Positions 1 to 64,000 of a stretch of 64,000 nucleotides of DNA are shown here, piece by piece; position 1 is the first letter of the stretch; each line of letters opens with the position of its first letter. The notes under the pieces were generated by a model, which was given only the letters and a program-made list of their open reading frames with translations, did not search any database and was not told where the DNA came from. The DNA comes from Dehalococcoidia bacterium (lineage in GTDB: Bacteria > Chloroflexota > Dehalococcoidia > SM23-28-2 > RBG-16-64-32): contig CAXXTF010000001.1 in the NCBI GenBank assembly GCA_963665775.2, forward strand, positions 128,001-192,000, in the 5' to 3' direction. The translations under genes and the position numbers were made by a program.

Positions 1-28
1 CCTGCTTTCCGCGGAAGATCAGCTCCAT
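1..28 (-). CDS. 5' end of probable ribosome hibernation promoting factor (HPF/RaiA), runs off window
   Basis: Minus strand GGAGG (41-45) then ATG GAG CTG ATC TTC CGC GGA AAG CAG = MELIFRGKQ, an HPF-like N-terminus; comF-hpf is a common gene order. Only 9 codons are visible. Confidence 0.5.
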
Positions 29-125
29 CCCGCTACCGTACCTCCAGACCCAATATGAGCCTCCAGGTAATCTAATTGTAAGCCCAGCCTAGTGTCCCTT
101 CAAGCGTACTTACGCGTCCGGCCGC

Positions 126-839
126 TCAATCCTCCCGGGCGAAGGTCAGGGCGAAAACGGGCCCGGCGCCGCCGTCCAGCAGAACACGGGCGCAGGCGTC
201 CAGAGTGGCCCCGCTGGTCAGTACGTCGTCGACCAGCAGCACAGCCCCCTCCACCGCGGCCGGACCCAGCGCGAAAGCCGCGGCCACGTTCTGCCGCCTG
301 GCCGCCTCGCCGGTGCTGCGGGCCTGGGGCATCGTCGACCGCCGGCGCACCAGCGCCCCCGAAGCCAGGGGCAGGCCGCTCAGCCGGGAGAGCTCTCGAC
401 CCAACAGCTCCGACTGGTTGTAGCCGCGGAGCCGCCGCCGCTGCCCGGCCAGGGGTACCGGCACGATGACCCCCGCAGGTGGGACCCACTGACGAAGGCA
501 CTCGGCCATGGGCAGGGCCATGCTCTCAGCCAGAGCGGAGAGCCCCCGATACTTGAGGGCGTTAACCGCCTCCCGGGTGGCGCCCTCAAAGACGAAGGGG
601 CAGCGGGTAGCCTCAAGGTGGAACGCACGGTCGCGGCAGCGGTGGCAGGGGGCCTCCGGCTCTTGGCTCGGCACCCAGCAGGTCGGGCAGCGCGGTGGCG
701 CCGCCCTCGGTAGCGTGGCCAGGCAGATCGCGCACAGGAAGGCGCCGGTCGCCGCGCAACCCACGCAGCGCCGCGGGAACACCACGTCCAGCGCCCGCTC
801 CCAGAGGCCGCCGATCAGGGCCGACGGTTCCACACGCAT
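126..839 (-). CDS. comF: ComF family protein (double zinc ribbon + phosphoribosyltransferase domain)
   Basis: FPRRCVGC..LCAIC, CPTC..CHRC, RGYNQSELL, LLVDDVLTSGATL motifs. Confidence 0.92.
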   Translation of the reverse strand: MRVEPSALIGGLWERALDVVFPRRCVGCAATGAFLCAICLATLPRAAPPRCPTCWVPSQEPEAPCHRCRDRAFHLEATRCPFVFEGATREAVNALKYRGLSALAESMALPMAECLRQWVPPAGVIVPVPLAGQRRRLRGYNQSELLGRELSRLSGLPLASGALVRRRSTMPQARSTGEAARRQNVAAAFALGPAAVEGAVLLVDDVLTSGATLDACARVLLDGGAGPVFALTFARED

Positions 840-908
840 CGCCGCGATATTAGCAGCGCCCGCGGCGCTCGACAAGGGGCGGTCGTGCCCTGCCGACGCT
901 CCCGACCC

Positions 909-945
909 TTGACAGGAGGGAGGAGAGAACTGATACTTAGTATCG
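909..945 (+). promoter_or_regulatory. Sigma70-type promoter with overlapping Fur-family 7-1-7 operator
   Basis: TTGACA (909-914), 17 nt, GATACT (932-937); TGATACT-T-AGTATCG (931-945) resembles the Fur box TGATAAT-N-ATTATCA. Confidence 0.7.
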
Positions 946-952
946 ATACGTC

Positions 953-1387
953 ATGTCCCAGCTTCAATCTATCATCCAGCGCCTCGAGGCCAGCGGCTCC
1001 CGGCTGACCGCGTCCCGCCTGGCCGTATTGGCGGCCGTTATGGCCCAGAAAGGCCACTTCTCCGTGGAGGACGTGCTGCGTCGCTGCCCCAGCATCGGCC
1101 GGGCTACCGCGTTCCGAACGATGCGCCTCCTGGCGGAGATGGATATCGTTTGCCGAGTCCTGTTGGAGGACGGCAGCCTGCACTATCGGCTCTCGCGCCG
1201 CGGCCATCACCATCATCTGATTTGCCAGGCCTGTGGACGCGTCGAGGACCTGGATACCTGTATCGTAAACGACCTTGTGGAGGGGCTGTCGCGCTCGGCT
1301 GACTACGAGATCGACGGGCATTGGCTGGAGTTCTACGGCCGCTGCCGCACCTGTCGCAGTGTGGAAAAGGTCGCCGCGGCACAGTAG
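953..1387 (+). CDS. Fur family transcriptional regulator (Zur/Mur-like)
   Basis: RLTASR, HFSVED, HHHHLICQACG and C-terminal CRTC; heads a metal ABC operon. Confidence 0.93.
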   Translation: MSQLQSIIQRLEASGSRLTASRLAVLAAVMAQKGHFSVEDVLRRCPSIGRATAFRTMRLLAEMDIVCRVLLEDGSLHYRLSRRGHHHHLICQACGRVEDLDTCIVNDLVEGLSRSADYEIDGHWLEFYGRCRTCRSVEKVAAAQ

Positions 1388-1400
1388 CGATTTTTTCTGC

Positions 1401-2357
1401 ATGCAGATGAGACTACGTATCGAAAACCGCCTACCAACACCGCTGATGTTCGCCCTCCCCGTGGGCGCGGCCTCGATCCTCCTCGCCGCCTGCGGCAGCG
1501 CGGGCGGGGCATCCCCAGACGAAACCAATGGCAGCGCCCCAGCCCAGGTCAGGGTGGTGACCAGCCTTCCCCTGCTCGCTGATTTCGCCCGGCAAATAGG
1601 CGCCGCCCGGGTGGAAGTGGCCGCGCTGCTCCCGTCCGGGGCGGACCCGCACACGTTTCAACTCACCCCACGGGACGTACAGAGGATAACGGAGGCGGAG
1701 GTGGTGATCGTAAACGGTCTCGGCCTGGAGGCGCCGACACTACGCCTCATCGAGGCCAATTTGCAAAGCGACGCGACCCTGCTGCAACTGGCCGAGGAGG
1801 CCGTGGCGGCCGGGGCCGACTCTTTAGGCAACAACCCTCACCTCTGGCTGGACGTGGCGAACGCCCGCCTGTACGCCCACCTCATCAGGGACACCCTGGC
1901 GGAGGTCGATCCCCGGGGAGCGCAGGAGTACGAGACCAACTACCGGGGCTTTCTGGTAGAGCTGGATGACCTAGACCGATACGTTCGGGCGCAGGTCGCC
2001 GGTGTGTTGCCCGAACGGCGGAAGCTGGTGACCACCCACGACGCCTTTCCCTACTTGGCCCGCTACCTCGACTTTGAGGTGGTGGCTGTGGTCGCCCCTA
2101 GCCCGAACCAGGAGCCTAGCCCGCAAGACATCGCCGAGCTCGGCCGGGCCATCGGCCGGGAGGGCGTGGCGGCGGTCTTCGCCGAGCCGCAGTTGGGCTT
2201 CCAGGGAGAGATACTGACTCAGGCCGCCGCCGATGCCGGGGCGACGGTCTGCACCCTCTACGCTGATTCCCTGGACGACGAAGTGGAGAGCTACATCGAG
2301 ATGATGCGCTTCAACGCCCACGAGATCGCCCGCTGCCTGGAAGGGCGCGATGGCTAA
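1401..2357 (+). CDS. Zn/Mn ABC transporter substrate-binding lipoprotein (ZnuA/MntA family)
   Basis: Lipobox LLAAC; DPHTF, NPHLWLD, THDAFPY ligands; start uncertain (1401/1407/1446). Confidence 0.92.
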   Translation: MQMRLRIENRLPTPLMFALPVGAASILLAACGSAGGASPDETNGSAPAQVRVVTSLPLLADFARQIGAARVEVAALLPSGADPHTFQLTPRDVQRITEAEVVIVNGLGLEAPTLRLIEANLQSDATLLQLAEEAVAAGADSLGNNPHLWLDVANARLYAHLIRDTLAEVDPRGAQEYETNYRGFLVELDDLDRYVRAQVAGVLPERRKLVTTHDAFPYLARYLDFEVVAVVAPSPNQEPSPQDIAELGRAIGREGVAAVFAEPQLGFQGEILTQAAADAGATVCTLYADSLDDEVESYIEMMRFNAHEIARCLEGRDG

Positions 2358-3126
2358 ACAAGACGAAAACGGAGCGCCCGCAATAGAGGTGAGCGACGTG
2401 TGGGCCGGTTATGGACGGCAGGCAGCACTTGAGGGCGTCACCTTCTCCATAGAGCCCGGTTGCCTGGCTGGACTCGTGGGCCCTAACGGCTCCGGCAAAT
2501 CCACCCTCCTGCGGGTCATACTTGGCCTGCATAAACCATGGCGCGGCGCCGTCCACAGCTTCGGCGAACCTGCCGGTCAGCAGCGTGGACGGATCGGCTA
2601 CATGCCCCAATCGGAGCTGGTGGACTGGTCCTTCCCCGTTACCGGCCTGGATGTCGTCCTCATGGGCCGTTATGGACGCATCGGGCTCCTGCGAAAGCCC
2701 AGCCGCCGAGACCGGGAGATCGCCCTCGAGGCGCTGGAGCGGGTGCGTATGGCGGACCGGGCGCAACGGCGAATCAGCGACCTGTCCGGTGGCGAGCAGC
2801 GTCGCGTCCTCATCGCCCGCGCCCTGGCCCAGGAGGCGAATGTCCTACTCCTGGATGAGCCGTTCGCGGGGCTGGACGCCAGCGCCCAGCACGACCTTCT
2901 GGGCCTTTTCGACGACCTGCAGGGCGCCGGCCGCACCCTCTTCGTGGCCACCCACGATCTGTCCTGCGTGGCCAGCGCCTTCGATCACGCCGTCTTCCTG
3001 AACCGCAAGGTGATCGCCTTTGGACGGTTGCCCCAGGTGTTCACCGAGGAGATCCTCAACGAGACGTTTGAGCGTCATCTGCTGCTGGTCAACGTGGAAG
3101 GCAAGGTGTATGCCGCCCATAGATGA
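2350..3126 (+). CDS. Zn/Mn ABC transporter ATP-binding protein
   Basis: GPNGSGKST, LSGGEQRR, LLLDEPF, VATHD. Confidence 0.95.
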   Translation: MAKQDENGAPAIEVSDVWAGYGRQAALEGVTFSIEPGCLAGLVGPNGSGKSTLLRVILGLHKPWRGAVHSFGEPAGQQRGRIGYMPQSELVDWSFPVTGLDVVLMGRYGRIGLLRKPSRRDREIALEALERVRMADRAQRRISDLSGGEQRRVLIARALAQEANVLLLDEPFAGLDASAQHDLLGLFDDLQGAGRTLFVATHDLSCVASAFDHAVFLNRKVIAFGRLPQVFTEEILNETFERHLLLVNVEGKVYAAHR

Positions 3127-3988
3127 GGCCCTGGACATCCTGACGGAACCCTACGCCAGCGAGTTCATGCGTCGGGCCCTCATCGCCGCCGCCCTGGTAA
3201 GCGTGGTCGCCGCCGTGGTGGGCAGCTTCATCGTCCTCAAGGGGATGACCTTCGTGGGCGATGCCATTCCCCACGCCAGCTTCGGCGGCGTGGCCGTCGC
3301 CTTCGTGCTGGGGGCCAATCTGCAGCTCGGTGGCGCCATCGCCGCCCTCCTCGCCGCGCTGGCCGTCGGTTTCATCACCCGTAGAGGTTTCGTACGACAC
3401 GATACGGCCATCGGAATCATCCTCCTGGCCGGCTTCGCCCTCGGCATCCTCATCGTGAGCCGCCAGAGCGGCTATACCGTAGACCTGTTCAGCTTCGTCT
3501 TCGGCAATGTGCTGGCGGTGACCTGGACCGACGTCTGGATAATCGTGGGACTGGGCGGCCTGATTCTGGCCGTGATAGGCCTGTTCTATAAGGAGCTTCT
3601 CTTCACCGCCTACGACCCCAACATGGCCGCCGCAGCCGGGGTGCCCGTAGCGATAATCCACTACGCCCTTCTGGCCCTTGTGGGCCTTACCGTGGTCATC
3701 GGACTCCAGGTGATGGGGATCGTCCTGGTGCTGGCCGTCCTGGTGGCGCCGGCCGCCACGGCGCAGCTTCTGGCCCGCAGCCTGCCCGGCATGATGGCGA
3801 TAGGTTCTCTCGTCGGCGTCGCCTCCGCCCTTAGCGGCCTCTACATCGCCTGGTACGCCGACGTCTCCGCCAGCGCCGCCATCGTCCTGGTATCGACGGG
3901 GATATTTCTCGTCGCCTTCCTCCTGGCCCCAGACCACGGGCTACTGCGATCGCAGGGCCCCGCCATCGAAGACGTTGCCGCAGACTAA
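3110..3988 (+). CDS. Zn/Mn ABC transporter permease (ZnuB/MntB family)
   Basis: GDAIPHASFGG, DLFSFVFGNVL, FYKELLFTAYDP; multiple TM segments; ATG overlaps upstream gene. Confidence 0.93.
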   Translation: MPPIDEALDILTEPYASEFMRRALIAAALVSVVAAVVGSFIVLKGMTFVGDAIPHASFGGVAVAFVLGANLQLGGAIAALLAALAVGFITRRGFVRHDTAIGIILLAGFALGILIVSRQSGYTVDLFSFVFGNVLAVTWTDVWIIVGLGGLILAVIGLFYKELLFTAYDPNMAAAAGVPVAIIHYALLALVGLTVVIGLQVMGIVLVLAVLVAPAATAQLLARSLPGMMAIGSLVGVASALSGLYIAWYADVSASAAIVLVSTGIFLVAFLLAPDHGLLRSQGPAIEDVAAD

Positions 3989-4144
3989 GCATACGACAGA
4001 CCGGGAGCGGCGCCGAAGAAGGGCCAACGACCTCGTGACACCGGAGCGCTGGAGGGATTCCGTGCCGCCACATATAATGTTCGCGGGCACGCCCCTACAG
4101 TGGCGCGGCGTCAGCAGGCCGGAACGGCCGGGAAGGCAGCTCCA

Positions 4145-5161
4145 GTGGATGAGGTGATCCTCCGCTTGGAGGATCTCAGGGTCGAATTCGCCACCCCTGA
4201 TGGGATGGTCAAGGCCGTTAACGGCGTATCGCTATCGCTGAAGCGGGGAACGACCCTGGCGATCACGGGAGAAAGCGGCGCCGGCAAGACCTCCTTGGGT
4301 CTGGCCATAGTCAACCTCCTGCCGGCAGCCGGACGCATTGTGGACGGGCGCATCCACTTTCGGGATATGGACATCCTCTCGCTCTCCAAGGAAGAGTTGC
4401 GCCGTGTCCGGGGCCGCCAGATCGGCATGATCTTTCAGGACGCAACCACGAGCCTGAACCCGATTCTCTCTATCGGGCAGCAGGTCGAGGAGATGATCAC
4501 CACCCACATGGACGTGCCCCGGCGAGAGGCCAAGACGCGGACCCTCGATCTTCTGGCCCAGGTGGGCCTGCCCGATCCGGAAGAGGTAGTGAAACGCTAC
4601 CCCATGCACCTGTCAGGCGGCATGGCGCAAAGGGTGATGATAGCGATTGCTACGGCCCTGAATCCCGATCTCCTCATCGCCGATGAGCCGACCTCGGCCC
4701 TGGATGTGACGGTGCAGGCCGCGATCCTGGCTGAGCTAGCCCAATTGCAGCGGCGCCACGGAACATCGATTCTCCTCATCACCCACGACCTCGGGGTGGT
4801 TGCCCAGATGGCCGATGAAGTGGCCGTGATGTACGCCGGCTCCATCGTGGAGAGAGCTACCGTAACCACCGTGTTCGAGCGACCGCGCCACCCGTACACG
4901 TGGGCCCTCCTGGCCAGCCGGCCCCGTTGGGACATTGAGTCGCGCAAGCCCCTGCCATTGATACGCGGCGCCTCCCCTAACCTGACCCAGCTCCCCAGGG
5001 AGTGCGCGTACCTGCCCCGCTGCCCCAAGGCGACCAACATCTGCCGCATGGAGCCGGCGCCGCCGCTGGAGGAGCAGGAGCGCGACCATCCCGTCGCCTG
5101 CTATAACCCCGTATTCCACGATAGTGACGCCGACAGCGCAAGCGGCGGGGCAGACGACTAG
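4145..5161 (+). CDS. Oligopeptide/dipeptide ABC transporter ATP-binding protein (OppD/DppD family), orphan
   Basis: [35 protein letters not shown]-terminal Cys cluster. Confidence 0.92.
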
Positions 5162-6162
5162 ACGGCCCGCGCAGGGGCCACGCCCAACGCCTGCACCAGG
5201 AGCTCCAGCGCCAGCTCCTCATCGTAGATTCCGCGCTTGATCGCCACATCGGCCTCCAAGAGGTGTCGATAGGCCCTTCGCACGCCCGACAGGGGATGAC
5301 GGGCGGCCTGCTCCAACAGCTTCTCCAGACCGTAGTGGGAGGCGCCGAGCTGCTGGCCGATGGCGCGCGAGGTGGCGCCGCCATCGAGCATCTCGCGGGC
5401 GATGGCCAGGCGACGGTATTGACGCTGCAGCATGGAGAGGACGTACGAGGCCTCTCTTCCTTGAGCGAAGAGCCGTCGAAGAAGCTTCAAAGCTGCTGAG
5501 GGCCTCCCCTCAACGATCGCATCGAGGAGGCCCCATATCTCTATATCGCCGGCGCTAACCAGGGCCCGCACGTCTTCCTCACGCACGGGCTGGCCGTTGG
5601 CGTAGGCGGCCAGCTTCTCCAGTTCGGCGGCCAGCGTCCACAGGTCGTTGTCGACCAGGCTGACCAGAAGGCTGACGGCGCGCCGGTCGATCCGCAGGCC
5701 CAGAGCCTGAGCGCGGCGCTGGATCCAGTCAGGCAGGGCGCCACGCTGAGGGGGACGGAACTGTCGAACCCGGCCCTTACCGCTGAGGGCGCTAAGAAGC
5801 GGGCCCCCGGACGGCACATCCCCATCCACGAGCACCAACGTCGTGGTGGCGGGCATCCTGTCAACGCAGTCGACCAGGGCCTGCCAGGGGCCCTCGTCCG
5901 CCGGCGCCGACGGCCGCCGCGAGCGCCTTCCCTGCGGGCCTCGACCCACGTGCTGAAGGAGCCCTTCGACGATGACCAGCCGCTGGGAGGAGGAGAAGGG
6001 TGCGCTTTCACAGGCCGCCACGACCTCCTGCGGCGTAACCTGCCGGCCGTCAAAGACCGAGGTGCCCGATTCCAGCATGCCGTCGCTGTCGAGTTCAGCC
6101 TTGAGCGCCCGCAGCGCCTCACGCTGGGAGAAGGAGTCCGGGCCGAAGAAGATGTGCAACAT
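5158..6162 (-). CDS. holA: DNA polymerase III delta subunit
   Basis: MLHIFFGPDSF, PF...RLVIVEG, ELEKL, ADVAIKRG. Confidence 0.9.
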   Translation of the reverse strand: MLHIFFGPDSFSQREALRALKAELDSDGMLESGTSVFDGRQVTPQEVVAACESAPFSSSQRLVIVEGLLQHVGRGPQGRRSRRPSAPADEGPWQALVDCVDRMPATTTLVLVDGDVPSGGPLLSALSGKGRVRQFRPPQRGALPDWIQRRAQALGLRIDRRAVSLLVSLVDNDLWTLAAELEKLAAYANGQPVREEDVRALVSAGDIEIWGLLDAIVEGRPSAALKLLRRLFAQGREASYVLSMLQRQYRRLAIAREMLDGGATSRAIGQQLGASHYGLEKLLEQAARHPLSGVRRAYRHLLEADVAIKRGIYDEELALELLVQALGVAPARAV

Positions 6163-6223
6163 GCGGCCCAAGGGTAGCACAGGAGCGACGGAGCGGGACG
6201 ATCCCTCGGAAGGCCGAACGGGC

Positions 6224-7168
6224 TCAGGACGCTTCCGAGGACCTATACGCCACGATGGCGCGCCAGCCGTGATCCTCTAGCACCCGATCCAGGGCTAGGC
6301 CACCCTCCGCAAGGGCGCGGGAAAGCCCCTCGACGGCCTCCTCCAGGAAGCCGCTGGCGATGAGGCAGCCGCCGGGCCGGACGGCGCGGGCCAGGACGGG
6401 AGCCAGCCGCTCGATGGCCAGGCTACTGATGTTGGCCACGACCAGATCGAACGCCTCTCGGGGGGCGTCCGCCGCGCCCAGTGTGCCCTCGCCAGCCTGA
6501 ACGACCGCCTCCACGCCGTTGGCAGCGGCATTCTCGCGGGCGGCCTTGACGGCCAGAGGGTCGAGGTCGAGGGCCAGGACGCGGGCGGCGCCGAGCTTGG
6601 CGGCGGCGATAGCCAGGATGCCGGAGCCGGTGCCGAGGTCCAGCAGGCGCATACCGGGATGCAGCATCTCCTCCAGGGCGCGCAGGCACATCGCCGTGGT
6701 GGGGTGCTGACCGGTGCCGAACGCCATGCCTGGATCGATCTCGATAACGATCTCCCCGGCGCGGGGGGCGTAGCGGCTCCAGGACGGCTTGACGACGAGA
6801 TTGCGACCCAGCCGCTGCAGGCCGAAGTATCGCTTCCAGGAGTGGCGCCAGGACCGCTCGGCGAGACGGCGGGCGCGCCGCCATCGAGGCGGGCCCTGAA
6901 GGGGGGCCAGACTCAGGGCCAGGCGCAGGGAGCGACGGAGGCGAACGGAATCGGGGCCGGCGGGCAGGTATCCCTTTACCAGGGCGCGGGAATCGCCGTC
7001 CACTACATACCCCTCGCCGGAGGGATCGGGCCGGACGGTGGGCTCGATAGAGACGCCTCCTGGGCAACTCTGGCGGAAGATGTCGGCCGCCAGCTCGGAA
7101 TCGATGCCGGCCACCTGAACGGCGATCTCCAGCCAGTGGCCGGCTGCGAGGCCGGCAGAGGGAGCCAC
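6224..7168 (-). CDS. prmA: Ribosomal protein L11 methyltransferase
   Basis: IDPGMAFGTGQHPTT, LDLGTGSGIL, VVANI; follows dnaJ; GTG start inferred. Confidence 0.93.
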   Translation of the reverse strand: MAPSAGLAAGHWLEIAVQVAGIDSELAADIFRQSCPGGVSIEPTVRPDPSGEGYVVDGDSRALVKGYLPAGPDSVRLRRSLRLALSLAPLQGPPRWRRARRLAERSWRHSWKRYFGLQRLGRNLVVKPSWSRYAPRAGEIVIEIDPGMAFGTGQHPTTAMCLRALEEMLHPGMRLLDLGTGSGILAIAAAKLGAARVLALDLDPLAVKAARENAAANGVEAVVQAGEGTLGAADAPREAFDLVVANISSLAIERLAPVLARAVRPGGCLIASGFLEEAVEGLSRALAEGGLALDRVLEDHGWRAIVAYRSSEAS

Positions 7169-7172
7169 GACG

Positions 7173-8294
7173 CTAGCCGAGGGCGTCCTTGATCTTGCCC
7201 AGGAAGCCCTTGTCAGCGTCGGAAACGGGAGTGCCGAAGGTCTCCGCCAGGCGGTACAGAAGCTCTCGCTGCTCATCGTTGAGCTCGGTGGGGATAACGA
7301 TGCTTGTCCGCACCAGGAGATCGCCGCGGCCGCTGCCATGGAGGCGAGGGACGCCCTTGCCCTTCAGGACGAAGAGGCGTCCGTTCTGGCTGCCGGAGGG
7401 GATCTTCAGGGTGGCCGGGTCGCCATCCAGGGTCGGGATCTCAGCGGCGAAGCCCAGGGCGGCCTGAGCTGGGTTCATCTCCAGGTCGTAAACCAGGTCA
7501 TCGTCATCCCGCTGGAAGAGGGGATGCGGACGGACGTTGATGTTCACGTAGAGGTGGCCGGGGCTACCGCCGCTTGAGCCCACGTCGCCCTCACCGGAGA
7601 GGCGCATGCGGGAACCGTCGCTGATCCCGGCCGGGATGTTAACCAGGAGCGAGCGCTGCTCGCGCTGGCGTCCGGAGCCGCGGCAGTCCTTGCAGGGATT
7701 AGTGATGATGCGGCCCTCGCCGCGGCACTGGGTGCAGGTGGCAACGTTGACGAACTGGCCGAAGAAGGTGCGGCTCATCCGGCGGACCTGGCCGCTGCCC
7801 TCGCAGGTGGGGCAACGGGTGGCCTGGGCGCCCGGCTCGCTGCCGGAGCCGCCACAGCGGTTACAGCGCTCGACCCGTTCGATCTCGATCTCGCGCTCGC
7901 AGCCGAAAGCGGCCTCCTCGAAATCGATCTCCAGCTCCAGGCGACGGTCGGCGCCCCGCTGAGCCTGCTGTTGCCGGGTTGAGGTGCCGCCGCCGAAGAC
8001 GGCGTCGAAGATATCGCCGAAGCCGCCGAAATCGAACCCCTCGAAGGGGCGGCCGAACTCCATGCCCGTGAGGCCGGCGTGGCCAAAGCGGTCGTAGGCG
8101 GCCCGTTTCTCAGAGTCCGAGAGCACTTCGTAGGCCTCGCCGATCTCCTTGAACCTGGCCTCGGCGTCAGCCTCTTTATTGCGATCAGGGTGGTACTGCA
8201 TGGCCAGGCGACGGAACGCCTTCTTGATATCGTCCCCGGAGGCGCCCTGGGGGACGCCAAGCACCTCGTAGTAGTCACGCTTCGTTTGTGCCAT
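7173..8294 (-). CDS. dnaJ: Chaperone DnaJ
   Basis: J domain with HPD, G/F region, four CxxCxGxG repeats. Confidence 0.97.
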
Positions 8295-8354
8295 ATCCAG
8301 ACCATTTTATCAGAGAATGAAGTCTAGACGTTAGGGGGTAAAGGCCCAAACCGT

Positions 8355-8383
8355 TTGACGCGCTGGCATGCTCCTTCTACAAT
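8355..8383 (+). promoter_or_regulatory. Sigma70-type promoter
   Basis: TTGACG-17 nt-TACAAT upstream of the Trm112-like gene. Confidence 0.55.
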
Positions 8384-8405
8384 GATACGGCGAGGTACCC
8401 TTTCC

Positions 8406-8594
8406 GTGCGAAGAGACCTGGTCGATATTCTGGCTTGTCCCGTCTGCAAAAGCCCCCTCAACCTCGACATCGAAGAGGAGACCGAGCAGGAGGTCGTGAG
8501 CGGTCACCTGACCTGTCAACAGTGCTCCGAGCGTTATCCCATCGAGGACCGTATTCCCAACCTTCTGCCCCCAGAGCTACGCCACAGCAGCTAA
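8406..8594 (+). CDS. Trm112-like (YcaR/UPF0434) small protein
   Basis: LVDILACPVCK...LTCQQC..YPIEDRIPNLL. Confidence 0.9.
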   Translation: MRRDLVDILACPVCKSPLNLDIEEETEQEVVSGHLTCQQCSERYPIEDRIPNLLPPELRHSS

Positions 8595-8604
8595 GAGGTT
8601 CGCC

Positions 8605-8829
8605 ATGGAGAAGTCCCAGACCACCGGCCTCATCATCATGATCGTGGCCGTCTTTCAGATGGTCGTGTTCCTCTGGGCGGCGCTCCGTCGTAGCTACCTG
8701 GCGTTGGCCGTGCCCGTCCTGAGTGCCCTCGCCGCCATCACCGCCATCGCCTTCTGGATCGGCTGGACGATGTTCACCGACGAAGGTGAGGCGGCGGAAG
8801 AGACCACGGAGGAGCCGCCCGCGGCCTAG
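8605..8829 (+). CDS. Small two-TM membrane protein, unknown function
   Basis: GAGG SD, two hydrophobic helices, acidic tail, host-like codon usage. Confidence 0.75.
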   Translation: MEKSQTTGLIIMIVAVFQMVVFLWAALRRSYLALAVPVLSALAAITAIAFWIGWTMFTDEGEAAEETTEEPPAA

Positions 8830-9362
8830 CCCGCTGGGCGAAACGCTTCTCCCCTCGGTCCCGCCGGCCCGGCCCATTTCGCTCCGGCAATCCGCCGCAC
8901 CCCCTCCTCACTCGCCGCTTCACACAGCTCCCGCATCGTCCGGCCCAGAGCGGGATGCTGCAATTCCGCCGCGATCTCCGCCAGCGGCATCAGCACGAAG
9001 GCACGCTCTGCCAGGAGCGGGTGGGGGATGGCCAGCCCATCCTCGTCCAGGAGGCGCTCCTCGTAAAGCAGGATATCCAGATCGATGGGCCGCGGCCCCC
9101 AGCGCTCCCCCCCCGGCCGCCGGCCGATCTCCTGCTCCAGGCTCTGCAGGAAGCGCAGGAGCGGTCGTGGCTCGAGCCCCACCTCGACGCGGCAGACGGC
9201 GTTGTAGAAGGGCGGCTGCCGCGGGCCGCCGGCCGGTTCGGCTTCGTACAGCGACGAGACGGCCTCCAGCCGGGCCATGCGGCTAAGGCCGCGCAGAGCC
9301 ATGCGCAGGTTCGCCTCGCGGTTTCCCAGGTTCGCACCCAGCCCCAGGTAGACGGTCGCCAC
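8826..9362 (-). CDS. folK: 2-amino-4-hydroxy-6-hydroxymethyldihydropteridine diphosphokinase
   Basis: YLGLGANLG, FYNAV, RWGPRPIDLDIL, IPHP..ERAFVL. Confidence 0.96.
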   Translation of the reverse strand: MATVYLGLGANLGNREANLRMALRGLSRMARLEAVSSLYEAEPAGGPRQPPFYNAVCRVEVGLEPRPLLRFLQSLEQEIGRRPGGERWGPRPIDLDILLYEERLLDEDGLAIPHPLLAERAFVLMPLAEIAAELQHPALGRTMRELCEAASEEGVRRIAGAKWAGPAGPRGEAFRPAG

Positions 9363-9411
9363 TAGTCGCTCCCTCTGCGGCTCATCTGGTACCAGCCCGA
9401 CGTCCCAGCGC

Positions 9412-10254
9412 TCACTGGCGGCGCCACCCGCGCACTACCGCGTCCGCCATCCGGGCCACCCGCGCCATCTCCTTTACGTCATGCACGCGGACGATATCAA
9501 CGCCATTGGCGATAGCAAGCGCCACGGTGGCCGCCGTCCCTTCCAGCCGCTCCTCCACCGGCAGGCCCAGCACCGTCCCGATGGTGGACTTGCGAGAGGT
9601 GCCGACGAGAATCGGACGGCCCAGGGCCCGCAGCTCGCTTAGCCGCCGCAGCATCTCCAGCGCCTGCTCCTCCGTCCAACCGAAGTTGAACCCCGGGTCC
9701 ACGATGACCCGCTCCTCCGGCAACCCCTGCTCCCGGGCGACGCGCAGGCTCTCCAGCAGGCCGGCCACCACATCGGCGATGACGTCGTGGTAGTCGCGGC
9801 CCCGCTGGTTATGCATGGCCACCGCCGGCGCTCCGAACTCCGCCGCCGCCCGCGCCACGCCCGGCCCCCGGCGAAACCCTTCAACATCGTTCACCAGGTG
9901 CGCTCCCGCCGAAAGGGCGGCCCGCGCTACCTCCGCCTTCGACGTATCGATGCTGATAGGCAGATCGATCTCTCGCACCAACCGCTCTATGACCGGCACG
10001 GTGCGCCTGATCTCCTCCTCCACCGGGATGGGCTGAAAGCCGGGCCGCGTCGACTCTCCCCCCACATCGACGATGTCCGCCCCTTCGCGAGCCATCGCTA
10101 CGGCCCGGCGCAGCGCAGCGTCGACGTCCGTCACGCCGTCCCCCGAAAAGGAGTCCGGGGTCACGTTCACTATCCCCATGATGTATGTGCGTCGACCCCA
10201 GACGAACTCTCGGCCGCGTATGGCGATGCTCTCCGGATGAGCTAGCCGCTGCAC
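9412..10254 (-). CDS. folP: Dihydropteroate synthase
   Basis: MGIVNVTPDSFSGDG, GGESTRPG, DPG, SRKS, VRVHDV. Confidence 0.97.
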   Translation of the reverse strand: MQRLAHPESIAIRGREFVWGRRTYIMGIVNVTPDSFSGDGVTDVDAALRRAVAMAREGADIVDVGGESTRPGFQPIPVEEEIRRTVPVIERLVREIDLPISIDTSKAEVARAALSAGAHLVNDVEGFRRGPGVARAAAEFGAPAVAMHNQRGRDYHDVIADVVAGLLESLRVAREQGLPEERVIVDPGFNFGWTEEQALEMLRRLSELRALGRPILVGTSRKSTIGTVLGLPVEERLEGTAATVALAIANGVDIVRVHDVKEMARVARMADAVVRGWRRQ

Positions 10255-10449
10255 GTTCCACCTCGCGCTATAATGGCCCTGATTTCAGGCGGGCGAACCG
10301 CATTATATCGCGAAAGGAATGCTCATGCCTTCCCGCCACTCAGATCCGGGCCTAGACCCCGAAGCGGTTAACCACCGCCATCTCTCCCCTGCGCTGAGAC
10401 CGGCAACATTGGACGGTCAGCCGCTCCGACGCCTAATATAAGTCACGTA

Positions 10450-11145
10450 ATGACAAGAGAAACCTCCAGACGGATCGCCCTTGACCGGCGAGTGTGCATC
10501 GTCAGCGCCAGCCGAATCGAGGTTCGACCCCAGCGGGCGGCCGTGATCGTCCCGATCATCGGCCTGATGCTGGGTATCGGACTATTTGCCGCCGTAGCGG
10601 CGTTCGCCAACAGCCTGCCGGTGGTGGCGCTAGCAGCGATGCTCCTGCCGGGGATGATCATCACCCCCTTCTCGGGCATGGGTGTGGTCTACTCGGTAAT
10701 CGGGATGCACGTGTCTATCGATCCAAAGAAGCGTTCGGTCCGCTTTCAGCAAGGGTTAATGGGCCTGGGGGTGGGGACGGCGGAGTTGGTCCCCTTCGAG
10801 AGGATCGACCACATAGAAGTAGCCGACCCACCGACGGACGAAGAGGAGATAGAGGGCGTGGCGCTGCCTATGGAGTTCCGGGCCTGGGACATCGTGCTGG
10901 TGAGCACGAGTGAGAGGCGCCACTCCATAGGCCAGGCGGTGGCTTCGAATACAGCCGACCTCATCGATGAGGGGTTCGCGCGAGCCCTGGACACCGCCGA
11001 GGCGGTCGCCGAGATCACAGGCAAGAGCTTGACGGTCACCGCAGAGATGGAGGAGTCGGAGGAAGAGATCGAGAACGCGCAGGCGGAGGTGCAGGCGCAA
11101 ACGCAGCAACAGACGGTGGGCGAGCCGTTAGAGGAGATCCCATGA
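10450..11145 (+). CDS. Hypothetical membrane protein (two TM helices + soluble domain)
   Basis: 231-aa ORF with host-like codon usage; no recognised motif. Confidence 0.7.
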   Translation: MTRETSRRIALDRRVCIVSASRIEVRPQRAAVIVPIIGLMLGIGLFAAVAAFANSLPVVALAAMLLPGMIITPFSGMGVVYSVIGMHVSIDPKKRSVRFQQGLMGLGVGTAELVPFERIDHIEVADPPTDEEEIEGVALPMEFRAWDIVLVSTSERRHSIGQAVASNTADLIDEGFARALDTAEAVAEITGKSLTVTAEMEESEEEIENAQAEVQAQTQQQTVGEPLEEIP

Positions 11146-11340
11146 CGGAATCCCTCCCCCAAAGCACGACTCCGACATCCTGCACAACTACCGCAGCGCT
11201 AACAGATTAGCGCTTGTTCCACATTGATGCCCCATGCTACAATGCGATTGCTGATAGCGATGAGCATACCAGCGTTTTTGTGCTAGCACACTATTCGTTG
11301 AACCAGCTATGCTGTCCCGCAGTTTGGGCGGGGATCGATA

Positions 11341-12801
11341 GTGCATAGTAGCTGGCAAGAGAAATGCGGCGTTTTCGGCGTCTTTGCGCCGGATGAAGAT
11401 GTAGCCCGCATAACCTTTTACGGCATCTACGCCCTTCAACACAGAGGCCAGGAAAGCGCGGGCATCGCCACCGCGGACGGCCACCGCATCCACGTCCGCA
11501 CCGGCATGGGCCTGGTCGCCCAGGTGTTCGACGAGGCGGACCTGGGGCAACTCCCGGGACATATCGCTATCGGCCACAACCGCTACTCCACCACCGGCTC
11601 CAACCGTATCGAGAATGCCCAGCCGATATACCTTGATGGCAAGCACGGGCCTCTGGCCCTGGGCCACAACGGCAACCTGATCAACGCCGAGGTGCTGCGC
11701 TACGACCTGGAGAACCAGGGCTTCACCTTCGATGGCTCCACGGACACGGAAGTCGTGGCCTGCATGCTGGCCTCGGCTCCTGGAGCCGATTGGCCGGAGC
11801 GGGTGAGCAACACCATGCGCGCCATCACCGGCGCCTACTGCCTGATCGCCCTCACCCCCAACGAACTGATAGCCATGCGGGACCCCTACGGCCTGCGGCC
11901 CCTCTGCCTGGGACGGCTGAACGCCACCGGCTGGGTGATCGCCTCCGAGAGCTGCGCCCTGGACCACCTGGGCGCCGAGTTCGTGAGGGAGGTAGAGCCG
12001 GGCGAGGCGATCATTATCGACCGCGACGGATTGCATTCCATCCAGGCGGTGGAGCGACGGCGCGACGCCCTTTGCGTGTTCGAGTACATCTACTTCGCGC
12101 GGCCGGACAGCCTGCTCCGGGAGAAGCTGATCTATCCGACGCGTATGGCCATGGGGCGGGAGCTAGCCCGCCAGAGCCCGGTGGACGCGGACCTGGTGAT
12201 CGGTGTCCCGGACTCGGCTATCGCCGCTGCCATCGGCTACTCCCACGAGTCGGGCCTCCCTTACGCTGAGGGGCTGGTCAAGAACCGCTATGTGGGCCGG
12301 ACCTTCATCCAGCCCGACCAGCGGCTGCGAGACCAGGGCGTCTACCTCAAGTTCAATCCACTGAAGCAGGTCATCGAAGGGAAACGGCTGCTGGTGGTGG
12401 ACGACTCCATCGTGCGGGGAACGACCACGCCGAAGGTGGTGGAGATGCTGCGGCGGGCCGGGGCGCGGGAGATACACATGCGGATTTGTGCCCCGCCCAT
12501 CCGCCATCCCTGCCACTTCGGCATAGACATGGCCACCCAGTGGGAGCTCATCGCCTCCCATCAGTCGGTGGAGGAGATCCGACAGCACATCGGCGCCGAC
12601 AGCCTGGCCTACCTGACCATCGAGGGGCTGATGCGGGCCGTGGAGCAGCCCAAGGGGAGCTTCTGCACAGCCTGCTTTACGGGGGAGTACCCGATGCCTG
12701 TTCAGCTCCAGATGGACAAGCTTGTGTTCGAACGGGCCGGCCGGGGCGGCCGTCGAGAGCCGGTGGGCGTCAGCTGGAGCTGGGAGCAGGACCGGCGATA
12801 G
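11341..12801 (+). CDS. purF: Amidophosphoribosyltransferase
   Basis: EKCGVFG, LQHRGQE, HNRYSTTG, VDDSIVRGTT, CTACF. Confidence 0.98.
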   Translation: MHSSWQEKCGVFGVFAPDEDVARITFYGIYALQHRGQESAGIATADGHRIHVRTGMGLVAQVFDEADLGQLPGHIAIGHNRYSTTGSNRIENAQPIYLDGKHGPLALGHNGNLINAEVLRYDLENQGFTFDGSTDTEVVACMLASAPGADWPERVSNTMRAITGAYCLIALTPNELIAMRDPYGLRPLCLGRLNATGWVIASESCALDHLGAEFVREVEPGEAIIIDRDGLHSIQAVERRRDALCVFEYIYFARPDSLLREKLIYPTRMAMGRELARQSPVDADLVIGVPDSAIAAAIGYSHESGLPYAEGLVKNRYVGRTFIQPDQRLRDQGVYLKFNPLKQVIEGKRLLVVDDSIVRGTTTPKVVEMLRRAGAREIHMRICAPPIRHPCHFGIDMATQWELIASHQSVEEIRQHIGADSLAYLTIEGLMRAVEQPKGSFCTACFTGEYPMPVQLQMDKLVFERAGRGGRREPVGVSWSWEQDRR

Positions 12802-12891
12802 AAGCTCTGCTTAACCCCCGTCAGACTTCGCTGCCGGCCAGCCTCTCTCTCATTCATTGCACATGTCGGCTCTGAGGAAGCTGGCGGTAAG

Positions 12892-13371
12892 ATGCACGCA
12901 GACGAGCTCATGGAAGAACTTGGAAGCGCCCGCGAAGAGTTGCTAAGGCAGAGCGAGGGCCTTCCAGATTCAATCCTGCGGCAGAGGCCTGCTACGGACG
13001 AATGGTCCATGATCGAGGTACTCGCACATCACATAGATGATGTGGATTATCACTACCTGAACGAGGCATTCGCGATACGCGACAATCCCGAACACACCTT
13101 CAAGGTCTTCGATGACGAAAGGTGGAAGGCAGACCATACCGAATTACCAAGAATGCCCGTACAGCAGATCATGGATGATCTCAAGGAATCACATCGCACA
13201 GTCTTGGGAGCTGTCGCCCTGATGACGTCAGACGAGCTTGAGCGCGCCGGCATTCACCCACGGAGAGGTGCCTACACGGTCCGGGACGTCCTGCTGCGGT
13301 TTCCTGCCCACGACCGCAATCATGCCAAGCAGATAGAGTCTATCCGCAACCGCTTAGGCCTCCATCGATGA
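12892..13371 (+). CDS. DinB/YfiT-like family protein
   Basis: WSMIEVLAH...HDRNHAKQI; visibly lower GC than flanks. Confidence 0.85.
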   Translation: MHADELMEELGSAREELLRQSEGLPDSILRQRPATDEWSMIEVLAHHIDDVDYHYLNEAFAIRDNPEHTFKVFDDERWKADHTELPRMPVQQIMDDLKESHRTVLGAVALMTSDELERAGIHPRRGAYTVRDVLLRFPAHDRNHAKQIESIRNRLGLHR

Positions 13372-14432
13372 GCCAGGAGAAGCCCTCGCAGCACGCTTAC
13401 GCCGCTGCCGGAGTCGATATCGACGCCGCCGAGCGGCTGGTCTCGCGCTTCGCTGATCTGGCCAAGCTGACCCGTCGCCCGGAGGTCCTTGCCGACGTGG
13501 GCCCATTCGGCGGCCTGTTCCGGCTGGGCTCCTACCGAGAGCCCGTCCTGGTGGCCAGCACGGATGGCGTCGGCACCAAGGTGAAGCTGGCCGCCCTGCT
13601 GGAGAAGTACCGCGGCATAGGCGAGGATGTCGTGAACCAGAACATCAACGATGTCCTCTGCGCCGGGGCGGAGCCGCTCTTCTTCCTCGACTACATAGGC
13701 AGCGCCAGCCTGCCGGACGAGGCCAAGGTCGAGCTGGTGCGAGGCGTGGCGGCGGCCTGCCGGAATGCGGGCTGCGCCCTCCTGGGAGGCGAGACGGCCG
13801 ACATGCCGGGCGTCTACGCCACCGGCGACTTCGACCTCGTGGGGTTCGTCGTCGGTGTAGTGGAACGGGAGGCCGTCATCGACGGTTCCGGCATTCGGGA
13901 GGGCGACATCCTGTTGGGGCTTCCCTCCAGCGGCCTGCACAGCAACGGCTTCTCCCTGGTGCGGAAGGTGTTCGGCGTGGGGATGGGCGGCGATCCGGAG
14001 GCGGAGAGGGCGGTGCTGTACGCCAACTTCCCGGGCCTGGGGATGACCCTGGGCGAGGAGCTGCTACGGCGCCATCGCTGCTACTACAACGAGCTGAAAC
14101 CCGTCCTGCCGCTGCTGAAGGGGATCGCCCACATCACCCAGGGTGGCCTGCCGGGGAACCTCCCTCGCATCCTGCCGGATGGCCTGGCAGCCCGCCTCGA
14201 CAAGCCTGCCCTGAGCCGGGCCGACCGTTCGGCCTGGCGGCCGCAGCCCCTCTTCCGGCTGATCCAGGAGCGCGGTAACATCGCCGAGGAGGAGATGTAC
14301 CGGACGTTCAACATGGGGCTGGGCATGGTGCTGGCCGTGGCCCCGGAGAACGTCGACGCCGTGCGCTCGCAGCTGCGGGACGCCCTGCTGGTGGGGCAGG
14401 TGGTGCGGGGAGCCGGCGTGGAGTGGGGCTAG
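13368..14432 (+). CDS. purM: Phosphoribosylaminoimidazole synthetase
   Basis: YAAAGVD, STDGVGTK, GGETADMPG, SSGLHSNG, HITQGG, TFNMG. Confidence 0.97.
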   Translation: MSQEKPSQHAYAAAGVDIDAAERLVSRFADLAKLTRRPEVLADVGPFGGLFRLGSYREPVLVASTDGVGTKVKLAALLEKYRGIGEDVVNQNINDVLCAGAEPLFFLDYIGSASLPDEAKVELVRGVAAACRNAGCALLGGETADMPGVYATGDFDLVGFVVGVVEREAVIDGSGIREGDILLGLPSSGLHSNGFSLVRKVFGVGMGGDPEAERAVLYANFPGLGMTLGEELLRRHRCYYNELKPVLPLLKGIAHITQGGLPGNLPRILPDGLAARLDKPALSRADRSAWRPQPLFRLIQERGNIAEEEMYRTFNMGLGMVLAVAPENVDAVRSQLRDALLVGQVVRGAGVEWG

Positions 14433-14434
14433 AC

Positions 14435-14839
14435 GTGCCCACGTTCCGCGTCTACTACGCCGAGCGGATGCCCCGCGGAGCCCGCGACTGGATGCGGATG
14501 TACGGACTGCGCCGCCCCGGCTCAGAGCCCGAGGAGACGCGCCACAGCGAGATAGAGTGGGAGGAGGAGGTAGAGGCGAGAAACCAGGCAGACGCGCTCG
14601 ACATCTTCTTCAGGGAACACACCACAGATCGCGCACAGGTGATGCGGGTGGACGAGGCGGGCCAGAGCCACAAACTGCTCGGTCTGGAGGATTACGATCC
14701 GGAGATCAGATACATCTGGATCGAAGACGACAAGCTGATGCAGTATCAGGGCATGGACGAGGCTACCGCGGGCATGGTCACCTGTCCTCTCTGCGGAGGC
14801 GCAGGCGAGGTGGCCCAGCAGTTCTTGGAAGAGGAATAA
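14435..14839 (+). CDS. Hypothetical acidic protein with C-terminal CPLCGGAG motif
   Basis: ORF fills the purM-purH gap, host-like codon usage. Confidence 0.65.
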   Translation: MPTFRVYYAERMPRGARDWMRMYGLRRPGSEPEETRHSEIEWEEEVEARNQADALDIFFREHTTDRAQVMRVDEAGQSHKLLGLEDYDPEIRYIWIEDDKLMQYQGMDEATAGMVTCPLCGGAGEVAQQFLEEE

Positions 14840-14854
14840 AGAGGAGAACCCGCT

Positions 14855-16384
14855 ATGATCGCCTTCATCTCTGTTTCCGATAGGACGGGGGTCCAGGAGC
14901 TCGCCCTCGCCCTGGCCGAGCTGGGGTACGATATCTACTCCACCGGCGGCACCCAGAGACACCTGGCGGAGGCGGGGCTGGCCGTTCACAGTATCTCCTC
15001 CCTCACCGGCTTCCCGGAGATCCTGGGCGGCCGCATCAAGAGCATCCACCCCATCCTCTACGGCGGCGTCCTCGCCCGTCGCGACCTGCCGGAGCACATG
15101 GAGGAGCTGCGGCGCAACGACATCCCGCTCATAGACCTGGTATGCGTGAACCTCTACCCCTTCCTGCAGACGGTGGCCTCCGGCGCCGGCCACGACGACT
15201 GCCTGGAGCAGATCGACATCGGCGGCCCGGCCATCATTCGCGCCGCCGCCAAGAACTATCCCTTCGTCCTGGTGCTGGTGGACCCGGCAGACTACGCGGA
15301 GGCGCTGGATCACCTGCGCACGAACGGCCTGCCCCCGGAGTTCCGGCGCCGCCTGGCCGAGAAGGCCTTCCAGCACACCGCCCACTACGACACGGCGATC
15401 GCCCAGTACCTGCGGGGCGACGAGGACAGGTTTCCCGACCGGATCACCATCGCTCTGGACAAGGCGCTCCGGCTGCGCTACGGGGAGAACCCCCACCAGC
15501 AGGCCGCCCTCTACCGCGAGGAGCGAGTGGGCCAGCCCCCGAGCGGCATCGCCGCCGCCGAGAAGCTGCACGGGCTGGAGCTCTCCTATATCAACACCAT
15601 GGATGCCGATGCGGCCTGGCGGGCGGTAACGGAATTCGGAGGGCCCACCGTGGTGATCGTGAAGCACGCTACGCCCTGCGGGATCGCCTCCCACGAGGAG
15701 ATCGCCGTCGCTTACCAGCGGGCTTACGACTCTGACCCCATCTCCCCTTTCGGCGGTATCATCGCCGCCAACCGCCCGGTCACCTGGGAGATGACGGAGG
15801 TGATGAAGGGGATGCGCTACGACGTGATCGTAGCCCCGGAGTACGAGGCGGCGGCACTGGAGCGATTGCAGAAGCGGCGCGACCTGCGCATCCTGCGGAT
15901 GCCGGAGGGAGAACCGGGACAGAGTCTGGAGTACCGCAGCGTGGCCGGCGGTCTGCTGGTGCAGGAGATCGACCGCATGGACGCCGAGGAGCTAGAGCTG
16001 CGGGTGGTGACGAAGCGGGCGCCCACAGCCTTAGAGCTGGCGGACCTGCGCTTCGCCTGGAGAGCAGTGAGGCACGTGAAGTCCAACGCCATCGTCATCG
16101 CCCGGGAACAGGCCACCGTCGGGATCGGCGGCGGCCAGCCTAATCGGATCAAGCCCGTGGAGCTGGCCGTCGAGCGGGCCAGCGAGAAGGCGAAGGGAGC
16201 GGTGTTGGCCTCGGACGCCTTCTTCCCCTTCGCCCGCAACGACGCCGTGGAGATCGCCTGCCGGGCGGGGGTGACCGCCATCATCCAGCCCGGCGGCGGC
16301 GTCCGCGACGAGGAGGCGATGGCGGTCTGCGATGAGTACGGCGTGGCGATGGTGTTCACGGGCGCGCGCGCCTTCCGCCACTAA
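14855..16384 (+). CDS. purH: Bifunctional AICAR transformylase/IMP cyclohydrolase
   Basis: ISVSD, STGGT, IDIGG, LRYGENPHQ, KSNA, SDAFFPF, IIQPGG, FRH end. Confidence 0.98.
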   Translation: MIAFISVSDRTGVQELALALAELGYDIYSTGGTQRHLAEAGLAVHSISSLTGFPEILGGRIKSIHPILYGGVLARRDLPEHMEELRRNDIPLIDLVCVNLYPFLQTVASGAGHDDCLEQIDIGGPAIIRAAAKNYPFVLVLVDPADYAEALDHLRTNGLPPEFRRRLAEKAFQHTAHYDTAIAQYLRGDEDRFPDRITIALDKALRLRYGENPHQQAALYREERVGQPPSGIAAAEKLHGLELSYINTMDADAAWRAVTEFGGPTVVIVKHATPCGIASHEEIAVAYQRAYDSDPISPFGGIIAANRPVTWEMTEVMKGMRYDVIVAPEYEAAALERLQKRRDLRILRMPEGEPGQSLEYRSVAGGLLVQEIDRMDAEELELRVVTKRAPTALELADLRFAWRAVRHVKSNAIVIAREQATVGIGGGQPNRIKPVELAVERASEKAKGAVLASDAFFPFARNDAVEIACRAGVTAIIQPGGGVRDEEAMAVCDEYGVAMVFTGARAFRH

Positions 16385-16511
16385 CGCAGAACGGCATCCC
16401 CTCCCGTCTCTGACCTACACCGTACCGAACCGATCGCCGGACGCTGATCGGCACGCCCGAGTCCGCCTGCTAGTAAACATTCGGCATCGGGAAGATTTCT
16501 GCACCTAACCC

Positions 16512-16555
16512 TTGACAACAGAACACTTGTGCGTCTATGATTAGCACAACTGTTC
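16512..16555 (+). promoter_or_regulatory. Sigma70-type promoter with two LexA/SOS-like boxes
   Basis: TTGACA (16512-17), 18 nt, TATGAT (16536-41); GAAC-ACTT-GTGC (16521-32) and GCAC-AACT-GTTC (16544-55), each one mismatch from GAAC-N4-GTTC. Confidence 0.7.
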
Positions 16556-16575
16556 CGCTACTAGCCTGGAGATCT

Positions 16576-16719
16576 ATGCCGATGGCCGCCAACAACATCG
16601 CGACTCAGCTACGCTTGCCCCTCTTCCGCAGCGCCCGCTGCCCGGACTGCGGCGGCCCGCTGGTCCACGGCGAGGGCTGCCTCTCCTGTCCGGTCTGCGG
16701 CTTCTCCCGCTCCGGCTAG
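16576..16719 (+). CDS. Small zinc-ribbon protein with QLxLPL clamp-binding-like motif
   Basis: GGAG SD; (MP)MAANNIATQLRLPLFRSARCPDCGGPLVHGEGCLSCPVCGFSRSG. Confidence 0.75.
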   Translation: MPMAANNIATQLRLPLFRSARCPDCGGPLVHGEGCLSCPVCGFSRSG

Positions 16720-16764
16720 CCAACAATAGACGAGGGAGGCACCACGGGGCTATGATGGCCATAG

Positions 16765-18066
16765 ATGTCAGATCAACGCCCCACGGTGGCTATCCTTACC
16801 CTGGGCTGCAAGCTGAATCAGGCCGACTCCGAGGCCATAGCCCGGCACCTGGTGAACAGCGGCGCGCGGGTCACGGACCGGCCTCTCCGCGGCGCCGACG
16901 CCGTTGTCATTAACAGCTGCTCCGTGACCCACGTGGCGGAGCGCAAGGCGCGGCATCTGGTCCGCCAAGCGAGACGTCTCTCGCCAGGGACACAGATCGT
17001 CCTCACGGGCTGTTATGCGGAGACCGCGCCGGCCGACATCGCTGCCCGCACCGGCGCCGACCTGATCCTCCGCAACCATGAGAAACACTCGATTCCCGAC
17101 TGGCTCCTGAAGCGGTTGGCGCAGAAGGGCGACCCGTCCGCCGGCTGCCCCACGCCCATGCAGAGCGGACTGCGGACGAGGGCCTTTATCAAGATCCAGG
17201 AGGGCTGCAACGAGATGTGCGCCTTCTGCATCGTCCCCCGTACCCGAGGCCGTGAACGCAGCGTGCTTATCCCCCAGGTGGTTGACCAGGCGCTGGAGCG
17301 CCAGACCGAGGGCGTGCTGGAGATAGTCCTCACGGGCACCCAGCTGGGCAACTACGGGCGGGACCTGGGCTGGACGGAGACTGGACCTCGTCCCCTGCTG
17401 GCGGCGCTGCTGGAGCGGACATCGGTGCCGCGGATCCGGCTATCGTCGCTGCAGGCCCAGGACATCTCGACCCCACTCCTAGAGCTGTGGAACGACTCGC
17501 GACTCTGCCCCCACTTCCACCTGCCCCTGCAGAGCGGCTCCGATGCCGTCCTCCGCCGCATGCGGCGCCGCTATAGCGCCGATGAGTTCCGGCGGGCGGT
17601 GGAGACGATCCGGGAGCGGATGCCGAACGCGGCCGTGACCACGGACGTCATCGCCGGCTTCCCCGGAGAGACAGACGCGGACTTCGAAGCCACCCTGCGG
17701 CTGTGCGACGACGTTGGCTTCGCTGCCGTTCACGCCTTCCCCTACTCGCGTCGGCCCGGCACGGGCGCCACCCTCATGGGCGATCAGCTCCCGCCACCGG
17801 TGAAGCGGTCTCGACTGGAACGGCTGCTGGCGGCGGGTCGGGCCTCCGCCGAGGCGTTCCGCCGGGGATTCCTGGGCCAAACCCTGCCCGTTCTGTGGGA
17901 GCAGAGGAAGGCAGGACGGTGGCAGGGATTGACCGCCAACTACATCCGCGTTTACACTTCCGCCGACGAGGAGTTGGCGAACCGGCTCAGCCCAACACGC
18001 CTGCTGGCCCTGGACGGCGAAGGCGTCGTCGGGCTGCCGGAGCGCACCGCGGCACGAAGCGCATGA
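16765..18066 (+). CDS. mtaB: tRNA t6A37 methylthiotransferase
   Basis: TLGCKLNQADSE, INSCSVT, IKIQEGCNEMCAFC, HFHLPLQSG. Confidence 0.92.
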   Translation: MSDQRPTVAILTLGCKLNQADSEAIARHLVNSGARVTDRPLRGADAVVINSCSVTHVAERKARHLVRQARRLSPGTQIVLTGCYAETAPADIAARTGADLILRNHEKHSIPDWLLKRLAQKGDPSAGCPTPMQSGLRTRAFIKIQEGCNEMCAFCIVPRTRGRERSVLIPQVVDQALERQTEGVLEIVLTGTQLGNYGRDLGWTETGPRPLLAALLERTSVPRIRLSSLQAQDISTPLLELWNDSRLCPHFHLPLQSGSDAVLRRMRRRYSADEFRRAVETIRERMPNAAVTTDVIAGFPGETDADFEATLRLCDDVGFAAVHAFPYSRRPGTGATLMGDQLPPPVKRSRLERLLAAGRASAEAFRRGFLGQTLPVLWEQRKAGRWQGLTANYIRVYTSADEELANRLSPTRLLALDGEGVVGLPERTAARSA

Positions 18067-18743
18067 ACGAGACCAACCGCAGCGTCATCATCCTTCTGGC
18101 CGGCCTCGGGATCATCGCGATGGCCGTCGTGGTCTTCGCGACCTGGGCCGCCGACGAGGAGGCCGTCGACCGGCTAGGGGACTTCGTCGAGTATCTGGAC
18201 GCCCACCGCGATGATCCCGAACGGCTGATCCTGAGCCTGGGCGCCCTGGTTATGGCCATTCTGGCCCTGCTTGTAATAGTCCTGGAGATCGCCCCAGAAG
18301 AGGAGACACGCGAGCTGAGGGTGGAGCAGGCCGGCACGATGGTGGTCGTGCCGGCGGGGGCACTGCGGCTGCGGCTGGAGGAGGCGCTCTCGGCCCTACC
18401 CCAGGTGACGGCCGCCAAGGTCCGCGTCTTCTCTCGCGATAAGGGTATAGGTACATCCCTTGAGCTGACCATAACCCCCGATGCTAACGTGGCCGCGGTC
18501 ACCCAGGAGGCCACCCGCACGGTAGCGGATTCGCTGCAGACGGACCTGGGGCTGCCGGTGGCCGGCCTCCCCTCTGTGCGGATCACCTTCGGCGAGCCCA
18601 AGGCAGGGCCTGTGGCCTCTTCGGTACTCCAGCCGCCTCCCGAAGGAAACGAAGGGCCGGTGCAGCCGCCCGCCAGCGGTCAGACGCCCGCCCCTGAATC
18701 CGGGGCTCCGGACGAGCCTCCAGACGAGCGCCCGCTGCCGTAG
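18063..18743 (+). CDS. Membrane-anchored protein, AmaP/Asp23-related
   Basis: Two N-terminal TM helices, Asp23-like alpha/beta region, Pro-rich tail. Confidence 0.55.
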   Translation: MNETNRSVIILLAGLGIIAMAVVVFATWAADEEAVDRLGDFVEYLDAHRDDPERLILSLGALVMAILALLVIVLEIAPEEETRELRVEQAGTMVVVPAGALRLRLEEALSALPQVTAAKVRVFSRDKGIGTSLELTITPDANVAAVTQEATRTVADSLQTDLGLPVAGLPSVRITFGEPKAGPVASSVLQPPPEGNEGPVQPPASGQTPAPESGAPDEPPDERPLP

Positions 18744-18752
18744 GATACGGCG

Positions 18753-19292
18753 ATGGCCCGCGAAGCTCGTCCGGACATCGTGAAGCTGGTCATCGAGAGC
18801 CTCCTCTTCCTGGCTGACGAGCCGGTGGAGCTGGCGGTCCTGGCCCGCGTTGCCGAGGCGAGGGTAGAGGATGCGATGCAGGCCGTCGAGACGATCGCCG
18901 CCGAGTGCCAGGGCCGAGGAGTACGCATCCAGCGCGCCGGATCGGCGGTGCAGATGGTGACAGCGCCGGAGACGGCAGCCTACGTGGAGCAGTTCCTGGG
19001 AGTGGAGGAGGACCATCGGCTGTCTCACGCCTCGCTGGAGACCCTGGCCATCGTCGCCTACAAACAGCCCATCGCCCGCACCGCCATCGAGGCGATCCGC
19101 GGCGTGAACTGCGACCGAGCAGTGGCCTCACTCAAGGCGCGGGGGCTGGTGGCTGAGGTAGGGCGGGCGGCAGGCGCCGGGCGACCATATCTATACGGCA
19201 CGACCTTCCGCTTCCTGGAGTACTTCGGGTTGGAACAGCCGGGTGATCTGCCGCCCCTGCCGGAGCGACCCCCGGCCCAAGACGAGGACTAA
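18753..19292 (+). CDS. scpB: SMC-Scp complex subunit ScpB
   Basis: IESLLF, LSHASLETLAIVAYKQP, IRGV, YGTTFRFLEYFGL. Confidence 0.95.
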   Translation: MAREARPDIVKLVIESLLFLADEPVELAVLARVAEARVEDAMQAVETIAAECQGRGVRIQRAGSAVQMVTAPETAAYVEQFLGVEEDHRLSHASLETLAIVAYKQPIARTAIEAIRGVNCDRAVASLKARGLVAEVGRAAGAGRPYLYGTTFRFLEYFGLEQPGDLPPLPERPPAQDED

Positions 19293-19293
19293 C

Positions 19294-19602
19294 ATGAGCA
19301 TGACGGTAGGTCTGTGTAGCGTCCGGCTGCGCCTACCGGATAACCACACGCTGAAGGGGAAGCGGCAGGTCGTGAAATCGCTGCTGGCCCGCCTCCACAA
19401 CAAGTTCAACGTGGCCGCAGCCGAGGTTGACGACCAGGACCGCTGGCAGATGGTCTCCCTGGGGTTCACCTGCGTGACCACCAGCGAGCGACATGCCCAT
19501 CAGATGATGGCCAGCGTCATCGCCTTTATCCAGGCAGAGCGGCTGGACGCGGAGCTGGTGGACTACCGGACCGAGGTGCTGCACGGGCTGGACGACGGGT
19601 AG
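19294..19602 (+). CDS. DUF503 (YlxP-like) protein
   Basis: LKGKRQVVKS...KFNVAAAEVDDQD. Confidence 0.9.
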   Translation: MSMTVGLCSVRLRLPDNHTLKGKRQVVKSLLARLHNKFNVAAAEVDDQDRWQMVSLGFTCVTTSERHAHQMMASVIAFIQAERLDAELVDYRTEVLHGLDDG

Positions 19603-19636
19603 CTCGCGTAATGCGAGGCGGGACAGCCGCCGAACG

Positions 19637-20302
19637 TCACCGACTGACGACGAGCATGACCAAGTCGCCCGGACCAACCAGGGTACCAGGGCTGGGCAGA
19701 TGATCGACGACCACACCCGCGAGGGTGTCGCTCCGGCTAACGCCGATGACCACGTAGGAGGCGCCGGTCTCCTCTATCTCATCCACGGCCTTCGCCAGGC
19801 TGACACCGGCCAGATCAGGCAGGGCCAGGACCAGGCCCAGGCTTTGGCCACTGAGCCCCCGGCTCTCCGCACTCACACCGAACCCTGACTCTTGCCGAAC
19901 CAGAGAGCCACTGCTATCTTCACGGCCAACGCTGTAAAGGGCGACTACCAGCAGGACCAGAAGGCCCACCGCGGCCATTGGTATGAGACCCCTCACTGAC
20001 CACATCCTGGGCTCCCTGACCTTCGGCAGGGGTGCCATCTTCGGCTCTCCCACCTCTCCCACCGGGAACAAGGGAAGCAGCTGGGAGGGGTCCAGACCCA
20101 GGTAGCCAGCGTAGGAGCGAAGAAAGCCGCGCGCGTAGACGGGCGCCGGAAGGATGCCGAAGTTCTCTTGCTCCAGAGCCTCGAGATACCTTCTGGAGAT
20201 CCTCGTGACGCGCTCCGCATCCTCGAAGGTGATCTTCTTCGCTACCCTCGCAAGCCGGAGGGTCTCCCCGAACGGGGACACGCGGGCCTCCTGTAATTGC
20301 AC
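19637..20302 (-). CDS. RodZ-like HTH protein with TM helix and C-terminal PASTA-like domain
   Basis: FGETLR..TRISRRYLEALE..VYARGFLRSYA; LPDLAG...PSPGTLV. Confidence 0.8.
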   Translation of the reverse strand: MQLQEARVSPFGETLRLARVAKKITFEDAERVTRISRRYLEALEQENFGILPAPVYARGFLRSYAGYLGLDPSQLLPLFPVGEVGEPKMAPLPKVREPRMWSVRGLIPMAAVGLLVLLVVALYSVGREDSSGSLVRQESGFGVSAESRGLSGQSLGLVLALPDLAGVSLAKAVDEIEETGASYVVIGVSRSDTLAGVVVDHLPSPGTLVGPGDLVMLVVSR

Positions 20303-20445
20303 GCACTAAGTATACGGGAAGGCCATCATGGCCCGTCAACCCCTGCCAAAGCTAGCATGTCTGCTGATCTGCGGCGTATCCCCTGACGGAGGTCTGCCCG
20401 GCGGTGGCTGCTATAATGACAATCGGCCCGGCAACTCGTCGGGCT

Positions 20446-21432
20446 ATGAGTTTAATGATGCACACGATAAGGATACTACCGCTGCTGGCCAAACGGTCCG
20501 TGCAGGAGTTCATGGACGACAACTGCAGCCAGATGGCGGCCGCCATCTCTTACTATGTCCTCTTCTCCCTCTTCCCCTTGCTGATCTTCCTGGTGGGCGT
20601 CCTCGGTCTACTCCTCACGAGCAGCAGCCTCCAGGAAGACGTCATCGATTCCGTGCTGGACGCCATCCCGCTGAGCGAGACCGAGGGTCGCAACGATGTC
20701 ACGGACGCCGTCCAGGGCGTGGCCGGAGTTAGCAGCGGGGCGCTGGGCCTCTTTGGCCTCATCGGGATGGCCTGGGCGGGAAGCAACATGTTCGGGGTAA
20801 TCCGCCGCTCGCTTAACGTGGCGTACGACCTGGAGTACAGCCGACCTTTCGTCCAGCAGAAGCTCCTTGATCTGGTAATGGTAGTCGGCCTGGGCTTCTT
20901 CTTCGTGGTCTCCATCGGCGCCACAGCCTTCCTGCGGGCGACCCGCGAGTTCAGCGACGATATCCCCTACGTGGGTGACGCCGCCGAGTGGGCCGGATTC
21001 GCCTGGGACGCCGCCTCTTTCTTCATCCCTCTGGGCCTCTCCTTCCTCGCCTTCCTGGTGCTCTACTGGATAGTGCCCGCGACCAACGTCCGGCCCAGGG
21101 ACGTATGGCCCGGCGCCCTGGTGGCAGCGCTCCTGTTCGAGATAGGTAAAGTCGGCTTCACCTTCTATATTCAGAACTTCGGCAACTATGACGTGGTCTT
21201 CGGCTCCCTGGGCGCCGTGGCCGCCTTCCTGTTCTGGATATTCTTCGGCGCCAACATCATGCTGTTCGGCGCCGAGGTGGCATCCGAGTACCCGCGAATT
21301 CTCAGGGGCGACTACGCTGAGGCCGAGGCGAAGGAGAAACCCCCGTCACGGCCGCTGCGGGAGACCGTGCGCCGCACTGTGCGCGGCCTGTTCGTCCACG
21401 ACCGTGACGAGAGCGGGCCAGACCAACGTTAG
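20446..21432 (+). CDS. YihY/virulence factor BrkB family membrane protein
   Basis: AAAISYYVLFSLFP, YDVVFGSLG, LFGAEV; start uncertain. Confidence 0.92.
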   Translation: MSLMMHTIRILPLLAKRSVQEFMDDNCSQMAAAISYYVLFSLFPLLIFLVGVLGLLLTSSSLQEDVIDSVLDAIPLSETEGRNDVTDAVQGVAGVSSGALGLFGLIGMAWAGSNMFGVIRRSLNVAYDLEYSRPFVQQKLLDLVMVVGLGFFFVVSIGATAFLRATREFSDDIPYVGDAAEWAGFAWDAASFFIPLGLSFLAFLVLYWIVPATNVRPRDVWPGALVAALLFEIGKVGFTFYIQNFGNYDVVFGSLGAVAAFLFWIFFGANIMLFGAEVASEYPRILRGDYAEAEAKEKPPSRPLRETVRRTVRGLFVHDRDESGPDQR

Positions 21433-21552
21433 GCGCCCCACTCTTGCCATTCTGAGTCCGCCCCCGGGCAGGCGAAGAATCCGCAGACCCTTAGCGGAGC
21501 TTATCCTAAGGGAAACGAAGGGCTCAGGCGGACAGACCCCACCCTGTCGACC

Positions 21553-24500
21553 CTAGCCCGCCCGGCGGACGGCCAGCGCCACCGTCTGACCATCGACCGT
21601 CTGCTCCTCGCCGTAGGCCTCCGATGGCGGCGATCCCTCGGCGATCTCCCGAGACAGGGTTTCCCGCCGGACGTAGTCGCCGTGCCGGGCCAGCACCTGC
21701 CTCAGCCTTTCGCTACCCTGGTAATAGGTCACGATGTGATCCGAGATCTCGAAGCCGGCGGCCTTACGCAAACCCTGGATGCGGTGGACCAGCTCCCGGG
21801 CCAGCCCTTCGTCGGCCAGCTCCGGGGTGATCACCGTGTCCAGGCCCACGGTGTAGCCCGCGTCATCGGAAGCCACGACCAGCCCCTCTAGCTCCGGCTC
21901 GCCCGCCGCCACGGAGAGGGCGCTGACGTTCAGCTCCTCCAGGAGCTGAGCCTCCAGCCGCCTCAACCCCTCCCCTTCCACCGGGTAGCGAGGCTTCACC
22001 ACCACGCGCGAGAGGGGCTGGCGCACCTTGATCCCCGCCCGGCTGCGGGCCGCCCGTCCCAGGCTGACGACGCGCATGATCAGCCGGGTCTCGTCCATCA
22101 AGGGCTGGTCCACCAGCGAGGAGTCAGCCCTTGGCCAGTCAGCCAGGTGGACGCTCTCCGGCGAGTCCCCGTCCGCCGAACGCACCAGGTTCTGGTACAT
22201 CTCCTCGGCGACGAAGGGGGTGAAGGGGGCCAGCAGCTTGGTCAGGGTGACCAGGCACTCATAGAGGGTCTGGTAGGCGGCCAGCTTGTCCGCGTCGGAC
22301 TCGCTCCCTTCGGCCGTGGTCAGGACAGGCTTCCAGAAGCGACGACGGCTGCGGCGGACGTACCAGTTGGAGAGGTCCTCGACGAAGGCCTGGATGGCCC
22401 GGCCGGCGTTGGTGGGCTCGTACCCGTCCAGATTATCGGTCACCTTCCCCACCAGGACGTTGAGCTCCGAGAGCAGCCAGCGGTCCAGCTCCGAGCGCTC
22501 ACCCTGGGGAGCCGCCGTGGGGTCGAAACGGTCGATGTTGGCGTAGGTGACGAAGAAGCTGTAGGTGTTCCAGAGGGTGAGCAGGAAGCGGCGCAAGGAC
22601 TCGGCCACCAGCCGGGCGGAGAAGCGGCGGGCCTCGCCCGGGCGGGTAGCGGTGTAGAGGTACCAGCGGAGGGCGTCGGCGCCGTGGGCCTCGATAACCT
22701 CCATCGGCTCCACCACGTTGCCCACGCTCTTGCTCATCTTGCGACCCTTGTCGTCCTGGATGAGGCCCAGACAGATAACGTTGCGGTAGCCGAGGTTCTC
22801 CGGCACTCGATCCGGCACCGCGGCCTGAAGGAGCACCGCCTCCGCGTGGAGGGTATAGAACCAGCCGCGGGTCTGGTCCACGGCCTCGCAGATGAAGTCG
22901 GCGGGGAAGCTGCGATCGAAGGTATCGGCGTTCTCGAAGGGGTAGTGCCACTGGGCGTAGGGCATCGCCCCGGAGTCGAACCAGGAGTCCATGACCTCCG
23001 GCAGCCGGCTCATCGTGCCGCCGCACTTCCCGCAACTGAGCTCGATACGGTCCACGTAGGGACGGTGCAGGTCAGTCAAAACATCCACCGCCGCCGGGTC
23101 CGCCGCCCGCTCGCGCATCTCCGCCCGAGAGCCGAGGCAGCTCACCTCGCCGCAGCTGCCGCAGCGCCAGATGGGCAGGGGAGTACCCCAGTAGCGCTCG
23201 CGGCTGAGGGCCCAGTCCACGTTATTGCGCAGCCAGTCGCCGAAGCGGCCGTCTTTGATGTGCTGCGGATACCAGTTGATGCGCTCGTTGCCCTGGTTGA
23301 GGCTCTCCTTGACGGCGGTGGTGCGGATGTACCAGGTGGGCTTAGCGTAGTAGAGGAGGGGCGTATTGCAGCGCCAGCAGAAGGGGTAGGTGTGGCGGAC
23401 GGTCTCCCGGCGCAGGAGGAGGCCCCGCTGCTCCAGGTCGGTCAGGATGGGTTCGTCCGCCTCCTTTACGAACAGGCCAGCGAAGGGCCCGCCCGTCATC
23501 TCGCCCTTGAGGTCCACCGGCTGCACGAACAGTAGCTCCTCCGCCCGGCCGAGCTCGAAGTCCTCGGCGCCGAAGGCGGGGGCGATGTGGACGACGCCGG
23601 TGCCATCGCTGAGCGATACGAAGTCGGCGGCCACGACGCGGCGGACCGCTCCATCCGGCCAGACGTCTGGATCTCCGGCGAGATCTCTGATCAGGACGGC
23701 CTCCAGGTGCGACTCTTTTGCTCCGACGTCCGTCAAGGGTTGACGCGTAAACTGGCGAGCGGTGACGCCCCAACCCCTTTCGGGTTCGTACAGTGGCTCG
23801 TAGCGCAGGCCCGCGAGCTCCTCTCCGGTAAGGGTAGCGATCACCGTGTAGCCTTCGTCCAGGGCCGCGCCCAGGAGGGGCGAGCCCAGGATCAACCCCT
23901 CGCCGTCCACCTCGGCCACGGCGTACTCGGCGTAGCGCTGGACGGCCAGCGCGGTGTTGCCGGGGAGCGTCCAGGGGGTTGTCGTCCAGGCCACGAGGGA
24001 GAGGGGCAGGCCCCGCCCTGAGCCTGTCGAAGGGTCACCCGACACCTTCTCCGTCAGCTGGCGGCGGGAGTCCTCCGTAAGGCGGAACTTGACGTAGACG
24101 GAGGGGTCCGGGGTGTTCTCCTGGTAGCCTTGGGCAACCTCGCCGTCCGAGAGGGAGGTGCCGCAGCGAGGGCAGTGGGGCGTCACGCGGTAGTCCTGGT
24201 AGAGGAGCTCCTTCTCCCAGAGCTGCTTGACGATCCACCAGACGCTCTCGATATACTCGTTGTCGTAGGTGATGTAGGGGTGCTCCATGTCCAGCCAGAA
24301 GCCGATGCGCTCGGTCAGCGCCTCCCACTCCTTCACGTAGCGGAAGACGCTCTCCCGGCAGCGACGGTTGAACTCCTCGATGCCGAACTCCTCGATCTCG
24401 GCCTTGCTCTTGAGGCCCAGCTCCCGCTCCACCTCCAGCTCCACCGGCAAGCCGTGGGTATCCCAGCCAGCCTTGCGGGGCACGCGCCGCCCGCGCATCG

Positions 24501-24717
24501 TCTGGTAGCGGGGGAACAGGTCCTTGAACACGCGGGCGAGGACGTGGTGCACGCCGGGCCGGGCGTTGGCGGTCGGCGGGCCCTCGTAGAAGACGTATGG
24601 GTTATCCTCCGGCCGCTCCTCGATGCTGCGGCGGAAGATGTCGTGCTCCTTCCAGAAGCGGAGGATGCGCTGCTCCAGCTCCGGGAAGCTCGCCCTGCTA
24701 TCGACCGGTTTGAACAT
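21553..24717 (-). CDS. ileS: Isoleucine--tRNA ligase, type 2 (IleRS2)
   Basis: FYEGPPTAN, GVHH signature, GWDTHGLP, AWTTTPWTL, DQTRGWFY, KMSKS; IleRS2-type C-terminus; Ile T-box upstream. Confidence 0.97.
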   Translation of the reverse strand: MFKPVDSRASFPELEQRILRFWKEHDIFRRSIEERPEDNPYVFYEGPPTANARPGVHHVLARVFKDLFPRYQTMRGRRVPRKAGWDTHGLPVELEVERELGLKSKAEIEEFGIEEFNRRCRESVFRYVKEWEALTERIGFWLDMEHPYITYDNEYIESVWWIVKQLWEKELLYQDYRVTPHCPRCGTSLSDGEVAQGYQENTPDPSVYVKFRLTEDSRRQLTEKVSGDPSTGSGRGLPLSLVAWTTTPWTLPGNTALAVQRYAEYAVAEVDGEGLILGSPLLGAALDEGYTVIATLTGEELAGLRYEPLYEPERGWGVTARQFTRQPLTDVGAKESHLEAVLIRDLAGDPDVWPDGAVRRVVAADFVSLSDGTGVVHIAPAFGAEDFELGRAEELLFVQPVDLKGEMTGGPFAGLFVKEADEPILTDLEQRGLLLRRETVRHTYPFCWRCNTPLLYYAKPTWYIRTTAVKESLNQGNERINWYPQHIKDGRFGDWLRNNVDWALSRERYWGTPLPIWRCGSCGEVSCLGSRAEMRERAADPAAVDVLTDLHRPYVDRIELSCGKCGGTMSRLPEVMDSWFDSGAMPYAQWHYPFENADTFDRSFPADFICEAVDQTRGWFYTLHAEAVLLQAAVPDRVPENLGYRNVICLGLIQDDKGRKMSKSVGNVVEPMEVIEAHGADALRWYLYTATRPGEARRFSARLVAESLRRFLLTLWNTYSFFVTYANIDRFDPTAAPQGERSELDRWLLSELNVLVGKVTDNLDGYEPTNAGRAIQAFVEDLSNWYVRRSRRRFWKPVLTTAEGSESDADKLAAYQTLYECLVTLTKLLAPFTPFVAEEMYQNLVRSADGDSPESVHLADWPRADSSLVDQPLMDETRLIMRVVSLGRAARSRAGIKVRQPLSRVVVKPRYPVEGEGLRRLEAQLLEELNVSALSVAAGEPELEGLVVASDDAGYTVGLDTVITPELADEGLARELVHRIQGLRKAAGFEISDHIVTYYQGSERLRQVLARHGDYVRRETLSREIAEGSPPSEAYGEEQTVDGQTVALAVRRAG

Positions 24718-24722
24718 GGCTC

Positions 24723-25112
24723 CTAACCTTCCGCCTGGCAATCGGCGACTGTGACTTCCATCCCAATCATGTCGGAATCGTGCTCGGCTCTCTTTTCAGC
24801 GATGAAGCGGAAGATCCAGTGATCATCTGCGTTCCATCGCACTTGGTGGCCCGTTCGCGCTGGCTTGAACAAAACACTACCAATAGCGTCTATGGCTGGC
24901 TTCAGTAGATTGTCTAGGTCAGTGACTTCCGCCTTGTCCGGCGGCAGTCGGAAGATAAGGGTCACCTCACATGGGCTCTCTATATGCGGTCTGCCATGCC
25001 AAGCGAGTTCCATTTGCTCAGCGACGCTCTCTTTCCATTGCTTCTCGCGCGAAGTTGCAAAGGGAGTCGCGAGACCCTTTAGGAAAACTGGCCCCACATG
25101 AACTGTGCCCAT
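24723..25112 (-). CDS. RusA-like Holliday junction resolvase family protein
   Basis: VTLIFRLP...DLDNLLKPAIDAI...DD pattern; AGGAGG SD; lower GC. Confidence 0.7.
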   Translation of the reverse strand: MGTVHVGPVFLKGLATPFATSREKQWKESVAEQMELAWHGRPHIESPCEVTLIFRLPPDKAEVTDLDNLLKPAIDAIGSVLFKPARTGHQVRWNADDHWIFRFIAEKRAEHDSDMIGMEVTVADCQAEG

Positions 25113-25133
25113 ATTCGTTCTCCTCCTGCAACC

Positions 25134-25432
25134 AAAATAGCCCGTCCCCTGAGGGACGGGCCGGATCTTTTACCCGCGGTACCACCCTGGTTCCCCGATG
25201 CGCATCGGGGCTCTCTTTGCGGGGCACGCCCGTACGGGTTATACCCCTGCCTTCGCTAACGGCGGCTTCCGGCCGAGCCTACTCGCCCCGGCGACCATAA
25301 GTGGCCACACGCGATGGGGGACTTTCGGTCGGCGGCTCGGGAGGGATTTTCAAGCGGAGGTGCCGTGTCCCCTCACACCGATCGGGACTCGCTGGCCGGC
25401 CCGGCCCGCCCTAGTCGTCTCCGTCAAAGCCT
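25134..25432 (-). promoter_or_regulatory. T-box riboswitch, Ile specifier
   Basis: Stem I with AGCGAG/GGTGTGAG motifs, specifier ATC (25345-47), T-box AGGGTGGTACCGCG (25175-88), terminator GCCCGTCCC/GGGACGGGC + TATTTT. Confidence 0.95.
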
Positions 25433-25449
25433 TTATGGTATATGTAATC

Positions 25450-25513
25450 AGTTTATGGAGTGGCATAGGCAGTGTCAAACCTTTTGACCCGCCTGACCCC
25501 CGCGCCCTATACT
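25450..25513. promoter_or_regulatory. Divergent sigma70-type promoters (T-box/ileS and pdxS)
   Basis: Minus: TTGACA (25473-78)-17-TAAACT (25450-55); plus: TTGACC (25484-89)-18-TATACT (25508-13). Confidence 0.65.
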
Positions 25514-25538
25514 GAAGCCGAGTGGAGGTATCTTGACC

Positions 25539-26426
25539 ATGGCCGCAGAAAAAGGGTCCCATCTCCTCAAGAAGGGCCTCGCCCAGATGCTGAAGGGCGG
25601 CGTCATCATGGACGTCGTCACGCCGGAGCAGGCCCACATCGCCGAATCCGCCGGCGCCTGCGCCGTCATGGCCTTGGAACGGGTCCCTGCCGATATCCGC
25701 GCCGCCGGCGGCGTCGCCCGCATGGCCGAGCCCGAGGTCATCCTCCGCATCATGGATACCGTCAGCATCCCGGTCATGGCCAAATGCCGCATCGGCCACT
25801 TTGTGGAGGCCCAGATCCTGCAATCCATCGGCGTCGACTTCATCGATGAGTCCGAGGTGCTAACGCCCGCCGACGAGTCCCACCACATCGATAAGTGGCC
25901 CTTCAAGGTGCCCTTCGTCTGCGGCTGCCGCGATCTGGGCGAGGCGCTCCGCCGTATCGGCGAGGGCGCCGCCATGATCCGCACCAAGGGCGAGGCCGGC
26001 ACCGGCGACATCGTCGAGGCCGTCCGCCACATGCGCTCCGTAATGGGCAACATCCGCAAGCTCCAGACCATGCCCGAAGATGAGCTGATGGCCGAGGCCA
26101 GGGCGCTGGGCACCCCCTACGAGCTGCTGAAGGAGACCCGCGAGGGTGGCCGCCTGCCCGTGGTTAACTTCGCCGCCGGCGGCGTGGCCACGCCGGCCGA
26201 TGCCGCCCTCATGATGCAGTTGGGCGCCGACGGCGTCTTCGTGGGCTCCGGCATCTTCAAGTCGGAGGACCCCGATCGGCGGGCTGCCGCCGTCGTCAAG
26301 GCCGTCACGCACTACAACGACCCCGCGATACTGGCCGAGGTCTCCCGCGGTCTCGGCGAGCCGATGCGCGGCCTAGACGTGCAGGCTCTGAACCCAGAGG
26401 AGCGGCTGGCCACGCGAGGGTGGTAG
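25539..26426 (+). CDS. pdxS: Pyridoxal 5'-phosphate synthase lyase subunit
   Basis: [39 protein letters not shown]. Confidence 0.98.
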
Positions 26427-26434
26427 GGAGAACA

Positions 26435-26488
26435 GCCGCAGGTGACCGCCGGTTAAGCACAGATTCAATCTGTGTCCCATCTGTGGCT
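26435..26488. repeat. Intergenic imperfect palindromic repeat (CACAGAT...ATCTGTG type)
   Basis: CACAGATT-C-AATCTGTG core extended by CCATCTGTGGC; related element at 55918-55991. Confidence 0.55.
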
Positions 26489-26541
26489 TTTACTTTCTCC
26501 GGCCACATCCTTTCCCCATCCTGCTACAATAGCTTCGGGAT

Positions 26542-27162
26542 ATGACCACTATCGGTGTACTCGCCCTTCAGGGCGATTTTCTGGAGCACGAAGCGGTGCT
26601 GCGCTGCCTGGACGTAGACGCGGTTCAAGTGCGCACGAGCGAGACTATGCGCGATCTGGACGGCCTCGTCGTACCAGGCGGTGAGAGCACGACGCTCTGT
26701 CGTCTCATGGCGGAGTACCAGCTCTACGAGCCGCTGCGGGGACTCCTGCGCTCCGGGCTGCCCACCTGGGGCACCTGCGCCGGTATGATCTTGCTCGCCC
26801 AGCGCGTCAAGGACTTGGACTTTCCCACCCTGGATGCCCTCGATGTCACCGTACAGCGTAACGCCTACGGCCGGCAGGTGGACAGCTTCGAGGCCGATCT
26901 CAGCGTCCCCATCCTGGGCGAGCTACCCTTCCCAGCCGTCTTCATCCGCGCCCCCGTCGTCACGGACGTCGGCGCCGGCATCGAAGTCCTGGCTCGACTC
27001 CCAACGCCGGACGGCGGCAGCGAGGAGGGCTCGCCGGTGGCGGTGCGTCAGGGGAGCGTCCTGGCCACCTCCTTCCACCCGGAGCTTACGGAGGACAGCC
27101 GCCTTCATCGCTACTTTCTCGGCATCGTCGAAGCCGCCAAAAGGCGAAACAGCACCAAATGA
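26542..27162 (+). CDS. pdxT: Pyridoxal 5'-phosphate synthase glutaminase subunit
   Basis: GVLALQG, PGGEST, GTCAG, RNAYGRQ, FHPE. Confidence 0.97.
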   Translation: MTTIGVLALQGDFLEHEAVLRCLDVDAVQVRTSETMRDLDGLVVPGGESTTLCRLMAEYQLYEPLRGLLRSGLPTWGTCAGMILLAQRVKDLDFPTLDALDVTVQRNAYGRQVDSFEADLSVPILGELPFPAVFIRAPVVTDVGAGIEVLARLPTPDGGSEEGSPVAVRQGSVLATSFHPELTEDSRLHRYFLGIVEAAKRRNSTK

Positions 27163-28097
27163 GCGAGGCGAGAACCGTCCTTCCCACCGATCTGGTGGCC
27201 CTGATGTCCTACGATGGGCGTGTATTCCCGAACGAGGCCAAGAGCTGGGACCGCCTGAACCCGGACGGCGGCCGCAGTGGGCCCCACCCACTGGAGACCG
27301 CCATCGAGCAGTGGTTCTCCTTCGCTACCGGTAAACACACCTGGGTCAGCGTCCGTGGTGCCACCATCCGGGGCCTCGTCTCGGCTCGCCGCCGCAGCAA
27401 GCGCTCCGCCTGGGAGGTGGATTGCCTCATCGACGCCGACGAGGATAAGGGCGTTACCCTCGCCCTGCTGGGCCGTATGGCTGCCGGGCTAACCAAGCTG
27501 GGGGCCGAGCGCGTGTTCCTCCGCCTCGACGCCGACAGCCCGCTTGTGGATGTGGTGCGCAGGGCCGGGTTCTTCGCCTACTCCGACGAGACCCTATACG
27601 GCGCCGATGACGTGGCCCCTACGCAGGCTCCGGAAATCTCCCTGCGGGCCCGGACGAAGGGCGACGCCTACGGCCTCTTCCAGCTCTATAGCCGGACCAT
27701 GCCCGCCAACATCCGGGCCATCGAAGGGGCCACACTGCGCGAATGGCAAGCGGCCCTAGAGCCCTGGGGCGGCCGCCCCAAAGATCTCCTCCTGGAAGAG
27801 AATGACATCATCGCTGCCTGGCTCCGCATCCTCCCCGGTCAGCGCGGCCGCTTCTCACTCCTAGCCCACACGGAGCGCACCTGTCTGGAGGCGATGATCC
27901 AGGTCGCCCTGGCCCGCCTGGCCGACAGCCGTTCCCTACAGTGCCTGGTTCCCTCCTGTGACCCGGCCCTGGCCCAATCTCTGGAGCAGGCCGGCTTTAC
28001 CCCCGCCGGGGGATACGTTGGCCTGGCCAAGCGCCTGCTCAAGACCAATGAACGGCTGACCCCAGAAAATGTGGGCACTGCGGTGCCTATAAGTTAG
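27159..28097 (+). CDS. Hypothetical protein, possible tandem GNAT-like fold
   Basis: Coupled to pdxT; AWEVDCL, RAGF and QAGF segments. Confidence 0.6.
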   Translation: MSEARTVLPTDLVALMSYDGRVFPNEAKSWDRLNPDGGRSGPHPLETAIEQWFSFATGKHTWVSVRGATIRGLVSARRRSKRSAWEVDCLIDADEDKGVTLALLGRMAAGLTKLGAERVFLRLDADSPLVDVVRRAGFFAYSDETLYGADDVAPTQAPEISLRARTKGDAYGLFQLYSRTMPANIRAIEGATLREWQAALEPWGGRPKDLLLEENDIIAAWLRILPGQRGRFSLLAHTERTCLEAMIQVALARLADSRSLQCLVPSCDPALAQSLEQAGFTPAGGYVGLAKRLLKTNERLTPENVGTAVPIS

Positions 28098-28099
28098 CC

Positions 28100-29629
28100 A
28101 TGCTCAGGATCACCGACGACCTCGACACTCTCATCAACATCCTGCCGATACGGGTCGCCGGCGCCTTGCGAGACCGGCATAACAACTTCGAGCTGCTGGA
28201 GGTGGTGCTTGACCTGGGCCGCTTGCCCCAGGCCCGCTACCCCGGCGAAGAAGCGATCCTCAGTGAGGCCGAAGTGTCCCAGGACGATATCGACCACGTA
28301 CTGCCGCGCGTCGGGGAGTTCACCTCGGACAACCGGGCCGGGATCGAGCGCACCCTGCACCGCATCTCCTGTATACGTAACCGCAAGGGGCACATCGTCG
28401 GCCTTACCTGCCGCGTCGGCCGCGCCGTGTTCGGCACCATCCGCATCATCGAGGATCTGGTGCAGGGGGGAAAGAGCGTTCTCCTTCTGGGACGCCCCGG
28501 TGTGGGCAAGACCACCATGCTGCGCGAGGTGGCCCGTTTCCTGGCTGACGACCTCAATAAGCGCGTCATCGTGGTAGACACCTCCAATGAGATCGCCGGC
28601 GATGGGGATATCCCTCACGACGGCATCGGCAGCGCCCGGCGTATGCAGGTGCCAGCGCCAAACCTGCAACACCAGGTGATGATAGAGGCGGTGGAGAACC
28701 ACATGCCGGAGGTCATCATCATCGACGAGATCGGCACCGACCTGGAGGCCGCCGCCGCCCGCACCATCGCCGAAAGGGGTGTCCAGCTCATCGCCACGGC
28801 TCACGGGAACAGCTTGGCCAACCTCATCATGAACCCCACCCTCTCTGACCTGGTGGGCGGAATCCAGTCGGTCACCCTGGGCGACGAAGAGGCCCGCCGT
28901 CGCGGCAGCCAGAAGGCGATCCTGGAGCGCCGCGCCCCGCCCACCTTCGAGATCCTGGTGGAGATCCAGTCCTTCAACACCGTCGCCGTCCACGGCGATG
29001 TGGCGGAGGTGGTGGACGCCGTCTTGCGCGGCTACGACATTCCCGCCCAGAGACGCGAGCTGGACGCGGAAGGGAACATCCGTGAGGCCCAGGCACCCAG
29101 CGGTAGCCGGCGGGCCCTGGAGGGGCCCCGAGCCGATGTCACCCCGGTCACCATCGCCGCGGCCGGCCGCGAGCGCCAGATATACCCCTTTGGCATCTCC
29201 CGACAGCGGCTGGGCCAGGCCCTACGGCAAACGGACTTCCCCGGCCACACGGTTGACGAGATGGAGGACGCCGACGCCGTAATCACCCTTCGCTCCTATT
29301 ACCGTCGCAAGCCCCAGACACTGCACGATGCGGAGACTCGCGGCATCCCCATCTACGTCATCAAGAACAACACCATCTTTCAGCTGGAGCATTGCCTCCT
29401 ATCGATGCGCACGGAGAAGGGCGGCGATCCTGTCGTGGCCGCCCTGCGCGAAGCCGAGGAAGCCATCAGTCAGGTGCTGGGCGCCCAGGGTAGCGCAGAC
29501 CTTACCCCCCAAAACCCCTACATCCGCCGTCTACAGCATATGCTGGCTCAGCGCTACAGCCTGTCGTCCCACAGCCTGGGCAGAGAGCCCTTCCGCCACG
29601 TTCGCATCCTGCCCAGAGAGCCAGGCTAG
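28100..29629 (+). CDS. AAA ATPase with C-terminal R3H domain (Ycf45/SpoIIIAA-like)
   Basis: DNRAGIERTLHRIS, GRPGVGKT, IIDEIG, RRLQH. Confidence 0.9.
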   Translation: MLRITDDLDTLINILPIRVAGALRDRHNNFELLEVVLDLGRLPQARYPGEEAILSEAEVSQDDIDHVLPRVGEFTSDNRAGIERTLHRISCIRNRKGHIVGLTCRVGRAVFGTIRIIEDLVQGGKSVLLLGRPGVGKTTMLREVARFLADDLNKRVIVVDTSNEIAGDGDIPHDGIGSARRMQVPAPNLQHQVMIEAVENHMPEVIIIDEIGTDLEAAAARTIAERGVQLIATAHGNSLANLIMNPTLSDLVGGIQSVTLGDEEARRRGSQKAILERRAPPTFEILVEIQSFNTVAVHGDVAEVVDAVLRGYDIPAQRRELDAEGNIREAQAPSGSRRALEGPRADVTPVTIAAAGRERQIYPFGISRQRLGQALRQTDFPGHTVDEMEDADAVITLRSYYRRKPQTLHDAETRGIPIYVIKNNTIFQLEHCLLSMRTEKGGDPVVAALREAEEAISQVLGAQGSADLTPQNPYIRRLQHMLAQRYSLSSHSLGREPFRHVRILPREPG

Positions 29630-29632
29630 ACG

Positions 29633-30313
29633 ATGTCGCCCCGCCTCAGTCGCGGCGTTCTCATCACCCTGGAAGGCGGCGACGGCTCCGGCAAGTCCAC
29701 CCAGGCGGCGGCCCTGGCGGAGCTGCTGCGAGGCGACGGATACGCGGTGCTCCTGACTGAGGAGCCCGCCGGAACCGAGCTGGGCCGGGCGATCAAGGGC
29801 ATCTTCGAGCAGCTGGCAGCTCGAGGCCCGACGCTCTCTATGAGCCCGACCGCGGAGCTGTTCCTTTTCGAGGCGGCCCGCGCCCAGCACGTCGAGGAAG
29901 TGATCCGTCCTGCCCTGGAGCGAGGCGAGGTGGTCCTCTGCGACCGCTTCTGCGACTCCACCCTGGCCTATCAAGGCTACGGCCGGGGGCTGAATCTGGA
30001 CCACATCAGAGCCTGCAACCATATCGCCACCGGCGGCCTGACGCCGGACCTCACACTCGTGTTGGACGTCCCCCCGGAGATAGGGCTGGCCAGGGCGGAT
30101 ACTGGCACCGCCGGGATCGAGGCCCAAGAGAAGGCCCGCGACTCCATAGGCCAGGAATCCCTAGCGTTCCACCAGCGGGTTCGGGAGGGCTTCGCAACTC
30201 TATCCCTGAAACAGCCGGATCGTATGATCACCCTGGACGCCACACTACCCCAGGCGGCTGTAACCCAGGCAGCCTGGGAGCATACCGGCAACCGCCTGGA
30301 GCACATCCTCTGA
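29633..30313 (+). CDS. tmk: Thymidylate kinase
   Basis: ITLEGGDGSGKSTQ, CDRF, STLAYQGYGRG. Confidence 0.97.
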   Translation: MSPRLSRGVLITLEGGDGSGKSTQAAALAELLRGDGYAVLLTEEPAGTELGRAIKGIFEQLAARGPTLSMSPTAELFLFEAARAQHVEEVIRPALERGEVVLCDRFCDSTLAYQGYGRGLNLDHIRACNHIATGGLTPDLTLVLDVPPEIGLARADTGTAGIEAQEKARDSIGQESLAFHQRVREGFATLSLKQPDRMITLDATLPQAAVTQAAWEHTGNRLEHIL

Positions 30314-30395
30314 CGTCAAGGCCGCTCCCTTTCGCTGGACAAACCTGAGCCGCGACCTATATCATGACCGTGGTATCTACCGCCAAGGAGGAGAT

Positions 30396-30770
30396 TTGGC
30401 CACTCGATCGGCCGCAAAGGCCCACCGTCAGTCCCTGAAGAAGCGACTCCGCAACCGCCAGATTCGGAGCGCTACCAAGAGCACCGTCAAGCAGGCCGTC
30501 ACCAGCATCACCAGCATCACCAGCGGCGACATGGATGCGGCGCGGAACGATGTGCGCATCGCCATCCGCGAGCTGGACCGGACAGCCAGTAAGGGTGTCG
30601 TCCACCCCAACAACGCGGCCCGACGCAAGTCCCGCTTGCTCCTCAAGTACAACGCCGCCGTAGCCGCCCTTCAGACCACGGCCGCTGAGAAGCCCAAGCA
30701 GGCCGCCAAGCGCAAGCCGGCGCAGCGCCGTACCAGCCGCACCGCCAGCGCCAAGAAGGCCAAAGGCTAA
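30396..30770 (+). CDS. rpsT: 30S ribosomal protein S20 with Lys/Ala-rich C-terminal extension
   Basis: SAAKAHRQSLK.R.RN, LDRTASKGVVHPNNAARRKSRL; AAGGAGG SD, TTG start. Confidence 0.95.
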   Translation: MATRSAAKAHRQSLKKRLRNRQIRSATKSTVKQAVTSITSITSGDMDAARNDVRIAIRELDRTASKGVVHPNNAARRKSRLLLKYNAAVAALQTTAAEKPKQAAKRKPAQRRTSRTASAKKAKG

Positions 30771-30925
30771 CCCATAAACCACGCCGTCGCAATCCATAGC
30801 GAGGATCGCCCCATGCTTCAACCATTCACCGTAGCTGTGGCTCGCGCGCCCGTCCTAGCCGGGCGGCGGCGATCCCCGGTAGCGGTCCGTATCGCCCGGC
30901 CCGGGCAGGAAGGCACGCCGCGACT

Positions 30926-31954
30926 GTGAAGGTTTGCGTATTTCAGGGCCCCGGCAGGGTCACCGTTGAGTCGCGCTCGATCCCATCGCCGGGCCCTGGC
31001 GAGATTCTGATGCGGATGCAGGCCACGGGCATCTGCTACTCCGACATTCGCGTATACAAGGGCCAAAAGCAGGCCCGCCTCGGCGTGATCCCCGGCCACG
31101 AAATGGTGGGCGCCGTTGAGGCGCTGGGAGAGGGCGTTGACGGCTTCTCCATCGGCCAGCGAATCGCCGTTTGTCCCATCATCGCCTGCGGGTCCTGCTA
31201 CTACTGCCTGCGTGGGTTGCGCAACCGTTGTCTGAAGCGGGTGACCATGGGCTACGAGGAGGACGGCGGCCTGGCCGAGTACGCCGTGATTCCCGCCGCC
31301 ATCGTCGCCATCGGACACGTTTTCCCAGTACCGGAAGGGCTCCCGTCCGAACGGGCCGCGCTGATGGAGCCGCTGGCCTGCGTCCTCAACTCGCTGGAGA
31401 CCTGCCAACTGGAGCCCGGTGGCTCGCTGGTTCTGCTAGGGGCCGGCCCGATGGGCCTCCTGCACCTCCTTCTCGCCCGCACCATGGGCATCGCCACGGT
31501 CATCGTCAGCGAGATGCTGGAGGAGCGACGGGAATACGCCCGCCGTTTCGGCGCCAGCCTGATCCTAGATCCGCAGAAGGACGACCTGACAACCGCGGTT
31601 CTGGACGCCACGGGAGGCCTGGGCGCGGACGCCGTCGTGGTCACGACCGGCGTCGGGGAGCTGCTGGCGGCGGCGCTGCCCATCGTGCGGCGCCAGGGGG
31701 TCATAAACCTGTTCGCGGGCTTCCCAACGGACACCACCGTGAACTTTGACCCCAACTTCGTCCACTATTCGGAGGTCATCCTCACCGGAAGCCAGAACGC
31801 CACATCGGATCAGTACCGGCGAGCGCTGCATCTGCTGACCATCATGCCCCAGGCCACGGAGCTCAACACGCACGTCTTCCCAATAGCGGACGGACCGAAG
31901 GCCTACGAATCCCGGCTGGGTATGGACGGCCTGAAGTCGCTGGTGATATTCTAG
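30926..31954 (+). CDS. Zn-dependent medium-chain alcohol/polyol dehydrogenase
   Basis: GICYSD, GHE, CxxCxxC...C, GAGPMG. Confidence 0.92.
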   Translation: MKVCVFQGPGRVTVESRSIPSPGPGEILMRMQATGICYSDIRVYKGQKQARLGVIPGHEMVGAVEALGEGVDGFSIGQRIAVCPIIACGSCYYCLRGLRNRCLKRVTMGYEEDGGLAEYAVIPAAIVAIGHVFPVPEGLPSERAALMEPLACVLNSLETCQLEPGGSLVLLGAGPMGLLHLLLARTMGIATVIVSEMLEERREYARRFGASLILDPQKDDLTTAVLDATGGLGADAVVVTTGVGELLAAALPIVRRQGVINLFAGFPTDTTVNFDPNFVHYSEVILTGSQNATSDQYRRALHLLTIMPQATELNTHVFPIADGPKAYESRLGMDGLKSLVIF

Positions 31955-32001
31955 TCCGCGAACTTTCCCTCAACCAACGATCTCAACGAGGAGGATGTCC
32001 C

Positions 32002-32346
32002 GTGGCCGAAGAGCAAGAGCCGGCCAACTCCATTTCCGAGGTGATGTCCAGGATGCCCACCATCTTCCAGCCCGACAGAGCAGCAGGAGCAACCGCCACT
32101 ATCCAGTTCAACTTCACCGGTACGGAGCCGGGCAACTGGTGGATTAAGGTTGCCGGCGGCCAGTGCGAGGTGAGTGAGGGCGTCGCTGATAACCCCAACG
32201 TCACCATCAACTCCCCCTCCGAAGTCTGGCTCAAGATCAGCCGCCGGGAGATGGACGGCGCCATCGCCTTCATGAGCGGCAAGTTCACCTTCAAAGGTGA
32301 CATGGGCGTCCTCATGAAGATACCCGGCTGGTTCGGCCAGGGCTAA
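32002..32346 (+). CDS. SCP2 sterol/lipid-binding domain protein
   Basis: IQFNFTG..G.W.I...AFMSGKF..KGD; GAGGAGG SD. Confidence 0.9.
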   Translation: MAEEQEPANSISEVMSRMPTIFQPDRAAGATATIQFNFTGTEPGNWWIKVAGGQCEVSEGVADNPNVTINSPSEVWLKISRREMDGAIAFMSGKFTFKGDMGVLMKIPGWFGQG

Positions 32347-32381
32347 CTCGCGGAGGCCCGCCACGGCACCGTGGGAACGGG

Positions 32382-32552
32382 TTAGCCGCCGGTAAGAGTG
32401 GCCATGCTGGGCAACCGGACGTCAGCGCCGAGCACGATCACCACATCGCCAGAGGAGCCCAGGAACAGCACCGCCTCAGGATCGGCGGCCGTCTTGATCC
32501 TGTTCGCCGGTAGGTTGAGCCATTCAGCTATGCGTTCGGCGGATCGCCGGCT
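32382..32552 (-). pseudogene. Orphan 3' fragment resembling a LytR_C (LCP family C-terminal) domain
   Basis: Frame reads SAERIAEWLNLP...GDVVIVLGAD...GG*; closed upstream by TGA with no start codon. Confidence 0.55.
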
Positions 32553-33753
32553 AGACGGCCCTAACGGCGGCTCTCAGCCCTTGCGGGGAGGTCAATGTCT
32601 CCACCTTCAACAGCTCCCCACCCCGAAAATATAGACGCGGAATCCGCTGAGACATGCCGCACAGAATCTCGTAGCTGATCGTCCCGCACATATCGGCCAG
32701 CTCTTCGACCGAGATCTCCAGATCGCCCTGGGAGCCTATGATAACCGCCTCGTCACCCTCGGCCACCCCTGGAATATCGGTTACGTCCACCATGCACATG
32801 TCCATGCAGATGCGGCCGACGATGGGGACACGCTTACCCCTTACCAACAACGAACCCCGATTAGAGAGAAGCCGGGGCAGGCCATCAGCGTAACCACACA
32901 TCACGAGGCCGATGAGGCTGGCACGGCGGGCCCGCCACGTGCGCCCGTAGCTCACGCTATCGCCCGGCGAGAGCCGCGCCAGGCGCGCCAGACGTCCCCT
33001 CAGGCTAAGCACCGGTCGCAAATCTAGGTCGCGCCTCCCCTCCGCCGAGGGGTAAAGCCCATATATACCCAAACCTGGCCGGACCATATCCCGGCTCATC
33101 TCCGGGCTGTCCAGAAGGATTGCCGTATTGGAGACATGCCGCACAGGGATCCAGGGAAGCTGATCGGCGGTGGACATGAAGGCCTGATATTGCTCCCGCG
33201 TGAACGCCTTATCGACATCGTCGGCGGCGGCGAAGTGGGTGTAAATTCCCTCCACGGTCAGGGTGGTGGTCCCCCGTAGGGCCGCCGCTAAGGCCAACGC
33301 CTCCTGAGGCGGCAGCCCGTACCGACTCAGCCCGGTATCGATCTTCAGGTGAACCGGCTGAACGAGGCCAGCCGTCTCAGCGCGGGCGGCCAGGGCCAGC
33401 GCCAGCTCGCGGGAGTTAACGGTGGGGGTAAGGCGGAGATCGACGATGCGCTCCGCGTCGTCAAGCGGGGTGTGCCCCATCACCAGGATCGGAGCCTCTA
33501 TTCCGGAACGCCGTAACTGCTCGCCCTCATCGGCGCTGATGACGGCCAGGCGGTCGGCCCCGGCCTCCAGAGCGGCCTGCGCCACGACCGTAGCGCCATG
33601 ACCGTAGGCGTTGGCCTTCACCACGGCGGCCAGGGCCGCGGTCCCGGCCTGCCGCTTTAGGGCCTTTACGTTATGAGCGAGGGCGTCCAGGTCTATCTCT
33701 GCCCAGAGCGAACGCCCTGTCCAATCGCTAGAATCAGAACCAGTACGAGACAT
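32551..33753 (-). CDS. alr: Alanine racemase
   Basis: AVVKANAYGHG, HLKIDTG, THFA, VRPG, GYADG, GRICMD. Confidence 0.97.
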   Translation of the reverse strand: MSRTGSDSSDWTGRSLWAEIDLDALAHNVKALKRQAGTAALAAVVKANAYGHGATVVAQAALEAGADRLAVISADEGEQLRRSGIEAPILVMGHTPLDDAERIVDLRLTPTVNSRELALALAARAETAGLVQPVHLKIDTGLSRYGLPPQEALALAAALRGTTTLTVEGIYTHFAAADDVDKAFTREQYQAFMSTADQLPWIPVRHVSNTAILLDSPEMSRDMVRPGLGIYGLYPSAEGRRDLDLRPVLSLRGRLARLARLSPGDSVSYGRTWRARRASLIGLVMCGYADGLPRLLSNRGSLLVRGKRVPIVGRICMDMCMVDVTDIPGVAEGDEAVIIGSQGDLEISVEELADMCGTISYEILCGMSQRIPRLYFRGGELLKVETLTSPQGLRAAVRAV

Positions 33754-34046
33754 TAGCCTCCCAGTGTTACACAACGCTATCACATTGGGGAAAGTTTCTC
33801 CAGCGCTGCACCTACGCGACCAGCGCCCGACCTGGCGGCGATCGCTGCCGAGCCGCATGCCGCATCTGGCCTTCAAGCCAAGAATCCGCAGCATCTCTCT
33901 GGTCGATGACGGTGCGGCGTAACCCGCCCCCGGGCGCCGAGGGAGATAGGGTGTTTGCCCTCACTTCGAAGCTAGCGTAACATCGGTTTTCGAAGGGTGC
34001 CCACGAAACCTCTCCCCGCCCGCGTGCGTCTTCCCCGCCCTCCCTG

Positions 34047-36275
34047 ATGTCGAATCGAGCCGTCCTACGGCGACCGGTCGCACTTGCGGCGACCTTCGCC
34101 CTGGCCACGCTAGCTGTTCTCCAGGCCTGTGGCGGCGGCTCCTCACCGCCCCAGGCCTCACCGCCCCCGCCAACCCCAACACTAACCCCAACGCCGACGC
34201 CGACGCCGACGCCGACCGCGACGCCCACTCCCACCAGCACGCCGGTCGACCTGGCTCTGACCGACAAACTCTACCACGACGGCGACTTTGAAGATGCCAT
34301 CGCCATCTACACCGAGGTCGCCCTGGCGGGCGACGACGACCAGCGCCGTCAGGCCCTATGGAGCCTGGCCCAGATTCGATACGACCGCTCCGAGTGGCAG
34401 GAGGCGGAGCAGGCCCTGGAGGCCTTACTGGCCCTCGATCCGGAGCCGGAGGAGGAGCGTCGGGCGCACCTTCTCCTGGGGCTCAGCCGCCTGGCGAGAG
34501 GGGAGAATGCCAGAGCGCAGGAGAGTCTCAGCCTGTACATCCAGATGGACGGCCCGGCCGCGCCTTACGCGGGCCTCCGACTGGCCGAGGTAGCCAGCCG
34601 AAGCGGCGATCCGGATCAGGCGATCCGTCAGGTAGAGACAGCCCTAGCCCAAGGCGTACCTCCCGAGATGGAGACCGACGCCCGCTTCGACCTGGCCGGT
34701 TACCAGGACGACGCCGGCGATCTCCCATCAGCCGCCGCCACTTATCGGCGGCTGACCCTCGACGCCGAACGAGCCTCCGAGCGGGCGGAGGCGCTGTGGC
34801 TGCTAGCCGACATCTCGCGTCGCGCAGGGAACAGCCAGACGTATCAGGGTTCGCTATACTCCCTGGTCACTCGCTACCCCTGGCATCCGCGGGCGCTGGT
34901 GGCCCTGGTGCAGCCGCAGCTGGCCCCTTCCCCCGTTCTCACCAGCTCCGACCGGGCCGTCGTCCTCTTCCGCCACCGGCTGAACGGCCCGGCGACCGAC
35001 GCCTTCCGCGCCGCCCTGGTCGAGTACGAGGCCGCCAAGGTCGCTCTCCAGGCGAACCCCACCCACGATCTGTACGCGCTCGCCTCTTAGGACAAGGCCA
35101 TCCTCCTGGAATCCCTCGGCCGCCTGGAGGAGGCGGCTGAGGCCTACGCCGCCCTGGCGGACGCCGCTCCCCTGGCCGAGGAGGCGCCGGACGCTCTGTT
35201 CCGGGCTGGGCTGGTCCGCTATCGCCAGGGACGGGTGACGGACGCCATACTGTACTGGGGTCGCTACCTGGATTCGGCGGACGGGCCGGAGGCGGAGGCC
35301 CGCGCCCGATTCTGGCTGGCCAAAGCGGCCGAATCTATAGGCGATTCCGCCTCCGCTGCTCGACAGCTGGAAACTGCCGCCGCCGTCGCGCCGTTGGACT
35401 ACCACGGGCTCAGAGCTCGCTCCCTCGCTGCGGACGAATCCCCGTCGCGAGAGCCTCAGGCCGAAGTCCAGCCGCCCGCCCTCGCCTGGGGGCGGATCGC
35501 GATCTGGCTCCTATCCTGGGCCGGTCCCGAAGACTCGCTGGCCCACCTGGCGTTCTTCCAAGGAGCAAACTGGCAGCTCGCCCTGGAGCTGGCGCGGACG
35601 GGCCTCCAGAGCGAGGCCGAGAGCGTGTTCGCCGATCTCCTGGATGGGGCAAGGGGAGAGCCCTGGCGCCTGTACCGGATGGCCCGCGCCCTAGGTCAGG
35701 AGGGCCAGGTCTCGCTGGCCGCCCGCGCCGCCGCTCGGCTGGTTCGGGTCCATCCCGATCCGCCGCGAGAGCTCCTGACCCTGGCCTACCCCCTCGAATA
35801 CCTCGACCTCGCCGGCGAATCGGCGGGCGAGTACGGCTTCTCGCCGCTGCTGCTGCTGGCCCTGGTGCGGCAGGAGAGCTTCTTCGATCCCGGCGCCGTC
35901 TCATCGGCCAGCGCCCTGGGGCTCACCCAGGTCATCCCCAGCACCGCAGGGGAGATCGCCGGCAGGCTCGATGAGGCCGATTTCCAGAACAGCGACCTCT
36001 TCCGGCCCAGGGTGAGCCTGCGCTACGGCGCCTTCTACCTGGGAGCCCAGCTGGAACTGTTCGAAGGTTTCACCTCGGCCGCCCTTGCCGCCTACAACGC
36101 CGGCCCCGGCAACGGCCTGCGCTGGTGGGAGACGGCGGCGGACGATCCGGACCTCCTCCTGGAGATCATCGACTTCTCCCAGACCCACGCCTACGTTCGG
36201 CTGGTTCTAGAGAACTACGCCCTCTACCGCTATACTTACGGTCAGGCGGAACAGCCGTCCCTGCCCCTGCCCTGA
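34047..36275 (+). pseudogene. TPR-containing soluble lytic transglycosylase lipoprotein, interrupted by in-frame TAG (35088-35090)
   Basis: ORFs 34047-35090 and 35235-36275 share a frame; lipobox LQAC, PT linker, TPR-like helices, SLT motifs RQES, GLTQ, AAYNAG. Confidence 0.85.
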
Positions 36276-36328
36276 GCTTGTCGAAGGGCACTCGCACAGG
36301 CTGGACTGACCCCATCCCACAGGCTACG

Positions 36329-37249
36329 ATGGCCCAGACTCTAGAAGCGAACGCGCCCGCGCCTATGCCACCAACATCTGTCACCGCCCGTGTCCCGGCC
36401 ACCAGCGCCAATCTGGGCCCCGGCTTCGATTGCCTGGGCCTGGCCCTGGACCTGTGGGGCTCCGTCACGCTCAGTCGGGAAGGGGAGCGCTCCGGCAGGG
36501 GCGGTAGCATGGATCGCATGATCCTGGGTGCCGCCCAACGCCTCTACGAGCGGTACGGCCGCGAGGCACCCGACCTGACTGTGCGCTATGACAGCACCAT
36601 CCCCATCGCCCGCGGTCTGGGAGCCAGCGCCGTGGCCCGCGTGGGCGCCCTTCTCGCCGCCAACGCGCTGGAGGGCGAACCGTTCGACCGTGAGGAGGTT
36701 CTGGCCCTCGCCACTGACCTGGAGGGCCACGCCGATAACGCCGCCCCCGCCCTCTTCGGCGGCCTCCAGGTCGTGGTCCAAGACGGCGACCGCATCCTGC
36801 ACACGGCAGCCCCTGTGGTGGGCGATCTGAAGGCTATCCTGTTCGTGCCGGAGCTGCGCATACCCACCGACCAGAGCCGCGAACTCCTTCCTCGCACCCT
36901 GTCGCGAGCCGACGCCGTGTACAACCTGAGCCGGGCGGCCCTCTTAGTGGCCGCGCTCTCGCGCGGTCGTCTGGACCTCCTGGACGAGGCCACCAAAGAC
37001 CGCCTGCACCAGCCGGCCCGCTCCCAGCTTTTCCCGGCCATGTACGCCATCTTCGAGGCGGCGCGGGCCGCCGGCGCCCACTGCGCCTACCTCTCCGGCG
37101 GCGGCTCGACGATCTGCGCCCTGGCCAGCGCCAACGAAGCGGCCATCGCCGAGGCGATGGCGGCGGCGGCCGGCAGCCGGGAGGTCACCGGCCGGACGAT
37201 AATTACGGCGCCCACAGAGCGCGGGGCGGAAGTCACGGAGGGCATCTAA
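36329..37249 (+). CDS. thrB: Homoserine kinase
   Basis: VPATSANLGPGFDCLG, PIARGLGASA, EGHADN, LHQP, SGGGS; start 36329 or 36365. Confidence 0.95.
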   Translation: MAQTLEANAPAPMPPTSVTARVPATSANLGPGFDCLGLALDLWGSVTLSREGERSGRGGSMDRMILGAAQRLYERYGREAPDLTVRYDSTIPIARGLGASAVARVGALLAANALEGEPFDREEVLALATDLEGHADNAAPALFGGLQVVVQDGDRILHTAAPVVGDLKAILFVPELRIPTDQSRELLPRTLSRADAVYNLSRAALLVAALSRGRLDLLDEATKDRLHQPARSQLFPAMYAIFEAARAAGAHCAYLSGGGSTICALASANEAAIAEAMAAAAGSREVTGRTIITAPTERGAEVTEGI

Positions 37250-38469
37250 TGGCCCTCGTCGTCCAGAAGTACGGTGGCAGCTCGGTAGCCAACGCCGAAC
37301 GCCTGAAGGCGGTGGCCGAGCGGATCAGCCGGCGGGCCCGGGCCGGCGACCGGCCGGTCGTCGTGGTCTCCGCCATGGCCGACACCACCGATGAGCTTAT
37401 CGAGCTGGCCGCGCAAATGACCGATAAGCCCGAACCGCGGGAGATGGACCTGCTCCTTTCCACCGGGGAGGTCGTCTCCTCGTCCCTTCTCGCCATGGCC
37501 CTGAACCACGTGGGATGTCGGGCCGTGGCCCTCTCCGGCGCCCAGGCCGGTATCGGCACCGACCGGCGCTACGGCCGCGCCCGCATCCTCAAGGTGGACC
37601 CGCAGCGGGTACAGCGGGAGATTGAGGCCGAGAACGTGGTCATAGTAGCCGGCTTCCAGGGGATCACGGAGGAGGCGGATATCACGACCCTGGGTCGCGG
37701 CGCCTCCGATACGACGGCGGTGGCCCTGGCTGCCGTCCTCGGATCCGAGCGGTGCGAGATCTATACCGACGTGGAAGGAGTCTACACCGCCGACCCCCGC
37801 ATCGAGCCCGAGGCGCGCAAGCTGCCGGAGATCAGATACGAGGAGATGCTGGAGCTGGCCAGCCACGGGGCGAAGGTAATACATAGCCAGGCGGTGGGGC
37901 TGGGATCGGTCTACAATGTGCCTATCTACGTCGCTTCCAGCTTCACGGAGTCGCCCGGCACCCTGATCCACGGAGGAACGCCCATGATGGAACAACACAA
38001 CAAGGTGATGGGTATCGCCCAGGATACGGATGTGGCCCGCATCACCATCCGCGGCGTACCGGACCGCCCCGGCATCGCGGCGACCCTGTTCGAGCCCCTG
38101 GGAGAGGCGGGGATCAGCGTGGACACCATTGTGCAGAACGCCAGCGTTGAGCGGCTAACCGACCTCACGTTCACCGTATCGCGATCGGACCTGGACCGGG
38201 CCCTGGAGATCGTGCGTCCGGTGGCGGCCAGCATCGAGGCGCCGGAAGTGCTGGCGGACACACATCTGGCGAAGATAAGCGTCGTGGGGTCGGGGATGAT
38301 CTCCAGCCCCGGCTACGCGGGCCGGATGTTCCGCACCCTGTTCACCGCAGGGATCAACATCGAGCTGATCACGACCAGCGAGATCCGGATCACCTGCCTG
38401 GTGGACGCCGCCAAGGTACCGGAGGCGGTGCGGGCGCTGCACAAGGCGTTCGAGCTCGAGAAGGGGTAA
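37249..38469 (+). CDS. lysC: Aspartate kinase
   Basis: VQKYGGSSV, VVVSAM, TLGRGASD, TDVEGVYTADP, two ACT domains. Confidence 0.96.
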   Translation: MALVVQKYGGSSVANAERLKAVAERISRRARAGDRPVVVVSAMADTTDELIELAAQMTDKPEPREMDLLLSTGEVVSSSLLAMALNHVGCRAVALSGAQAGIGTDRRYGRARILKVDPQRVQREIEAENVVIVAGFQGITEEADITTLGRGASDTTAVALAAVLGSERCEIYTDVEGVYTADPRIEPEARKLPEIRYEEMLELASHGAKVIHSQAVGLGSVYNVPIYVASSFTESPGTLIHGGTPMMEQHNKVMGIAQDTDVARITIRGVPDRPGIAATLFEPLGEAGISVDTIVQNASVERLTDLTFTVSRSDLDRALEIVRPVAASIEAPEVLADTHLAKISVVGSGMISSPGYAGRMFRTLFTAGINIELITTSEIRITCLVDAAKVPEAVRALHKAFELEKG

Positions 38470-38673
38470 GGGCTGGCTGTCCGTCTGCCGGTTCGCCCCG
38501 GAGGATGGTGACCACCTGGCCCCCTAGGTACACACGCCCGCTCCTCGCCCGCGCGGACCCGTACTACACCCCTCGTGCGGCCTGCGGAACGGCTCATCTT
38601 CGGATAAGCTCACTCTTCGACAAGCTCCGTCCACGTTCAAATAAGCGGCACGCTAATCCTGACATCGCTTGCG

Positions 38674-38700
38674 GGAACTTTTGCGGCCTCCTCTCCGTCA
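38674..38700 (+). promoter_or_regulatory. Candidate ECF-sigma promoter
   Basis: GGAACT-16 nt-CGTCA, 40 nt upstream of an exported-protein gene. Confidence 0.45.
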
Positions 38701-38739
38701 GAAAAGTAGCGGACCGAAGGCGAACGGAGGTAGCGCGAG

Positions 38740-39126
38740 ATGCGAATCAATCGGAGAGTGGCGATCGTCCTGGTGGTAGTGGCAGCAGCGCTGGGCTCAG
38801 TGCTCGGCTTCACGTTCGACCGCGCGTCCGGCGACAGAGCGCCCCAATACGAGGTGACGGTGCGGTTCAACACCTCGGTAACACAGGGCGATCTCGATGA
38901 GGCATTCGCGCTGCTGCGCAGCTATGACCAGGATGTCGAGTTCCTCATCATGGAGAGCTTCCCGCCCATAGGCGGGGCGGTGCTAGAGACCGATGCGGCC
39001 GAGTTCTGCGGGACTATCGAGGCGGAGCTGGAGGCCAAGAGCTACGTTGAGAGCGCTTCTTGCCAGCCATGGCAGGAGAGGGACGGCGGCAACCCTGATA
39101 CTCCGGTGACGACAACCGCAGAGTAA
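38740..39126 (+). CDS. Hypothetical exported/membrane-anchored protein
   Basis: GGAGG SD, N-terminal signal/TM, two Cys. Confidence 0.7.
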   Translation: MRINRRVAIVLVVVAAALGSVLGFTFDRASGDRAPQYEVTVRFNTSVTQGDLDEAFALLRSYDQDVEFLIMESFPPIGGAVLETDAAEFCGTIEAELEAKSYVESASCQPWQERDGGNPDTPVTTTAE

Positions 39127-39184
39127 GAGATGTCTGGCCACCGTCGCTGGGCGATGTCTTTCGTTTCGGACCCTGTCCTCGCCC

Positions 39185-40150
<966 letters not shown>

Positions 40151-40278
40151 CAGCGTATCTTACCCCGCCGGCCATCCGTGGGGCCACCAGCGGGGTGATA
40201 CGCCGAGCTGCTATAATCGTGTGAAGCTGCCCGCTTCAGCGGGCCTCAGTGTTACGGAAAGGTAGTGACGGGCCGACG

Positions 40279-40770
40279 TTGAAATTCCACCTGTGCGATA
40301 CGGTCCTGGGCTGCGTGGGTCTGGTCGTCTCTACCAGGGGCCTGAGAGTCGCCACCCTGCCGCACCTCACCCGCGACGAGGCCCTCCGGGAGGTCACGGA
40401 GCTAGGCGCGCTGGAACCGGCCTCGGCCGCCGACCTGGGCCAGCTACCACTTATCGTCCGCGCCCTGGCGGAGGGCCAGCGGGCGAGCCAGGAAGCCACC
40501 ATCGACTGGGACGGCCTGTCGCCCTTCCGACGGGCGGTGCTGGAGGAGACGCTGCGCATCCCTGCCGGAGAGACGCGCAGCTACGGCTGACTGGCCCGTC
40601 GGGTGGGCCGGCCCCGGGCCGCCCGCGCCGTGGGCCGGGTAATGGCCACGAATCCGCTGCCTCTGGTGATTCCATGCCATCGCGTAGTGGCCAGCGACGG
40701 CTCCTTGGGGGGCTACGGCGGCGGCCGGCCGCTGAAGGAGGCGCTGCTGCGGGCGGAAGGGGCGAGGTAG
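40279..40770 (+). pseudogene. ogt: Methylated-DNA--protein-cysteine methyltransferase with in-frame TGA (40588-40590)
   Basis: [43 protein letters not shown]...GGYGGG..LK..LL..EG. Confidence 0.9.
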
Positions 40771-40802
40771 TAGAGTAGAATGTTTGACATGGTGACCAGC
40801 CT

Positions 40803-40956
40803 GTGACACAGCCGAGGCGACGCGAGTTCCGGTTCGGGATCGGTGAATGGTATGGACGGGACTTCACGGCACTGTCTCCCGAAGAAAGAAGGGACCTAGC
40901 TCAGATTCAGTTTGTGCCCAAGAGTGAACGGCCTTTTCTACGATGCCCGTTCATGT
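40803..40956 (+). pseudogene. 5' remnant of a NotI-like restriction endonuclease
   Basis: FGIGEWYG...CPF resembles the NotI-family N-terminus (recalled, not searched); the frame then runs into the antisense strand of the MTase. Confidence 0.5.
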
Positions 40957-41569
40957 CGTCCCGGTTGACATTCTTACGTATGTATTCAATGCCGTCACTG
41001 TGGCAGAAGGTGATACGTTCTCTTTGCGAGTGGATAGCTCGTATTCTGTTCTGGAGGGTCCTGGCGTACCAGCGTGAAGCGACACCGCGGCCGTTCTCTC
41101 CATACTTCATGAGACTTGCCCCCGGTGCCATGATGCCGCCGCGCTGAACGCGGTTGCGCACGATTGTCGCGAAAGCGCGGTCTAGCAGGCTATTGGAGGG
41201 ACGATTTAAAACGGCTCTAACCGACTCGTAAGACACTTGGAAACGGCCAATCTTATTGATTAGTTCCTCGGCATGGCCGTCAAGAATCGTTTCCCACACG
41301 GCAGCTACGCTTTCGTCTAGCTCAACGAGCACTAATCTATCAATCAGGCCGTCAAACAGCATCGAAAGGCCCACGTTGGCTCCACCACAGAAAGGCTCAC
41401 AGAACGTGCGTGGTCCCTTTGGGAGGCTGGTCAGCCACTTTCGGATTTGCGGGATAAGCCACGTCTTACCGCCAGGATAGCGAAACGGACTGTGATGTGG
41501 AACCGAAGCCACGTTGGTTATTCGGGCTGCATCCGGCGCATCTAGCAAGGCCATCTTCCGCTCAAACAT
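40907..41569 (-). pseudogene. Dam/D12-class DNA methyltransferase truncated before the DPPY motif
   Basis: SPFRYPGGKT, EPFCGGA, NR; ends ...DGIEYIRKNVNRDD with no DPPY; lower GC. Confidence 0.85.
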
Positions 41570-41578
41570 TTGTCCTAT

Positions 41579-41606
41579 ATCTTACACGATTCCGTGTACT
41601 TGTCAA
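41579..41606 (-). promoter_or_regulatory. Promoter of the MTase with palindromic operator
   Basis: TTGACA (41601-06)-16-TAAGAT (41579-84); perfect inverted repeat TACACG-N4-CGTGTA (41583-98). Confidence 0.7.
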
Positions 41607-41611
41607 GCCCC

Positions 41612-44600
41612 CTACACCCCCACCATCCCCCAATCCCCCACGATCTCCCCCAGCCGCTGCGACAGCTCCGCACAGTAGCGCGCCCGCGGCAGCTCCAGCT
41701 CCACCTCCTCACCGTCCCGCTGCCGGATCGCCAGCCGCACCTCCCCCTCCCCCGAGTACTCCCGCAGCGCGTTCACCAACGCCCGCAATCGCTCCTGGTC
41801 CTCCTCAGCATCGTCCGTCTCCTCCAGCAGGATGCGCATGGGCCCGCCCCTTTCCGCGACCGGCGGGGCGACACTACCCTCGTTCTCGCCAGCCGCCGGG
41901 CCAACATCATACCGCCGCGAGCCGTTACTGCCGTTCGACGCCACTAGCGCCGACGGGTCGAACTGTCCCTCTCCGTATAGCACCGCCTTCTGTACCGAAA
42001 TCTGGAGGCGATCGCCCCGCGACCGCACCCGCGCGCCGACCACCACCAGGCTATTGGGCTGCCACAGCTCCCGCGTCTCCTCGTACGTCTCGGGCCACAC
42101 GGTGACCTCCAGGCTCCCCGTCAGATCCTCGATCTCCGCCGAGAGGAACAGGCGGCCGTCCCTCGTCGTCAGGGAGCGCGTGCCCGTCACTATGCCACCC
42201 AGGAGCAATTCGCGGCCCGTTAGCTCCGCCCTCACATCGACCAGCCCGCAGCTCAGGTGAGGTCTCAGCTCCGCCGCCGCCCGGGCGAACGGGTGCTCCG
42301 ACAGGTATATCCCCAACAACTCCTTCTCCCAGGTCAGCTTCTCCTGCTGGGGCGTCTCCCGCGCTGCCTCCAGCTGCAGCCCACCCAGGCCGGCCTGCCC
42401 CTGGGCCCCCGGCAGGTCGAACAGCGAGGTCTGACCAGACTCCCGCTGCCTCTGGGCCCGCTGTCCGTAGGCGATGAGCCGGTCCAGGCTGGCCAACAGG
42501 GCCCCTCGCTCCCCGAACTGATCGAGGGCCCCAACCTTGAACAGGCTCTCCAGAGCCCGCTTGTTCAGGTGGCGCACGCTCACTCGCTCGAAAAAGTCCT
42601 CGATCCCGGCGAACGGCCCGCCGGCCTCCCGCGCTTCCACCACCCCCTGGGCCATAGCGACGCCCACGTTCTTGACGTTGGCCAGCCCGAACCGAATCGC
42701 CCTCGTCCCATCGGCCCGGGCCCCCAGCCCGAAGTTGACCCCGCTCTCCGTCACATCCGGCGGCAGCAGCTGGATGTGAAGACGTTCGCACTCCGCGTAG
42801 GCCTCCGCCACCCGTTGGGCGGCGCCGGCCGGATGGTGCTCCGCCATCATTAGGACGGCCGTTAGGTACTCCTCGGCATAGTTCGCCATCAGGTAGGCCG
42901 TCTGGTAGGCGATGGTCCCGTAAGAGACGGCGTGAGCCTTGTTGAAAGCGTAGCCAGCAAAGGGCTCGATGAGGTTGAATATCTCCTGGGCCTGGGCCTT
43001 AGCGTACCCCTTCTTCTGCGCCCCGTTGATGAACTGCTGCTCCTCGGCCCGCATGATGGAGCGGACCTTCTTCCCCATCGCCTTGCGCATGACGTCCGCC
43101 TGACCCAGCGAGTAGCCAGCGAATAGCCGAGCGATGAGCAGAACCTGATCCTGATACACGATAACCCCATGCGTCTCGTCCAGGATCTCCGCCAGGTCGG
43201 GATGCGGATAGCTCACCGCCGCCAGGCCGTGCTTGGCCCGAATGTAGGTGGGGATGTGCTGCATGGGCCCGGGGCGATACAGGGCCACCATCACCGCCAG
43301 GTCCTTGATGGATGTCGGCTTCAGCTCCTGGACGTACCTCCGCATACCTGCTGACTCCAGCTGGAACACGCCGAAGGTCTCCCCCTGAGCCAGCATCCTG
43401 TACGTCTTGGCGTCCCCGTCAGGTAGCGCCGTGACGTCTACATCCACCCCACGGGCCTGGCGGATCACCTCCACCGTCTTGCCCAGGATCGTCAGGTTGG
43501 TCAGCCCCAGGAAGTCCATCTTCAGCAGCCCTAAGTCCGCCACCTCGTTCATAGCGTATTGGGTGGTGGGCAAGGCGGTGGCATCCCCAGACGAGGGCCG
43601 CTGCAAGGGGAGGAAGTGAACCAGCGGCTCCGGCGCGATGACCACGCCCGCCGCGTGGGTGCTAGCGTGGCGGGCCACCCCCTCCAGCACCCGCGCCGTA
43701 TCGATCAGCTTGGCGGTCGGTGGGTCCCCCTCGTACAGCTGCCGTATCTCCGGTCCCTCCTGCAACGCCTTCTCGATAGTCATTACCCCGAAGGACGCCG
43801 GCATGTTCGGCACCAGCCGCGCCACCCTGTCCACATCGGCGTAGGGCATCCCCAGAGCCCGCCCCACGTCGCGAATAGAGGCCTTGGCGCCCAGCGTGCC
43901 AAAGGTGATGATCTGCGCCACCCGATCGTGTCCGTACTTCTCGGCGGCGTAGCGAATCATCTCGTCCCGGCGGTCCTCGGCGAAGTCGAGATCCACGTCC
44001 GGCATCTCCCGCCGCTCCACGTTCAGGAATCGCTCGAACACCAACCCGTGCTCCAGGGGATCGATATCCGTCACCCTCAAGCAGTACAGGATCACCGCGG
44101 CCGCGGCCGAGCCTCGCACGGCCATGAGGATTCCGCGGCTACGGGCGAACTGGGCGAAGTCGTGCACGACCAGAATGTAATCGGCGAACCCGGTCTCGCG
44201 AACGACATCCAGCTCATAGTCCAGCCGCTGGCGGGCGCCCTCCGCCCCCTCCGGATAGCGCTGGGCCAGCCCCTGATAGCAAAGCTGGGCCAGATACTCC
44301 CAGGCGGAGAGGCCCGGCGGCACCTCCGCCTGGGGCAGGCGCAAGCGGCCGAACTCCAGGTTCAGATCACACATCTCGGCGATACGACCGGTGTTGTCGA
44401 TAGCGTCCGGCAGCTCAGGGTACAGCTGCCGCATCTCGTCTTCCGACTTCAGGTGGTAGGAGTCCGCCTCTCCACCCATCCGCATCCGCTTCTCGTCCAG
44501 GACCGAGGTGTTGGTGCCGATGCAAAGGAGGATATCCTGGAAGGAGGCGTCCTCCCGCCGCACGTAATGCACGTCGTTGGTGGCCGCCAGCGGCAGTCCT

Positions 44601-45175
44601 GTCTCCCGGGCCAGACGGACCAGCCTCTGATTCAGCGGCTCGTGCTCCGGGATGCCGTGCTCCTGCACCTCGATGTAGAACTCCCCGAACAGCTCCTTGT
44701 AGTGGCGGGCGGCCTCGACAGCCTCCGCGAATCGGTCGTCCAGCAGGTAGCGCGATATCTCGCTGCTGGCGCAGCCGGAGAGGGCGATAATCCCCTCGTG
44801 GTGCTGCTCCAGCAGCTCTTTGTCCATGCGGGGCTTGTAGTAGTAGCCCTCCAGGTGGGCCTTGGTGACCAGGGCCAGCAGGTTTCGGTATCCCGTCTCG
44901 TTCCGGGCCAGCAACGTGATGTGGTTGTTCTGCTTGTCGCTGGGCTCGCGGGAGTGGCGCGACCCCTGGGCCACGTACGCCTCGACGCCGATGATGGGCT
45001 TAATGTCGCGGGCCTTCGCCTCCTTGTAGAACTGGATTGCCCCGTACAGCACCCCGTGGTCCGTCAGGGCGACAGCCTCCTGGCCCAGCTCCTTCGCCCG
45101 GTCCATGAGGAGGGGGATGCGGGACAGGCCGTCCAGCAGGGAGTACTCGGTGTGAAGGTGAAGGTGCGTATACAT
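41612..45175 (-). CDS. dnaE: DNA polymerase III alpha subunit
   Basis: HLHTEYSLLDG, RGSAA, MPDVDLD, YAFNKAH, internal clamp motif QTSLF. Confidence 0.98.
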   Translation of the reverse strand: MYTHLHLHTEYSLLDGLSRIPLLMDRAKELGQEAVALTDHGVLYGAIQFYKEAKARDIKPIIGVEAYVAQGSRHSREPSDKQNNHITLLARNETGYRNLLALVTKAHLEGYYYKPRMDKELLEQHHEGIIALSGCASSEISRYLLDDRFAEAVEAARHYKELFGEFYIEVQEHGIPEHEPLNQRLVRLARETGLPLAATNDVHYVRREDASFQDILLCIGTNTSVLDEKRMRMGGEADSYHLKSEDEMRQLYPELPDAIDNTGRIAEMCDLNLEFGRLRLPQAEVPPGLSAWEYLAQLCYQGLAQRYPEGAEGARQRLDYELDVVRETGFADYILVVHDFAQFARSRGILMAVRGSAAAAVILYCLRVTDIDPLEHGLVFERFLNVERREMPDVDLDFAEDRRDEMIRYAAEKYGHDRVAQIITFGTLGAKASIRDVGRALGMPYADVDRVARLVPNMPASFGVMTIEKALQEGPEIRQLYEGDPPTAKLIDTARVLEGVARHASTHAAGVVIAPEPLVHFLPLQRPSSGDATALPTTQYAMNEVADLGLLKMDFLGLTNLTILGKTVEVIRQARGVDVDVTALPDGDAKTYRMLAQGETFGVFQLESAGMRRYVQELKPTSIKDLAVMVALYRPGPMQHIPTYIRAKHGLAAVSYPHPDLAEILDETHGVIVYQDQVLLIARLFAGYSLGQADVMRKAMGKKVRSIMRAEEQQFINGAQKKGYAKAQAQEIFNLIEPFAGYAFNKAHAVSYGTIAYQTAYLMANYAEEYLTAVLMMAEHHPAGAAQRVAEAYAECERLHIQLLPPDVTESGVNFGLGARADGTRAIRFGLANVKNVGVAMAQGVVEAREAGGPFAGIEDFFERVSVRHLNKRALESLFKVGALDQFGERGALLASLDRLIAYGQRAQRQRESGQTSLFDLPGAQGQAGLGGLQLEAARETPQQEKLTWEKELLGIYLSEHPFARAAAELRPHLSCGLVDVRAELTGRELLLGGIVTGTRSLTTRDGRLFLSAEIEDLTGSLEVTVWPETYEETRELWQPNSLVVVGARVRSRGDRLQISVQKAVLYGEGQFDPSALVASNGSNGSRRYDVGPAAGENEGSVAPPVAERGGPMRILLEETDDAEEDQERLRALVNALREYSGEGEVRLAIRQRDGEEVELELPRARYCAELSQRLGEIVGDWGMVGV

Positions 45176-45314
45176 TTGCCTGAATGTTGTCTCCGGAACG
45201 GCCCTATTATAGCGACCCCAGGCGGCCAGCGGTCACCCCTTATGTTAATTCAGCGGCGAAATTTTGGGAAAGCGTCGCGGGGCGATGGCCCGGTCCGGAG
45301 CTGGCCTCCCGCCC

Positions 45315-46187
45315 CTACTCCGTGACGGACAGCCCGATGAGCCGGTAGGTCAGCCTGGCGGCGAACTGGGCGTTGGCGCGCGGCCCCAGGGAGGGGGCCA
45401 GCTCCGTCACGTCGAAGCCCACGATGCGCCTCTGGCCGGCCACCGTCTCCAGCAGCTCGCTCACCTCGTCCCAGAGGAGGCCGCCCGGCTCCGGCGTGCC
45501 CACGGCCGCCACCTGCGAGGGGTCGAAGGCGTCCAGGTCGATAGTCACGTAAACGCTCCCCGATAGCTGCTCGGCCAGCCCCTGCGGGCCCAAGCTGCGG
45601 AACTCCTGGGGGCTGTAGAAGGGGAGACCCCGCTCCCGAATATAGTCGTGCTCCTGCCGCTCCGCGCTGCGTAGCCCCACCTGGACCACGGGAGCCGCTT
45701 CCAGGACGCGCCGTAGTGTGCAGGCGTGGTTGTAAGGGGTGTCCAGATAGGAGTCCCGCAGGTCGGCGTTGGCGTCGAAGGCCAGCACCGAAAGGTCGGG
45801 AAAGCGACGGGCGTGGGCCCGGGCCGCCCCCACCGCCACCGTATGCTCGCCGCCCAGGGTCACCACGAACTTGCCATCGTCGATCAGCTCGCCGACTACC
45901 GCCTCGATGCGCTCCACCATCGCCTGCGGGTTGCCGGAGTGGACGGCCACCTCGGGCAGCGTATGGATGCCCACCCGATACGGCTCGCAGCCGATGCCGA
46001 TGTCGTACAGCTCCATGTTCTCGGAGGCGTCGATGATAGCGGACGGCCCCTCACGGGAGCCGACCCAGCCGGAGGCGGTGGCGTCGTAGGGGACCGGGAG
46101 GATGACGACGCGGGAGAGGGCGAAGTCGCTGTGCTCCGGGGGGAGGGCGGCGAAGTTGCGGGGCGGGAAGAAGCGCTCGTCGGTCAT
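45315..46187 (-). CDS. speB: Agmatinase/ureohydrolase family protein (DANAD instead of DAHAD)
   Basis: PVPYD, GGEH, NHAC, DLDAFDP, GTPEPGG, VTELAP. Confidence 0.88.
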   Translation of the reverse strand: MTDERFFPPRNFAALPPEHSDFALSRVVILPVPYDATASGWVGSREGPSAIIDASENMELYDIGIGCEPYRVGIHTLPEVAVHSGNPQAMVERIEAVVGELIDDGKFVVTLGGEHTVAVGAARAHARRFPDLSVLAFDANADLRDSYLDTPYNHACTLRRVLEAAPVVQVGLRSAERQEHDYIRERGLPFYSPQEFRSLGPQGLAEQLSGSVYVTIDLDAFDPSQVAAVGTPEPGGLLWDEVSELLETVAGQRRIVGFDVTELAPSLGPRANAQFAARLTYRLIGLSVTE

Positions 46188-46198
46188 GATGGAGAACG

Positions 46199-47254
46199 CT
46201 AGTGCGGACCCCGGTCGGCGGCTGGAGACCGCGCCTCCCCCTTCTCCCACTCCCAGTCCAGAACGGGCAGCTTGCGGGAGTCGATGGCGTCCCGGGCGCT
46301 CTCAGCCAGGGCGCTGACGATGAGGGGCATAGCGATGGTGGCCTCCGCGTAGACGGTGACGGAGCGGGCGTCCGGAGCGATCTTGCGCCAGGACTGCGCC
46401 TCCTCAAAGGTGCAGCCAGAGAGGCCGCCCCACTGGGGTTGGTCCATCGTGACCTGGATGCCGTAGCTGTGGCCGGGCCGCTCGCGGCCGAACAGGTAGC
46501 CGGCCACCCCAGACTGCTGGATGTAGTTCTTGGGGGTACCGCCGCCGATGTAGACAACGGCGGACTTGGTAGCCGTCAAGGAGAGATGGGCCATCTCCAG
46601 GAGATCGCCGATGATGTCGAAGGCCACTCGTTTGCCCGTCCGCAGCCGTCCCTCGGCGATGGCCAGGCCATGGACGCTATCGCCCAGGGCTGGGCAGTAG
46701 ACGGGAACCCCGTGCTTGGCGGCGGACGTGAGGATACCTTCCTCCTTCGCCACGGGGGCCAGCGCCTTACCCATCAGGTGAAAGTACTCGCGGCTGGTGT
46801 AGAGCCGGTCCTCGTCCAGGGTGAAGGAGAAGTCGGTGCAGAACCGCTCGCCGATGGCGAACTCGTGCTCCGGGGCCAGCACGTCGAAGAAGCGAACTAC
46901 GCGCAGGTGGGCGAGGCGAACGTCGTCACCGCCGGGATCGCCCTGAGAGTGGGGAAAGCCCAGGGTCTCGTAGACGTCGTGGTAGAGATTGGCGCCCGTG
47001 CTGACCAGAACATCGATCAGGCGGTGCTCGATGAGATAGACCAGGAGGGGGCGCATGCCGGCGGGGACCATGGCCCCTGCCAGACCCAGGAAGATGGTGC
47101 AGTCGTCCTTTAGCATCGCCCCCCAGACGCGAGCAGCCTGGCCCAGATTGCGGGCCTGGAAGGCCGTATCGGCCATCCGCTCCACGATCTCGGCGGCGGA
47201 GGTGCCCTCCGTCAGCGGGAAAGGGGTGATGTCTCCGGGCTGGTGGCCCTGCAT
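46199..47254 (-). CDS. Deoxyhypusine synthase-like protein (probable SpeY-type homospermidine pathway enzyme)
   Basis: FQARNL, STGANLYHD, GGGTPKN, GGLSGCTFEEAQSWRK with the active-site Lys. Confidence 0.9.
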   Translation of the reverse strand: MQGHQPGDITPFPLTEGTSAAEIVERMADTAFQARNLGQAARVWGAMLKDDCTIFLGLAGAMVPAGMRPLLVYLIEHRLIDVLVSTGANLYHDVYETLGFPHSQGDPGGDDVRLAHLRVVRFFDVLAPEHEFAIGERFCTDFSFTLDEDRLYTSREYFHLMGKALAPVAKEEGILTSAAKHGVPVYCPALGDSVHGLAIAEGRLRTGKRVAFDIIGDLLEMAHLSLTATKSAVVYIGGGTPKNYIQQSGVAGYLFGRERPGHSYGIQVTMDQPQWGGLSGCTFEEAQSWRKIAPDARSVTVYAEATIAMPLIVSALAESARDAIDSRKLPVLDWEWEKGEARSPAADRGPH

Positions 47255-47256
47255 GG

Positions 47257-47619
47257 CTAGACCCTGGTCGGCGCCTCCAAGCCACGCTCCAGGATATTGA
47301 CGTCCATCTCGCGCAGGAGGAAGCGCCGCTTAAGATCCTCGAAGATGGGCGCGGCGTCGAAATCCTTGCAGGAGAAGATGTCGATCCAGATAAGGCGCCG
47401 CTCCGGAAACGTGTGCAACGCGATGTGGCTCTCGGCGATCATGACGTAGCCGGAGATACCCCAGTCCTCTGGTTTAGTGCCCTTAAAACGGACTACGGAT
47501 GGTTGCGTGATCTTGGTCATCCCCATCTCATCGGGGTAACGATCCAGGATCACGCGCACCACATTTTCATCCGCAAGCTGGTCCGGATCACCCCCGTATC
47601 CGTCGATTATGACGTGCAT
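47257..47619 (-). CDS. speD: Pyruvoyl-dependent S-adenosylmethionine decarboxylase family proenzyme (class 1B)
   Basis: MHVIIDGY, GISGYVMIAESHIALHTFPE, DIFSC; substrate uncertain. Confidence 0.85.
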   Translation of the reverse strand: MHVIIDGYGGDPDQLADENVVRVILDRYPDEMGMTKITQPSVVRFKGTKPEDWGISGYVMIAESHIALHTFPERRLIWIDIFSCKDFDAAPIFEDLKRRFLLREMDVNILERGLEAPTRV

Positions 47620-47723
47620 AGATCCCCCCTTCAGGCTTGATGGCCCCCCGCCATGTCCTCCAATACAGTCAGGGGATCCGTGGGGGCCACGGAGATTCCT
47701 GCTCGGTTCTCAAACGAAAGGCA

Positions 47724-47752
47724 TGATATCACAGGCGACCTACCAATGCAAA
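47724..47752 (-). promoter_or_regulatory. Promoter of the polyamine operon
   Basis: TTGCAT-17 nt-TATCAT with extended TG. Confidence 0.55.
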
Positions 47753-47776
47753 GAGCACGGCGGCCACCGCCGGTTC

Positions 47777-48799
47777 TCAGCGTTGTCCGGCGGAAATCAG
47801 CGACCTCGGAGCCTCCAGCAGGAGCGCCTCCAGCGCCAGTCGTGGCTGCGCGTTCTCCTCCAGATGCCGGCGGGCGGCGAGCAACGCCCGGACGAAAGCC
47901 GACACCTCTTCCCGGCCGTAGTGCCCGGCGTCCTCCCGCAGCTCGGCCAGCAGGTCGACGTTGGCCAGGCCATCCTCGGCCCCGGCCTGCACCAAGAGGA
48001 GATCGCGCCACCAACCCTGCCACTCCAGCAGCAACTCCAGCACGGCCTCGCGTCCCTGACGGAAGTCCGAGGCCACCCGTTCGGCCAGATCGAGGCGCTC
48101 GGCGATCGTCATCGCGCTCAGGGAGCGGGCCCCGGCCAGGGCCTTCCGCCTCCCTTCCATCCGGGACGCGTCGCGGGCCATCTCCAGGGCCCAGCCGATG
48201 CGCCCGCGGGAGAGGCGGGCCAATAGCCGGGCTTTCTCGACCTCGACGCCCTCCGCCAGCAGCGCTTCCCCGACGGCGCCCAGGGGCAGGACACGAAACT
48301 CTATTCGCTGACAGCGAGAGCGGATGGTGGGGAGCAGCCGCTCCTCCTGCGCGGCCACCAGAACGAAAGCTACATGGGGCGGCGGCTCCTCCAGGGTCTT
48401 GAGGAGGGCGTTCTGGGCCTCCGTGTTCATGGCGTCAGCCGGGTCGATGATGACGACGCGGGTACGCCCCTCGAACGGGTTGAGGGCGATCGCGCGCTCC
48501 ACCTCCCGTATCTGGCCAACGCTGATGCCTTTGTGCTGGGGCCCCTCGTCCGAGGGTTCGACCGACACCACCTGAACGTCGGCGTGGATACCGCCGGCGA
48601 TGCGTCGACAGGGCTGACAGTCCTGACAGGGGGGCTCAGCACCGGTGCAGTTAAGGGCCTGGGCCAGCCGCAGGGCCAGGGTAGCCTTGCCCACGCTTGC
48701 CGGCCCCACAAACAGGTAGGCGTGGGCAGCCGTCCCACCCGAAAGGGCGCGTGTGAGGGCGTCGACGGCGCGCTCCTGGCCGATTATTTCCCAGGTCAT
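47777..48799 (-). CDS. holB: DNA polymerase III delta' subunit
   Basis: HAYLFVGP..GK, C..PC..C..C, QNALLKTLEEP, TIRSRC. Confidence 0.95.
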   Translation of the reverse strand: MTWEIIGQERAVDALTRALSGGTAAHAYLFVGPASVGKATLALRLAQALNCTGAEPPCQDCQPCRRIAGGIHADVQVVSVEPSDEGPQHKGISVGQIREVERAIALNPFEGRTRVVIIDPADAMNTEAQNALLKTLEEPPPHVAFVLVAAQEERLLPTIRSRCQRIEFRVLPLGAVGEALLAEGVEVEKARLLARLSRGRIGWALEMARDASRMEGRRKALAGARSLSAMTIAERLDLAERVASDFRQGREAVLELLLEWQGWWRDLLLVQAGAEDGLANVDLLAELREDAGHYGREEVSAFVRALLAARRHLEENAQPRLALEALLLEAPRSLISAGQR

Positions 48800-48898
48800 A
48801 GCATTGCCACCGGCGAATAGGAAAGGGGCTTCATCTGCTGACGCATGCCTGCCAGGACCCATGTTTGCAGACAGCGCGAAGAATCCCTGCCATGTCCC

Positions 48899-50236
48899 TT
48901 ACTCCAGGGGCCAGACGTCACAGCGCATCAGGTCGTCGTAGGTCTCACGACGGCGCATCAGCCTGGCCTGGCCGTCCTTCACCAGGACGACGGCCGGGCG
49001 GAGGGCGATGTTGTAGTTGCTGGCCATGGATAGGTTGTAGGCGCCGGCCGTCAGCACGGCGAGCACGTCGCCCGGCTCCAAGGGCGGTAGGTCGGCGTCC
49101 CGAATAAGGATGTCGCCCGACTCGCAGTACTTCCCGGCGATGGTCACCTTCTCGCAGCGCTCGTCCGTGATCTTGTTAGCCACCAGCGCCGAATACTGGG
49201 AGCCGTAGAGGGCGGGACGGATGTTATCGGCCATGCCGCCGTCCACGGAGACGAAGCGGCGCACCTCCGGCACCTCCTTGGAGGAGCCTACGGTGTAGAG
49301 GGCGACGGCGGCCCGGGCCACAATGGCCCGGCCCGGCTCGATGATCAGCCCGGGCAGGGGCAAGCCGTGCTGACGGCCGGCCTCCTTCAGGGCAGAGACG
49401 ATCTCCTCCGCGTAGTCGGCCGGCGACGGAGCGGGCGGCCCGGTGCCGTAGTCGACGGCGAAGCCGCCGCCGGGGCTGAACTCCCGCATCTCGAACCCGT
49501 GCTTGCGCTTCATCTCGGCGGCAAAGGCGAAGACGACCTCCACGGCCCGCCGGTACGGCGTGAGCTCGAAGATGGGCGAACCCAGGTGCACGTGCAACCC
49601 CACCGGCTCCAGGCCGGGCATCTCCAGCGCCTGCCGCACCGCCGCCTCCGCCTGGCCGGTGGGCAGCGGGATGCCGAACTTGCTGTCCAGGGTGCCCGTG
49701 GTGGTGTGAGCGTGCGTGTGCGGGTCTATGCCGGGCGAAAGGCGGAGGAGCACCTTCTGCCGGAAGCCACGGGCCTGGGCCAGGCCATTCAGGAGCTGAA
49801 GCTCGTGGAAGTTGTCGATGACGATACGACCGACGCCGCAGTCCAGGGCCTCGCCCAGCTCCTCCTCGGACTTGTTGTTGCCGTGGAAATGGATGCGCTC
49901 AGGCGGAAAGTTGACGGAGCGGGCGATCGCCAGCTCGCCGCCAGAGACCACGTCCAGGGACAGCCCCTCCTGGGCCAGGATGGCGCCGAGGGCCCGCCCC
50001 AGGTAGGCCTTGGCCGCGTAGGCGACCTCTGTGTCGGCGTGTCGGGCGCGGAACTCGCCCTGGAAGGCGCGGCACTGGCGCCGCAGCGTCTCCTCATCGA
50101 AGACGTAGAGGGGGGTGCCGAACTCCCGGGCCAGCTCTACGCTGTCGCAGCCACCCAGGGCCAGGTGACCGGCCTCGTTAAGGGCGGCGGTCAGCGGCAG
50201 AATGTTGGCCAGGGGAACCTCGGTCGCCTTCACCAA
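48899..50236 (-). CDS. lysA: Diaminopimelate decarboxylase
   Basis: TPLYV, YAAKA, SKFG, EPGR, KYCESGD, GAY..SMASNYN; GAGGAGG SD. Confidence 0.96.
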   Translation of the reverse strand: MVKATEVPLANILPLTAALNEAGHLALGGCDSVELAREFGTPLYVFDEETLRRQCRAFQGEFRARHADTEVAYAAKAYLGRALGAILAQEGLSLDVVSGGELAIARSVNFPPERIHFHGNNKSEEELGEALDCGVGRIVIDNFHELQLLNGLAQARGFRQKVLLRLSPGIDPHTHAHTTTGTLDSKFGIPLPTGQAEAAVRQALEMPGLEPVGLHVHLGSPIFELTPYRRAVEVVFAFAAEMKRKHGFEMREFSPGGGFAVDYGTGPPAPSPADYAEEIVSALKEAGRQHGLPLPGLIIEPGRAIVARAAVALYTVGSSKEVPEVRRFVSVDGGMADNIRPALYGSQYSALVANKITDERCEKVTIAGKYCESGDILIRDADLPPLEPGDVLAVLTAGAYNLSMASNYNIALRPAVVLVKDGQARLMRRRETYDDLMRCDVWPLE

Positions 50237-50303
50237 GTGAACCGCCTCCTCTTTAGGCTTGCTCAAGTAGAGACAGCATTGCACCGTCAGAAGCGCTGCG
50301 CAA

Positions 50304-51215
50304 CTACATCGGCAGCGCCCACTCGTCTTCGCCGGCGCGCTCGACGCGGCCCTCACCGAGGAGTTTCGCCAGGTGCGCCTCGACCTGGCGCACGGCGCTG
50401 GGGACGGTACGCTGATCCAGCTCCGGGTAGATAGCGTTCACCATCGCCTGGGGCGTGCGAGGGCCGTCGGCCATGAGCTTGAGGATCTGCTCCTCCCGCT
50501 CGTGTCGGTGATCGATGATCTCCTGGAGCTTGCGCGCCACATCGTGCACCGGCGGCCCGTGGCCCGCCAGCATCACGGCGGAGTCGTACCCCTTGAGCCG
50601 CTCCAGGGACTGCAGGTAGATGGCCATGTCCCCGTGGGGCGGCGGCGAGATGGCCACCGTGCCTAGGCCCAGAGCGGTGTCCCCCATGAACAGCGCCCGC
50701 TCCTGCGGAACGTAGACGCAAATCGAACCCTGGGTGTGGCCCGGCGTGTGCACGATCTCCAGGGTCAGGCCGCCCACGCTGAGGGACTCACCGTCCTCCA
50801 GGAGAAGGTCCGGCGCGGCGTCCGCTGCCATTCGGCGGAAGCGTTTGAACCGCTCGAACATCTCCTTACGCTCCTCCGGCACCTCCATATCCTGCGGTAT
50901 CTCACCCTGCCAGTCGAGCAGTTGACGCTCCTCCTTAGGGTGGATCACGATCTGGGCGCCCGTCGCCTCGCGAAGCTGGTGGGCGCCGCTGGAGTGATCG
51001 AAGTGGTGATGGCTGAGGACGATGTAGCGCACCTTGATCTGCGGCCTCTCACGCAGGTACTCCAGCCGCGCCCGGATCGACTCCTCGTCGCCGAAGCCGC
51101 TGTCGACGAGGGCGCCCTCGCCGCCGTCGGTCACCAGATACACGTTCGGGGCGAAGGTGCTGGTGAAGAACGAGACCTTGGCGGGGATCGAGTGGATGCG
51201 CGACGTTATCTCCAT
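50304..51215 (-). CDS. MBL-fold metallo-hydrolase with C-terminal winged helix (LACTB2-like)
   Basis: SHHHFDH, TPGHT, GD, GHG, AHLAKL. Confidence 0.9.
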   Translation of the reverse strand: MEITSRIHSIPAKVSFFTSTFAPNVYLVTDGGEGALVDSGFGDEESIRARLEYLRERPQIKVRYIVLSHHHFDHSSGAHQLREATGAQIVIHPKEERQLLDWQGEIPQDMEVPEERKEMFERFKRFRRMAADAAPDLLLEDGESLSVGGLTLEIVHTPGHTQGSICVYVPQERALFMGDTALGLGTVAISPPPHGDMAIYLQSLERLKGYDSAVMLAGHGPPVHDVARKLQEIIDHRHEREEQILKLMADGPRTPQAMVNAIYPELDQRTVPSAVRQVEAHLAKLLGEGRVERAGEDEWALPM

Positions 51216-51760
51216 GGCTGCACCTCGTAATCTTCTCGCAGGACACTCATGGGCACGGCGTTCACGGGCTGGCCCAAGCGCAGGCGGTGGGCCCGGAGGA
51301 GACCCTCCCGCACGAACCCGCACTTCTCGTAGCAACGAATGGCCCGCAGGTTATCCTCATCGGTATGGAGCTCAACCAGGCGGAGCTCCAGCTCCTCGAA
51401 ACCGTACCGCAGCACCCGCCTTATGGCGTCCGTGCCATGACCCTCGCTCCAATGATCCTTCTCGCCGATAACGATGCCCAGGGTGGCCCGGCGGTTAGTC
51501 TCATCGACGTGGTTGAGCCCCAGGTTGCCCATAGGCTTCCCTTCCGCGGTCTCGATCACCCAGACGACGCCCTCGGCATCGGCGCGCATCTCCTCATACC
51601 ACTCCCGCTCCGACTCCATCGTGAGCTCCGGCCCCTCCGATATCGCCAGCCAGTAGCGAACGTCGGGGTCGTTGAGCCAGCGCACGAAGAGAGGCAGGTC
51701 GCGCTCCTCCACCGGCCGCAGACGCACCTTCTCGCCCTCCAGAATGCATTCGGAGATCAC
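51206..51760 (-). CDS. RimJ/RimL-type GNAT acetyltransferase
   Basis: VRLRP, LGIVIGEK.W..GHG, N.RAIRCYEKCGF..EG. Confidence 0.92.
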   Translation of the reverse strand: MISECILEGEKVRLRPVEERDLPLFVRWLNDPDVRYWLAISEGPELTMESEREWYEEMRADAEGVVWVIETAEGKPMGNLGLNHVDETNRRATLGIVIGEKDHWSEGHGTDAIRRVLRYGFEELELRLVELHTDEDNLRAIRCYEKCGFVREGLLRAHRLRLGQPVNAVPMSVLREDYEVQPWR

Positions 51761-51800
51761 GGTGCGCCTATGTTATCATGACCCCTCAGGGAGAAGAAAC

Positions 51801-52442
51801 ATGCAGACCTACGAGGACGGAATCCTGCGGATTACGCGGTTCGGACCCCTGGGCCCGTACGCCAACAACGCCTACATCATCGCCGACGGCCGATCCGGCG
51901 AGGCGGTCATCGTCGACATGCCCGTCGACAGCGAGGAGCTCCTGGCGGCGACCGAGGGGCTCCGGATCGGCGGCATCCTGCTGACCCACACGCACTCCGA
52001 CCACTGGGCTGCCTACGAGCTGGTCAAGGGAGCCACCGGCGCTCCGGTTTACGGCCACCCGGCGGAGCAGCTGATGCCCGCCGAGAAGATCGACCGGCCC
52101 CTGGCGGACGGCGAGGTTATCGCGGTGGGCGGCCTGAGCATCGGGGCCATCCACACGCCGGGCCACACGCCGGGCGGCACCTGCTTCCTGGTCGGCCGCC
52201 ACCTCTTCTCCGGCGACACCCTCTTCCCCGGCGGCCCCGGACACACCCGCAGCCCCCAGTACCTCCAGGAGATCGTCCGCTCCATCACGGAACGGCTCTA
52301 CGTCCTGCCGGGCGATACGCTGGTCCTCCCCGGACACGGCGACGACACCACCATCGCCCGTTCGAAACAGGAGTACGCCGTCTTCTCCTCGCGGCCGCAC
52401 CCGGCGGACCTCAGCGGCGATATCCTCTGGGAGTCGTCCTGA
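51801..52442 (+). CDS. MBL-fold metallo-hydrolase (glyoxalase II-like)
   Basis: THTHSDH, TPGHTPG, SGDTLF, PGHG. Confidence 0.92.
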   Translation: MQTYEDGILRITRFGPLGPYANNAYIIADGRSGEAVIVDMPVDSEELLAATEGLRIGGILLTHTHSDHWAAYELVKGATGAPVYGHPAEQLMPAEKIDRPLADGEVIAVGGLSIGAIHTPGHTPGGTCFLVGRHLFSGDTLFPGGPGHTRSPQYLQEIVRSITERLYVLPGDTLVLPGHGDDTTIARSKQEYAVFSSRPHPADLSGDILWESS

Positions 52443-52653
52443 ATGAGAGCGCCCGGCCACACCCCGAAAAGTGTAGCATCATGGCTTCTCTGATACCTCA
52501 GGCATTAGCCGGGGGTACTGACCCCAACTGCCGCCGTTGACCCGGCTAACGGTGTCGCCTACACTAGTTGCAGACATCCTTCACCGGCGCCGGTCCCGAC
52601 AGGCCGGGCCCTATTTTCTGCGGTTCGCTCGCCGGTGGGACCCGTCCATTTAG

Positions 52654-53931
52654 ATGAGTACCAACTCCTTCTACCAGCGTACTACCCTCCCCAACGGTCT
52701 GCGCATCCTCACCTCTTCCATGCCCCACACGCACTCCGTATCCGTTTCCGTTTACGTGGGCGCCGGCTCCCGCTACGAGCGTGACAACGAGGCCGGACTT
52801 TCCCACTTCCTGGAACACCTGCTGTTCAAAGGCACTGAGAAGCGACCCACCGCCAAGGAGATCTCCGAGGCGATCGATGGGGTTGGCGGGATGATGAACG
52901 GCGGCACGGACCGCGAGTACACGGTCTACTACATCAAGGTGGCCAGACCTCACCTGGACCTCGCCCTGGATATCCTCCTTGAGCTGGTCCGCCGACCTCT
53001 CATAGACCCCATGGAGATCGATAAGGAGCGCCAGGTGGTTCTCGAGGAGCTGGCGATGGTCGCCGATTCTCCGGCCCAGATGGCCGATCTCCTGGTGGAT
53101 GTTACCCTCTGGCCCGACCAGCCGCTGGGCCGGGACGTGGCCGGCACGCCGGACTCCGTACGCCAGGTCAGCCGGGAGATGGCGCTGGGCTACCTGCACA
53201 GCCAGTACGTTCCGAACAATATCGTCATGGCTCTGGCTGGAAACGTTGAACACCAGGAGATCGTGGACTCCATAGGGCAGGCCCTCGGTGATTGGCCCGC
53301 CGGCTCCCCCTCCACCTGGTTTCCCGCTAGAGATGCTATCGGACCCCGCTGCGCCGTCCGCTACAAGTCAACGGAGCAGGCCCACATCTGCCTGGCGCTG
53401 CGCGGCCTTCCCCTCAATCACCCGGACCGCTACGCCCTCTCTTTCCTCTCCATCATCCTGGGAGAGGGGATGTCCTCCCGCCTATTCATGGAGCTCCGCG
53501 AGAAGCGAGGGCTGGTGTACGACGTTCACTCCTACGTCTCCCACTTCCTGGACACGGGCGCCTTTAGCGTATACACGGGGGTGGACCCCAAGAGGGCGGT
53601 ACAGGCCCTGCAAGTGGTGCTGGCGGAGCTGGCGCGGCTTCGGGACGAGGGCCCTTCTATCGAGGAGCTGACCAAGGCCAGGGAGCTGTCCAAGGGCCGC
53701 CTCCTCCTGCGCATGGAGGACACCCGCGACGTCTCCAGCTGGATCGGCGGACAGGAGCTGCTCCTGGAAAAGGTGTTCGGCGTCGAACAGGCCGTGGAAG
53801 AGATGGACGCCGTGACCCTCGAAGATCTGAGCCGCGTGTCCCGCCAGCTCATCGTCTCAGAGCAGCTCCATCTCGCCGTGGTCGGACCTTACCGCTCGGA
53901 TAAGCGGTTTGCGCCCCTCCTGCGCCTGTAA
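52654..53931 (+). CDS. M16 (pitrilysin) family peptidase
   Basis: LPNGL, GSRYE, HFLEH (HxxEH), SSRLF..LREKRGL.Y. Confidence 0.95.
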   Translation: MSTNSFYQRTTLPNGLRILTSSMPHTHSVSVSVYVGAGSRYERDNEAGLSHFLEHLLFKGTEKRPTAKEISEAIDGVGGMMNGGTDREYTVYYIKVARPHLDLALDILLELVRRPLIDPMEIDKERQVVLEELAMVADSPAQMADLLVDVTLWPDQPLGRDVAGTPDSVRQVSREMALGYLHSQYVPNNIVMALAGNVEHQEIVDSIGQALGDWPAGSPSTWFPARDAIGPRCAVRYKSTEQAHICLALRGLPLNHPDRYALSFLSIILGEGMSSRLFMELREKRGLVYDVHSYVSHFLDTGAFSVYTGVDPKRAVQALQVVLAELARLRDEGPSIEELTKARELSKGRLLLRMEDTRDVSSWIGGQELLLEKVFGVEQAVEEMDAVTLEDLSRVSRQLIVSEQLHLAVVGPYRSDKRFAPLLRL

Positions 53932-53964
53932 GCGACAGGCCTTCGAATCAAGCCCAACCTACCG

Positions 53965-54140
53965 TTCTGAACCCTTCGCGTCTGAACCCTTCGCGCCCGA
54001 CCAATGTGAGCCCGCCGCTCTGTCATTCTGAGCCCGTCGCTCTGTCATTCTGAGCGACGCGAAGAATCTGGCACCCCGCTCAGGATAAACTTCGCGAAGA
54101 ATCGGCATGCGAAGTGGCCAGACCCTTCGCTGCGCTCCGG
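53965..54140. repeat. Composite REP-like repeat cluster
   Basis: TCTGAACCCTTCGCG x2; CGCTCTGTCATTCTGAGC x2; GTCATTCTGAGCGACGCGAAGAATCT and GACCCTTCGCTGCGCTC arms; related element at 21447-21535. Confidence 0.75.
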
Positions 54141-54208
54141 GTGCAGATTCTGGCAAGGCCAAGAGCAGAGGGGGCCGTTAGGCCCAGCTGTACCGCCACA
54201 GATGCCAG

Positions 54209-54233
54209 CCGCCCCGCCTAAACAGCGGGGCGG
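54209..54233 (-). terminator. Hairpin downstream of groEL
   Basis: CCGCCCCGC-7 nt-GCGGGGCGG perfect stem; no clear U-tract. Confidence 0.45.
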
Positions 54234-54272
54234 AATCTAGCGTCCAACTTCCGGCTTAAGGCCCGGAGGCTC

Positions 54273-55907
<1,635 letters not shown>

Positions 55908-55917
55908 TCAGTTTTGG

Positions 55918-55991
55918 CCACGGAACTACACGGATGGGCCGCAGATACTGTTGAGCAGTTATCAGTGCCTAATCTGCGTCCATCTTTGGCT
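55918..55991. repeat. Intergenic imperfect palindromic repeat between groES and groEL
   Basis: CACGGATGGGCCGCAGAT ... ATCTGCGTCCATCTTTGG; same style as 26435-26488. Confidence 0.55.
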
Positions 55992-56011
55992 AAGGTTCGT
56001 TATAAGGTTCG

Positions 56012-56338
56012 TTAGGCCAGCTTGGCCAGGATGTCGGACTCTTTGAGGACGAGATAGTCTTCGTCCTCAGCGCTGAAGATACCCCGGGGGACCTCCTGGC
56101 CGGTGTACTTGGCGTAGAGGATGCGGTCGCCAATCTTGAGATCTATGGGCAGCCGCTTGCCGTTATCATCGAGACGACCGGGGCCGACAGCCAGCACTTC
56201 GCCTAACAGGGGCTTCTCGCGAGCGGTGTCCGGAATGACGAGGCCGCTGGCCCTGATCTCCTGCTGCTTGGTCTGCCTGACCACGATGCGTTCGCCCAGG
56301 GGTACGAGCTTCGCCGCGTTTGCGGTCTTGGTTGCCAC
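56012..56338 (-). CDS. groS: Co-chaperonin GroES
   Basis: PLGERIVV, SGLVIPDTAREKP, AVGPG, KYTG; AAGGAGG SD, GTG start. Confidence 0.97.
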   Translation of the reverse strand: MATKTANAAKLVPLGERIVVRQTKQQEIRASGLVIPDTAREKPLLGEVLAVGPGRLDDNGKRLPIDLKIGDRILYAKYTGQEVPRGIFSAEDEDYLVLKESDILAKLA

Positions 56339-56381
56339 TAGGGAGTCCCTCCTTCTTGCCATTAGGTTTGCGGGGCGCCTG

Positions 56382-56408
56382 TTAGCACTCAGCACATAGG
56401 AGTGCTAA
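56382..56408. promoter_or_regulatory. CIRCE element (HrcA operator)
   Basis: Perfect TTAGCACTC-N9-GAGTGCTAA, just downstream of minus-strand TTGCGC-17-TATTAT (56416-56444). Confidence 0.98.
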
Positions 56409-56522
56409 CGGTAAAATAATAGTTCAGACGAAGGCGAGGCGCAAGACCCAGGGCCGCGTTCGCGGGGCGAATTTTCCCGATCGCCGCCGGCCTCCAAGCG
56501 CCGGACTTCTAAGCTATTGCCC

Positions 56523-56681
56523 TTCAGCAGGCTGAAAACCTACCGGAAGTTGGACTCTATCCGCACTAGGAGGCTAGGAAAGGTCTGGCTGCAGGTGGCG
56601 CTTAGCGTGCTCGTGATGAATGTGGCGGCGATGGCGAGCGCGGCGCCTGATTTGGCGCCGATACGAAGGTGTGGGGCCTAA
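56523..56681 (+). mobile_element. C-terminal remnant of a DDE transposase (IS5/IS1182-like)
   Basis: FSRLKTYRKLDSIRTRRLGKVWLQVALSVLVMN matches the FxxLK...R.RG..KV.L...L...N tail pattern; no start codon. Confidence 0.55.
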
Positions 56682-57100
56682 TTCGCGGGTACGGCTTCTG
56701 AGTTTGCGAGCCTGGCCATAGCCTCCTCCCAAGAGCGCATCTGTACTGCCTGAGGGAGGCAGTAGAACAAATTCTCTTTGGGTCCGATCACCCAACACTC
56801 CTTCTGCGACTGAAGTGCGATGCCAAATTCTACATGCCGGCCGCCACCGGAAGGGCGGCCCGCCTCTTCAGTGAAGAAGATGCAGATCTCCGCTTTCCGA
56901 ATGTCTTCCCAGTCCACCTGGGCCAATTGCCGATAGTCCTCTTGATAGGATTCCACGTCACCAAGTCTACTTGCGGGGATTCTATTCTGACCGTTGAGCC
57001 ACCGACAGGTGACCTCGTGACCAGCAGCTCGCGCCTGGTTAGCATATTCCAATATCTGCTCACGACGAGAATAGCACGCGGCGAAATAAATACTGGCCAT
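56678..57100 (-). CDS. Nucleoside 2-deoxyribosyltransferase-like protein
   Basis: IYFA, D.EDI..A, GGG..VEFGIA; lower GC. Confidence 0.75.
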   Translation of the reverse strand: MASIYFAACYSRREQILEYANQARAAGHEVTCRWLNGQNRIPASRLGDVESYQEDYRQLAQVDWEDIRKAEICIFFTEEAGRPSGGGRHVEFGIALQSQKECWVIGPKENLFYCLPQAVQMRSWEEAMARLANSEAVPAN

Positions 57101-57198
57101 TTCGCTCCTCTTTCTGATGGCGGGCTGCCTCTGGGAATTCTACGATCATTCGTCAATTCTTGCTAGCTCACCCTGCAACTAGTTTCGCAACGGGCTAC

Positions 57199-57227
57199 TT
57201 GTCCTCTTACACGGTATCATGTAAAAT
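57199..57227 (+). promoter_or_regulatory. Leaderless promoter of XRE regulator with palindromic operator
   Basis: TTGTCC-17-TAAAAT with GTG start 7 nt later; TTACACG-GTAT-CATGTAA (57207-24). Confidence 0.7.
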
Positions 57228-57233
57228 GGGGGC

Positions 57234-57584
57234 GTGAGGGGGAAGCGAGGGCCAAAGGCGCGGCCCGCGGCGAAGGGCAAGCGGCAGGGGGCCAGCTGGG
57301 ACGCCGGCCAGGTGCGAGCCCTGCGCCGCCACCTGGGCCTGAGCCAACAGGGGATGGCCCAGGAGATGGGCACCCGCCAGCAGACGGTGAGCGAGTGGGA
57401 GACGGACCAATACCGGCCGCGGGGTGCCTCGGCGCGCCTGCTAGCGATCATCGCCGAGCAGGCCGGATTCGAGTACCGGGCGGACGCCCCAAGGCCGGGC
57501 AGGGACGGAGGGGAGCAGGGTCAGGGCGACCGGGGCGAGGGTTCGCCCGGCCGGACAGGCCCATCGACCCGGTCAGAGCCCTGA
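57234..57584 (+). CDS. XRE-family helix-turn-helix regulator
   Basis: VRALRRHLGLSQQGMAQEMGTRQQTVSEWET..Y.P. Confidence 0.88.
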   Translation: MRGKRGPKARPAAKGKRQGASWDAGQVRALRRHLGLSQQGMAQEMGTRQQTVSEWETDQYRPRGASARLLAIIAEQAGFEYRADAPRPGRDGGEQGQGDRGEGSPGRTGPSTRSEP

Positions 57585-57597
57585 GGCGGGAGGCGTT

Positions 57598-58748
57598 ATG
57601 CCGAAGGTAGCGAAGCGCCTATCAGCCCTCCGGGAGGAGGGGGCGCCCTGGGAGATGGGTTCGCCGGGCGGGCTGCCGCTGTCGAGCCTGGGGGCCCCTA
57701 AATCGCCGCTCCGGGAGCGGCACCTGGTCCACATCTGGGAGGGGCAGCGCTTCCCGCCCTCGGCCCTCAGCACACGGGACGGCCAGCGCCTGGGGGTTGT
57801 GTACCGGGGCCGCCTCGTGGGCGGGCCGGGGCCGGACTTCCGGGACGCCATCATCGCCGCTCCCTGGGGCCTCCTCCGGGGCGATGTGGAGCTACACGTC
57901 AGGGCTAGCGATTTCCATCGCCATCGCCACGGCCAGGACGCCACCTATAACGGGCTAGCCTTGCACGTGGTGTTCTGGGACGACGAGGGGGAGGACACCC
58001 TGCTGGCCGGCGGGCGGCGGGCGCCGGTGGCAACCCTGGTTCCCCAGACGGAAACCGGGGTTGAAGATGTCCGCCACTGGCTGAGCGGGCCGGTGCTGTG
58101 GCAGGAGCCCTGCCGTAGCGCCCTGGAGCGGCTGGGCAGCGACACGGTGGCCGCCACCCTGGACAGCCTGGGACAGCAACGTTTTCGAGAGAAGGCCGAG
58201 GCGATGCGACAGCTCCTGGAGAGGGAGCCGGCGGATGAGGTGATCTGGCAGGGGCTGCTGAGGGCGCTGGGCTACGGCGGTGACCGGCAGTCGCCAGGGG
58301 CCAGTTTCGCCAGGGGAGGCCGGGAAACGCGGGCTGGCGACGGCTAGAAGGGGCCGCCCGGCTGGCGGCACGGTTCTGTTGCAAAGGGCTGGCCTCCAGG
58401 CTAGTGAAGATCCTGTCCGACACGCCGGAGCAGGGCGCTTCTACCCTTCTCGCCTCCCTGCAGGTGAGCGGCGACCGGCAGGCCTTCATCGGCCGGTCGC
58501 GGGCCCTGGAGATCGTCACCAACGTGGTTCTGCCGTACGCCGCTGGCAGCGGCGACGCGGCCCTGGCCCGGAAGGCGGAGGCGGTGTACGAGCGGCTGCC
58601 GCGACCGGCCGCCTACGGCGCCGTGCGCCACCTGGACAGGGCGGTAGGCCAGGGCGTACGGGTGGACGCGCGCCGCCAGCAGGGGATGCTTCGTCTCCTG
58701 CGTCAGGACTGCACCCAGGGCGGCTGCGGCCGCTGTCCGCTGTCGTAG
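57598..58748 (+). pseudogene. DUF2851 family gene split by frameshift/internal deletion
   Basis: N-part GPDF, GDVELH, H..D..YN..LHVV, ALGY (57598-58290); C-part in another frame: IGRSRA.EI..NVVLP, QQG, C...C..CPL. Confidence 0.75.
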
Positions 58749-58831
58749 GGGAGGCCGGACAGAGGACTCGTGATGACAGAGGGTTCGTCTCGCCCTTCCC
58801 TACCGCCCAGGCGGCCCGTACCGATAGGGCT

Positions 58832-59821
58832 TCAGCCGATGCGCAGGCCGGGCCGGACGTCGACATCCAGGGGAGCGATGTCGCCGGCCTGAAGACGCTG
58901 CCAGCCACAGGCGGCGACCATGGCCCCGTTGTCGGTACAGAGAGCCGGCGGCGGTACCCGGAGCGGCACCGGCGAGCGCTCTTCCAGGGCTTGTCGGAGG
59001 ACGGAGTTGGCCGCGACGCCGCCGGAGAGGATGACCTGTCGTACGCCGTGATCCTGGGCCGCCCGCACGGCCTTGGTGACCAGCGAGTCCACCACGGCCT
59101 CCTGGAAGGCGGCGGCTAGCTCGGGAGCCGGGGGCACGTCTCCCTCCTGGCCGCGGACCAGACGCAGGACCTTCGTCTTGAGACCGCTAAAGCTGAAATC
59201 GTAGGGGCGGTCGAGGCGGGCCCGGGGAAGGCGCAGGGAGGGGGCGCCGCTGGTGGCGGCCAGCCGCTCTACGGCGGGGCCGCCGGGGAAGCCCAGCCCC
59301 AGTAGGCGGGCCACCTTGTCGAAGGCCTCGCCGGCGGCGTCGTCCACCGTCTGGCCCAGCCGACGGTAGCGGCCGTGTCCCGCCATGAGGACGACATCGC
59401 TGTGGCCCCCGGAGACGGTGAGACAGAGAGCCGGGAAGCGGGGCTCCGGATCGCTGTCCAGCCAGGCGCCGTAGATGTGGCCCTCCAGGTGGTTGACGGC
59501 CACGAGGGGGAGGGCGCGCGCGTAGGCCAGGGCCTTGGCAAAGTTAGCCCCTACCAGCAGCGCACCGGCCAGGCCCGGGCCGGTGGTTACTGCCACGGCG
59601 TCGATATCGGCCAGGCGGCAGCGGGCGCGCTCCAGGGCCTCCTCTAGGACGGGCGCTATCGCCTGCACGTGCTGGCGGGAGGCCAGCTCAGGGACGACGC
59701 CACCGTAGCGGGCGTGCATCTCCACCTGGGAGGCGATCACGTTGGAGAGGATTCGCCGCCCGTCCCGGACTACGGCCACGGCGGTCTCGTCACAGGAGGT
59801 CTCGATGCCCAGGACGTTCAT
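58832..59821 (-). CDS. tsaD: tRNA N6-adenosine threonylcarbamoyltransferase
   Basis: LGIETSCDET, GGVVPE.ASR.H, HLEGH, SGGH, GEAFDK, CTDNGAM. Confidence 0.98.
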   Translation of the reverse strand: MNVLGIETSCDETAVAVVRDGRRILSNVIASQVEMHARYGGVVPELASRQHVQAIAPVLEEALERARCRLADIDAVAVTTGPGLAGALLVGANFAKALAYARALPLVAVNHLEGHIYGAWLDSDPEPRFPALCLTVSGGHSDVVLMAGHGRYRRLGQTVDDAAGEAFDKVARLLGLGFPGGPAVERLAATSGAPSLRLPRARLDRPYDFSFSGLKTKVLRLVRGQEGDVPPAPELAAAFQEAVVDSLVTKAVRAAQDHGVRQVILSGGVAANSVLRQALEERSPVPLRVPPPALCTDNGAMVAACGWQRLQAGDIAPLDVDVRPGLRIG

Positions 59822-60480
59822 GGGCTGGGATCAGGGAGGATGGCTACCAGCAGGGCACCGCAGTTGGTCAGGGAGCGCGCCTGGCGGTAGAGGGCGGGCA
59901 GCGCCTCATCGGGCGGCGAATCCAGGGCGGCGACCAGCTCTTCTGGGGACAGCGCCCCGGCCAGGGTAGGGCTGAGGAGAAGAAGCCGGTCGCCCTCGGT
60001 GAGCTCCAGGCGGGAGAACTGGGGCCTGAAGTCGTCATGGAGGCCCAGGGGCTCGACGGCGTCTGGGATGGTGGGATGCAGGGCCAGAGGCGAGCCCGAG
60101 CCCTGGTGGTAGAGGACGGCGCTGGCGGGCCCTACCTGGGCCAGGTAAGCCTCGTGGGCACGCAGCGCCAAGCAGGAGGCGCCGGCAGCCACCCGATGCT
60201 CCTTGAGGCTCCGGCGGTTCCACTCGTGCAGGTCAGAGTGAGCCGCCTTAAGGGCGCGCAGGAGGGCGCCGGTGATGGAGGTTCGGCGCTGGTGGAAGAC
60301 GTTGCCTATCGCCTCCGTCAGCTCCCCGCAGAACTCCTCGCTGCCCGGAAGGGCGGGCTCCACGACGACGTAGAGGTCGGTCGCATCGTCGCCGAGGCTG
60401 CGGTCGACAAATGCGCCGACCCAGGGCGTGCGCTCCCGCGCCTCGCCCTCAACGATGCCGAACTGGCCGATCCACAGCAT
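59818..60480 (-). CDS. Hypothetical protein, degenerate PP2C/SpoIIE-like fold
   Basis: AYLAQVG, GDRLLLLS patterns; catalytic DG motifs absent; coupled to tsaD. Confidence 0.6.
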   Translation of the reverse strand: MLWIGQFGIVEGEARERTPWVGAFVDRSLGDDATDLYVVVEPALPGSEEFCGELTEAIGNVFHQRRTSITGALLRALKAAHSDLHEWNRRSLKEHRVAAGASCLALRAHEAYLAQVGPASAVLYHQGSGSPLALHPTIPDAVEPLGLHDDFRPQFSRLELTEGDRLLLLSPTLAGALSPEELVAALDSPPDEALPALYRQARSLTNCGALLVAILPDPSP

Positions 60481-60635
60481 TCCAATACGATTATATGCCC
60501 AGGACCAGCGACCGTTCGACCGGTGTGATGTGTGAGGACATGTAAGACAAGAGAGGGGATGAAGGCGGAACCGCTCACCGCGAGCCTTTCAGACTCGTCT
60601 CTGGGGCTGTCGTGCGCGCGGGGACGGCCAGGGGA

Positions 60636-61271
60636 TTAGCCGGCGACGGCGGACGGCTCGGCAACGGGCCGGAGGCGATAGGTGCACGAGCGCTCGCCGC
60701 GGAGGATGCTGTGGCTGAGGCGAGTGTCGCTCCCGGTCAGGATGCGAACGAACTCCACATGCAGAGCGCAGACCGCGCGGTCCCGCTGGGCGACGGCGAG
60801 GAAGGGACAAGTAAACTCGTCGATGCACCACTCGCCGTTCGTCTCACCGTACTCTACCAGGCTGCCCAGCTCCTCCATGATACTAGCCGTTTCCGTGACC
60901 CGCTGAGCCTGGGGCTTACCTTCCACGCGTTCGAGATAGGGGGAGGCGAGCCGAAAAGCCACCCGGTGTAAGAGCTGATACAGCTTCTCGTTGCCCTCGC
61001 TGGCCCGGATCTCGTCCAGGACCACGCTGGCCAGGAGATCGTAGCTCTTCGGAAAAAGGCCATCGGCCGTCGCCGTGAGGGAGTACACCAGGGTGGGCCG
61101 TCCTACGCGGCCCCGTTCCTCATTGGCATCCACCAGGCCATCCCGCTCCAGCACCGTGAGGTGCTGACGGATGCCTGTCGAGGCCAGCCCCAGGAGCTGC
61201 CCCAACTCCTTCACGGTGGCCCGCCCCTGCCGCTGCAAGTGTCCCAGTATCTGCTGGCGGGTCGTCTGCAT
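60636..61271 (-). CDS. SufR-like winged-helix regulator
   Basis: TRQQIL, GIRQHL.LE.DGLV, GRP..Y, FP..Y, CPF..VC..H..SC. Confidence 0.8.
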   Translation of the reverse strand: MQTTRQQILGHLQRQGRATVKELGQLLGLASTGIRQHLTVLERDGLVDANEERGRVGRPTLVYSLTATADGLFPKSYDLLASVVLDEIRASEGNEKLYQLLHRVAFRLASPYLERVEGKPQAQRVTETASIMEELGSLVEYGETNGEWCIDEFTCPFLAVAQRDRAVCALHVEFVRILTGSDTRLSHSILRGERSCTYRLRPVAEPSAVAG

Positions 61272-61322
61272 CTGGATGCTGCTTGTCACCACGTTAAGAT
61301 TTTATCACATTAGCAAACATTA

Positions 61323-61350
61323 GAAAACAGTATTAGGTAAAACTGTTTTC
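61323..61350. promoter_or_regulatory. Perfect 9-10-9 inverted repeat upstream of the SufR-like gene
   Basis: GAAAACAGT-N10-ACTGTTTTC in an AT-rich patch. Confidence 0.55.
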
Positions 61351-61431
61351 AAACCCGAATCTAGGGGGAGTTGGGAGAGGCGGAGATGGACTAGGCCGGG
61401 CACTCGCGCAGCGTCGCCCGGAAAGCTGCGC

Positions 61432-61920
61432 TTACTCCAGCACGATTTCGCCGCTCTTGCCGCCCCGCTTGCGCACCAGCCGTATCTCCTCGATGCGCAT
61501 GTCCCGCTGCACCGCCTTGGCCATGTCGTAGACAGTGAGGGCGGTCACCGCCACGGCCGTAAGGGCCTCCATCTCCACGCCGGTCTTGCCGGTGGTGCGA
61601 ACCGTGGCGCTGATGTCGATGGCGCTCCGGGCCTCGTCCGGCTGGAGCGAGACGTCGATATGGGTCAGCAGGAGGGGATGACAGAGGGGGATCAGCTCGT
61701 GGGTGCGTTTGGCGGCCATGACTCCGGCCAGGCGGGCGGTGGTCAGGACGTCCCCCTTGGCGGTCGCGCCGGATAGGATGAGGGCCAGGGTCTCCGGCTT
61801 CATGTAGATGCTGCCCCGGGCCACAGCCTCCCGCGCGGTGTCCGCCTTGGCGGAGATGTCCACCATGCGGGGCTGGCCGGCCTCGTCCACGTGGGTCAAC
61901 TGCCCTGGGTCACGACTCAC
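61432..61920 (-). CDS. moaC: Cyclic pyranopterin monophosphate synthase MoaC
   Basis: [33 protein letters not shown]. Confidence 0.97.
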
Positions 61921-61932
61921 CTCGTTACCTCC

Positions 61933-62979
61933 CTAGTCGACGATCGTCGCGCGGCGACGCCGAGCGACGGCTACGGTCGCAAAGAAACTTACGACAACCG
62001 CGCCTGCCACGCCACCGACAACCCACGGCAGAATAGAGATGGAGCCGCCGCCGTGAGGCGGGTCCGCAGGGATGATTTCAAGGAATATCAAGTCCTCTGC
62101 CTGGAAGCCCTGTCCCTCCACAGTGACAACCGTTCCAGCGGGCCCATTTGTTGGAGAAACTTCAACCGCGCCGGGGGCGTCGGCTAACTGTGTCAGCATC
62201 CGCTGCAAGGACGGCGATGCCTCGAATACCTGCACCGGGTTGCGGAAGTTGTTGGCCGCGTCAAGAGGCGCTAGGTCGACGAGGTAACCCAGCGATTTAA
62301 CGTAGCGAAGCGACAAGACGCGGCCCTCCGGTAGACGAAACCTCACATCCACGTCGCCGGTATCCTCTAACGCCTTTGGGAGGTCAATCTCCGGATAGTG
62401 GAGGGTTTCCGTTCGTGCGGCAGCAGCCGCAAGCTCCTCCCATAACGCCCGCGCCTCAGCGCCGCCCGGTTCTAGCGGGTGGCCTGCCACCTCGACAGCG
62501 ATCTGCTCTCCGCTACGTATCGTGGCTATAAGCACATCGAGAACTGTCGGTGCGGCAGGCAGGAACCCCTGGCCAGCGAGGGTAATATATCTTTTCAGGA
62601 GTGCATCGCGGCCTTCGTCCAGTGCGAGCCAGACAACATATTCGTTACCCGAACTCACGCGGACGACACCGTGTGCCGGATAGTAGATGGCCTCATCGAT
62701 GTCCACTTCGGGCCAGTAGCCATTGTCCCTCAAGGGGACATTCCAGTACCAAGAGCTAACGAGATACTCGGTTCCAAGCTCGGCCGAAGGGGCTGATACC
62801 TGTGGCGGCGGCCACCACCTGCGCCAGAAGGCCCGGTCGTCCTGAAACGTGAGAGCTATCGGATGGGCCATATCGCCGCCGGATATAGTGGTAGGGAGAG
62901 TTTTTGCCAGGCCAACGTCTGACCCCTCGATGAAAACCAGAGCCACGGCCAGCAAGGCAAGAACAGCCAAACGGAACAT
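61933..62979 (-). CDS. Hypothetical secreted protein with C-terminal membrane anchor
   Basis: Signal peptide, short Ig-like segment, TM + RRRR; lower GC; lies between moaA and moaC. Confidence 0.7.
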   Translation of the reverse strand: MFRLAVLALLAVALVFIEGSDVGLAKTLPTTISGGDMAHPIALTFQDDRAFWRRWWPPPQVSAPSAELGTEYLVSSWYWNVPLRDNGYWPEVDIDEAIYYPAHGVVRVSSGNEYVVWLALDEGRDALLKRYITLAGQGFLPAAPTVLDVLIATIRSGEQIAVEVAGHPLEPGGAEARALWEELAAAAARTETLHYPEIDLPKALEDTGDVDVRFRLPEGRVLSLRYVKSLGYLVDLAPLDAANNFRNPVQVFEASPSLQRMLTQLADAPGAVEVSPTNGPAGTVVTVEGQGFQAEDLIFLEIIPADPPHGGGSISILPWVVGGVAGAVVVSFFATVAVARRRRATIVD

Positions 62980-63047
62980 CAGAAGTGGACCGGACCCCTC
63001 TACTAAGCCCAGACTTAGGGCAATTATAGCACAGGCGTTGCCCCCGC

Positions 63048-64000
63048 CTAGCCGCCGATGTACGACATCTCGATCTTCTGCAGGCCCGGAGTCTCGCTGG
63101 CCCGCAGATCGGAGTAGCGGTCGTCGCGGACAGACCAGATGGAGCGCAGGACGGCGGCGATCTCGCCGTCGGTCTTGCCGGAGCGGAGCAGCTCCCGAAA
63201 GTCGTGCCCGGCGGCGGCGAAGAGGCAGGTGTACAGGCTGCCGTCAGCGGACAGCCGGGCCCGCGTGCAGTCGCCGCAGAAGGGCTGAGAGACCGAGGTG
63301 ATGATGCCGATCTCGCCGGCCCCATCCTTGTAGCGGTAGCGGTTGGCCACCTCGCCCCGATACTGGGATTTCGCCGGCTCCAGGGGAAACTCTCGGCCGA
63401 TCATCTCCACGATCTCCTTGGCCGTCACCACCTGATCCATCCGCCAGCCGTTGCTGGTGCCCACATCCATGAACTCAATGTAGCGCACGATGTGGCCGGT
63501 GCCCCGGAAGTATCGGGCCATATCGACGATAGTGTGGTCGTTGATGCCCTTTTTCACCACCACGTTAATCTTGACGGGAGACAGGCCCGCCTTGTGGGCC
63601 GCCTCGATCCCGTCCAGCACTCGCCTTACGGGGAAATCCACGTCGTTCATGGAGCGAAAGACCTCGTCTTCCAGACTATCCAGGCTGACGTTGATGCGTT
63701 TCAGGCCCGCCTCCTTGAGGGGCTGGGCCACGTGCACGAGGCGGGAGCCGTTGGTGGTCAGGGTGAGGTCCTTGAGGTCGGGAATGGCCGTCAGCATCTC
63801 GATTAGCTTGGGCAGATCGGCCCGCACCGTGGGCTCCCCACCCGTGAGGCGGATCTTCTCCACTCCGTGCTGGACGAAGATGCGGGCCAGGCGGGCGATC
63901 TCCTCGTATGTGAGGATCTCCTCTCGCTTCAGGAACTGGTATCCGCGGCCGAACACCTCCTTGGGCATGCAGTAGACGCAGCGGAAGTTGCAGCGATCCG
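63048..64000 (-). CDS. moaA: GTP 3',8-cyclase MoaA (5' end outside window)
   Basis: DRCNFRCVYC, RLTGGEP, FCGDC.R.R..C, MSYIGG. Confidence 0.98.
   Translation of the reverse strand, partial: DRCNFRCVYCMPKEVFGRGYQFLKREEILTYEEIARLARIFVQHGVEKIRLTGGEPTVRADLPKLIEMLTAIPDLKDLTLTTNGSRLVHVAQPLKEAGLKRINVSLDSLEDEVFRSMNDVDFPVRRVLDGIEAAHKAGLSPVKINVVVKKGINDHTIVDMARYFRGTGHIVRYIEFMDVGTSNGWRMDQVVTAKEIVEMIGREFPLEPAKSQYRGEVANRYRYKDGAGEIGIITSVSQPFCGDCTRARLSADGSLYTCLFAAAGHDFRELLRSGKTDGEIAAVLRSIWSVRDDRYSDLRASETPGLQKIEMSYIGG

Follow-up and report, generated by a model that had tools for sequence, protein, structure and literature searches.

A Putatively LexA-Controlled Zinc-Ribbon Microprotein of Dehalococcoidia With a Candidate Sliding-Clamp-Binding Motif

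Introduction

Small inhibitors induced in the course of the SOS response are common in bacteria; SulA, YneA, SidA and DinI are small effectors of this kind, and the UmuD2C checkpoint acts on the sliding clamp. For Chloroflexota, the SOS response is, to our knowledge, almost unstudied. A stretch of 64,000 nt from the genome of a Dehalococcoidia bacterium (hereafter the window) contains, between purH and mtaB, a short reading frame for which the original prediction proposed induction by DNA damage, docking of the product on the clamp (DnaN) and kinship with the C-terminal zinc ribbon of class II ribonucleotide reductases (RNRs, NrdJ). The locus raises the question of whether this frame represents a gene, what controls its transcription and with which partner its product, referred to here as the microprotein, would interact. 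The gene is previously uncharacterised, and full-text literature searches found no paper devoted to it.

Gene Structure and Conservation

The near-consensus promoter, two sites resembling GAAC-N4-GTTC, Shine-Dalgarno sequence (SD) and ORF of 45–47 aa that had been described for this locus are all present (Table 1), and the peptide quoted in the original prediction is identical to our reading of the frame. A longer, 60-aa reading begins with ATG at 16537, and its use is unlikely because this codon lies inside the −10 hexamer. In the window copy, TCC at 16711–16713 encodes Ser where orthologues have Cys, as was noticed at the outset, and this codon is probably real rather than an assembly error, since a contig of run X7, which belongs to a study other than that of the probable source run, covers the stretch with four listed differences, none of which falls within the ORF. 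The expectation that gene callers would easily miss so short a gene was only partly justified: some annotators do call it, under the names "hypothetical protein" or "UPF0148 Zn finger".

Table 1. Features of the microprotein locus and of the adjacent mtaB (positions in the window)
Feature	Coordinates	Strand	Remarks
−35 hexamer TTGACA	16512..16517	+	TTGACA at the same place in orthologous loci inspected
LexA box 1 (putative), GAACACTTGTGC	16521..16532	+	One mismatch; between −35 and −10
−10 hexamer TATGAT	16536..16541	+	18-nt spacer from −35
LexA box 2 (putative), GCACAACTGTTC	16544..16555	+	One mismatch; just 3′ of −10, in the 5′ leader
Shine-Dalgarno GGAG	16568..16571	+	5′ of the microprotein start
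Microprotein ORF	16576..16719, stop included	+	47 aa; in-frame ATGs at 16576 and 16582, the latter an alternative start giving 45 aa; stop codon 16717–16719
TQLRLPLF, candidate beta-clamp-binding motif	16603..16626	+	Residues 10–17 of 47; N-terminal tail
Zinc ribbon, NrdJ C-terminal type	16639..16716	+	C-x2-C-x9-C-x2-C-x2-C-x4-(C); Ser at the sixth Cys position
Second promoter-like site TAGACG-18-TATGAT	16727..16756	+	Ends 8 nt upstream of the mtaB start codon; located where the microprotein gene ends
mtaB (tRNA ms2t6A methylthiotransferase)	16765..18066	+	TIGR01579, 370 bits versus cut-off 357

Standalone orthologues of 33–63 aa are present at 73 of 80 related loci in public genomes, almost all of them MAGs of Dehalococcoidia/Chloroflexota. 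Among the seven loci left out, L054 and L090 reach the contig end, L097 has no start by the rule used, L100 is a full-length NrdJ, and L096, L101 and L103 have no ribbon by the pattern used. In the genomes of 12 relatives, 13 standalone orthologous loci were found; 17 relative loci were read in frame, and three of these (L017, L019 and L020) gave none. Among the orthologues listed, the start follows an SD-like string. Over the ribbon, across 73 distinct orthologous DNA sequences, entropy at the third codon position amounts to 25.5 versus 8.4 and 7.5 at the other two; over the clamp motif it amounts to 10.7 versus 3.6 and 2.4; as far as these alignments tell, such variation at third positions shows coding constraint on the microprotein. 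A class-wide search gave matches in 252 of 301 genomes (the sample includes one unpublished genome, G274, on which no particular claim depends), with standalone genes mixed with tails of full-length NrdJ, the latter lying in open frames of approximately 800–1000 aa and matching with E from about 1e-11 to 1e-5. The standalone form, as read by eye among the matches listed, occurs in at least about 60 of the 301 genomes, among them the window's own genome and all 18 same-order genomes sampled. The gene is therefore standalone and conserved and not a pseudogene fragment of nrdJ, the full-length copy of which, with its own Cys-rich tail, is located elsewhere in the genome on another contig. Apparent fusions, that is, open frames of 228–630 aa around some orthologues, were considered and rejected as GC-rich open frames only.

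Promoter and Putative LexA Operator

The promoter of the microprotein gene agrees with the consensus at 11 of 12 positions, and within 16300–17000 two promoter-like sites were found versus 0.1 expected. GAACACTTGTGC and GCACAACTGTTC make up a 12-nt inverted repeat, 92% complementary, with the −10 hexamer contained in the 11 nt between its arms. Single boxes with one mismatch occur at about the chance level, 24 in the window versus 16.0 ± 3.7 expected (24 being reached in 3 of 100 shuffles). The pair in its promoter context, together with its conservation, is far above chance. When GAAC-N4-GTTC with at most one mismatch was counted within 75 nt of the start in 72 orthologous upstream regions, and in 4277 control windows of 75 nt taken from the same loci, at least two boxes were present in 60/72 versus 1/4277 and at least one in 70/72 versus 60/4277; a perfect box was found in 37 of the 72 regions and two perfect boxes in 16. 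The position of box 1 is constant in orthologues, and its right half is often GTGC as in the window.

The same motif marks the lexA genes of the window's own genome and of 29 relatives (30/30 loci, perfect in 29), where the layout repeats that of the microprotein promoter: TTGACA, one-mismatch box, −10 and second box. In the own genome, the imuB-like gene has a perfect box between −35 and −10, and no LexA box was found upstream of recA or at nrdJ. Since recA has no box, the predicted LexA regulon of this genome is unusual. An NrdR operator was considered as another candidate and rejected because its half-sites are spaced differently from those of the NrdR box and lexA carries these boxes as well. 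The initial assignment of the boxes to LexA is borne out by their conservation in orthologues and by their match to the lexA promoters of the clade itself, and LexA control of the microprotein gene is well supported by this comparative evidence, since paired boxes are conserved at orthologous promoters and both motif and layout recur at lexA of relatives. Taken as a whole, the microprotein is very probably a real gene under LexA control. With the box found in this genome at lexA, the imuB-like gene and the microprotein gene, and not at recA, the peptide looks like a core SOS output, predicted for a large group of uncultured bacteria of soil, sediment and groundwater.

Candidate Clamp-Binding Motif and Proposed Mechanism

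Known beta-clamp motifs follow the consensus QL[SD]LF or QLxLxL, and Arg at position 3 is not known to be typical of them. The N-terminal tail of the microprotein (residues 1–20), in which TQLRLPLF is located, is predicted with pLDDT of 67–68 and no secondary structure, and is probably disordered. The pattern Q[LM][RK][LFM]x[LIM] occurs at 35 of 73 loci, i.e., in about half of the family. In the alignment of 36 long-form sequences (A3) the Q is invariant. Within the motif, positions 2, 4 and 6 are occupied by L/M, L/F/M and L/I/M, position 3 is a near-invariant Arg, and the last position varies (F, Y, L, V or S); the motif is also retained in diverged copies of family f2 that have lost ribbon cysteines. 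At the remaining 38 loci the product is a short form, basic at its N-terminus and devoid of QLxLxL, and the ribbon is kept as well as the LexA boxes (two in 30/38). Because these loci have no motif yet preserve boxes and ribbon, clamp docking, to judge from the alignment, cannot be the shared role of the entire family.

In the model of the peptide with the DnaN of the same genome (C2:88300–89415), ipSAE reached 0.63 (0.62–0.66 between runs) versus 0.02 for the best of three controls, a score that may reflect likeness rather than binding because many clamp-peptide complexes are solved and may drive it. The mark used for ipSAE was reached by 58 of 80 solved complexes and by 2 of 110 mismatched pairs, and this calibration is rough here owing to custom alignments and the zinc ion. 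At least 88% of contacts are shared between model runs, and partner pLDDT is at least 66. Peptide residues 8–17 are placed in the canonical DnaN cleft between domains II and III, beside the C-terminus, with contacts at 155, 172, 174–177, 244, 246, 249, 326, 328, 352, 354, 368 and 370–375. The proposed motif of the Hda type has thus survived for the long forms, where it is conserved and models into the cleft, and has failed as a property of the family. That the long forms bind DnaN is slightly more probable than the opposite.

The preferred reading is an SOS microprotein docking on the clamp, and in its whole extent, i.e., LexA repression, release after damage and docking on DnaN, we hold it tentatively, at a little under even chances. 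Computation has shown that the gene exists and is conserved, how its operator is laid out, that the ribbon resembles the NrdJ tail and that the motif as modelled fits the clamp cleft. For the undamaged cell, we infer binding of two LexA dimers to two boxes bracketing the −10 hexamer, which would keep the promoter shut. DNA damage would entail induction via self-cleavage of LexA and release of the 45–47 aa peptide, a flexible tail with TQLRLPLF followed, four residues on, by a compact Cys4 zinc ribbon. The tail would then bind the clamp by insertion into the hydrophobic cleft of DnaN, the site shared with polymerases and other clamp clients, and docking would leave the ribbon sitting on the face of the clamp. 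The presumed effect on replication is that induction alters access to the clamp and so restrains replication and translesion synthesis or controls their traffic; a partner of the ribbon itself might be brought to the clamp in the same way. If clamp binding is true, the microprotein would represent a natural clamp blocker of 45 aa, which bears on the pausing or re-routing of replication and on clamp-directed inhibitors.

Several observations count against this scheme. The short forms retain boxes (two in 30/38) and the neighboring mtaB (29/37) without the motif, the near-invariant Arg at position 3 is combined with a variable last position, recA has no box, and the tight linkage to mtaB has no place in the clamp model.

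Zinc Ribbon and Likeness to the NrdJ Tail

The assignment of the ribbon to the type of NrdJ tails is supported. The NCBIfam model NF006417 (vitamin B12-dependent ribonucleotide reductase) matches residues 20–59 of the 60-aa reading with E 5.8e-8 at positions 719–758 of 759, i.e., along the last 40 of the profile, and the same ribbon closes the full-length NrdJ-sized proteins P0108, P0130, P0140 and P0141. It is predicted with confidence (pLDDT 86–89). The Cys array of the NrdJ Cys-rich domain (CRD) or split NrdJb, C-x2-C-x9-C-x2-C-x2-C-x4/5-C (Loderer et al. 2017; PMC5704485), is shared, and so are the flanks CP[DE]CG ... EGC..C..CG[YF]S.C. The CRD is described there as 150–220 aa long, of which the microprotein holds only the last ~27 residues, and, unlike CRD or NrdJb, it is neither fused to RNR nor encoded beside it, having purH and mtaB as neighbors. 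It further differs from the NrdJ tails inspected by the predicted LexA-type promoter and the N-terminal QLxLxLF. The family fits the six C-terminal Cys of the CRD (six in 72 of the 73 loci resolved, all but L057), and the window copy, with five Cys and Ser at the sixth position, does not. For the six-Cys array of S. nassauensis NrdJd, the same study proposes that Cys 1, 2, 4 and 5 bind zinc and that Cys 3 and 6 form a redox pair (PMC5704485). In 175 ribbons both Cys3 and Cys6 were present in 141, neither in 30 and one only in 4; at the level of sequence comparison, this co-loss is independent support from evolution for the redox pair that has been proposed in class II RNRs.

Such likeness suggests that the peptide might be a free-standing mimic of the RNR tail acting on NrdJ or on the reductant of its tail, with the clamp motif being secondary or serving as a tether to the replisome. 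It could shuttle electrons in trans and so raise dNTP synthesis in damaged cells; copies that lack Cys3 and Cys6 could instead block the docking of the tail. The match to the last 40 positions of the RNR model is joined by the best PHROG match, which is weak (E 0.013) and corresponds to the C-terminus of an RNR family; the ribbon of NrdJ-sized proteins, the spacing shared with S. nassauensis NrdJd, for which electron transfer between subunits was seen and the native reductant was not found (PMC5704485), and the keeping or loss of Cys3 and Cys6 as a pair (one alone in 4/175) point the same way, and the ribbon is the part common to all family members. Against it, the NrdJ tail of this genome is complete, therefore no complementation is needed, and nrdJ itself has no LexA box. 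For S. nassauensis NrdJd, a CRD expressed on its own is reported not to have restored activity of the truncated enzyme (PMC5704485). Cys6 is missing in the window copy and one or both redox cysteines are lost in diverged f2 copies, therefore a redox role cannot be general. On balance, action on RNR is a possible but unlikely explanation. Its combination with the preferred reading, where a damage-induced, clamp-tethered copy of the RNR redox tail would engage NrdJ or the reductant of its tails and couple dNTP supply to clamp-marked sites of replication and repair, with forms devoid of Cys3 and Cys6 throttling it, seems rather improbable. If true, a LexA-controlled regulator would be on record for class II RNR for the first time, as would a bacterial microprotein joining the sliding clamp to nucleotide reduction; the family would in any event offer the NrdJ tail in a small and soluble form.

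Genomic Neighborhood

Directly downstream, on the same strand and within 700 nt, mtaB is found at 60 of the 70 loci with enough downstream DNA (31/33 long and 29/37 short forms), and three further loci have it upstream on the opposite strand. The string GCTATGATGGC recurs 5′ of mtaB in relatives. Metatranscriptome contigs of runs X19 and X20 match parts of purH and mtaB with 0 mismatches and, with none over 16410–16766, are uninformative on expression of the microprotein gene.

This linkage, very strong and not part of the original prediction, allows one to regard the peptide as a small zinc/thiol partner of the radical-SAM enzyme MtaB, or its gene as a uORF whose LexA-controlled transcript would run on into mtaB, bring it under SOS control and raise ms2t6A modification of tRNA after damage. 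Immediate adjacency persists in spite of MtaB identity across linked loci going down to ~53%, the opposite-strand loci extend it, purH, the upstream neighbor in the window, is not conserved beside the gene, and no terminator-like site was found between the gene and mtaB in the window. One database protein, P0050, has the ribbon running into the MtaB N-terminus; being a single fragment, it may be an artefact. On the other side, mtaB appears to possess its own promoter-like site close to its ATG, and boxes and microprotein persist without adjoining mtaB, two boxes being retained at L055, L082, L083, L089, L095 and L098. Gene order could be kept without any functional link by close packing, the 3′ end of the small gene being where the mtaB promoter lies. 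We know of no small partner of MtaB-family enzymes and judge a role at MtaB improbable.

Relation to Known Families and Small Effectors

No model of Pfam or NCBIfam reached its curated cut-off with the microprotein, PHROG gave weak matches only (E of 0.012 at best), PADLOC nothing, and ESM Atlas "hypothetical protein" clusters only; PF28085.1, a model outside the Pfam set searched here, is precomputed on one homologue. Among solved structures, neither the sequence search (zinc knuckles only, best E 0.022, YacG with E 0.68) nor the fold search (best E 0.11, with only generic zinc ribbons, from RNA polymerase and from ribosomal proteins) found a relative. In 16300–16900 no Rfam family attained its gathering score, one sub-threshold match with E 0.27 being due to chance, which gives no sign of a riboswitch or of a leader RNA family.

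Comparison with proteins bearing clamp motifs, such as the N-terminus of Hda, Pol II/IV/V and ImuB, reveals the same Q-L-x-L-x-L(F), the same flexible tail near a terminus and the same modelled DnaN cleft; unlike them, the microprotein has no enzymatic or AAA+ domain, carries a 27-residue ribbon as its cargo, has Arg fixed at position 3, and its binding is a modelled one. With SulA, YneA, SidA, DinI and the UmuD2C checkpoint it shares the nature of a short product of a LexA-type promoter expected to bind a core machine, without any relation in sequence or fold, the target here being predicted and the family being restricted almost wholly to Dehalococcoidia/Chloroflexota. SocB (a toxin of Caulobacter) and YabA (Bacillus) are small DnaN-contacting restrainers of replication without homology to the microprotein. 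SocB is a member of a toxin-antitoxin system; YabA is constitutive and binds zinc, as the ribbon is predicted to do. We know of no LexA control for either. Clamp clients are described as using a motif of five or six residues close to a terminus (PMC3290774, Table 1 of which lists YabA as a partner of beta and DnaA), and both the clamp and Pol III alpha are reported as binding partners of the umuD products (PMC4045847 and PMC3384344).

Another kind of SOS effector may also be imagined, whose ribbon would bind nucleic acid or another protein, for instance to inhibit cell division or a topoisomerase, and where TQLRLxLF would be a signal for degradation or other docking. It would agree with the strongly basic N-termini of short forms, with the generic zinc ribbons of the fold search, with the zinc knuckles as the sole sequence matches among solved structures and with the frequency of small SOS-induced inhibitors. 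Specific likeness to such families is absent from Pfam above cut-off and from PADLOC, and in the model the motif fits the clamp cleft specifically, which makes this option distinctly improbable. Whichever partner is concerned, a gene of 36–50 aa, named at most a hypothetical protein or generic Zn finger, proved to be recognisable from its regulatory DNA. The view of the microprotein as a decaying 3′ fragment of nrdJ without function of its own, in line with a likeness limited to the NrdJ tail and with the lost sixth Cys of the window copy, is hardly credible, being already contradicted, as far as comparison of genomes goes, by standalone orthologues at 73/80 loci, which carry a promoter, SD and start of their own, and by variation between codon positions that speaks for coding constraint, and likewise opposed by QLxLxLF before the ribbon, absent from the full-length NrdJ tails inspected, and by the intact nrdJ elsewhere in the genome.

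Organization of the Locus

The microprotein encoded in the 380-nt gap between purH and mtaB represents a real, conserved LexA-operated family, and the finding is stronger than it appeared in the original prediction, which was made from the sequence alone. The promoter, the two boxes resembling GAAC-N4-GTTC, the Shine-Dalgarno element and the small ORF of 45–47 aa ascribed to this compact gene are all present in the window as described. The promoter matches the consensus at 11 of 12 positions, each box deviates by one mismatch, and the two boxes are mirror images with 12-nt arms, 92% complementary and 11 nt apart. A 60-aa version of the ORF starting from ATG 16537 is unlikely to be used, since this codon lies inside the -10 hexamer and would therefore be off the transcript. 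Further upstream, between a purM-like gene and purH, a 138-aa ORF (14423–14839, plus strand) ends with a CPLCGG string and matched no Pfam or NCBIfam family.

Table. Features of the microprotein locus (window coordinates)
Feature	Position	Strand	Remark
purH	14855-16384	+	upstream neighbour of the microprotein gene
-35 TTGACA	16512-16517	+	promoter search
Box 1 GAACACTTGTGC	16521-16532	+	between -35 and -10
-10 TATGAT	16536-16541	+	promoter search; 18-nt spacer to -35
Box 2 GCACAACTGTTC	16544-16555	+	immediately 3' of -10
Shine-Dalgarno GGAG	16568-16571	+	5' of in-frame ATGs
Microprotein ORF	ATG 16576 or 16582, stop 16717-16719	+	in-frame starts
Second promoter-like site TAGACG-18-TATGAT	16727-16756	+	ends 8 nt before mtaB ATG
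mtaB	16765-18066	+	downstream neighbour of the microprotein gene

Conservation of the Gene

Standalone peptides of 44–50 aa, each preceded by a Shine-Dalgarno-like string, were found in 13 loci of 12 relatives' genomes, and a word-indexed protein search returned 37 short homologues, named, where any name is given, "hypothetical protein" (Dehalococcoidia/Chloroflexota MAGs) or "UPF0148 Zn finger", with one called "ribonucleoside-diphosphate reductase alpha chain". Scanning one genome per species gave 80 orthologous loci, labelled nearly all as Dehalococcoidia, Chloroflexota or "Chloroflexia" (few MAGs otherwise), and a standalone ORF with resolved start is present in 73 of them, the other 7 being left out of the counts on 73 loci. 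Among 73 distinct DNA versions, summed entropy of the ribbon at codon positions 1/2/3 amounts to 8.4/7.5/25.5, with 530 synonymous and 375 non-synonymous codon differences from the window copy. For the N-terminal motif, the entropies are 3.6/2.4/10.7. Such prevalence of third-position variation is the signature expected of a translated gene, and the anticipated conservation of a standalone gene is borne out. Of 301 genomes sampled from the class (including unpublished G274, on which no claim rests), the source genome and 18 of 18 genomes of the same order have strong matches with a short open frame; among the matches listed, the standalone form was recognized by reading in about 60 genomes, most of the remaining ones being full-length NrdJ tails. 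Full-text literature search found no description of the gene; since one homologue carries the accession PF28085.1, a family entry without description may already exist in Pfam.

Predicted LexA Operator and Regulon

In the source genome (2.35 Mb; contigs C1 and C2), lexA is located at C1:573965-574597 on the minus strand and is preceded by TTGACA, a one-mismatch box, a -10 element and a perfect GAAC-N4-GTTC. Over approximately 200 nt upstream of lexA in 30 loci (this genome and 29 relatives), at least one box is found in all 30, a perfect one in 29, and at least two, arranged in this way, in 22. Most bacteria autoregulate lexA, and the presence of the box at lexA promoters therefore identifies GAAC-N4-GTTC as the predicted LexA site of the clade. 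A lone one-mismatch box has no meaning by itself, such boxes being common: 742 are dispersed over the source genome, and the window contains 24 against 16.0 ± 3.7 expected. Perfect boxes are rare (20 in the source genome), as are pairs of boxes 12–45 nt apart, of which only 12 exist there; four of these pairs, by reading, directly follow TTGACA, the microprotein locus and lexA being two of the four.

For the microprotein gene, boxes were counted within 75 nt of the start in the 72 loci whose upstream DNA extends for 100 nt or more. At least one box is present in 70 and at least two in 60, as compared to 60 and 1, respectively, among 4277 control windows of 75 nt taken from these loci, which bears out the expectation of conserved upstream LexA sites. 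Perfect boxes occur in 37 of the 72 loci and two perfect ones in 16, while 9 of the 12 loci falling below the two-box count have, by reading, a box with two mismatches where a box is expected. In the recurring layout, TTGACA is separated by about 3 nt from box 1, whose right half is often GTGC; the -10 element, "TTA" and box 2 follow in this order. In six loci (L055, L082, L083, L089, L095 and L098) mtaB is not adjacent, yet two boxes are present in each. Since the boxes are conserved relative to controls and are kept where mtaB is not adjacent, the predicted LexA control of the microprotein gene is well supported. Six short-form loci (L012, L015, L065, L071, L079 and L094) have a third one-mismatch box about 30 nt 5' of the first, at approximately -90 from the start and just upstream of -35.

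Elsewhere in the source genome, an imuB-like gene has a perfect box between its -35 and -10 elements, while no box with up to one mismatch was detected in 330–400 nt upstream of recA (C2:1286006) and nrdJ (C2:1277163); the LexA regulon seems to be small, with recA outside it. A second promoter of the same layout (C2:829703-829760; TTGACA, a box whose right half is GTGC, then TATCCT and, within a hairpin, another box) precedes small Cys-rich ORFs and may belong to a further SOS microprotein. Near-identical promoters at C1:564256 and C1:565299 (minus strand), each with a perfect box between -35 and -10, adjoin a 487-aa ORF judged terminase-like from its sequence only, and this arrangement looks like an SOS-controlled prophage-like module. 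At C2:451140, a 402-aa ORF is preceded by one more TTGACA promoter, whose two boxes deviate by one mismatch each.

Zinc Ribbon

The C-terminal 26 residues of the peptide follow the pattern C-x2-C-x9-C-x2-C-x2-C-x4-C, and the last 40 positions of NCBIfam NF006417 (B12-dependent RNR) align to the ribbon with E 5.8e-8. Among the 653 proteins retrieved at E ≤ 1e-3 by an exhaustive profile search are NrdJ-sized ones (723–1056 aa) with this ribbon at their C-terminus; numerous others are short, a part of them being fragments of NrdJ. The proposed NrdJ type of the ribbon is thereby substantiated. According to Loderer et al. (2017; PMC5704485), the cysteine-rich domain (CRD) of NrdJ spans 150–220 aa with six conserved cysteines at its end, zinc ligation being proposed for Cys 1, 2, 4 and 5 and electron shuttling for the pair Cys 3 and 6; turnover with TCEP requires all six, the reductant is neither thioredoxin nor glutaredoxin, and some lineages encode the CRD separately, as NrdJb. 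In contrast to this six-cysteine array, the window peptide has Ser at the sixth position and is therefore counted as a rare "Cys3 only" ribbon; an independent DNA run showed no difference within the ORF. Across 175 ribbons (protein set P0001–P0183) both Cys3 and Cys6 are present in 141, neither in 30 and one in 4, these counts not being independent as the proteins are related. Such joint keeping or loss fits a functional pair and may be taken as evolutionary support for the redox pair of Loderer et al. (2017). The NrdJ of the source genome (C2:1277163-1279691) retains its full Cys-rich tail, which rules out the microprotein as a replacement for a lost one. In the AlphaFold model the ribbon has pLDDT of 86–89 and residues 1–20 of 67–68; neither sequence nor fold search revealed solved relatives.

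Candidate Clamp Motif and Modular Composition of the Family

Clamp-binding peptides conform to the consensus QLxLxL or QL[SD]LF, and the N-terminal motif of the microprotein agrees with it. Clamp clients, according to PMC3290774, bind one hydrophobic groove through a motif of five or six residues located close to a terminus. The suggested conservation of QLxL is upheld for part of the family: T-Q-L-R-[LFM]-x-[LIM]-[FYLVS] stands four residues ahead of the first Cys in 35 of 73 loci, with Q invariant among 36 aligned long forms, while the other 38 loci lack the motif. It is absent from all full-length NrdJ tails inspected.

The peptide was co-folded with DnaN of the source genome and a zinc ion, using the microprotein family alignment and a DnaN alignment, in three runs with three controls. 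The resulting ipSAE of 0.63 (0.62–0.66 between runs) compares with 0.02 for the best control, at least 88% of contacts are common between runs, and partner pLDDT is at least 66. The calibration mark was reached by 58 of the 80 complexes with solved structures and by 2 of the 110 mismatched pairs, counts that apply only roughly to the present model, built as it was from own alignments and with a ligand. The confident interface joins peptide residues 8–17 to DnaN residues 155, 172, 174–177, 244, 246, 249, 326, 328, 352, 354, 368 and 370–375, and as modelled it is the cleft beside the C-terminus used by clamp clients. Since many clamp-peptide complexes have been solved, the pass shows the likeness of the motif to a clamp ligand rather than proving binding. 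Close to the C-terminus of the imuB-like protein of the source genome stands the string QAAMF, which may be the clamp motif of that protein.

For the long form of the window, the most likely mechanism would start with damage-dependent cleavage of LexA relieving repression of the gene, whereupon the N-terminal motif would dock into DnaN and put a ribbon of the RNR-tail type on the clamp. Induction and clamp binding are predicted, and any effect of the peptide on replication, RNR or MtaB is putative. Short forms, found in the 38 loci without the motif, do not fit a simple clamp story: they are basic at the N-terminus and mostly 33–40 aa long, with a few longer ones, while two LexA boxes are kept in 30 of 38 and mtaB is downstream in 29 of 37. 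What all members share, therefore, is the LexA operator plus a four-Cys ribbon that contains an almost invariant CP-D-C-G-G-P-L-V-H-G-E-G. Diverged copies of family f2 have lost ribbon cysteines, keeping the motif and two perfect LexA boxes. The clamp motif and the Cys3/Cys6 pair are modules gained and lost independently: in family f2 only the motif is present, and in family f6 only the pair.

Linkage to mtaB

Of the 70 loci that extend far enough downstream, 60 have the tRNA methylthiotransferase gene mtaB downstream in the same orientation and no more than 700 nt away, and 3 further loci have it upstream on the opposite strand; the proximity of purH is not conserved. In the window no terminator-like site was found between the microprotein gene and mtaB, and a second promoter-like site is located there, so that both an own promoter of mtaB, which may be leaderless, and SOS read-through are conceivable. 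Within 16727–16767 an in-frame stop codon directly precedes the mtaB ATG, and the string GCTATGATGGC recurs before mtaB in relatives. The linkage may be functional or may be kept by tight packing. In one protein, P0050 (114 aa, representing a single cluster), the ribbon runs straight into the MtaB N-terminus, being either a natural fusion or an artefact of assembly or gene calling.
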